From a virus (Duplodnaviria; Heunggongvirae; Uroviricota; Caudoviricetes): a stretch of DNA of 26,954 nt. The translations under genes were made by a program, and so were the position numbers. The stretch lies in the IMG/VR virus record IMGVR_UViG_3300005289_000054. The stretch is one strand, 5' to 3'. Below, in pieces: positions 1 to 26,954 of the stretch (positions are counted from its first letter, which is position 1; each line of letters starts with the position of its first letter). Below the pieces are notes generated by a model, which made no database searches, was not told the DNA's origin, and saw only the letters and a program-made list of their open reading frames with translations.

Positions 1-850
1 GTTTATCTGGTAGATTGAAAGTAGTGCTACCATCACCAGCACCAAACCTAGTTCCGATACGTTGGAATAGGATTGGATATAGAGTTCGGCTAACAGCTTG
101 TCCATGTGCATACATTAATCGGTCTGAAGGAACAACTTGATCTGAGTAGGAAATCATAGCTCCGATTGGAAGAATTTCATCCATTACTTGAGATATCAAC
201 GACTGAACCCACTGTGTAGTTGCTGTTGCTGAACTGTTTTCTGTTAAAGGTGGATTAGCAGAGCCAAACGTAGCAACTATCTGACCATCATTTAAAATTA
301 CTGATTTGTCACCATCATGGAATAATCCGTCATTTTGATGAGCTTTAAATGAAAAACCAAAGTTATCATCCCCAGTATCTGTTAGTCCAACAGCAGCAAG
401 ATAACCATTACCTGAAACCTTTCCGTCAACTTCAGGGGTTGCTTTTGACACATAAAGATCGAGATATCCATCTTCAGTTTTAATCTTGTTTATTTCTTCA
501 GTTAGATCAATAACTGAAGCATTACTTGCCCAAGCAATAACCCAAAAACTAGAACTCTCTGGTAAATCTGGTTGCTCGTTGATATTCTGTGTAAGTGCTT
601 TATAAACATTCCCAGAGTAGGCTATGTGGGCATTAACTGGATATTCAGTTGAGTTATCCCATTCAGGAACACCATTCTGCATTAAGTATGCAATAGCAAC
701 ATCTTGTCTATTCTCAATAAAGTTAACAAGTTCATATTTTGGTTTTTCTACAACATGACCTTGTTCAATCTTCTCTGATGTTGGTTGTATAATATTCCCG
801 TTATTTGCCCAAACACCGTTGTTGTAATTTGGTTTAGTGTAAATTGTCAT
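1..850 (-). CDS. Tail fibre protein with tail collar domain (3' end runs off the window)
   Basis: Not in the ORF track; translated by hand from ATG at 850 (SD AAGGA): MTIYTKPNYNNGVWANNGNIIQPTSEKIEQG...EWDNSTEYPVNAHIAYSGNVYKAL...ILPIGAMISYSDQVVPSDRLMYAHGQAVSRTLYPILFQRIGTRFGAGDGSTTFNLPD, a typical tail collar motif. No stop to the window edge; follows the baseplate genes. Confidence 0.9.
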   Translation of the reverse strand, partial: MTIYTKPNYNNGVWANNGNIIQPTSEKIEQGHVVEKPKYELVNFIENRQDVAIAYLMQNGVPEWDNSTEYPVNAHIAYSGNVYKALTQNINEQPDLPESSSFWVIAWASNASVIDLTEEINKIKTEDGYLDLYVSKATPEVDGKVSGNGYLAAVGLTDTGDDNFGFSFKAHQNDGLFHDGDKSVILNDGQIVATFGSANPPLTENSSATATTQWVQSLISQVMDEILPIGAMISYSDQVVPSDRLMYAHGQAVSRTLYPILFQRIGTRFGAGDGSTTFNLPDK

Positions 851-859
851 TATTATTCC

Positions 860-1486
860 TTATGTTGTTCCTTCTATCATTTCTACTCTGACACCAACAG
901 CAATAGGAAGAATGTCATCTAACGTACCAATTTTATCTATGAAATAACTAACCATACCAATAGGATCGTCAACAATAATCTGAATCAATCCGTGAGTTTG
1001 AACCGTTACTGTTGCAGAAGAATTTCCAGCTAAAAGATTGATTACTTCAATAAGATCATTTGTCTTGCAATTAGTATTATTCTTAATTATTCTTGCTTTT
1101 ATAATTCTCTTATATTCTTCGTCTGTTAATAGTCTGCTGGTTGCTGCATTATAGTAACCATAACTATTCCATAAACCACCAACATTAGGATCGATTGCTG
1201 TACCAAATGTTTCAGCTTGATAAGCACCTTCAAATCCAAAATAAGGTTCTGTATTAAAGGAAACAAGAATTCGACTTTGACCAACAATACGCCCAATTAA
1301 ATCTAGTTGAGAATTTTCAGCAGAATCGATATCAAGTAAATGTTCTCCATACCATATGAAATCATTCTGTTGATCTTCATAAGCAGCTACAATACTCTCA
1401 AGAAGTCCTAAGAATATTGGACTATCTTTAAAAATAGAAGTAACTAATGCTTTAGTCTCAGCTTGATAATCAATTGATGTAATCAT
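860..1486 (-). CDS. Baseplate wedge protein (DUF2612/gpI-like)
   Basis: LDIDSAENSQLDLIGRIVGQSR and YKRIIKARIIKN motifs; lies between baseplate J and tail fibre. Confidence 0.75.
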   Translation of the reverse strand: MITSIDYQAETKALVTSIFKDSPIFLGLLESIVAAYEDQQNDFIWYGEHLLDIDSAENSQLDLIGRIVGQSRILVSFNTEPYFGFEGAYQAETFGTAIDPNVGGLWNSYGYYNAATSRLLTDEEYKRIIKARIIKNNTNCKTNDLIEVINLLAGNSSATVTVQTHGLIQIIVDDPIGMVSYFIDKIGTLDDILPIAVGVRVEMIEGTT

Positions 1487-1488
1487 TA

Positions 1489-2940
1489 TTAACTCCCGCC
1501 GATTTGAATATTCTCATGACTAATTGTAGCTAATTCATTATGATTAATAATAATATCTTCTGTTCCTAAAGGTTGACCAACACGGCTAATCTTTAAGTTT
1601 CGGACGCTAAATCCACGAATGCTGTTAATTGGTTCGTACAAACGAGAATAATAAATATCTTCACCAACAGTAAGCTCATTAAAGTATTCAACAATAGCTT
1701 GTTTAATCTGTGTTTGCCCACCAATAGGAAAATCAGGATAAACAGTTAGCGACATAGAAATTTGGATTGGTGCTTGTTGAGGTCTAGAGAATCTTTTAAT
1801 ATGTTGACCACCATTAATATCTGTAACAGTTTTAACAATATCTCCAGATGTTTCAATTCCAGCAGCTAAGTAATCAAATAAAGCTAATGCGATATCATCC
1901 TCATTACCACCTTGCACAGTTACTGCAACACCATTATTTGTAATACCACTACCTGTTGTATTGTTCGTTGTGTTTTGCTGAACACTTGCGAAAGTAACAC
2001 CATTAACCTGATTTAATGCAAATAATAAAGAGTTGTACGAACCTACAGAATTACCGCCTTTATTCAATTTCATACGGTATCGGTAGTCTTCATCATCTTC
2101 TACGCCTTGAGAAGCATCAACTTTAAATGGATTTGTAACACCCCTCCATCCTGCAATAGAAGTTCCAATTGAAGTAATTGTATTTTCTAAAGCTTCTGAG
2201 CTTGCATAGGAATCAGAAGTAATGTTTACAGGTTTATAGCTTCTATTCAGTAATAATTCTGATGAAGAAGTAAAATCACCAGTTCTGTATTGGTCTGTAA
2301 TTACAACCTTAACTGTATTATCATTATTTCGACTAGCTGTTAAGTACGAAGATTGTGAATTAACTGCATCAACAATCCTGTTAGCTACTTGAAGTATTGT
2401 TGTATCATTAACACCAAGTTGAACAGTAATGTTTGGGCTTTCACTGAGATAACCATTAATAGAATATGTTATTGTGTACAATGGAACGATTGAATTAATA
2501 GTAATCTCAACACCATTAACTGCTGTTGTTGTGAATGCTACATCTGAATTTGTTGTATAGGTATCACCAGTCCTAACACTTGATATTCTACTATTCTCAG
2601 GAACTAGCGTTCCAATATCACCATAAAGCATTCCCATTCCTACAGCTTGACTACTTCCTCTTCTGCTACTTCTATGGATTGAACCAAGAAAATCTAACTG
2701 TAAACCTTCTGCTGAATTAAAATCTAAAGCATTGATCCATGACGGTAATACTTGTGCGTTCTGAACTGCTGGTAAACTTGTTATTGAAAATATTCTACCT
2801 AAAACACTACTATCATCTGTTCTTAACTGTGTTGAGTTAAGATATGGAGCTAGAACAATATTAGCTCTATCAACCATTGTTTGTTTGACCTGATCAATTC
2901 CATCAACAACCAAGCCCTTTTCATCAAAGCTAACACCCAT
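1489..2940 (-). CDS. Baseplate J-like protein
   Basis: 483 aa; AEGLQLDFLG, VEDDEDYRYR and VTVQGGNEDDIALALF motifs typical of the baseplate J family; gene position. Confidence 0.88.
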   Translation of the reverse strand: MGVSFDEKGLVVDGIDQVKQTMVDRANIVLAPYLNSTQLRTDDSSVLGRIFSITSLPAVQNAQVLPSWINALDFNSAEGLQLDFLGSIHRSSRRGSSQAVGMGMLYGDIGTLVPENSRISSVRTGDTYTTNSDVAFTTTAVNGVEITINSIVPLYTITYSINGYLSESPNITVQLGVNDTTILQVANRIVDAVNSQSSYLTASRNNDNTVKVVITDQYRTGDFTSSSELLLNRSYKPVNITSDSYASSEALENTITSIGTSIAGWRGVTNPFKVDASQGVEDDEDYRYRMKLNKGGNSVGSYNSLLFALNQVNGVTFASVQQNTTNNTTGSGITNNGVAVTVQGGNEDDIALALFDYLAAGIETSGDIVKTVTDINGGQHIKRFSRPQQAPIQISMSLTVYPDFPIGGQTQIKQAIVEYFNELTVGEDIYYSRLYEPINSIRGFSVRNLKISRVGQPLGTEDIIINHNELATISHENIQIGGS

Positions 2941-2958
2941 TCTTTTTATATCTCCTAA

Positions 2959-3372
2959 TTATAATTGTGTTTTTAGAATAAGATTATCTTCTGTTGTTAA
3001 GACAATTCCTTGGTCAGTGACTAAAATGAAGAATCTAACAATAGCTTCTTCTTCAATACTTTTAACTTGGAACTCACAAGAGTAACTATAATTCTCAATA
3101 CGAGAATCAAAAAATAGGATGTCATCAACTAAAACTTCTTTTTTTATCTCTGTTTGCATGATGGCATCAACTGCTGACTTTGTTCGATTAACACCAAACA
3201 CTTCATTTACATAATCAATCCCATAAAATACATCCATAAACCATTCGCGCTTAAACGTCTTTAATCTTAGGTAAAGCATTTGAATAAGATCAGTTACAGT
3301 TGTATTTGAGATTAATAAGTCTCCGCCATCAAGTACTAAATCTTCTGTTACTTGATTAAATAATAAATCCAT
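2959..3372 (-). CDS. Baseplate wedge / sheath initiator (gp25/gpW-like)
   Basis: LIQMLYLRLKTFKREWFMDVFYGIDY pattern; between spike and baseplate J. Confidence 0.7.
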   Translation of the reverse strand: MDLLFNQVTEDLVLDGGDLLISNTTVTDLIQMLYLRLKTFKREWFMDVFYGIDYVNEVFGVNRTKSAVDAIMQTEIKKEVLVDDILFFDSRIENYSYSCEFQVKSIEEEAIVRFFILVTDQGIVLTTEDNLILKTQL

Positions 3373-3375
3373 ATC

Positions 3376-4083
3376 TTATCCTATTGGGTTTGGAGGTGCA
3401 GTGTTGCTATTACCACTCATTACACCGCCATGATTGTGCGTTGTAGCGAATTTATAGAAAGATATGTCTCTTACTACCACATCACCTTTTGTCTTTACTA
3501 TAGCGTTACCAGCGTCAACTAGAGGGGTATCTAAAATTACACTCTCTGCTTTAATTGTTGTCTGAGCAGGACATATCAAATTTACTGAGCCATCTTCATT
3601 AAAAGAAAGCTTGATCTCATTCTGAGTCTTCTTATTGTGTACAAAGTTTAGTGACTGACTATCAAATTGATTTGTGTAGTTGTTTGGATTTAAAGGAGAT
3701 TCTTGATAAGGATTGAATCCAACATGAGCGATAGCATTTCCCAAGTCTAAGATAGAAAAGCTTTGAGGATCATGCATCTCTTTTGTGCCATTTTTGTAGG
3801 CTTCAATATCCTTATCAGTAAATTGAAGTAGAACACCATCTCCTTGGTCTAAGGGCCAAGATATTGTTGTCTTGCCTGTACTTGGGTAAATAACAGGAAC
3901 TCGTTTGATGATATCATATTCATCAACATCTCCCGTATTATAAAGCTTATTAACTACGGGTTGTACATCAATAAAACCATCTTGTAATTCTTGTACATTT
4001 ACAACAATTGCTGGACAGCAGAAGTTCATATTCTTTAGATGATAGAATAAGCTATTTCTTATAATTGTTTCTATTTGAGCCAT
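3376..4083 (-). CDS. Baseplate central spike (gpV/Gp138-like)
   Basis: N-terminal OB-fold-like region (PAIVVNV...IDVQPVV...VPVIYP...PLDQGDGVLLQF) and C-terminal THNHGGV HxH metal-binding motif of spike tips. Confidence 0.88.
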   Translation of the reverse strand: MAQIETIIRNSLFYHLKNMNFCCPAIVVNVQELQDGFIDVQPVVNKLYNTGDVDEYDIIKRVPVIYPSTGKTTISWPLDQGDGVLLQFTDKDIEAYKNGTKEMHDPQSFSILDLGNAIAHVGFNPYQESPLNPNNYTNQFDSQSLNFVHNKKTQNEIKLSFNEDGSVNLICPAQTTIKAESVILDTPLVDAGNAIVKTKGDVVVRDISFYKFATTHNHGGVMSGNSNTAPPNPIG

Positions 4084-4094
4084 TACTCTTCCTC

Positions 4095-5417
4095 TTATTC
4101 TTCTGATACCATGTTTTCAGTATTATCACTACCAAGATTAGTATCATCATTTAAATTACCAGAGACTGTTTGGTTTGATTCAAATTCCTGAACTTGTTCT
4201 TGTGTAGCCACCTTGTCATACTTACCACCGCTATCCTCACAATTAAGCTCCATTGTGTGCTTGCCATCTCTGTTATTTCCATTGTACTTAACAGTTCTAA
4301 CTCGATAGACTCCATTTGCTTCAGCAATCTTAGATTCAATTTTTACATGAGATTGTGGTTTGACTGAAGGATTAAGCAAAGCTTCAACAGAAATGTATTT
4401 TCTAATAATTTTTATTTTGTAATTTTTTGGTTTTATAGCTTTAGGTGTCTTGCCTTTACTAATTGCTTTTTGTCTTGCTATCTCAGCTTTCTCAGCAGCC
4501 TTCTGTTTTTTCTGTGCCACAGTTGCAAGAGACTCTTGTGTTGCTTCTTCGTTGGCATTCAACTTCCATTTCTCTGGAGCGTTTACTAGTTTTTGTTCTA
4601 GTCTAGGAGTTCCAACTAATCCTGTATCTTTGTTTAAAACAATTGCTGTTTCATTTGCTTCATCTTCAGAAGTAACAAATATTTTATTAAACTGTTCAGC
4701 TTCGAGTAAGTTTTTATCATTGACTTGAGCAAGTTTCTCATAGCCTAATCTAGCCCAAGATGAAACAATGTGAACCTTATTATCAGGAATAGTGAACATC
4801 AATGTTCTTGTTCCATCGTCATTGAAAACAATGTGATGAGTCAATCCGTAGTTATAACAAAACTTTTCTAAAACAGATTTAATATTTCCTCTTTGGGGGT
4901 GATTGATCTTTTTAGTTCTAATCCATTCTGTAACCGCTTCGACATCATCTTCTTGTACGTTAACTAAGTGGAAACCAACAGTCATATTCATATCTTCTGC
5001 TATACCAACAGCAGCTTGAAATATAGATGTCACACCACTATCAACAATAGTTGTCTTAGAGAAGGCATAATCCATGAAGTTTGCACTAACATCGATTACA
5101 GTAACTATCTCACTTCCTGAATATTCAGGAACAACTCGTGTGATAGAGGCGATGAAGAGTAACTTAATGATGTCATTAACATATCCAGTTCTTAAATATA
5201 ACTCTCCACCACTCCCGCCAATAGACCTTCTGGTTTCCTCTGTCAATCCGTAGATTTTAACCTGACCTACAGAAGCTTCATTTGATTCATCGATTGTTTT
5301 ATAGAATGTAAATTCTATTTTTAAATCATTTCCGATCTCAATCTTTTCGCCAGTCTTAAAGTTTCTAACTTCAATCTCAATAACTCGACCAAATTGATAT
5401 CCTTCTGTAATAGCCAT
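4095..5417 (-). CDS. Baseplate hub protein (gp27/Mu gp44-like)
   Basis: FGRVIEIEV start, TGLVGTPR and ALLNPSVKPQSHVKIES motifs; directly precedes the spike. Confidence 0.75.
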   Translation of the reverse strand: MAITEGYQFGRVIEIEVRNFKTGEKIEIGNDLKIEFTFYKTIDESNEASVGQVKIYGLTEETRRSIGGSGGELYLRTGYVNDIIKLLFIASITRVVPEYSGSEIVTVIDVSANFMDYAFSKTTIVDSGVTSIFQAAVGIAEDMNMTVGFHLVNVQEDDVEAVTEWIRTKKINHPQRGNIKSVLEKFCYNYGLTHHIVFNDDGTRTLMFTIPDNKVHIVSSWARLGYEKLAQVNDKNLLEAEQFNKIFVTSEDEANETAIVLNKDTGLVGTPRLEQKLVNAPEKWKLNANEEATQESLATVAQKKQKAAEKAEIARQKAISKGKTPKAIKPKNYKIKIIRKYISVEALLNPSVKPQSHVKIESKIAEANGVYRVRTVKYNGNNRDGKHTMELNCEDSGGKYDKVATQEQVQEFESNQTVSGNLNDDTNLGSDNTENMVSEE

Positions 5418-5426
5418 AAACTCTCC

Positions 5427-5831
5427 TTAATTACCTACAGCTTGTTCTCTGTACGTTTTGTAAATCGTATCCTTGACTTCTGTTCTGTTCCCAACAAAAG
5501 CAATGAACATTTGAGACTTCCAATTATAGAAGTCAACTTCTGTTCGGTAATTATCTATAAGCTCTAAAGTTACATAGTAATTCAAACCCAAGAGTTGAGA
5601 GTTGATATTTAAATCAACTCTTCGTCCAACATCTAAGAAGGTTCTTTCAAGTAATACAGTTCCGTTAGTAGTTGTTAAACTTATCCATCTTTTATCCAGT
5701 CTCTCATTGTAACCAACATTCATAACAACACTAAGGAAGTCTAGGTTGAATGTCGTGGTATATGAGTTTAGATTGAGTGGAACGATGCGAAGAATGTCTA
5801 GATCAAAATAACCTTTTTCTTGTGCCATCAC
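5427..5831 (-). CDS. Small baseplate/tail-tip protein
   Basis: 134 aa between Dit-like and hub genes; start overlaps the upstream stop (GTGA); SD GGAG. Confidence 0.6.
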   Translation of the reverse strand: MMAQEKGYFDLDILRIVPLNLNSYTTTFNLDFLSVVMNVGYNERLDKRWISLTTTNGTVLLERTFLDVGRRVDLNINSQLLGLNYYVTLELIDNYRTEVDFYNWKSQMFIAFVGNRTEVKDTIYKTYREQAVGN

Positions 5832-6691
5832 TTCATCTCCACTCTGTATCCAGAACCATAATTAACAACCCTTGTTTGACGACCACTTTCGCTTGAAATG
5901 GTTACAGCATTCTCATAAGCTTGTTTCTCAAACTCAAGACGTTTGTTATCTAACTTGGTTTGTTGAAGATCAATCTTGGCTTTAGAATCATCTGCTAATC
6001 CAATCTTACCATCCTCAATCGTCTTGCTATCTTCAGGTTTTATACCTAAACCTGAACCATCCTCATCACCTGTAGATGATTTTGAAGAAGACGCTCCACC
6101 AGCATTAGTATTAGTTGATCTTGGAGTTTTAACCAACATGGGTTGTCTTTCTTCTGCTGTTAATACGTCTTTCCTAACATAAGCAATGTTAAGTTGTTGT
6201 ATTGACATCCTGAAGAATGTGACTTTATCAACCCCTGCTTGTTCATTGGTTCCATAAGTAACTAATACACAGTTGTTATATTCTTTTACTTTTGAAAGTG
6301 AAAGATTGGAATACTTGAGCTGAGGATCTGATTCATAACTATTCTGTTCAGTAACTAGAAGAGTAAATACAATCCCATCTAAGATGAGGCTATCCAATTC
6401 ATCTTCAATAATTAACTTCTGAGTAGAAGCTGGAGCAGAAGCAAAATTGAATTGATTTCCATCCCACTTCAGCTCATTAGAAGCATTAAATATGTCATAT
6501 CCAGAAATAATTCCTGAAAGATCAAAGCTAGGATTGTTAACAACAATGTGATCTGAAATTTGCATTCCGTTTTCAACAGGATTGTTGGAAACTGTTGCAG
6601 ATAATGATTTAGATGCTTCAGTAACAGATGAGAATGATAGAACTTTGGTGACAGTTTGTGTTCTGTCTTTGATAATAATTGTATATATCAC
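5828..6691 (-). CDS. Dit-like distal tail / tube initiator protein
   Basis: SATVSNNPVENGMQISDHIVVNNPSFDLSGII is typical of Dit-like proteins after the tape measure; GTG start overlaps the TMP stop. Confidence 0.75.
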   Translation of the reverse strand: MIYTIIIKDRTQTVTKVLSFSSVTEASKSLSATVSNNPVENGMQISDHIVVNNPSFDLSGIISGYDIFNASNELKWDGNQFNFASAPASTQKLIIEDELDSLILDGIVFTLLVTEQNSYESDPQLKYSNLSLSKVKEYNNCVLVTYGTNEQAGVDKVTFFRMSIQQLNIAYVRKDVLTAEERQPMLVKTPRSTNTNAGGASSSKSSTGDEDGSGLGIKPEDSKTIEDGKIGLADDSKAKIDLQQTKLDNKRLEFEKQAYENAVTISSESGRQTRVVNYGSGYRVEMK

Positions 6692-8763
6692 CCTACAAGC
6701 TCCAGAACTGTTGCGTTACCCAAGAAGTCTAGTTCACCTCTTGCAGTTAACTTATTGTCTAAATAAATATTTATTGGTTTGGTTGCAGAAAGTACTTTGT
6801 CTAATGCTTTCTTAGTTAGATCACCACCATTTTCAGGCATCGCATTTGGTCTTCTTAGTAAAGGAGGAGCCTGATATTGTTGAGGAGGATTTCTTTGTTC
6901 AGGAGACATAAGGTTAGGTCTAACAATCTTAGTATTCCTAACATCACCAGTACCGCCAAAGTATTCACCACTAGACCAAGGATTGTTTCTATTCATGAAA
7001 GTATCAATAGGATTAGCAACCATATTCTTAGCATTGTAGAATGCTAATTTCATTTTCAATCCCAAGATATCAAACCAAAGACCTAAGCCTTTAATCTTTT
7101 CTCCCCAAACATCAATCCATGTTGTTTGACCTTGCATACCTTGGTTAACAGCTTTACCAACCTTCCAAAGAATACCTAGAATCGTAATCCACCAGAAGAA
7201 TCTCTTACCAATTGCAATAATGGCTCTCATTAAGCCACCAGATAGGAATGCTCTAAATGCTACCCATATACCTCTTAAGTTTTTTACATTCTTAATAAGA
7301 CTGACAATCAACTTTCCTTTGCGTAATAAAAGTAAACTTACTACACCAAGGATGATTGCTAATGCTCCGTTTCCATCTGTAGCCTCGTCAAGAAGTTTCT
7401 TTAATTCCTTCCATCCTGTAATTACAAATTTAATCCCAGAGCCAACATCATTTAATGCAAGAACAAGACTATTAAGACCTTCAAATAATCCTTTTAATGC
7501 GGTATCCAAACCACCTTGTAAGATGTTTTTAGATAGTGTATCGATGTTGTTCATTAGGCGTTGTTGAGATACAAGAGATGTATTTAGAGCCTTATCTAAT
7601 GCTCCATTCTTACGAGCCATATCTGAAGTAATCTTAGCTAATTCATCAGCTATTTCAGGTATTTTAACCTTACCAGCTTTCTGGAATTTATCGTAGTCAG
7701 TATCTTTAATACCATATGTTCTTACAGCAGCTTGTCTGAAGATTTCTCGTGATAAGCCACGCTCTGCCATCTGACCAACTTCTTCAGCCTCTACTTTACC
7801 TTTGGAAAGCATTTGACCTAAAGCACGATACACACCTTGTTGATCTTCCGCATTACTACCAAAGACTGTCATTAATTCACCAAGACCAGTAAATAGCTTC
7901 TGTGTCTTCTCTAATGACATTTTACCTTGAGCGGATTGGAGAACCTTAGCAAAACCCATGCCCATTTCTTTGGTGGATTGTCCTAAGCGATCAGATTCTT
8001 TTCTTACATACTCCATTGACTTAACAAAGTCAGCATTAGAGTCTGTAGCAGCAGTCATGATGTTTTCCATCTTCTGCATGTCACGACCACGAGTGATAAC
8101 TTCTTTTGCTGCAAAACCACCAGCAGCTAAACCACCGCCAATTGCTGTAGCGGGAGCCATTGACCTAAAGAAAGGAGCAATGCTACCAAGCCAAGGAGAT
8201 TCACCTCTACGACCTCCAAAGCCACTGAAAGGGATAACTGTTGTTCCACCTTGACGTGGAGCATTTCCTTGATTTCTTCCTGTGACTGTAGAAGTCTTTT
8301 GACTAATATTTACTTTAGCATTTACAGAAGCATTATTTCTCAGTTCTTTAATCTTTTCATTAGCGCCTTTTAGTAAATCTTTAGTTCGCTGTACTTGATC
8401 TCCATAAGCTTTCCAGCGTTGCTCACCATAAACTAGACTACCATGAATCTTACCTAGACTTTGAGTTGTTGTTTTTTGATTCTTTGTAATACTCAGGAAA
8501 GCTTTATCAACTTTCTCAACAGCATTTTTTAGATCAACATAAGTTGCAGATAATTTGTTATCTGACTTCTTGATCTTTAAATTACCATTAACTCTTACTA
8601 AAGCCCTATTCACTTGATTAAGAGAATCTGTAAGTACGCGAGCATTTCTTGCTAATAAGGCTGTATCAGCACGAGCTTCTTTTAATGCAGCTTTAAACTG
8701 TACCAAACCTGAAGTATCAATGTTGAAGCCTAATGTAGCAAACATTTTAGTTATTTGTTGCAT
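6688..8763 (-). CDS. Tape measure protein
   Basis: 691 aa helical protein with tape-measure signature (SMEYVRKESDRLG...VYRALGQMLSKGKVEAEEVGQMAERG) and hydrophobic C-terminal segments; follows the tail chaperones. Confidence 0.93.
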   Translation of the reverse strand: MQQITKMFATLGFNIDTSGLVQFKAALKEARADTALLARNARVLTDSLNQVNRALVRVNGNLKIKKSDNKLSATYVDLKNAVEKVDKAFLSITKNQKTTTQSLGKIHGSLVYGEQRWKAYGDQVQRTKDLLKGANEKIKELRNNASVNAKVNISQKTSTVTGRNQGNAPRQGGTTVIPFSGFGGRRGESPWLGSIAPFFRSMAPATAIGGGLAAGGFAAKEVITRGRDMQKMENIMTAATDSNADFVKSMEYVRKESDRLGQSTKEMGMGFAKVLQSAQGKMSLEKTQKLFTGLGELMTVFGSNAEDQQGVYRALGQMLSKGKVEAEEVGQMAERGLSREIFRQAAVRTYGIKDTDYDKFQKAGKVKIPEIADELAKITSDMARKNGALDKALNTSLVSQQRLMNNIDTLSKNILQGGLDTALKGLFEGLNSLVLALNDVGSGIKFVITGWKELKKLLDEATDGNGALAIILGVVSLLLLRKGKLIVSLIKNVKNLRGIWVAFRAFLSGGLMRAIIAIGKRFFWWITILGILWKVGKAVNQGMQGQTTWIDVWGEKIKGLGLWFDILGLKMKLAFYNAKNMVANPIDTFMNRNNPWSSGEYFGGTGDVRNTKIVRPNLMSPEQRNPPQQYQAPPLLRRPNAMPENGGDLTKKALDKVLSATKPINIYLDNKLTARGELDFLGNATVLELVG

Positions 8764-9046
8764 TCTTTCTTACCCTTTCTTCTTCAGAGGCATACATGTT
8801 GTCAATATCTAAAACTTCCAGCATGTCGTAGACATCGCCTACTGTATATTTGTATTTGAGATCATGAAGTGTTGAAGGTTTATCAATATCTTTAAAAGAA
8901 AGAATATGAAGCCACTCCAAAGGCATGGAAAAATTATTTTTTATTTGTTCTTCATACTTCGGATTTACCCTCGATGTTGAATTTTCAGAGATTTCTCTTA
9001 CTCTAAATTCAAACCGAGTTTTTGAAAAACATCGCTGTAGTTGAAC
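8747..9046 (-). CDS. Tail assembly chaperone C-terminal extension (gpT-like, -1 frame; probably made as a G-T fusion)
   Basis: Not in the ORF track. The -1 frame is open from 9046 to TAA at 8747-8749: ...FSKTRFEFRVREISENSTSRVNPKYEEQIKNNFSMPLEWLHILSFKDIDKPSTLHDLKYKYTVGDVYDMLEVLDIDNMYASEEERVRKNATNN*. The first ATG (8926) has no SD. Confidence 0.75.
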   Translation of the reverse strand, partial: VQLQRCFSKTRFEFRVREISENSTSRVNPKYEEQIKNNFSMPLEWLHILSFKDIDKPSTLHDLKYKYTVGDVYDMLEVLDIDNMYASEEERVRKNATNN

Positions 9047-9384
9047 TTAACTACTTCAGCTACCAGCATTAACATTGGTACATATCGCATCTGGAATTCT
9101 TTATCGATATTAATCTTTTGACCATCTTTCTCAACATCACGAATCAAATCAAAAACTAATGCTGTGAAATCATCTGTTCCATCAAAAAATAAATTCTGTA
9201 GTACTGGAGTTAAATCAATATCTTCTTCTGAGTCTTCAGATACAGAAGCTTGAGATAATGCTCCAATAATAGGTGTTGCGTACTTGCTTAAACGTGCAAG
9301 TAATTTAAATCCTTTTTCACCAACAAAGGCATTAATAATGTATGGTTGATCATCAATATTTACGATCTTTTGCTTAATAGTCAT
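8998..9384 (-). CDS. Tail assembly chaperone (gpG-like)
   Basis: 128 aa acidic protein between tube genes and TMP; SD GGAGA. Confidence 0.8.
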   Translation of the reverse strand: MTIKQKIVNIDDQPYIINAFVGEKGFKLLARLSKYATPIIGALSQASVSEDSEEDIDLTPVLQNLFFDGTDDFTALVFDLIRDVEKDGQKINIDKEFQMRYVPMLMLVAEVVKFNYSDVFQKLGLNLE

Positions 9385-9407
9385 ATAATCTCCTAATATT
9401 ATATTTG

Positions 9408-9893
9408 TTATCCTGTAGAGGATTCTGAAAAAATGTTTGAAACAATCTTTGTTCCAACTTCTAATAAACCAAATTCAAAAGCTCTATCATCAGCTTGTTG
9501 TGATTGCATGATTCCAGCGCCTGACATTAAATGCCCTCTAAACTGACCAACTAGCTCACCATTATCGTAAACAGTGATTGATACCCAACCTCTGAAAGAT
9601 AGTTGATCTTTTGCAAGAGTCTTTAGCATGTCAATGCATTGTGCTGTTGGTAGAACGGTTACTGTTGCTTTTAAATTATCGAATGTGTCATAGTAAGCGT
9701 AATAATCTCTTGACACTCCAACATCTGAACGAGAGATTAAATCAACGCTTAGTTCAACAGAAACAACACCATCAAGTAGCATTCCTGCTACATAAAATTT
9801 ATTCTTACTGGCATCGTAAACTTTCGTTTTTCTTGTGATTGCTGCGCCAAGGAGGTTTTGAGCTTTACCAAGTAAACCACTAACTACTGTCAT
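9408..9893 (-). CDS. Tail tube-like protein (divergent paralogue)
   Basis: YDASKNKFYVAGMLLDG...KATVTVLPTAQCIDML aligns by eye with the two upstream tube-like proteins. Confidence 0.55.
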   Translation of the reverse strand: MTVVSGLLGKAQNLLGAAITRKTKVYDASKNKFYVAGMLLDGVVSVELSVDLISRSDVGVSRDYYAYYDTFDNLKATVTVLPTAQCIDMLKTLAKDQLSFRGWVSITVYDNGELVGQFRGHLMSGAGIMQSQQADDRAFEFGLLEVGTKIVSNIFSESSTG

Positions 9894-9902
9894 AATCTCT
9901 CC

Positions 9903-10493
9903 TTAGAATCGACTGAATATTGTTTCTGAAAGGTTATCTAACATCTGACCAGTAATGTCTGACATCTCCTGTAAACCTAATCCGAAACTCTCTGCTAAGT
10001 CTAATGCTTGAAATAAGTACTGCAATTTCTCTGCTATCTCGTAAGTCTCTATACTACCTAATCTGTTATACTTTCCATCATGACATAGGAAAGTCCAAGT
10101 AGTCGTTTCAGCTCCATTTGTATATCTGGTTGCTGGTTCATCTTCAAAGAAGACATCAACTGCTGTGAAGTCTGGTCTGTCTGAACTATTTCCTTTATTT
10201 TGAATATCAATAGGCATCTTGAATTCGACACCCATCTTTTGATATAACTTATAAAGTTGATGTAACCAAGTATTAGATGGAGAAGCTTGAAGAAGGTGGA
10301 CAGAGACTCTGTAGGTTCCAAAACGATCATTAAAGACAACTCTAGAACCATCCATAGCTTTTTTATACGTTGCAGCACCTTCCAAGCGTTCAATGTCTAC
10401 AACACCGTCTGGACTGAATCCATCAATATTGATTCCAAATAACTTAACCCTTACGAGTGAAGGAGCATATGAAAGAACTCTTTGTGTAGACAT
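9903..10493 (-). CDS. Tail tube-like protein (DUF3277-like paralogue)
   Basis: SYAPSLVRV...GFSPDGVVDIER...KAMDG...YRVSVHLLQASPSNTWL, the DUF3277-type tube pattern. Confidence 0.7.
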   Translation of the reverse strand: MSTQRVLSYAPSLVRVKLFGINIDGFSPDGVVDIERLEGAATYKKAMDGSRVVFNDRFGTYRVSVHLLQASPSNTWLHQLYKLYQKMGVEFKMPIDIQNKGNSSDRPDFTAVDVFFEDEPATRYTNGAETTTWTFLCHDGKYNRLGSIETYEIAEKLQYLFQALDLAESFGLGLQEMSDITGQMLDNLSETIFSRF

Positions 10494-10506
10494 TTATTTT
10501 CCTTTC

Positions 10507-11040
10507 TTAGTTAGCGATCCAAGTCTCGTCAATGACGATACCTAAAGCAGCTAATTTATCAACTTGTTCTTGTGGAAGAAGAACGTTACCGCCAATGTGT
10601 TGTTCTGCATATGGAAGAATTAACATCCAATCACGTGTAGAAGCTGAGGCACTGTAGTCATAAGTAGTTGGTTGAACAGCATAAGCTTGATCAGAATACG
10701 CATATGAACGACCAGATTTATCTGTAATCGTACATGTGAATAAACCACCGCCACGTAAATCTTGTTCGTCATACAAAGCTACAGCAGATAAGAAATCGTT
10801 ATATTCACTGATTTGCAAAAGTGATACTGTCGCTCGAATTGTCTTATCTAGACTGTGTGTACGTTGATGATAACCATCCGCTCCAACTGTAGGCTCCCAA
10901 GTCTGGGTAGGTCGCTCAATACTAACCATACTGTCTGCACCATAACCAGCGAGAACAAAAGATTGGTTTGTAGCTGTGTGACTAATCACGATTGTTAGTT
11001 GTGAAGGAACATATGATCCTACTAATCTTTTATTTGACAT
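10507..11040 (-). CDS. Tail tube protein (DUF3277-like)
   Basis: SYVPSQLTI...GYGADSMVSIER...VGADG...RATVSLLQISEYNDFL; directly after the sheath gene. Confidence 0.82.
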   Translation of the reverse strand: MSNKRLVGSYVPSQLTIVISHTATNQSFVLAGYGADSMVSIERPTQTWEPTVGADGYHQRTHSLDKTIRATVSLLQISEYNDFLSAVALYDEQDLRGGGLFTCTITDKSGRSYAYSDQAYAVQPTTYDYSASASTRDWMLILPYAEQHIGGNVLLPQEQVDKLAALGIVIDETWIAN

Positions 11041-11061
11041 TTATTATTCTCTTATTAATGA

Positions 11062-12102
11062 TTATGGGTAAACTGTACCTTTAACACCGTCAACATAAAT
11101 AATTGCACCAGCAAGACGAGCACGGAATGTAATACCGTCAAGTACGCCATTAGCACGTTGTTGTGATGTTAAATTTAAAGCATTAGGTACGTTGATTTGG
11201 AAAGGAGTTTCATCTGTTAAGATGTTATTAGTAACTGCTTCACTCAACACTGTATAAAGTTCTGCTTTAAACAAATCAATACCAGCGTTTGTATAGAGAA
11301 TACGTTCATTGACAAGTAGTAAGTTCCAGTAGCGTTCAGCAATACGAACTTTTAGCCAGATAGAACCAAGCATTACATGAATCTTCTCACCACCAACAAC
11401 ATTCATATTACCAACGATTACTGGATCAGCACCTACCTTAGTGTAGAACTGTAAGTTCTTATCTTTAAGATAGCCAACCTCTGTAGTTGTGTAATTTTCT
11501 GGTGTAAGACCAACAAGAGTTTTATAACCCCAGAGGTTACTACCAATTGTTACTGTAGAATGACGACCAACATAAGCAGCTTCAGGCGCAACAAGAGCTG
11601 TATCTTTTGTATACATAACGATTGTATGCATCATTGATTGTCCTTTAAGGACAGAAGCTAAGTCGGTTGTAGCTGAAGTGATTGCAGCAGGATTACTATC
11701 ATGTGTTACATAGATCAAATCTTGAGTTTCAATGAATGTTGCAATTGCAATTTTTTCTGCATCTGTATCGGCATCAGTGATTAAAAAGAACCATTCACTA
11801 GTAGCTGCTAAGAGTTTATTAATCTCCGCAACGTAATCAACTGTTCCAGTAGTTTCAACTGCCTTACCAACGATTACCGAACGTACTCTTGGGTTTTGAG
11901 CAAACATTCTAGATGCTGCAATATAAGCAAAGTCAGTTGTTAAGAATCCATCAGAAAGCATAGAAGTTGTATCTTCATATTCTCTGTAGTCTTCTGCAAA
12001 ACGTGTATGAACTGATAAAATTGCTGTTGTCTGCAAATCTCGAATTGTTTTACTTGTTGTTTCTCTTGTAATATCAACCTTTACAATAGATTCAATTTTC
12101 AT
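11062..12102 (-). CDS. Tail sheath protein (DUF3383-like)
   Basis: IVKVDITRET start; PEAAYVGR, WGYKTLVG, IWLKVRIAE and ILYTNAGI motifs; strong SD. Confidence 0.88.
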   Translation of the reverse strand: MKIESIVKVDITRETTSKTIRDLQTTAILSVHTRFAEDYREYEDTTSMLSDGFLTTDFAYIAASRMFAQNPRVRSVIVGKAVETTGTVDYVAEINKLLAATSEWFFLITDADTDAEKIAIATFIETQDLIYVTHDSNPAAITSATTDLASVLKGQSMMHTIVMYTKDTALVAPEAAYVGRHSTVTIGSNLWGYKTLVGLTPENYTTTEVGYLKDKNLQFYTKVGADPVIVGNMNVVGGEKIHVMLGSIWLKVRIAERYWNLLLVNERILYTNAGIDLFKAELYTVLSEAVTNNILTDETPFQINVPNALNLTSQQRANGVLDGITFRARLAGAIIYVDGVKGTVYP

Positions 12103-12124
12103 TTGTTTTCCTTATTATTTATTC

Positions 12125-13285
12125 TTATTGATAAATACTACCTTCTACTTGATCAACACCAAGTATTGAGTAGAGAAGTGTTGCTGTAAATTTAAAACTT
12201 ACACTATTATTAATCCTGTCTAGATTTCTTTCTTTTATCGAATAAGATGAAAAAAGATTCTCTCTAACAGCAATATCTAGAGGCTCTTTAACGCGCTGCT
12301 CAAATTGCAATAATCCATTTTGAGTTGCATTAACTCTTTCTGAAGAATAAAGCAAAGACCAGCAATTCTTTTGTATAGCCCATTTAACCCAGTCCAAACC
12401 AACTTCTTGGTCTATTGGGTATCCTCTTGTTGTCTTACCAGTTCCAACCGTAACAGGATTATCTTTAATGGTTGTGTAGGAATTAGACAATAATGGAATT
12501 TCTTTTAAGTCGAAGACTGCTGCTCCAACTAGTGTTTTATATAACCACTGAATCCTTGATGGGAATATCCAACCACATCTTCCAATCCAAGCAGCTTCAG
12601 GATAATAATAAGGAATGGTAAGTGCTTCTTCATCTGAATAATCATCAACTTCTAGAGTTACAGGGCCTGAACTATCCCAATTGACGATATCTGATACAGG
12701 AACAAAGTTGTCAAATAACCAAGAATCTGTACCATCTGTTGTTGGATAGGAATTGGTTGAGAGTTCAAATAATAAACCAGAATCTGCCTCGACAATTGAT
12801 CCACTATCATATAAAAGATATTCTTCAAATATAGGTTGCCACCAATAAACTAATTTTCTTCCTCCAACAAGGTCAGAAACATTTTCTGTAGTTGAGAAAA
12901 ATTGTAATTTAATATCTGGTTGAATAAGCTCATTAAAGGTTAAGACCTCAATAAGATTCTTACTCTCGATAACAACGTAATAATAATCATCATTAGTGTC
13001 TACCAAATATGCTTCGCTATAACTTTCAGAAGAACGTTTAACTCTTGATATTACTTGCATGTTGCTATTCTGATTGAAAACAGCTCTACAGAAGTTGTAA
13101 AGACTAGAAGATTTCATGAATCCAGCATCTACAACGTCTTTAAGTGATGTGATTCTTACCGTTCTATCGCCAACAGTATCATTCTCATGGATGAATCCTA
13201 TTGTTTGGAAAGCGCCTTGAACCAGAGTAGTTTCTTGTTCTATATTAATATCAACTTTAATAGGCGGCTTTAATATTTCTTGCAT
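12125..13285 (-). CDS. Second tail sheath-like protein with acidic insertion
   Basis: Shares IKVDI, PEAAWIGR, WLYKTLVG and C-terminal VDQVEGSIYQ with the adjacent sheath; about 75 extra acidic residues before PEAAW. Confidence 0.75.
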   Translation of the reverse strand: MQEILKPPIKVDINIEQETTLVQGAFQTIGFIHENDTVGDRTVRITSLKDVVDAGFMKSSSLYNFCRAVFNQNSNMQVISRVKRSSESYSEAYLVDTNDDYYYVVIESKNLIEVLTFNELIQPDIKLQFFSTTENVSDLVGGRKLVYWWQPIFEEYLLYDSGSIVEADSGLLFELSTNSYPTTDGTDSWLFDNFVPVSDIVNWDSSGPVTLEVDDYSDEEALTIPYYYPEAAWIGRCGWIFPSRIQWLYKTLVGAAVFDLKEIPLLSNSYTTIKDNPVTVGTGKTTRGYPIDQEVGLDWVKWAIQKNCWSLLYSSERVNATQNGLLQFEQRVKEPLDIAVRENLFSSYSIKERNLDRINNSVSFKFTATLLYSILGVDQVEGSIYQ

Positions 13286-13296
13286 TATAGCTCCTA

Positions 13297-14667
13297 TTAA
13301 GAAACGTAAACTTCTCTAGCAAAAGACATTCTAGTAATTGCATTAATTGTTATGCTTAATCCAGCATCAGAACCAGACATAGCAACTTCTAAGATATAAC
13401 CACTTGGAGATGGGATGCTATCATTATCAGCAATAGTTATTAACTCATCTGCAAACGTTCCAGCAGATAAGTTATTTGCTAAAGTTATTGCCTTGACATA
13501 AGTAAATCCGCTTACAGGATTTCTAATTCTTAATGTTAATACTTCAGGGCTTGTTGCAGAGGTAGATTTTCCGCTAAACGATCCTTGTATTCTCCAACCA
13601 TGTACTTGTCCCATAATTGGGTTTTCAATTAATCTTCCTGTTGGAGAAGTTCCTCGGTTAGCATCAAAGAAACCAGCATATGAATTTGGGGTTGCTTTAG
13701 GGTATGTTGTAGTTGGAGAAGCAACTACAACTGGTGTAGCTGTAACAATGTCAAATGTTTTATAAGTATTTGCTGTAAAATTGCTTAATGATAATCCAGT
13801 GTAAGTAACTTTAACTTGTCCTGCTTGTGTTGATAAAGCATCTAGCTGTGCTTGAGTTTTACCGAAAGCTTGTAGAATAGTATCGGTAGCAACTACATCT
13901 GTTTTTGTTGCTAAGTTTAGCCCTGTTAATGGAGTTGCTCTAACATCAGCTTGACTAACTGTAACAGTTAAAGGTGTAGCTAAATCTGCTGTTGCAACAA
14001 GACCTGTAGCGCTAATATAACCTGTTGTTGGCTTTGTTCCAGTTCCTCCAATCCAATCAATCACACGTATTACTTGTTGAGAGCTTGAATTATTAGCAAT
14101 TGCTAAAACGGGATCCCAACCATTCTCACCAGAACTTCCTTGAATGCCTTGATCGCCTTTATTTCCTTTGATATTAACAGCATCAGCGATGTTAGTTACT
14201 AAACCACTTACACCAATGTATCTATTAGATGCTGGAGGTGTTCCTGTGCCGCCTGTCCAACCTGTAATCTTTACAACCTTACCGCCACTTCCATTGTCTA
14301 CCAATGCGTAAATAGCACTCCAACCGTTAGTACCGTTCGTTCCATTTGTTCCGTTAGTACCAGCAGCGCCTTTTAAGTTTGCTGAGGATGTTCCTGAGCC
14401 AGAAGTAATCGTAAGTGTTGTACCATTCCAAGAGTGTGTGGCAGAAATTCCGTTTGTACCATTAGCTCCATTTTGACCTGCTGGGCCTTGAATTCCCTGA
14501 TCTCCCTTTTCCCCTTGAACATTCTCTACCATCCAAAATTGAAAAGTATCTCTTGGAAGTAACTGTGCTTTACCGTCATTAATAATGACAAAACTATCGT
14601 TATTTGTAAATTCAGTGCTTGGGATGATAGGTAAGTCTGCAATATTAATTTCAGCCATAATTGACAT
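13297..14667 (-). CDS. Collagen-like (Gly-X-Y) virion fibre protein
   Basis: Three G-X-Y runs (GEKGDQGIQGPAGQNGANGTNG; GAAGTNGTNGTNGTNG; GNKGDQGIQGSSGENG) separating two copies of a GW...W.GGTGT.P...Y module. The start may be the second ATG (MAEINIADLP, 14658). Confidence 0.75.
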   Translation of the reverse strand: MSIMAEINIADLPIIPSTEFTNNDSFVIINDGKAQLLPRDTFQFWMVENVQGEKGDQGIQGPAGQNGANGTNGISATHSWNGTTLTITSGSGTSSANLKGAAGTNGTNGTNGTNGWSAIYALVDNGSGGKVVKITGWTGGTGTPPASNRYIGVSGLVTNIADAVNIKGNKGDQGIQGSSGENGWDPVLAIANNSSSQQVIRVIDWIGGTGTKPTTGYISATGLVATADLATPLTVTVSQADVRATPLTGLNLATKTDVVATDTILQAFGKTQAQLDALSTQAGQVKVTYTGLSLSNFTANTYKTFDIVTATPVVVASPTTTYPKATPNSYAGFFDANRGTSPTGRLIENPIMGQVHGWRIQGSFSGKSTSATSPEVLTLRIRNPVSGFTYVKAITLANNLSAGTFADELITIADNDSIPSPSGYILEVAMSGSDAGLSITINAITRMSFAREVYVS

Positions 14668-15175
14668 TAACCTCGATTGTTTCTATTGTATTATTAGCAT
14701 CAGTTAGAGCGCCTGTAACAGAAACATCGGTAATCTCATCAGCATAGAAATCTTCAATTCTATTTGATAATACTGTGATGTCAAATGTTGCTCGTTTATA
14801 TATGACTGCATCGACTGGTGCGGAGGTGTAGTTAAGGTCAGATACAAAATTTACACCAAGACCTTGCTCATAGAATTTAAAAATTGCATCTTCACTTTCA
14901 ATCCCTTCATGAAGTGTTTCAAAAGTATCTTGAATAGGATCAGTTCCTAAAGCATGCAATGTTAGTCGATAAATAACCTGTACAGTTTGATTTGTTGTTT
15001 GTGTTTTAGTTTTTGTAGTAATATTTTTACTAGCCTTTCCAATTTTTGTCTTATTTAGAATACTTACCAAACAATAAGGAGCTGCTGGCTCAACACCATT
15101 CCTATCTGCAAGAATATATTTAATTGTAGGCTCTGTGCTTTCTAAAGCAGCTATTAATCTTTGTTCAAATAGCAT
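14651..15175 (-). CDS. Tail terminator / tail completion protein
   Basis: Position after head-closure gene; ILADRNGVEPAAPYCLVSI...YKRATFDITV pattern of neck-terminator proteins. Confidence 0.65.
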   Translation of the reverse strand: MLFEQRLIAALESTEPTIKYILADRNGVEPAAPYCLVSILNKTKIGKASKNITTKTKTQTTNQTVQVIYRLTLHALGTDPIQDTFETLHEGIESEDAIFKFYEQGLGVNFVSDLNYTSAPVDAVIYKRATFDITVLSNRIEDFYADEITDVSVTGALTDANNTIETIEVNVNYG

Positions 15176-15184
15176 TGTAGCTCC

Positions 15185-15604
15185 TTAAGGTGTCGTTGGG
15201 CTGGAAGGTATTGGAGTGACTAATCCACCTATCCTTGGAGCCTCACTGTCTTTAATTTTTACAGCAGCGAACTCTACATGAACACCATTGTTTAAGTAAG
15301 GCATGATGCCTTTAACTTCCCACTCACAACCTCGATACAGAATAATATCTGGACTGATTGGTGGATTTCCACTTTCAGCTTTGTAAACCCAATGATTGCT
15401 ACTGCCCCAGATAGCTTCTTTATCTCTATCACCTTCTGGTAGAAGTTTTGTTTGCTGCATTGAGAAAGCTGGTTGGATGTTTGCATAGATTTTAACAGTT
15501 TCTTCTACACCTTCAATGTATTCCCCATGTTCCCATGTTCCAGCAGATTTACGTTTAACGTTGTGCCACTTCTTACCAAATTTAGCTACCCCTGCCATAA
15601 TCAC
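15185..15604 (-). CDS. Head closure / head-tail adaptor protein
   Basis: GTWEHGEY...ANIQP...LLPEGDR...DIILYRGCEWEV, an SPP1 gp16-like pattern. Confidence 0.72.
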   Translation of the reverse strand: MIMAGVAKFGKKWHNVKRKSAGTWEHGEYIEGVEETVKIYANIQPAFSMQQTKLLPEGDRDKEAIWGSSNHWVYKAESGNPPISPDIILYRGCEWEVKGIMPYLNNGVHVEFAAVKIKDSEAPRIGGLVTPIPSSPTTP

Positions 15605-15606
15605 TC

Positions 15607-16107
15607 CTAATCATATCTAGTCTTTTCAAAATTTGTTTTATAAACTTTTGCATCAAAGTTTTGGAGTAAATATCCAGTATGATCTAATTGGAAATCATGA
15701 CCTTTAATTCTTATTGTTGTTGGACTTAATGATTTTTCACCTTGATTCATAACAGTGTCAGAAAATGTTTTCTTCCCTCTTGCTGCTATACTATTAAGAT
15801 AAGAAACATCATAAGAGCCTTTACATACAGCTAAGAAATAAGATTTAATATCATCTAATGATTCATGTGCTGTTTTATAAATACTTATAGATGCATAAGG
15901 TCTTGATGGAATATTGTGTGTTCCATATTCTTGCCATTGAGCGACTTGTGCAATTGGTAATCCTTTATTCTTATGTGTAGCTGGATACTTCTTGCCATCT
16001 AACCAACCGAAACGAATATGTTTTGTGTGTGCTTGTTTTGCTGCTTTGTAAATCGAGTCAAGAACTGTAGTATCAAAATCCATTTTAAAAGAAACTGAAC
16101 TAGGCAT
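15607..16107 (-). CDS. Neck / virion morphogenesis protein (HK97 gp10-like)
   Basis: AQVAQWQEYGTHNIPSRPY and LSPTTIRIKG...LDHTGYL motifs. Confidence 0.75.
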   Translation of the reverse strand: MPSSVSFKMDFDTTVLDSIYKAAKQAHTKHIRFGWLDGKKYPATHKNKGLPIAQVAQWQEYGTHNIPSRPYASISIYKTAHESLDDIKSYFLAVCKGSYDVSYLNSIAARGKKTFSDTVMNQGEKSLSPTTIRIKGHDFQLDHTGYLLQNFDAKVYKTNFEKTRYD

Positions 16108-16109
16108 GA

Positions 16110-16616
16110 TTACTCCTGAATAAAGCGCTTCTTCTCTTCTGGCTCAATAACAGAACAAGGAGTGAATTCTCTATAGTTTCTCCAATCTGGTTTTCTTGAA
16201 GTTTGTCCTTTATAGAACGTGCTATCAATTAAATCCATACGAAGCTCATATTCAGCAACAGTTTCTCTAACTACACCACCAACATAAACTTTAGGAATGT
16301 TCCCAGAAAGCATTGGGTTGGTAACCTTGTCTTTAAGCCACTCACGGTAGTTTTTATATCTCTCTCCAAGATAAGCTTCTTCTTGACCAATACGTTGTCT
16401 AAATCCTTCAACAGCGAAACGTGCTAAGATTGCCCAACCAAGTTTCTTTCGTAATAGTCTTTCTGATGATCCATATTTATCTATGAAGTATTGATAACTT
16501 TCGTCACTTAAAACATAATCCATAGGATCAACATCACCAAATTCTAATCTCAAAGCATGAATAGGATTATTAATTGGGTCTAAATCTTCGTACATTAAAA
16601 TGTTCTCCATATTCAT
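16110..16616 (-). CDS. Head-tail connector/adaptor protein
   Basis: First gene after the capsid terminator; LRLEFGDVD...LSDESYQYFI pattern. The true start is probably ATG at 16595 (MYEDLDP), which has GGAG 9 nt upstream. Confidence 0.68.
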   Translation of the reverse strand: MNMENILMYEDLDPINNPIHALRLEFGDVDPMDYVLSDESYQYFIDKYGSSERLLRKKLGWAILARFAVEGFRQRIGQEEAYLGERYKNYREWLKDKVTNPMLSGNIPKVYVGGVVRETVAEYELRMDLIDSTFYKGQTSRKPDWRNYREFTPCSVIEPEEKKRFIQE

Positions 16617-16649
16617 ATTGATTAATGATCTAGAATTAAATCACTAATG

Positions 16650-16673
16650 AATATGAAAGGGGCATAAGCCCCT
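16650..16673 (-). terminator. Rho-independent terminator after major capsid gene
   Basis: Minus strand AGGGGC-TTAT-GCCCCT followed by TTCATATT, 13 nt after the capsid stop. Confidence 0.8.
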
Positions 16674-16686
16674 GACATAGATTTCC

Positions 16687-17766
16687 TTATGCTAATGTAA
16701 ACGTTACATCTACAGCTAGCTCAGGACGTTTTAGATATGGAGTCAAGTGAGACTCAAGAGTCATATCAATGTGTGTATCATCTACGATACCAGTTGAACG
16801 AGCGTAAAGTTTTTGACCAACACCATTCAATTGAGAGAAGTAAGGAGCTGGAGCAAACAATACTTCATAAGAGTCAGTAGCACCACGAACGATAGTCCAA
16901 CCTTTACCATCAGCAACAGCTTTAGAAGTTGTTAAGTTCATGTGTGTGAACTCTTGCGGATAAGTAACGATTAAGATGTTTTCCCAACGGAACTCACGTC
17001 TCCAACCATAACGAGATAGTGTAGGACGATCAGAAGAACCATTGATGATTGGGTTATTAACTGCTTCCATGCCGCGAGTGTTGAATGCAGCAGAGTAAAG
17101 AGTAACTAACTCTGGATGCGTAATGATGCGATCAAATACGTTGTCAGCAACAACTAATTCAATTTCACGGATTGAGCCGTGGAAGCCATTTAGTTTATTA
17201 ATCTTATTGCGGAGAGCATTAAGATCAGAGATAACTGAAGTAGAAGTTAAGCGAAGGTCAACTGTGTGAACTGACTGAGCAGTACCTGTATTTAAGAATT
17301 GGTCAATTGCTACAGTACCGTCTTTAGGGTCTTTCATACGACCTTGTGAAGCAGTTAACAACATATACTCATAAGATTGTGACCATGAGTTATACATGTT
17401 TGCTGTTTTCTTAGCAATTGCTTGTTGTAATGATTGGTCTTGATCAATATCAAAAACAGTCAATACGTTTTGCAAATCTTCAACATGTACACCATCATCG
17501 ATCTTGATTGTTTTGCCACCAAAAACAACATGACGAGATTTAGCACCACCAACACGAACTGAATCACGTTCTGTCCGTGAAGTCAATTTAGTCATCGGCA
17601 TATTTAAGCCGTCTTCAATCTCATACATAGCAAAGTTGGTTTTCACAGGAGTTTCTGTAAAAAGACCAGAGTCAGCAATAACACCAAAAGCTGGTACTAA
17701 GTTTGCAATTGTTGGTAACAAGTCAATGTTTTGAGACTTGTTAATAGGGTTACGAATAGTTGCCAT
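16687..17766 (-). CDS. Major capsid protein (HK97 fold, gpE-like)
   Basis: 359 aa after protease and decoration genes; strong SD, downstream terminator; EYMLLTASQGRMKD and FAPAPYF...LESH.TPYLKRPE motifs. Confidence 0.9.
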   Translation of the reverse strand: MATIRNPINKSQNIDLLPTIANLVPAFGVIADSGLFTETPVKTNFAMYEIEDGLNMPMTKLTSRTERDSVRVGGAKSRHVVFGGKTIKIDDGVHVEDLQNVLTVFDIDQDQSLQQAIAKKTANMYNSWSQSYEYMLLTASQGRMKDPKDGTVAIDQFLNTGTAQSVHTVDLRLTSTSVISDLNALRNKINKLNGFHGSIREIELVVADNVFDRIITHPELVTLYSAAFNTRGMEAVNNPIINGSSDRPTLSRYGWRREFRWENILIVTYPQEFTHMNLTTSKAVADGKGWTIVRGATDSYEVLFAPAPYFSQLNGVGQKLYARSTGIVDDTHIDMTLESHLTPYLKRPELAVDVTFTLA

Positions 17767-17790
17767 ATGATTAATTTTCCTTTTTAATTA

Positions 17791-18270
17791 TTATTGTGCG
17801 ATTACTTGATCAAGCACTTTGAAACGGTTTTCTTTAGTGAACTTTTCATACAATGCTGCTTGAACACCAGCAGGCAAACTGTAGAAACCAACACCATCGA
17901 AATCTAAGTAGTATTTGTACAAAGTACCACGACCATCACCACGTACAATTGCGGTAACTTTACCAGTAGCATATGCAACTAAACGATCAAAATCATTTGC
18001 AGTAGCTGGGTTAGTTGTTGTATCACGACCAACGAAGATTGCTAAGTCGCCTAACGCTTCGACAGCAGCAGCATCAGCAGGAGCAGCAACGAGAGTAGCA
18101 GTTTTAGCTGCATAATCTACTGCGATTACTGTACCAACACGAGCTTTCTTACCACCAGCTAAAGTTAGTGTAAAGCTTTCACGACCATAACCTACATCAG
18201 TATTAACTTCCCAACCAAAAACGTCAGAAGGAACAACAGGGTATGTATTTAAACCATTGATAATTGCCAT
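17791..18270 (-). CDS. Head decoration protein
   Basis: 159 aa between scaffold and capsid genes; PSDVFGWE...GYGRESFTL...VGTVI pattern. Confidence 0.7.
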   Translation of the reverse strand: MAIINGLNTYPVVPSDVFGWEVNTDVGYGRESFTLTLAGGKKARVGTVIAVDYAAKTATLVAAPADAAAVEALGDLAIFVGRDTTTNPATANDFDRLVAYATGKVTAIVRGDGRGTLYKYYLDFDGVGFYSLPAGVQAALYEKFTKENRFKVLDQVIAQ

Positions 18271-18290
18271 TGTTTAATTTTTCCTTATTA

Positions 18291-18779
18291 TTAGATTTGT
18301 TTTGCTGCCGCTGCAATTTTTTCTGCAAGCGATAGTTCTTTTTCTTGTTCGAGTTTCTTCTGAGTTTCAGATTCTTCCCCTTCACCGCCTAGCTCATCTA
18401 GAGTTTCAGCTTGTTTCTCAATTGCTGCACCATAACCACTTGCAACAATATCAAATGCTTCATCAGAAAGAGCTTCAGTTGAAGTTAAGATGCTTTCCAA
18501 TTTTTCATTATCTTTACCTAGAGCTGTTGCTAAAGTAGCTCTACGCTTTTCTGTCTTAGCTAATTTTTCTTGTTCAGCTTTAGCTTCTTTAACACTATCT
18601 AACTCTGATTTTGCAGCAGTTAATTGTGCTTCTAGGTTTTCTTTCTCTGTAGTCAACTGTGTGAGTTGAGTTGTAGCAGTTTCCAATTGAGTAGAAAGAG
18701 TTTCTTTTTCTGTAGTAATTGTAGATAACTGAGCTTGAAGTGTTTCAACAGAAACGTTTTCATTTGCTTGTTTAGACAT
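18291..18779 (-). CDS. Nested in-frame scaffold protein (internal start)
   Basis: In-frame ATG at 18779 (MSKQANEN) preceded by GAGGG-CAAT, exactly at the protease/coiled-coil boundary. Confidence 0.6.
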   Translation of the reverse strand: MSKQANENVSVETLQAQLSTITTEKETLSTQLETATTQLTQLTTEKENLEAQLTAAKSELDSVKEAKAEQEKLAKTEKRRATLATALGKDNEKLESILTSTEALSDEAFDIVASGYGAAIEKQAETLDELGGEGEESETQKKLEQEKELSLAEKIAAAAKQI

Positions 18780-19715
18780 ATTGCCCTCATGTTGTAAATT
18801 ATAAATATTTGTACTTTGTTTATATTCAGGAAGATAATCATCGAAAAACTCTGAACGAGTCATGACCTTATCAATAAAACCTACGTCTAATGCCTCATCA
18901 GAATCTAACAATGCAGCTTCTGTAGCAATGACATCTTCAACACTCATGTTTCTGTTGTTAGCAACAAATGTGTTAAATTCTAAACCAGTCTTGTCAACTT
19001 TCTTTTGTAATGCAGATAAGAATTGAGTACTAAACTCTCCCTCTGCATCAAACGGAATCTTTTGATCTCCGTTGTAAACAAATGTTCTTGTTAAACCAAC
19101 TTTCTCTAACATCTTAGAGTTATTAATTAGCTGAACAACAACACCAACTGAACCAGCTTCAGCATCTGGATTTGCAATAATCTCATCAGAGATAGAGGTT
19201 AAAGCATATGCAGCACTTGCACTCATTCCATCGATATAAGAGATGATTTTAATTCCCTTCTCATTTGCAATAGAACGCATCTCTTTAGCTGTTTCAAACA
19301 CACCATAAGCTTGACCACCGCCTGAATCAACATGAAGAACTAACTCTTCAATTCCTTCAGAAACTTGTGCTTTAAAAGTGCTTAATAGTTTTTCGTAGGA
19401 GGTAAGTTCCATGCACTCACCATCCATCTGACCAGCTTTGTAGACCAGTGTACCTGTGATGTTGAGATTTCCACGCTTACCATCATTTGTGATTCCAAGT
19501 TGTCGTCTTTTATAATCTCGTCTTTCTTCTTCAGAAAGCATATTGATATCGATCTGTTCAACTTCTTCAGATGACTTCGGAGAAACTTCTAAGTCTCCGT
19601 TCGCTCGGTTAACCAAATACTGAGCGATAGTTTGAAGATCATCTGGTAAGATCATTTGTGGAGTATTAAACACTTGTCTAGCGAGTGTTAGACTTCCACG
19701 TTTAAACCTTGCCAA
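18291..19715 (-). CDS. Prohead protease (S49/SppA family) with C-terminal scaffold
   Basis: LHVDSGGG, MSASAAYAL and AGSVGVV S49 motifs; C-terminal coiled coil; TTG start with SD AAGGAGA. Confidence 0.92.
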   Translation of the reverse strand: MARFKRGSLTLARQVFNTPQMILPDDLQTIAQYLVNRANGDLEVSPKSSEEVEQIDINMLSEEERRDYKRRQLGITNDGKRGNLNITGTLVYKAGQMDGECMELTSYEKLLSTFKAQVSEGIEELVLHVDSGGGQAYGVFETAKEMRSIANEKGIKIISYIDGMSASAAYALTSISDEIIANPDAEAGSVGVVVQLINNSKMLEKVGLTRTFVYNGDQKIPFDAEGEFSTQFLSALQKKVDKTGLEFNTFVANNRNMSVEDVIATEAALLDSDEALDVGFIDKVMTRSEFFDDYLPEYKQSTNIYNLQHEGNMSKQANENVSVETLQAQLSTITTEKETLSTQLETATTQLTQLTTEKENLEAQLTAAKSELDSVKEAKAEQEKLAKTEKRRATLATALGKDNEKLESILTSTEALSDEAFDIVASGYGAAIEKQAETLDELGGEGEESETQKKLEQEKELSLAEKIAAAAKQI

Positions 19716-19725
19716 TAGCTTCTCC

Positions 19726-21201
19726 TTATTTATTGTTTACGTTATTTGCACTATTGTCTTTTTCTGCTACATTATCTGAGGTTCCGTTTCCAGTTCCTTT
19801 TTCCAAACCATCACCACTTCTAGAATCGTCTTTCTTTTCTACACCAAGGATTTTATCAATCTCATCTTGTGTCATATCTGAAGATAGTCTTGTTGGAAGC
19901 CCTGCTTGCTCTGCAATATAGTTAATATTTTCAGGAGTAACAGCAATAAGTTTTGTAGCTTTAAGTTGTTGCATCGCTTTAGCGAATGTTGCAAGATCAA
20001 CTTCTTTAAGAGTTTTATATTTTAACTTAGGAGTCTTTGTAGCATCCCAACCATTGCGTTTAAACAAATCAGGAATCAAATCATTGTTAATAACAGTGAA
20101 GATTTCTTTAATCCTATTCTCAACTAACATTGTTAAGAAAGAAGATTTGCTTTCAGCTAAGTTGCTATTACCACCACGCTCATTACCCATCTGAAGTACA
20201 TCAGCAAATAAACACTGATAAATTTCATTAGTAAGTCTTTGGATGATAGAAGTAATAGCTGTAATGTTTGACGAAGATGCAGACATTAATGAGAAGTCAA
20301 ATAACTTACCACCTGATCCAGTATCTTGTTCTCTATCTGAGGGTAGAATTAAAGAGGTTTGTTGACCAATACTGATCTTTGAAATACCATCTTTTAAAAC
20401 TCTATAAACTTCTGAGCTTTCATCATCAACATCATCTGTCATAAACTCTGCTGGCATCCATAAGACTGGTAAACCATTTAAGTTTTTTGATGAGGCAATG
20501 TTCTCTAAGTCTTTATACTTCTGAAGTTCTCTCCACGTATCGTATACATGGGTTAATGGGCTAACTGGCTCTCCGTTTTCTGAGTCAGCTTTAAACATCA
20601 TAAAGCGATCTCTAGGAATATCTACTAATCCATCCTTTAAGCCGATAGACTGAAGATAGGTGAATCGTCTAGCGGCTTGTTTTTGCTTTACTCCAAGAAG
20701 CTCACGACCTTTCTGATCATAAACAAACTCTTCAATACTTTCTTGAGATCGGATTGGTAATCGTTTTATACCAACCTTACCATCATCATACTTACTTCCA
20801 TATTTATCAAGACGAAAACGATAAACTTTCTCATGGATACTAAAACCAAAAGTATTCATAGATAATGCTTCCCGTAAGAAGTCATCAAATGAATGTGTCA
20901 TATCATTATTATCTTGTGTAACACCTAAACATTCATCAACAAAGGCTGCTCTGTTTTTATGAACATCAGTTTGATTGTATGGTTCGATAAAGCGAGGCAC
21001 ACGTAGGGCAATAATCTGTACAGCATTTAGAGCTGACGCGATTGCAATATTCTTCCTCATCAACTTAAAGGTCTGGATTGAATAAGGAAATTTCAAATCC
21101 TTGTTTTCACCAAAAACACAATAGTCATAATCAAATATGCTGGTATTTCCAACCCCTATTTCTGTAGGGATAACTTGTTTCTTTGTAGGTTTTTTTGCCA
21201 T
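19726..21201 (-). CDS. Portal protein
   Basis: 491 aa between large terminase and protease; FGFSIHEKVY and KLPIRSQESI patterns of DUF935-like portals. Confidence 0.9.
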   Translation of the reverse strand: MAKKPTKKQVIPTEIGVGNTSIFDYDYCVFGENKDLKFPYSIQTFKLMRKNIAIASALNAVQIIALRVPRFIEPYNQTDVHKNRAAFVDECLGVTQDNNDMTHSFDDFLREALSMNTFGFSIHEKVYRFRLDKYGSKYDDGKVGIKRLPIRSQESIEEFVYDQKGRELLGVKQKQAARRFTYLQSIGLKDGLVDIPRDRFMMFKADSENGEPVSPLTHVYDTWRELQKYKDLENIASSKNLNGLPVLWMPAEFMTDDVDDESSEVYRVLKDGISKISIGQQTSLILPSDREQDTGSGGKLFDFSLMSASSSNITAITSIIQRLTNEIYQCLFADVLQMGNERGGNSNLAESKSSFLTMLVENRIKEIFTVINNDLIPDLFKRNGWDATKTPKLKYKTLKEVDLATFAKAMQQLKATKLIAVTPENINYIAEQAGLPTRLSSDMTQDEIDKILGVEKKDDSRSGDGLEKGTGNGTSDNVAEKDNSANNVNNK

Positions 21202-21205
21202 TCAA

Positions 21206-22738
21206 TTATCCCATTTTTAATTTTTTAGCGTTGAACTTAGGAAGTTCTCGTTTAGTTGCAACTACATTAAATGCTGTTGCTGTAGAGTCACACATATCAT
21301 CTTTCTTTGCTGAGGTAGAACGTTTACCATCAAAGGATTCAAGCTCATTAAACAACATTGAATTCCAATCTGCTTTAAGCACATCTATTAATCCATTTTG
21401 AGAAGCTGCTGAGAATGGCTCGAAGTTTTTCATCTTGCCGTTTGAGCTACTAACTTTAATGAAATAAATAGGTATTTTTTGTTCTGCAAATATCTTTGCC
21501 CAATATTGTTTAGCTGTCTTTCCAGCAGCGCCTGGGTCTTCAGGAAGATATGCTTTATAGTTCTTTTTATAGAACTCTCTGTCTTTTCTAATTATGTCTA
21601 GAACAGCTTCTTCCACGTCACCAGAACGTTTTTGAAATCGTTCAACATGCTCGATAATATATCTTCCATTTTTTGTTTTAGCTAATAATGTTCCTGCTGT
21701 CCAGTCAGGGAAAGGATTGCTTTCTGTTGGAACTGTAGCTGCTAAGTCAAATACTCTGACACGAGAAACAATATCTTCTTCTGGAGGCATTGATAATAAT
21801 AGAGGCTCAACCCAAGCACGCTTAAAGTGACCACCAGCTTCTTCACGAGCAAACCAAGAACCATATAACATACGTTCTTTTTCTACACGACTTAAGTTTA
21901 AAAGCTTTTGTAGGTATGCTGGATCGGCTCTCATTAGTGGTGGGTTGTCGTAAACCGTAGCACCAATAAATTGAAACTTCATTGGTTTACATTCAGATTC
22001 ACCAGTAAATTGGTCAACACCATATAAGTGACTGTAGGTGTCAAACAACTCTTCATAAGTTGCAGCCCACACGTAATCGTTACCTTGTTTTAAGAAGTAA
22101 CGATAGTCACCATTTCTTTCTGGGTTTGGTCTACCACTAACATCTACGCCATCAATGAACGTTCCTTCAGGATATAGATAATAATCTCTAATCCATTCTA
22201 GAATGTAAGAATCAGGATCAGGGTTACATGTAAGCCAAATACTTGGCTTCATTGGCGTTCCGTCAGGCTCTTTCGCTAAAGTTCGAAGACCTTGGATAAT
22301 CCATTCAATCTCATCTAATGTTAAGTGAGTTGCCTCATCTACCATTGCGGCAGAGATTTGTTTACCTTGTAAGGCATTTTTACCAGCTTGACCATCTAAA
22401 CCAATAAATGTAAAGTCAGCGCCAGTTAATCTTTTGTGACCAGTGGAATGTGGGAATTTAATTGCCATTGGCTTTTTGGTGAATTCGACTCTTGGGTCAA
22501 ACTGTGTAAACATTTTCACAGCTTCATCAAATGCACCACCGCCGCCAACCATGTCTGTCGAGTTCTTACGAATTACATAAGCATGGAAATTATCATCGTG
22601 AACCCAACGTAAGAATCTCATCAGACTTGTGAAGGTTTTACCAGAACCACGCGCACCACCGTAAACAATTACGTCAGCATCAGATTTAAGAAACTTTTCT
22701 TGAGGAGGGCTTGCTGGTCTAAATAATACTCCAGACAT
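21206..22738 (-). CDS. terL: Terminase large subunit
   Basis: Walker A YGGARGSGKT, Walker B AMVDEATH, coupling motif LTCNP, RNase H-like nuclease (FDLAAT...DDMCDS); SD GGAGGT. Confidence 0.97.
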   Translation of the reverse strand: MSGVLFRPASPPQEKFLKSDADVIVYGGARGSGKTFTSLMRFLRWVHDDNFHAYVIRKNSTDMVGGGGAFDEAVKMFTQFDPRVEFTKKPMAIKFPHSTGHKRLTGADFTFIGLDGQAGKNALQGKQISAAMVDEATHLTLDEIEWIIQGLRTLAKEPDGTPMKPSIWLTCNPDPDSYILEWIRDYYLYPEGTFIDGVDVSGRPNPERNGDYRYFLKQGNDYVWAATYEELFDTYSHLYGVDQFTGESECKPMKFQFIGATVYDNPPLMRADPAYLQKLLNLSRVEKERMLYGSWFAREEAGGHFKRAWVEPLLLSMPPEEDIVSRVRVFDLAATVPTESNPFPDWTAGTLLAKTKNGRYIIEHVERFQKRSGDVEEAVLDIIRKDREFYKKNYKAYLPEDPGAAGKTAKQYWAKIFAEQKIPIYFIKVSSSNGKMKNFEPFSAASQNGLIDVLKADWNSMLFNELESFDGKRSTSAKKDDMCDSTATAFNVVATKRELPKFNAKKLKMG

Positions 22739-22754
22739 TTAATTAACCTCCATA

Positions 22755-23162
22755 TTAACTAGGCTTCTTTTCCTCGTAATCCATTGAGAATCTTGAGACT
22801 GGAATGTCAGCAGTTCCGCCAGCAGCGCTATTAAGATTGGATAATCTATCGTATTCTTCTTGATTGCTGTAAATATTGTTTTTATGTTTTCTGAACTTCA
22901 TTTCTTCACGATGTAAATCTTCTTTCATCTCTAAGTTAGATAGTGTAACGTGATAAGACAGAATGTCAGTTGCTGCTTTATATGCAATCTTTGGATTTTC
23001 ATCATCAAGACTTTTTGTTAAGATTCCTAATGCTTTATCTAAGCTGGAATTTAACTTAGCTTTTAGCATTTTTGTATTTACTAATTTTGTATTTCTAATT
23101 GGTTGTCCAAATGTTCCACCAATAATTTCTTCATCTTCTAATTTTTTATAATCTTCGGACAC
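22755..23162 (-). CDS. Putative terminase small subunit
   Basis: 135 aa helical protein directly upstream of terL; GTG start with SD GGAGA. The call rests mostly on position. Confidence 0.6.
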   Translation of the reverse strand: MSEDYKKLEDEEIIGGTFGQPIRNTKLVNTKMLKAKLNSSLDKALGILTKSLDDENPKIAYKAATDILSYHVTLSNLEMKEDLHREEMKFRKHKNNIYSNQEEYDRLSNLNSAAGGTADIPVSRFSMDYEEKKPS

Positions 23163-23192
23163 GTTGCATCTCCAAATAAGAAAACCATGTGC

Positions 23193-23555
23193 TCAGAAGA
23201 AGACATGGTTCCCAATTTTACATTTTAATGATTTACCAAATCGAACACCTAAACGTTGATGATTGAAGTACAAACTTCCTTTGGTATAATTTGTTTTCTT
23301 TGTAGAAAAGTTCTTCGCTACTTTCAGCGATTCATCCCAAGCCTTATTTTCATGCTTAGGCGGTTTTAAAGATTGTGAACCTTTGTACCAAGAAAATTGT
23401 CCTTTTTGTTTTACTACACCACAATATGAATTAGGATAATCTGAATGATTACTCCTGTTATGAATAACCTCTGCAACAGCATACTGCCCTTTAGTTGGTT
23501 CACCTTTTGATTCATTAAATATGGCAATAGCTAAACATAATATAGCTTCTGTCAT
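23193..23555 (-). CDS. Cell wall hydrolase, SleB/Hydrolase_2 family
   Basis: CLAIAIFNESKGE (catalytic Glu), AVAEVIHNR, GQFSW, GSLYF and IGNHVFF motifs. Confidence 0.92.
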   Translation of the reverse strand: MTEAILCLAIAIFNESKGEPTKGQYAVAEVIHNRSNHSDYPNSYCGVVKQKGQFSWYKGSQSLKPPKHENKAWDESLKVAKNFSTKKTNYTKGSLYFNHQRLGVRFGKSLKCKIGNHVFF

Positions 23556-23570
23556 AATTTACCTAAATTT

Positions 23571-23646
23571 TGGTAGCGAAGGAGGGAATTGAACCCTCGT
23601 GCATGAGCTTATGAGACTCACTGTGAAACCACCATCACTCCTCGCT
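23571..23646 (-). tRNA. tRNA-Met or Ile2 (CAT), atypical D region
   Basis: Acceptor AGCGAGG/CTTCGCT, anticodon arm TGAGT-CTCATAA-GCTCA, T arm GAGGG-TTCAATT-CCCTC, encoded CCA. It lacks the three G-C pairs of initiator tRNA, so it is elongator Met or Ile2. Confidence 0.85.
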
Positions 23647-23648
23647 AT

Positions 23649-23725
23649 TGGTCTTTGTAGTAGGAATTGAACCTACGACATCTTGCTCCCAAAGCAAGTG
23701 CTCTACCAAACTGAGCTATACAAAG
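23649..23725 (-). tRNA. tRNA-Pro (TGG)
   Basis: Canonical cloverleaf: CTTTGTA/TACAAAG, CTTGC-TTTGGGA-GCAAG, GTAGG-TTCAATT-CCTAC, CCA. Confidence 0.96.
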
Positions 23726-24148
23726 TTATATTATTAAGATCCCTGCATGTACTTTTCGATGACAATTTGAACACAGAACAATACATTTGCGAATCTCTCT
23801 CTTTAAACTATCTGTTGAGTATGAAACCGCAACACTAACATTAATATCCTTCTCTTTAGGATTTAAATGGTGAAAGTCTAAAGCTACTGGTTCATTTTCA
23901 ATGCAAAAATGGCAACCACAAAACCTTTTATATTTGTAAATAAGAGAACTATTATACTTCTTATTTTCATCTCTTCTCGACTTAATTGAATTACGTCTTG
24001 ATTCACTTTTTAAATAAGAGTTACTATCAATCTCTTTTCTACAAGATTTACAATTAACTTGTAATCCATCTTTTCTTTTTGAGGACTTATGATACTCTGA
24101 AAATCCTTTATCTTCTTTACACCTAGGACAAACTTTACTACCCATCAT
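23726..24148 (-). CDS. Free-standing HNH endonuclease
   Basis: N-terminal CPRC...CKSC zinc motif; CHFC...LDFHH...CIVLCSNCHRKVH HNH core; sits between two tRNAs. Confidence 0.88.
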   Translation of the reverse strand: MMGSKVCPRCKEDKGFSEYHKSSKRKDGLQVNCKSCRKEIDSNSYLKSESRRNSIKSRRDENKKYNSSLIYKYKRFCGCHFCIENEPVALDFHHLNPKEKDINVSVAVSYSTDSLKREIRKCIVLCSNCHRKVHAGILII

Positions 24149-24160
24149 TCCCTCTCAATT

Positions 24161-24235
24161 TGGTGCTTCTACCAAGACTTGCACTTGATACTCAACGTTA
24201 CAAAGGTCGTGTTATACTACATTAACTATAGAAGC
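24161..24235 (-). tRNA. tRNA-Thr (TGT), non-canonical T loop
   Basis: GCTTCTA/TAGAAGC-A-CCA; anticodon loop TT-TGT-AA with a C31.C39 mismatch; T loop TGCAAGT. Confidence 0.8.
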
Positions 24236-24242
24236 ATTAAAT

Positions 24243-24260
24243 GCGAGGATTGCTCCTCGC
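24243..24260 (-). other. GNRA-capped hairpin (possible terminator or processing element)
   Basis: GCGAGGA-GCAA-TCCTCGC, 7 nt upstream of tRNA-Thr; only a weak U tract (ATTTAAT). Confidence 0.55.
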
Positions 24261-24274
24261 GCAAAACAGAAAGT

Positions 24275-24631
24275 TTAATTCTTACTGTTTTGTTTGTCAA
24301 CAGTGGACTGAATCCATCTAGAAAACTTATTAAAAGCAATTGCTAATTCTTTTGAATTCTCTGGTTGCTCACTACAAAAGCTTCCAAACATCTTTAATAA
24401 CAATCCTTCATCATAATTTGAATTGTGATTACCAGCTATTGTGTTAGGTGTTTGGGTGTTTTGTTGAACACTACCAGAGGGAATAGAATTAACTTGAGGG
24501 CCATTATGAACAACATTTTGATTGTATCCGTAAGGAGTTCCATTCACCATTTCAAGAATTTGATTTTGATTATAGCCCATTCTGAGTAGACTATTAACTA
24601 AATTATTTAACTGGAAATTACTGTTGTTCAT
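24275..24631 (-). CDS. Hypothetical protein with Asn/Gln-rich N-terminus
   Basis: SD GGAG; 26 of the first 73 residues are N or Q, with only one Arg and one Glu. Confidence 0.75.
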   Translation of the reverse strand: MNNSNFQLNNLVNSLLRMGYNQNQILEMVNGTPYGYNQNVVHNGPQVNSIPSGSVQQNTQTPNTIAGNHNSNYDEGLLLKMFGSFCSEQPENSKELAIAFNKFSRWIQSTVDKQNSKN

Positions 24632-24643
24632 ATGACTCCTATA

Positions 24644-25477
24644 TTAAGCTCTTACGTTAGTTGGGTTAGCTGTTTGTGGTCCACTTGCAACAGCTCCAGT
24701 GTTACCAATAATTAAAGATTGGTTTGTCGCTCTTGCAATTTGAGATACATCACTAACACAATGTGCTAATTGACCTATCAATTGTTGTTGTTGTTGGAAT
24801 TGTAACTGATTTTGATTTTGGTTATTAATCATGTTAATTTCAATACCATGTCGGTCATCGCGTCTACGACCTTCATTACGAAGTTCGATGATTTCGTCTT
24901 GACGTTCTGCTGCAATACGATTAAGTTCAGCAATTTGGTTTGATGTAATTAATGCACGAGTTTTTTCACCGTCATCTTTTACTGTAGTTGCTAACTGCCA
25001 ACCAAGACGTTCGATATTAGTGTTTGTAACACCTTGACCAATGGCTACTTGAGTTGATAATGAATCTACAGCATCTTTTGTATTTGCAAAACCTTGTACA
25101 TTAGCTAATTGACCAGTGAATAACTGGTTAGTTAAAGCAAGAGTTTGTGCTTGATTTTGTTGTGTGATATCAGATTGAGCACCAGCTAATGCAAGTTGCA
25201 TTTGACCTTCTGCTAATGGTACTGCTGCCTTAATATCTGCTAAGTTTGAAAGGATTGCATTTGTATCAATAGCGCCTTGAAGATTATTTAAACCATCAAT
25301 ACCACCATATCCACCGCAAGGCATACCATTGCCATATCCGTAACCACCACCAAAATTACCGAACCCTCGGTTCAAAACTGAACCTAAAACCAAACCGCCT
25401 AATAAGCCACCACCCATTCCAAAACCATCATTGTTTCCAGTTGCAACAAGTGAAGGCATAGCTGCTTGATATTCCAT
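24644..25477 (-). CDS. Hypothetical Gly-rich / coiled-coil / Gln-rich protein
   Basis: Probable start ATG 25477 (MEYQAA) after AAGGA; GMGGGLLGGLVLG glycine zipper, GF/GY repeats, helical middle (DDGEKTRALI), NQNQNQLQFQQQQQ. Confidence 0.85.
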   Translation of the reverse strand: MEYQAAMPSLVATGNNDGFGMGGGLLGGLVLGSVLNRGFGNFGGGYGYGNGMPCGGYGGIDGLNNLQGAIDTNAILSNLADIKAAVPLAEGQMQLALAGAQSDITQQNQAQTLALTNQLFTGQLANVQGFANTKDAVDSLSTQVAIGQGVTNTNIERLGWQLATTVKDDGEKTRALITSNQIAELNRIAAERQDEIIELRNEGRRRDDRHGIEINMINNQNQNQLQFQQQQQLIGQLAHCVSDVSQIARATNQSLIIGNTGAVASGPQTANPTNVRA

Positions 25478-25489
25478 TTTGTTTTCCTT

Positions 25490-25517
25490 AAAAAGAAAGT
25501 AGAACCAATCTCGGTTC
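25490..25517 (-). terminator. Candidate leader terminator upstream of the Gly-rich protein gene
   Basis: GAACCG-AGAT-TGGTTC followed by TACTTTCTTTTT, which abuts the SD. Confidence 0.45.
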
Positions 25518-25564
25518 AAAGTATCTAACCCACCCTGAGTTAGAATTTCAGAAAAAGATTCGAC

Positions 25565-25690
25565 TCAGCCTTCCTTCTGGGCTTCCATCAACATCTTTAA
25601 AATTTCTACTAATTCTTCTTGAGTTTCATAATAAAATTTTACTTTTACTTTCTCTTTTCCACATTTAATTTCATAACAGCATTTTTTCAT
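25565..25690 (-). CDS. Small 41-aa ORF
   Basis: Not in the ORF track: MKKCCYEIKCGKEKVKVKFYYETQEELVEILKMLMEAQKEG*; only a weak SD (GAG). Confidence 0.5.
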   Translation of the reverse strand: MKKCCYEIKCGKEKVKVKFYYETQEELVEILKMLMEAQKEG

Positions 25691-25715
25691 TATTATTACT
25701 CATTATATTTTTATT

Positions 25716-25786
25716 TGGCAAATCACCAGTGAATCGAACACTGCTACTGAGTTTTGGAGACTCTGTTCCTCGCCAGAGGGCGACTT
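25716..25786 (-). tRNA. tRNA-Trp (CCA), shortened D arm
   Basis: AAGTCGC/GTGATTT-G-CCA; GAGT-CTCCAAA-ACTC; CAGTG-TTCGATT-CACTG; only 71 nt. Confidence 0.78.
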
Positions 25787-25792
25787 ATAAAT

Positions 25793-25878
25793 TGGCAGAG
25801 AGCATCAGTCTCGATCTGAATCCTTTTACAGACGTTCGCGTTAGCAGTGCGACCTAGAACCTATCTAGTTTACTCTCT
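25793..25878 (-). tRNA. tRNA-Ser (GCT), non-canonical T loop
   Basis: AGAGAGT/GCTCTCT-G-CCA; loop CT-GCT-AA; long variable arm; T loop ATCGAGA. Confidence 0.82.
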
Positions 25879-25886
25879 ATAGTATT

Positions 25887-25977
25887 TGGCGGAGAAAGTG
25901 AGACTTGAACTCACACGGCTATTACACCTAACTGTTTTCAAGACAGCATCCGTTAGACCGACTCGGATTATTTCTCC
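25887..25977 (-). tRNA. tRNA-Ser (TGA)
   Basis: GGAGAAA/TTTCTCC-G-CCA; GCTGT-CTTGAAA-ACAGT; long variable arm; T loop TTCAAGT. Confidence 0.93.
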
Positions 25978-26091
25978 AATTTCAGGTGTTGATTAATGCT
26001 CGGCTCTGATGTAGCTCTCTGCGCTAACACACTGGATACCCTGAAGATATCTAACAGTGGGAGAATCCTGAAAACTCCCTTATACGAAATT

Positions 26092-26167
26092 TGGCTCCGA
26101 AGGCTGGACTCGAACCAGCGACACATGGATTAACAGTCCACCGCTCTACCAACTGAGCTACTAAGGA
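26092..26167 (-). tRNA. tRNA-Asn (GTT)
   Basis: Canonical D, anticodon (GTGGA-CTGTTAA-TCCAT) and T arms; the acceptor TCCTTAG/CTTCGGA has two mismatches; CCA. Confidence 0.92.
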
Positions 26168-26169
26168 AT

Positions 26170-26244
26170 TGGTAGTACCTGATAGTTTCGAACTATCGAC
26201 CTCAGAATTATCAGTTCTGCGTTCTACCCCTGAACTAAGGTACT
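26170..26244 (-). tRNA. tRNA-Ile (GAT)
   Basis: AGTACCT/AGGTACT-A-CCA; CAGAA-CTGATAA-TTCTG; GATAG-TTCGAAA-CTATC. Confidence 0.96.
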
Positions 26245-26250
26245 ATTGTT

Positions 26251-26465
26251 TGTGATTTTGAGTGGATCACATACCACATCCATTAAACCTATCTAGTTGT
26301 AAAACGTATCAGATGGTTTGGATAAATAAGGAGCTGCTGCTTACCAGTTAGTGAACAACTCCGATCTTAGAATAAGAATCACACTCAGTAGAGAAGGAGG
26401 AAACTAAAGAGTGTGGAGGAGAAACAACATTCAATGTTGCACACACCTATCATCAAGTGTGGTAA
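26251..26465 (-). ncRNA. Candidate structured non-coding RNA upstream of the tRNA array
   Basis: Seven consecutive hairpins found by eye. Several G.U pairs work only on the minus strand. No credible ORF in the interval. Confidence 0.55.
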
Positions 26466-26489
26466 TATTATTTTTATTATATTTCCTTA

Positions 26490-26518
26490 TTGTAATTAAG
26501 GATTCCTTTATGTATAAT
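26490..26518 (+). promoter_or_regulatory. Sigma70-like promoter, rightward (antisense to the local genes)
   Basis: TTGTAA-17 nt-TATAAT. Confidence 0.5.
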
Positions 26519-26559
26519 GACTTATTTGTATTTGTGAGTTCTTTGTCATTACAAGAGAT

Positions 26560-26588
26560 ATAATCCCATAAAATATAAGAATTGTCAA
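26560..26588 (-). promoter_or_regulatory. Sigma70-like promoter for the ncRNA/tRNA operon
   Basis: TTGACA-17 nt-GATTAT, with an extended -10 TG. Confidence 0.55.
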
Positions 26589-26605
26589 CAGGTATTTACA
26601 AACAG

Positions 26606-26620
26606 TAACATAATATGTTA
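26606..26620. promoter_or_regulatory. Perfect palindrome, possible operator
   Basis: TAACATA-A-TATGTTA, 17 nt upstream of the minus-strand -35 box. AT-rich, so it may be chance. Confidence 0.3.
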
Positions 26621-26732
26621 GTCTTTATACTCCAACACAATAAGGATAACTATTAGTATAACAATACTGACAAGAGAAATCAGGAAGGCAAATAGGATGA
26701 ACTCTTTAACCCAAAACAAGTAAGTCAAGTAC

Positions 26733-26933
26733 TCAATAATCGTCATTAGAAGTATCCTTGTATTTGAAATCTGAATACAGAGAAGTTATCTCTTCGTCAT
26801 TAAGTATGTAGACATCGCCATTCTTATCGTTATATCCGTATGCTGCCTCTCTTACTATTTTTAGGCATGTGTAGCATAGGTCTTGATTCTTGGCATAATC
26901 TTTAATCTGGTTATCACAGGCTGCACATCTCAT
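26733..26933 (-). CDS. Small putative zinc-binding protein
   Basis: MRCAACD...LCYTC (CxxC...CxxC), SD AAGGA, acidic C-terminus. Confidence 0.7.
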   Translation of the reverse strand: MRCAACDNQIKDYAKNQDLCYTCLKIVREAAYGYNDKNGDVYILNDEEITSLYSDFKYKDTSNDDY

Positions 26934-26954
26934 TCTATTATTCCTTATTTTTAT

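Follow-up and report, generated by a model that had tools for sequence, protein, structure and literature searches.

A conserved two-gene accessory operon of tailed phages encoding a glycine-zipper rod protein and a helical-hairpin partner

Within a 26,954-nucleotide stretch of viral DNA (hereafter the window), we identify a conserved, mobile and dispensable two-gene accessory operon of tailed phages, which encodes a 277-aa rod protein (P0001) and a 118-aa partner (P0002). The pair is a divergent sister of the uncharacterised early operon T5.077-T5.078 of phage T5. It is very unlikely to be the prion-like cassette that the original prediction had described, and the most plausible class of function is an accessory role in host interaction. 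The phage itself is a Phab24-like uncultured myophage, and its host is probably an Acinetobacter.

Gene content and flanks of the unit

Three minus-strand ORFs of 41, 277 and 118 aa lie where the original prediction had placed them (Table 1), and the two larger ones are real genes. Each has the good Shine-Dalgarno sequence ascribed to it, AAGGA for the rod gene and AGGAG for the partner gene, as read from the sequence. Both starts are supported by homologues, which share the MEYQ start in the case of the rod and, in the case of the partner, conserve LVNxLLRMG upstream of an alternative Met. The amino-acid compositions are likewise as described, with 35% Gly over residues 1-62 of P0001 and 36% N+Q over residues 1-73 of P0002, the latter stretch holding only two charged residues. 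Pfam, NCBIfam and PADLOC gave no match for P0001, P0002 or the 41-aa ORF (P0003), and megablast of the region against phages returned none. No characterised ordinary protein turned up as a homologue; the relatives of the pair, T5.077/T5.078 and gp38 of Iodobacter phage PhiPLPE, are themselves uncharacterised.

The 41-aa ORF, previously counted as a third gene, probably does not belong to the conserved unit. No homologue was found in 42 related loci (tblastn) or in any library, its Shine-Dalgarno sequence is weak, and a sigma70-like -10 element ends 2 nt upstream of its ATG. Given that this ORF is unsupported, we describe a two-gene unit rather than a three-gene cassette. The leader that follows it had been called structured; its fold is no better than that of shuffled sequences (z -0.92), it holds a terminator-like hairpin with a T-run, and no conservation of it was seen in related loci. 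The hairpin said to bound the unit after the 118-aa gene is well supported, with a stability of -13.5 kcal/mol (z -3.66) reached by 0 of 200 shuffles. Its U-tract is weak and it is only a candidate terminator. Promoter-like sites at the pair are of consensus level only, and both genes run in the same direction as the flanking tRNAs.

The unit does lie within a tRNA array, with tRNAs for Ile, Asn and Ser upstream and for Thr, Pro and Met downstream (ARAGORN). The tRNA-Trp that was thought to flank it was called by neither ARAGORN nor Rfam at E<=1, and only a degenerate cloverleaf is present at that site. A functional tie to the tRNAs, as had been suggested, is not borne out: the link is positional, with no tRNA within ~5 kb in 25 of 34 related loci and with tRNAs near the pair only in phages carrying tRNA arrays.

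Table 1. Features of the two-gene unit and its flanks (positions in the window)
Feature	Position	Strand	Basis or remark
tRNA-Thr(UGU)	24161..24235	-	ARAGORN and Rfam; downstream flank
GC-rich hairpin, 7 bp, GCAA loop	24243..24260	-	directly after partner gene, 8 nt before tRNA-Thr
Partner gene P0002, 118 aa	24275..24631	-	ATG at 24631, AGGAG Shine-Dalgarno; 12 nt past rod stop
Helical hairpin (LLKMF..F....K.L...F.KF.R..QS.V.K), residues 72-116	24284..24418	-	partner-family signature
N/Q/S/T-rich disordered linker, residues 31-71	24419..24541	-	pLDDT ~48-50, no secondary structure
Rod gene P0001, 277 aa	24644..25477	-	start ATG 25477, AAGGA Shine-Dalgarno; ORF and translation
C-terminal tail (ATN..IIGNTGA...G.QTANPTNVRA), residues 250-277	24647..24730	-	conserved columns; non-helical in model
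Q-ladder motif (I-N-M-I-N-N-Q-N-Q-N-Q-L-Q-F-Q-Q-Q), residues 214-234	24776..24838	-	alignment columns
Glycine-zipper hydrophobic segment, residues 19-35, then Gly/Phe/Tyr-rich spacer	25373..25423	-	near-invariant Gly columns
Leader, 41-aa ORF to rod gene	25478..25564	-	terminator-like hairpin and T-run at 25502-25517
41-aa Cys/Lys ORF P0003	25565..25690	-	unsupported
Degenerate tRNA-Trp-like cloverleaf, anticodon CCA, 4-bp D stem/4-nt loop	25716..25787	-	MFE fold; upstream flank

Architecture of the rod and its partner

The rod family comprises 1012 homologues at E<=1e-3, none of which has a Pfam domain. P0001 is built from a hydrophobic GxxxGxxxGxxxG segment, a Gly-rich spacer, a segmented helical rod of ~200 residues (~30 nm), a Q-ladder and a C-tail. 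Its AF2 model (mean pLDDT 72.6) is a single helix over residues 64-261, and heptad segments span residues 68-102, 117-158, 173-207 and 215-263. The most conserved blocks across the family are the Gly zipper, the Q-ladder and the C-tail.

The glycine zipper noted in the original prediction is well founded. P0001 carries a conserved triple GxxxG (G20, G24, G28 and G32 within FGMGGGLLGGLVLGSVL), of the kind that packs membrane helices, in what is predicted to be a membrane segment, and its Gly columns are at least 90% conserved in the homologue alignment. Across 120 homologues, the segment has a mean Kyte-Doolittle hydrophobicity of 1.66 over 17 residues, its N side is almost without K/R and a conserved Arg stands on its C side. 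Because a segment of this hydrophobicity is also short and Gly-rich, membrane insertion of the rod is uncertain. The topology cues conflict, as the local charges favour an N-out/C-in arrangement in the rod and the long charged N-extension of T5.077 and many rod homologues could not cross a membrane.

The Q-ladder stretch of P0001 is 67% N+Q, with columns M216 and Q220-Q232 invariant or near-invariant in the alignment. Given that the "NQNQNQLQFQQQ" run is nearly invariant, we regard it as a motif rather than low-complexity drift. Distant rod homologues keep alternating T/N/Q-x patterns, and the Q-run of P0001 falls inside a confidently predicted helix (pLDDT ~90, AF2). The label of prion-like low complexity does not suit a protein that is conserved best, among more than 1000 family members, in precisely its Gly-rich and Q-rich stretches, and whose Q-run is modelled as helical. 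The C-tail has conserved columns A250, T251, N252, G258, G266, Q268, P272 and N274 in the alignment, is retained across the wider rod family, and is modelled with a pLDDT <50 for residues 257-277.

Searching PDB sequences with the rod profile gave nothing beyond chance coiled-coil matches. In fold searches, the sole BFVD match was the homologue PhiPLPE gp38, and the ESM Atlas gave no more than viral clusters without a name and generic matches to long helices. One rod is found as a 699-aa fusion with GpA terminase domains, which is probably a gene-call read-through and shows adjacency only.

The partner family is smaller, with 79 clusters at E<=1e-3 among 1.84 billion representatives. P0002 opens with two conserved short N-terminal helices (residues 4-30), continues through the linker and closes with a hairpin of two helices (residues 72-88 and 90-116, pLDDT >=90 in the model), in which F85, F103, R105, Q108, S109 and K113 are invariant. 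The protein had been described as low-complexity over its first 73 residues. This holds for residues 31-71, which are variable, disordered and N/Q-rich (32% N+Q, 0 charged) and differ in length and sequence among homologues, but not for their flanks, which are conserved helical modules. Because the N/Q content of the N-terminal part varies from 6 to 42% across the family, with some members nearly linker-less, the linker most likely acts as a spacer rather than the functional core. A fold search of the partner against the PDB found nothing, tblastn of P0002 against phages gave no match, and a word-based homologue search, a method limited on low-complexity sequence, recovered only P0002 itself.

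Kinship with the T5 operon and spread across phages

The relation to T5 is clearest in the partner. T5.078 and T5.077 are assigned to PHROG 7894 and PHROG 8119, respectively. An HMM from whose training set P0002 and its closest relative were left out places P0002 in the T5.078 family, scoring P0002 at E 1.1e-13 and T5.078 at 6.5e-10, and hhalign of the hairpin partner family against T5.078 gives a probability of 98.1 (E 8e-14). The sister partners in loci L009, L011, L014 and L016 match PHROG 7894 at 8e-10 to 1e-3; P0002 on its own did not reach a match with this PHROG. On the side of the rod, P0001 matches PHROG 8119 weakly (E 3.3e-4, residues 13-137 only), as do the rod homologues P0025 and P0114 (4e-5 and 5e-4). 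Alignment of the rod with T5.077 by hhalign covers only a 29-column Gly-zipper block (probability 95.9, E 5.6e-9), and beyond that block P0001 and T5.077 match only weakly.

Both operons begin with the rod gene and have the partner gene directly downstream, both are located in a tRNA and homing-endonuclease region, and in both the large protein consists of a Gly-zipper segment, a Gly-rich spacer and a long Q/N/A-rich helix. In contrast, T5.077 carries a charged His/Cys-rich N-extension and the motif AECCCEL, neither of which is found in P0001, where the invariant Q-ladder and the NPTNVRA tail are present instead. The Cys-Cys-Cys (ECCCE) motif is absent from P0001, which has two isolated Cys, and the homologue alignment contains no conserved Cys column. 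No alignment of P0003 with T5.079, the third gene of the T5 operon, was obtained at E<=100, and the window region holds no ORF for a T5.079-like Cys-rich peptide. The T5 copy has its own promoter (P12) and a bidirectional terminator and is counter-oriented, whereas the pair in the window is co-oriented with its neighbours. The latter is a Cys-less, Q-ladder variant tied to the T5 operon via the common partner. This shared partner suggests that the conserved core is the Gly zipper, the rod and the hairpin partner, and that the Cys triplet, the Cys-rich peptide and the N-extension are lineage-specific additions.

As had been supposed, the two large genes form one unit that travels together across related loci. 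In about 26 of 33 loci the rod gene is followed, at a distance of 0-70 nt, by a small co-oriented gene. In the reverse test, L041, a locus picked up only by the partner profile, carries a rod-family gene (E 2e-32) immediately upstream. The pair is mobile between unrelated phage backbones. Copies lie upstream of the terminase, beside lysis genes, downstream of tail fibres, between the genes for capsid and adaptor, in an early region and, with HicAB and purB as neighbours, at the end of a prophage. Phab24, the closest cultured relative of the phage in the window (TerL 72.7%), has no copy of the pair at this site. Small divergent genes of Zn-ribbon or RHH-like type are often seen upstream of the pair, and both ends of the rod are conserved across unrelated virion types.

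For the partner types (A1, A2 and B), hhalign aligned A1 with A2 over 20 columns at P 0.009 and returned nothing for A1 with B. We accordingly claim no homology, and that of types A2 and B to P0002 is not demonstrable by hhalign or PHROG. A2-type partners had no match to PHROG 7894, and neither the B-type partners nor the small upstream genes matched Pfam or PHROG.

Proposed role and comparison with known systems

These data allow us to propose a membrane-tethered oligomeric rod that acts, with its partner, on the membrane of the infected cell. We consider this the best explanation overall and give it about an even chance of being correct. The rod would homo-oligomerise via its heptad segments and Q-ladder, which may gather the glycine zippers into a bundle in or on the cytoplasmic membrane. 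Its partner would dock on the rod by its hairpin, as a cytoplasmic adaptor or regulator. The pair would then not be a virion builder, and would alter the membrane or envelope of the infected or lysogenic cell in a way that could affect phage exclusion, membrane integrity or lysis timing. That its function is to change a membrane or envelope property is a guess, with clearly less than an even chance. Against the membrane-tethered rod, the pair lies inside structural operons in L041, L024, L027 and L031, which would also fit a virion role. Our literature search on T5.077/078/079, KLER1-1, and glycine zipper with phage and exclusion found no relevant paper.

A lysis accessory function, with the rod as a periplasm-spanning spanin-like or holin-like element or a regulator of lysis timing and the partner as its modulator, is unlikely. 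An N-terminal anchor followed by a long coiled coil does resemble i-spanins and the class III holin T, and an endolysin or holin is encoded within a few genes of the pair in the window, L003, L009, L012 and several IMG/VR loci. However, L009 has a typical Rz-like i-spanin, a holin and an endolysin as separate genes beside the pair, the partner has no signal peptide, and neither the partner nor the nearby small ORFs have a lipobox. Phab24 lyses its host without the pair, and many loci are distant from lysis genes, the neighbour enrichment being about twofold as a rough estimate.

The conservation of both rod termini across Mu-portal myophages, P2-like and E217-like phages and T5 argues against a virion structure, in which the rod would be a trimeric coiled-coil whisker, head or tail fibre and the small downstream gene its chaperone. 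Fibres vary the receptor end and adapt the attachment end, whereas the C-terminus of the rod is among its most conserved parts rather than a variable distal end, and a hydrophobic glycine zipper would be odd in a soluble fibre. A small gene placed after one for a long coiled coil does mimic fibre-plus-chaperone pairs. Some locations are also suggestive, as the pair follows the tail-fibre genes of PhiPLPE-like loci, shares 11 nt with a tail-fibre-like gene in L024 and L027, and stands between the major capsid and adaptor genes in L041. In most loci, however, it is outside the tail modules, in places such as early or replication regions (KLER1-1, T5) or the end of a prophage, and it often comes with a divergent regulator of its own. 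PhiPLPE gp38 is named a 'putative tail-fiber protein' by annotation only and, unlike gp34 and gp35, carries no 'confirmed by MS' note. We therefore hold a fibre to be quite improbable.

Tandem GxxxG motifs are reportedly typical of channel-forming homo-oligomers, such as the N-terminus of VacA (Kim et al. 2005 PNAS). The oligomerised zippers could accordingly be imagined as a depolarising channel that serves in exclusion, killing or an abortive-infection-like response, with the partner as inhibitor and the divergent gene as repressor. The close downstream coupling of the partner, the recurrence of divergent Zn-ribbon or RHH-like genes and the copy beside the HicAB toxin-antitoxin pair at a prophage end are in line with such a toxin. 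We find it distinctly unlikely, given the single short hydrophobic segment, the lack of a PADLOC match and, in lytic phages like that of the window, a pair that has no divergent regulator and is co-oriented with late genes. Amyloid- or condensate-forming self-assembly through the N/Q- and G-rich regions, as first proposed, is highly improbable despite the compositions given above, the GF/GY-rich spacer, the long poly-Q runs of T5.078 and an alternating polar-x pattern in distant rod homologues that could fit beta strands, because the Q-run and zipper of the rod are position-specifically conserved, the Q-run is predicted as helix, and the N/Q linker of the partner varies as a spacer would.

The rod family, with more than 1000 homologues in addition to the T5.077 family, is among the larger phage protein families without a name or Pfam model, and the two families together account for thousands of phage genes. 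The pair is spread over unrelated phage backbones, the model phage T5 included, and two dissimilar-looking rod families share a single partner family. Action on the host membrane, if confirmed, would make the unit a new kind of phage host-interaction module. A broader and still more speculative view, which we think rather unlikely, is that the rod/partner pairs, including the T5.077/T5.078 family, form an unrecognised class of membrane apparatus, in which a zipper-bundled ~30-nm Q-ladder rod gates or remodels the host membrane under a hairpin adaptor. Were this so, exclusion of rival phages or the countering of membrane-based defence would be examples of its use. Given that culturable phages carry the pair (T5 and Acinetobacter phage At2), the question is tractable.

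Among the systems available for comparison, PhiPLPE gp38 is a true homologue of the rod (tblastn 2e-14; Foldseek 1.7e-6). It is followed by a 50-aa partner, gp39, and preceded by a divergent RHH-like gene, gp37. It differs in that gp39 is of the short A2 type and not demonstrably homologous to P0002. Two-component spanins (lambda Rz/Rz1) likewise combine an N-terminal anchor and a long coiled coil with a small second gene, often near lysis genes, but the pair lacks a lipoprotein partner and its rod is twice the length of Rz. No sequence or profile similarity of the pair to Rz/Rz1 was found, nor any lipobox ORF beside it in the window region, L003, L009 or L012. A spanin was rejected on the separate Rz-like gene in L009 and the missing lipobox. 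The term moron denotes a genetic category and not a protein family. None of the proteins of phage morons (lambda bor/lom, HK97 gp15, T5 llp) resembles the rod or the partner, but morons and the pair are alike in being dispensable, patchy in distribution and placed at module boundaries and prophage ends, sometimes with their own regulator, promoter or terminator, and in having a product predicted to be membrane-associated.

The gene pair in its phage

The window is a tailed-phage late region in which the minus strand carries every gene, among them those for a Mu-type portal, protease, major capsid protein, tail fibres, tape measure and large terminase (see table). By terminase, its nearest cultured relatives are the ~93-kb Acinetobacter myophages Phab24 and Ab3 (72.7% identity), B9 and TaPaz. 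Given that Phab24 has a mere 650-bp gap at the site occupied by the rod gene (P0001, 277 aa) and its partner gene (P0002, 118 aa) in the window phage and in a metagenomic relative, L003, the pair is accessory within this phage group.

The original prediction had described a three-gene, prion-like cassette inside a tRNA array. All three ORFs are present, with the Gly-rich and N/Q-rich stretches reported, and strong ribosome-binding sites precede both large ORFs, whose starts are backed by homologues. A stable hairpin directly 3' of the P0002 gene (z -3.66) bounds the unit as proposed. The supposedly structured leader folds no better than shuffled sequence (z -0.92); nonetheless, it contains a terminator-like hairpin with a T-run ahead of the rod gene. 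The third member, a 41-aa Cys/Lys ORF (P0003), had homologues in none of the libraries and related loci searched and is unsupported as a gene; 2 nt ahead of its ATG lies the end of a promoter-like -10 element.

ARAGORN places tRNA-Ile, Asn and Ser upstream of the pair and tRNA-Thr, Pro and Met downstream. The tRNA-Trp named as a flank was called by neither ARAGORN nor Rfam and is at best a degenerate cloverleaf, possibly a phage tRNA that has decayed or is non-canonical. The ~100 nt separating it from tRNA-Ser hold no ORF or Rfam match; 'tRNA-like stable RNAs' lie at comparable positions in T5. HNH endonuclease and SleB-type endolysin genes are interspersed among the tRNAs; the HNH gene is placed much as heg genes are within the T5 tRNA region. 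Neither a holin nor a spanin was recognisable beside the endolysin gene. Upstream of the array, a nearly all-hydrophobic 42-aa ORF possibly encodes a small membrane protein.

Architecture and co-occurrence of rod and partner

P0001 has 1012 homologues at E<=1e-3, chiefly on metagenomic phage contigs, none of them meaningfully named or assigned a Pfam domain. When 34 of these were aligned (A1 alignment), the apparent low-complexity stretches proved to be the best-conserved parts of the rod, and more distant family members retain the tail as well as an alternating T/N/Q-x ladder. With this alignment, AF2 models residues 64-261 as a single continuous helix (pLDDT mostly ~85-95), with low confidence for the Gly-rich N-terminus and the final 20 residues. 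Hydrophobic positions form four heptad-like segments separated by shifts in register, a pattern comparable to segmented coiled coils. Across 120 homologues, K/R are nearly absent from the 20 residues preceding the hydrophobic segment (mean 0.33) and a conserved Arg immediately follows it, whereas about half of rod homologues bear a charged, His/Lys-rich N-extension conserved at the protein level; read from sequence, these would be cues to opposite topologies. One metagenomic protein, P0129 (699 aa), apparently fuses the rod family to GpA-type terminase domains, probably through gene-call read-through.

A word-based homologue search with P0002 gave no match. Genes immediately 3' of rod homologues share a C-terminal module, and a profile from 11 such partners retrieved 79 clusters at E<=1e-3 from 1.84 billion representatives. 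AF2 predicts short helices at P0002 residues 4-17 and 22-30, disorder at 31-71 and a helical hairpin at 72-88/90-116 with pLDDT >=90. Because the conserved module and predicted helices flank the disordered region, the N/Q-rich stretch, with anything between 6 and 42% N+Q across the family, is a variable spacer joining two conserved helical modules.

The two large genes do co-occur in related loci. Partner type A1 accompanies the rod in 13 of 33 (HMM E 3e-14 to 2e-24), a shorter type, A2, with a similar F....DGK pattern in ~10, and type B (MKIRF...ALKYW...HG.K), unrelated to A1, in five; seven of the 33, among the most divergent, have no obvious partner. A2 is at most a putative homologue of A1 (hhalign P 0.009). 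In the reverse test, a locus found from the partner profile alone has a rod homologue upstream (E 2e-32).

Features of the window, the protein families and related loci
Feature	Position or locus	Strand	Remarks
Large terminase	21206-22738	-	
SleB/Hydrolase_2-type endolysin	23193-23555	-	120 aa; directly upstream of putative small terminase
HNH endonuclease	23726-24148	-	between tRNA-Thr and tRNA-Pro inside array; PHROG 2255, E 2e-37
P0002, partner	24275-24631	-	
P0001, rod	24644-25477	-	
P0003	25565-25690	-	
tRNA-Trp-like cloverleaf	25716-25787	-	degenerate; CCA anticodon; minimal D arm (4-bp stem, 4-nt loop)
tRNA-Ser to Trp-like element	25788-25886	-	
Hydrophobic ORF	26618-26746	-	
Rod block	A1 alignment		hydrophobic GxGGGLLGGLLLGALLG, four Gly spaced i, i+4
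Rod block	A1 alignment		PLAExQxQLA
Rod block	A1 alignment		DGEKTRALI
Rod block	A1 alignment		GIEINMINNQNQNQLQFQQQAQ, nearly invariant
Rod block	A1 alignment		tail ARATNQ..IIGNTGA...G.QTANPTNVRA
Partner module	C-terminal		LLKM(F/Y).(E/S)F....(D/N)(G/S)K.L...(L/F).KF(A/S)R(F/Y/W).QS.V.K
Pair	L006, L011		upstream of terminase
Tandem partners	L006 6804-7484		B (119 aa) and A1 (101 aa) after rod gene
Pair	L009, L012		adjoining holin and endolysin genes
Pair	PhiPLPE, L024/27/31		after tail-fibre genes
Pair	L041		between capsid and adaptor genes, E217-like phage
Pair	KLER1-1		among replication genes
Pair	L010		adjoining NAD-salvage genes
Pair	L036 4953-7066		Lelliottia prophage end, adjoining HicAB and host purB
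Truncated rod, partner	L037 5600-8340		Buttiauxella brennerae
Divergent gene, zinc-ribbon type	L001, L002, L016, L022, L023, L029	opposite to rod	53-70 aa; ~80-100 nt upstream; CxxC...CxxC...RCRTR basic tail
Divergent gene, RHH-like type	L008 (PhiPLPE gp37), L017, L025, L028, L034	opposite to rod	60-85 aa; same position; Y.ARLT...AR.A..IG.GN.S.GIR.AI
T5.077-like set	L040 2-613, 1054-1209		rod fragment, A1 partner, weak T5.079-like ORF

Genomic contexts and candidate roles

Although the position of the pair within a tRNA array was correctly described, tRNAs flank it solely in tRNA-array phages (window, L003, L006, L011 and T5), and 25 of 34 loci have no tRNA within ~5 kb. The association is better accounted for by a common home in a hyperplastic region, where homing endonucleases also reside, than by co-function. 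Among 185,579 species genomes, a pattern-limited scan yielded only three loci: an intact prophage copy, a remnant and a fragment. The intact rod and partner genes (Lelliottia wanjuensis) lie right after HicB/HicA and adjoin host purB-hflD-mnmA, a classic moron position. The Buttiauxella brennerae locus combines an intact partner with a rod gene truncated at the N-terminus. These neighbour an integrase fragment as well as a tRNA cluster, and an Hcp gene, accompanied by a putative effector/immunity pair, adjoins them.

Upstream of the rod gene, ~11 loci carry a small divergent gene of one of two types, neither matching any known family. The zinc-ribbon type, unannotated in phage At2, may act as the pair's regulator.

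The two genes make up a unit that is conserved, mobile and dispensable, and their proteins have the architectures described. We suggest that the rod oligomerises, that its glycine zippers pack together within the cytoplasmic membrane or at its surface, and that the partner binds the rod via the hairpin; such a unit would alter the membrane or envelope of the infected cell. A regulated pore, with a glycine-zipper channel and its inhibitor, is a possible alternative. The rod may instead be a virion fibre, as a few loci inside structural operons would allow, but both rod ends stay conserved among unrelated virion types, early regions and a prophage end also harbour the pair, and putative regulators of its own repeatedly accompany it. 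The prion-like reading, which the composition fits, loses weight given the position-specific conservation and the helical models. Three observations speak against a spanin role: L009 has a separate Rz-like gene, no lipobox ORF adjoins the pair in the window, L003, L009 or L012, and the partner lacks a signal peptide.

Relation to the T5 operon T5.077-T5.079

A partner HMM that left out P0002 and its closest relative matched T5.078 (E 6.5e-10) as well as P0002 (E 1.1e-13), and a 50-member partner alignment matched T5.078 with 98.1% probability in hhalign. T5.078 defines PHROG 7894, which four sister partners match; T5.077 defines PHROG 8119, to which P0001 and two homologues show only weak matches, covering the N-extension, the Gly zipper and the initial part of the helix. 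Between the P0001 family and T5.077, hhalign aligned the Gly-zipper block alone (E 5.6e-9). T5.077 has the same layout as P0001 but includes an N-extension rich in His/Cys and the motif AECCCEL, both absent from P0001, and a search of the window region gave no counterpart of T5.079, a Cys-rich peptide. Given the shared partner family and common layout, together with the missing Cys motif and T5.079, the window pair appears to be a Cys-less, Q-ladder variant of the T5.077/T5.078-type unit.

The T5.077-like set on L040 precedes a HAD_SAK_2 adaptor gene, the position held by the P0001-type pair in L041. The T5 operon itself is part of that phage's tRNA region and is equipped with a promoter of its own, P12, and with a bidirectional terminator; it has long been annotated, and we found no paper characterising its genes. 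New here are two kinds of divergent small genes, a prophage-end copy and another large family of rod proteins, which the shared partner links to the T5 operon.

Follow-up and report, generated by a model that had tools for sequence, protein, structure and literature searches.

Directly ahead of a run of tRNA genes in a phage genome fragment lies a stretch (26251-26465) that a sequence-only reading, made without database searches, had proposed to encode an RNA of approximately 215 nt displaying an anti-Shine-Dalgarno (anti-SD) sequence in a hairpin loop. The locus raises the question of whether a structured RNA is encoded here, on which strand and from which start, and whether its CU-rich motifs may pair with ribosome-binding sites or are better explained in another manner. 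We approached this question by computation, and all positions given are those of the window, the whole stretch of 26,954 nt that was analyzed.

Genome context

The window makes up the final 27 kb of a metagenome contig that is 90,951 bp long (ENA assembly ERZ27251527). It carries genes for a terminase, a Mu-type portal, an S49 protease, an HK97-type capsid protein, and the tail, which are on the minus strand throughout. DNA matches to known phages were confined to the tRNA genes, which were 88-97% identical to those of Acinetobacter phages (AM24/YMC13 and other groups), and the source is probably an uncultured phage with an Acinetobacter host.

In 5'-to-3' order on the minus strand, a 66-aa Cys-rich ORF and a 42-aa membrane ORF precede the flagged region, which is followed by tRNA-Ile, tRNA-Asn, tRNA-Ser, two tRNA-like genes, and small ORFs, and further downstream by more tRNAs, a cell-wall hydrolase, and the terminase. 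The region and its 5' extension, hereafter the leader, head a co-directional block of tRNA, Hydrolase_2, terminase, portal, protease, and capsid genes, and all of the genes and tRNAs in the window are on the strand of the leader. The leader has its 3' limit at 26245, one base ahead of tRNA-Ile; the two share a strand, and no terminator-like site separates them.

Predicted fold of the leader

The sequence-only reading had described a series of minus-strand hairpins, and every one of these stems was recovered by RNAfold at the positions listed below, in both the MFE and centroid structures. The minus strand from 26461 to 26250 folded with an MFE of -56.2 kcal/mol and a z of -2.85, with 3 of 200 shuffled sequences being as stable; the plus-strand fold of the region had a z of -1.29. 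The elements are as follows.

26461-26442, minus strand: hairpin H1, CACACTT/AGGTGTG (MFE and centroid)
26439-26425, minus strand: hairpin H2, CAACAT/ATGTTG (MFE and centroid)
26416..26424, minus strand: CU motif 1, the single-stranded linker 5' of H3, TTTCTCCTC; UUUCUCCUC(C); unpaired in the MFE structure
26415-26380, minus strand: hairpin H3, CACACTC-TT-TAG-[TTTCCTCCTTCT]-CTA-CT-GAGTGTG
26403-26392, minus strand: CU motif 2, the 12-nt loop of H3, UUUCCUCCUUCU; unpaired in the MFE and centroid structures
26377-26365, minus strand: hairpin H4, TCTTA/TAAGA
26362-26330, minus strand: hairpin H5, GGAGTTGTT/AGCAGCTCC
26278..26323, minus strand: hairpin H6, a long ATCC-AAACC-ATCT stem with a 14-16-nt loop, GAUACGUUUUACAACU
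26250..26276, minus strand: 3' terminal element, a GUGAU/AUCAC hairpin, or an H-type pseudoknot that adds GUGG/CCAC
26170..26244, minus strand: tRNA-Ile(GAU), called by ARAGORN and matched by the Rfam tRNA model with 67.5 bits

The description of CCUCCUU in an open 12-nt loop, with a second CU-rich motif just upstream, agreed with the MFE structure, in which both motifs were unpaired. Sites of the CCTCC/CTCCT/TCCTC type occur 34 times in 27 kb on the transcribed strand of the window; on this basis, 0.39 would be expected in the 308-nt leader, which contains three (Poisson P 0.007), and two of the CU sites of the leader lie within 46 nt of each other (P 0.0016).

Promoter and extent

A promoter-like site of the sigma70 type, the best on the minus strand, was found upstream of the flagged stretch at 26588-26560 (TTGACA-17-(TG)GATTAT; 10/12 with TG). 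Because of this site, the transcript probably begins near 26553, approximately 90 nt upstream of the flagged stretch, and the untranslated RNA would have a length of approximately 308 nt. The proposal of a structured non-coding RNA was retained, while its extent of approximately 215 nt needed to be revised.

26610-26606 and 26600-26596, minus strand: repeats upstream of the promoter, TGTTA and TGTAA, respectively
26560..26610, minus strand: leader promoter, with -35 TTGACA (26588-26583), a 17-nt spacer, and a TG-extended -10 GATTAT (26565-26560)
26465..26553, minus strand: predicted 5' part of the transcript, which on folding has a hairpin UGUAAUGAC/GUCAUUAUA (approximately 26553-26513) and then an A-rich stretch

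The A-rich stretch contains AAGGAA words and lacks a start codon. A coding ORF in the region was considered and dropped, the only frame being one of 32 aa with a GTG start and without an SD.

Regarding the 3' end, a terminator scan detected no terminator-like site between 26552 and 26245, and the tail after H3 reads AUUCUUAUUCU. The leader has an own promoter, as expected of an independent sRNA gene and as judged from the sequence, and no intrinsic 3' terminator of the kind that such a gene would have. Processing of tRNA 5' ends by RNase P is established knowledge, and, because the leader abuts tRNA-Ile on the same strand, its 3' end would come from RNase P. The leader and the tRNAs would then be co-transcribed, which is in line with the earlier suggestion that the RNA is cut from a tRNA precursor.

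Conserved core and strand in relatives

Relatives were recovered through their terminase or neighboring proteins. Neither the closest (L011, terminase 92% identical) nor its companion contig L019 includes the leader, each of them breaking off within the tRNA array, and L020, L021, and L022 were too short for a comparison of leaders. The relatives that reach into the leader are listed below.

L012: terminase 80% identical to that of the window
L013 and its duplicate L014: terminase 72% identical
L015: terminase 60% identical
L017: terminase 61% identical
L018: Cys ORF 74% identical; the contig ends approximately 45 nt into the leader

The leader promoter was homologous in L012, L013 (and its duplicate L014), L015, and L017, aligning to a single copy in each of L012, L013, L015, and L017, and L018 also matched at this position. 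Two TGTAA repeats upstream of the -35, the -35 itself, the 17-nt spacer, and the -10 hexamer were common to L012, L013/L014, L015, and L017, and a CAACAUAAAG-like start was common to L013, L015, and L017. Since this conserved pattern (TGTAA-N5-TGTAA-N6/7-TTGAC) occurs once per locus in the relatives, the transcribed strand is fixed as far as sequence alone allows, and the leader lies as a non-coding RNA on the strand of the genes and tRNAs, as had been proposed, behind a conserved promoter. On the plus strand, no promoter-like site reads into 26251-26465, and the sites at 26490 and 26582 face away from it.

Downstream of the promoter, the order of an A-rich stretch, a single-stranded CU motif, and a CU-loop hairpin was the same in L012, L013/L014, L015, and L017, and A-rich stretches bearing ACAAUAA(A/G) were present at the equivalent position in L012, L013, and L015. 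The cores compare as follows.

Window: linker UUUCUCCUCC; stem CACACUC.../...GAGUGUG; loop UUUCCUCCUUCU
L012: linker GCUCCUACC; stem CCUCUCUGUA.../...UACAGAGAGG; loop UCCUAACCUC
L013: linker UUUUUCCUCCAA; stem CAUCACUCUCUUA/UAAGAGAGUGAUG; loop ...GACUCUCCUG
L015: linker UUUUCCUCCAA; stem CACCACUCUCU/GAGAGAGUGGUG; loop ...UACUCUCCUG
L017: linker CCCCUCCUC; stem CUCUUU/AAAGAG; loop AUAGUUCCUC

The stem of L015 differs from that of L013 by a U-to-C change matched by an A-to-G change, which converts CAUCAC/GUGAUG into CACCAC/GUGGUG and is compensatory. The loop equivalents of CCUCCUU were UCCUAACCUC in L012, CUCUCCU in L013 and L015, and GUUCCUC in L017, and, because the loop words differ between loci, the exact CCUCCU is not conserved. 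An unpaired CU-richness with a CCUC/CUCC core was kept across the relatives, while stem sequences varied. The expected conservation of the loop among homologues was, therefore, borne out in part: it stays CU-rich, anti-SD-like, and unpaired as the stems change, and the precise word CCUCCUU does not persist. Beyond its tRNA-Arg, L017 carries a further three ACUCCUCC-like words.

In L015 and L013, the core hairpin stands directly before UAUUUUUU or UAUUUUCU, and, in L017, a second hairpin is followed by UUUUCUUU. A tRNA begins 10-20 nt after the core in L015 and L017, and a tRNA-like element is found there in L013; this element, in which an acceptor stem, a T-arm, and a CCA end were recognized by eye, was called by neither ARAGORN nor Rfam, and has a conserved counterpart in phage Mithridates. 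A tRNA or tRNA-like element thus adjoins the core in L013, L015, and L017, which makes the link to tRNA processing a general one.

A covariance model built from L013 and L015 gave the copy in L012 as its best foreign match (21.7 bits, E 0.26), and did not recover H3 of the window. Synteny, motif order, and the shared string CCUCCA..CACUCU..UUA weakly suggest that H3 is homologous to the hairpins of the relatives. An alignment of the five cores by MAFFT proved inconsistent with the structures and was left unused.

In the remainder of the leader, L012 has a pair of small hairpins that differ from H1 and H2 in their place; its H4 (UCUAG..UUAGA) is likewise short and resembles that of the window, and the position of H5 is taken by a branched domain of larger size.

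A conserved 3' domain next to the tRNA

The part between the core and tRNA was common to the window and L012 only among the relatives; in those with the short form of the leader, the core directly adjoins the tRNA without an H6 domain. The H6 and pseudoknot domain was 84% identical between the window and L012 in a global alignment and 88% identical in the BLAST segment, compared with 78% in the terminase gene, 70% in the capsid gene, and 53% in the rest of the leader (the 5' two thirds). A 29-mer was identical between the two, as was the 16-nt loop of H6, GAUACGUUUUACAACU, and the differences in the H6 stem were a compensatory pair (A-U to C-G) and a single G-U substitution.

The last hairpin had been given as TGTGAT/ATCACA, and it is present in the predicted fold; nevertheless, it competes with a GUGG/CCAC helix, which RNAalifold preferred over GUGAU/AUCAC and which shows a compensatory change from G-C to A-U in L012. 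The two helices can coexist in an H-type pseudoknot, and both sequences are able to form each of the 22 pairs that this combined fold comprises. Covariation statistics are weak because only L012 shares the full window-type leader, and the shuffle control (134/500) is uninformative with two sequences only. The complement of the invariant H6 loop had no convincing partner within the window. The H6 and pseudoknot domain would shield the 3' end made by RNase P from exonucleases.

CU-loop hairpins in distant relatives

A terminase profile search of metagenomes yielded 80 more loci with 30-50% identity. In several of these loci, CCUCC-type words occurred in non-coding stretches as strand-biased clusters, with ratios between the gene strand and the opposite strand of 6:1 in L063, 5:1 in L043, 5:1 in L053, 5:0 in L005, 4:0 in L049, 4:0 in L003, and 3:0 in L051. 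Most of these words folded into hairpin loops, such as UUUUCCUCCUUCU, GUCCUCUCCUUC, UCCUCCUCCU, UUUUCUCUCCUUCU, and AUUUCCUCUCCUAA, and arrays of 2-4 CU-loop hairpins were found in L043, L049, L051, L003, L053, and L063; L005 had no CU-loop hairpins on folding. The array in L049 terminates in a canonical terminator on the gene strand, the last hairpin in L043 is followed by GUAUUUUUAAG, and the array in L051 lies directly 3' of tRNA-Arg at the end of a run of five tRNAs.

In 12 pooled regions, the motif nucleotides had a mean unpaired probability of 0.855 versus 0.429 for other pyrimidines, a difference that is partly due to the regions being purine-poor, and MFE did not separate the sense strand from the antisense strand in most of the regions. 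A simple hairpin scan of 0.93 Mb of terminase-related loci counted 58 CU-loop hairpins on the gene strand versus 19 on the opposite strand in non-coding DNA, an excess of approximately 3-fold, and approximately 0.17 per kb in coding DNA.

Database and target searches

The sequence-only reading had recognized no known family in the leader, and Rfam 15 gave the same answer: only tRNAs passed the gathering score in the window, with none within the leader, and the best match in the region at a permissive E (up to 10) was the sub-threshold Cyano-1 on the plus strand (E 6.3). Neither ARAGORN nor Rfam detected a tRNA or tmRNA within 26250-26552, and nothing but tRNAs passed on L003, L017, and L013. 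A match of L017 2406-2490 to anti-hemB, a Burkholderia sRNA, was rejected at 24.9 bits against a gathering score of 49.5, and most likely reflects the shared composition of CU hairpins. A captured 16S 3' end with its spacer and tRNA-Ile was also considered and dropped because no rRNA model matched.

A distant blastn search of the leader against 50,697 phage records, T4 included, showed no DNA similarity. Exact patterns for the H3 word, the 27-mer of the H6 stem-loop, the L013/L015 core, and the promoter had zero matches in IMG/VR, as did a 20-mer spanning the H6 loop in JGI metagenomes and GTDB genomes, and the clade appears to be essentially absent from the IMG/VR, JGI metagenome, and GTDB collections. 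No public sequencing run was found to contain the phage; word shares amounted to only 5-6%, which we took to be tRNAs.

Among the 33 start regions of the window, the best duplex with a motif had an energy of -14.3 kcal/mol versus -14.8 for the 1% tail of random coding windows, and no candidate target in the window paired more extensively than in an ordinary Shine-Dalgarno match. Loop words and ribosome-binding words showed no clear pattern of co-variation across the relatives by eye. Complementarity alone does not discriminate because any CU-rich RNA pairs with any SD.

Discussion

Considering the structure, strand, and surroundings of the leader, the reading that we tentatively favor, with slightly less than even confidence, is a regulatory RNA that would be released by RNase P and pair through its CU motifs with Shine-Dalgarno regions. 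An untranslated RNA of approximately 308 nt would be made from the conserved sigma70-type promoter that heads the tRNA array and the late-gene block, and a cut by RNase P at the 5' end of tRNA-Ile would free it from the tRNA precursor. The free RNA would act in trans, with its exposed CU motifs pairing with purine-rich Shine-Dalgarno regions of host or phage mRNAs, and this pairing would block or tune translation initiation. From the features of the sequence, we infer that the RNA is expressed and processed, and that it may have targets in trans. Silencing of host or defence mRNAs, which the sequence-only reading had also envisaged, would be a purely speculative consequence. This reading draws on bacterial small RNAs whose CU- or C-rich unpaired motifs act likewise, and, in the predicted fold, an exposed motif complementary to ribosome-binding sites is present as in SD-targeting antisense sRNAs.

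A wider proposal, which as a whole we consider distinctly unlikely, is that a clade of phages of approximately 80-105 kb (terminases 30-100% identical) has RNAs tied to tRNA operons that copy the anti-Shine-Dalgarno sequence on one to several loops. These RNAs, transcribed in large amounts from a strong promoter and liberated by tRNA processing, would together form a general device for reprogramming translation; they would sequester the strong Shine-Dalgarno sites of host or early mRNAs, and ribosomes may thereby be shifted to less SD-dependent phage messages, such as those of the capsid and scaffold genes, which have conserved weak AAGGAA sites.

The main rival to a trans-acting RNA is a leader acting in cis, which is a real possibility, albeit an unlikely one. 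A promoter-proximal hairpin with a U-rich tail would form a leaky or regulated terminator, a pause site, or an RNA-based antitermination element and would thereby control whether transcription from a constitutive promoter continues into the tRNAs and the endolysin-terminase-portal-capsid block, and the CU motifs would be part of the signal or binding sites for its regulator. The unit heads a long co-directional block, U-rich tails follow the core in L013, L015, and L017 (UAUUUUUU, UAUUUUCU, UUUUCUUU), the conserved TGTAA repeats upstream of the -35 resemble a regulator site, and CUCUUUA or CUCUCUUA in the 5' strand of the hairpin bears what we take to be a resemblance to boxA. However, the tail after H3 has no convincing U-tract in the window and L012, where the scan called no terminator, the U-rich tail in the three relatives is simply the 10-20-nt spacer before the tRNA or tRNA-like element, and no antiterminator gene was identified. 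A cis-acting leader also leaves unexplained why CU words are kept in loops across many stems, and why arrays follow tRNAs (L051 and L003) or end in separate terminators (L049). That the CU loops and the A-rich 5' stretch serve as a decoy or scaffold titrating Hfq, ribosomal protein S1, Rho, or a phage factor appears to be very doubtful. The 2 to 7 loop copies of a short motif per region have the layout of known protein sponges, the A-rich stretch that precedes the motifs has AAnAAnAA-like words, and the invariant 16-nt loop of H6 suggests a specific ligand; on the other hand, we know of no protein that recognizes CCUCC-type loops in Gammaproteobacteria, and RNA pairing is the simpler explanation for a motif that is the exact complement of ribosome-binding sites.

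It is highly improbable that the leader has no function of its own, being a fast-evolving spacer between promoter and tRNA in which hairpins stabilize the precursor and CU words are accidents of composition. Such a spacer would be in keeping with the low identity of the 5' two thirds of the leader to L012 (just 53%), with the failure of the covariance model to link H3 to the hairpins of the relatives, and with a z of -2.85, which is moderate, but not with the enrichment of CU motifs in the leader, the recurrence of the architecture in five relatives, the 3-fold bias of CU-loop hairpins toward the gene strand over 0.93 Mb, or the conservation of the 3' domain above that of coding DNA. The sequence-only reading had also named expression from the plus strand, with loops reading AGAAGGAGGAAA as a CsrA/RsmA sponge, and this is barely conceivable, even though GGA words would stand in hairpin loops as in CsrB or RsmZ and the MFEs of the two strands differ little in most regions. 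No plus-strand promoter leads into the region, a plus-strand transcript needs to cross antisense tRNAs, the fold on that strand is the less stable by z, and Rfam gave no match to CsrB, RsmY, or RsmZ; moreover, every polarity signal points to the gene strand, namely the conserved promoter, the G-U pairs in H6, the flanking tRNAs, and the terminators of L049 and L043.

Among known systems, the cuckoo RNAs (alpha-r14 family), which comprise CcsR1-4 (RSs0680a-d) of Rhodobacter and NfeR1/SmelC397 of Sinorhizobium, display an anti-SD-like pyrimidine motif in loops while their stems vary freely, and are often co-transcribed with a neighboring gene and processed (PMC4615179). They are chromosomal RNAs of Alphaproteobacteria that consist of 2-4 adjacent hairpins, each with the fixed word CCUCCUCCC (PMC4615179). 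In design, with an anti-SD-like word in the loops of freely varying stems, they look very similar to the multi-hairpin arrays (2-4 CU loops) of L043, L049, L051, and L003 among the distant relatives. In contrast, the window has one loop and one linker with shorter, variable CU words in a phage tRNA-operon leader; CCUCCUCCC is absent from it, the H3 loop is the only one with a CU motif, and Rfam gave no alpha-r14 match. The double-hairpin RNAs of Burkholderia ("toxic small RNA", RF02278, ncS27) and the NmsRs of Neisseria cover ribosome-binding sites with CU-rich unpaired stretches (PMC5688073), but each is encoded by a chromosomal gene of its own that has a separate terminator, and they showed no relation in sequence to the leader. 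In staphylococcal RNAIII and RsaE, which the sequence-only reading had also named, C-rich loop seeds (UCCC) initiate pairing with Shine-Dalgarno regions (PMC4615179); these RNAs differ from the leader in their Gram-positive hosts, motif, and architecture, and show no homology to it.

An anti-SD-like sRNA is, thus, a known kind of RNA, and what would be new is its placement in the tRNA-operon leader of a phage together with a conserved 3' hairpin/pseudoknot, of which no description was found in the literature searched. In terms of architecture, a further layout to consider is that of phage lambda, in which PR', 6S RNA, and tR' provide a constitutive sigma70 promoter and a short structured transcript heading the lysis, terminase, and structural block, and in which the late leader ends in a strong terminator that is overcome by the Q protein. 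The window differs in having no evident efficient terminator or antiterminator, and in the tRNAs that follow the leader.

The stable non-coding RNAs RNAC and RNAD of phage T4 (species 1 and 2) belong to its tRNA cluster, derive from the same precursor as the tRNAs, and are of unknown function (PMC9697503). As with these RNAs, the leader would be in one transcription unit with tRNAs and is flanked by a predicted tRNA processing site. RNAC and RNAD lie at the distal end of the tRNA cluster, and not in a 5' leader. They have been without a known function for decades, and, if the reading as an SD-pairing RNA is correct, it would provide a function for the non-coding DNA within phage tRNA clusters, which has so far lacked an explanation, as well as an RNA-level route by which phages bias host translation. 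The conserved promoter, CU core, and 3' hairpin/pseudoknot represent handles for annotating such RNAs in the genomes of uncultured phages.

tRNA-like elements

A conserved element resembling a tRNA, comprising an acceptor stem, a T-arm (UUUGG-UUAGAAU-CCAAA), a CCA end and, in the position of the anticodon, a loop of 10 nt (GACUAGUUAA), was found in three phage loci, none of which received a call from ARAGORN or Rfam for it. One of these belongs to the cultured Acinetobacter phage Mithridates, in which the element is not annotated (nhmmer E 3e-9).

L013 ~6868-6955, tRNA-like element
L008 (Mithridates) 2397-2492, tRNA-like element
L037 691-784, tRNA-like element

The window carries two tRNA-like genes of its own, which also had no call from either program, and the Trp(CCA)-like gene has a homologue in the related locus L012 (~929-999), immediately after the leader, the predicted untranslated RNA upstream of the tRNA genes.

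25878-25793 (-), Ser(GCU)-like gene with a long variable arm
~25786-25716 (-), Trp(CCA)-like gene whose acceptor stem appears to be 8 bp long, with a UGCCA end

Promoter repeats and other non-coding elements

Two TGTAA repeats, with 5 nt between them, lie immediately upstream of the -35 element of the leader promoter and occur once per locus; the pair looks like a regulator binding site.

Window 26610-26596 (-), TGTAA repeat pair
L012 507-533, L013 6671-6696, L015 7595-7620 and L017 2194-2219, the pair in related loci

An inverted TTGTAAA was also noted inside the loop of leader hairpin H6, which is invariant between the window and L012.

The word GUGUCCCACUACCUUUAAAUGnGGAUUGAAAA, kept in the non-coding DNA of several related phages, may be a promoter or leader element, and its copy in L019 is located immediately upstream of a gene start. 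Visibly structured non-coding stretches of 600-700 nt inside the tRNA regions of two relatives had no match in Rfam, and a structured spacer in the window was without a tRNA or Rfam call.

L013 ~7150-7190, L017 2859-2916, L019 952-1005 and L037 270-312, GUGUCCCACUACCUUUAAAUGnGGAUUGAAAA
L003 1560-2160 and L017 2830-3560, structured stretches
Window 25978-26091 (-), 114-nt spacer between tRNA-Asn and tRNA-Ser

Anti-Shine-Dalgarno-like loops and Shine-Dalgarno sites

Hairpins with CU-rich loops resembling the anti-Shine-Dalgarno sequence, arrayed or single, were found in distant terminase relatives, some ending in a terminator and others directly preceded by a tRNA. A wider class of phage RNAs may include them as candidate members.

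L043 4600-4800, L049 6190-6412, L051 2850-3010, L003 2756-2976 and L045 4088-4126, CU-loop hairpins

In all five relatives compared, the Shine-Dalgarno site of the terminase gene (window 22738-21206; GGAGG type) is among the strongest, and a weak, long-spaced AAGGAA site is kept before both the capsid gene (17766-16687) and the 159-aa gene preceding it (18270-17791).
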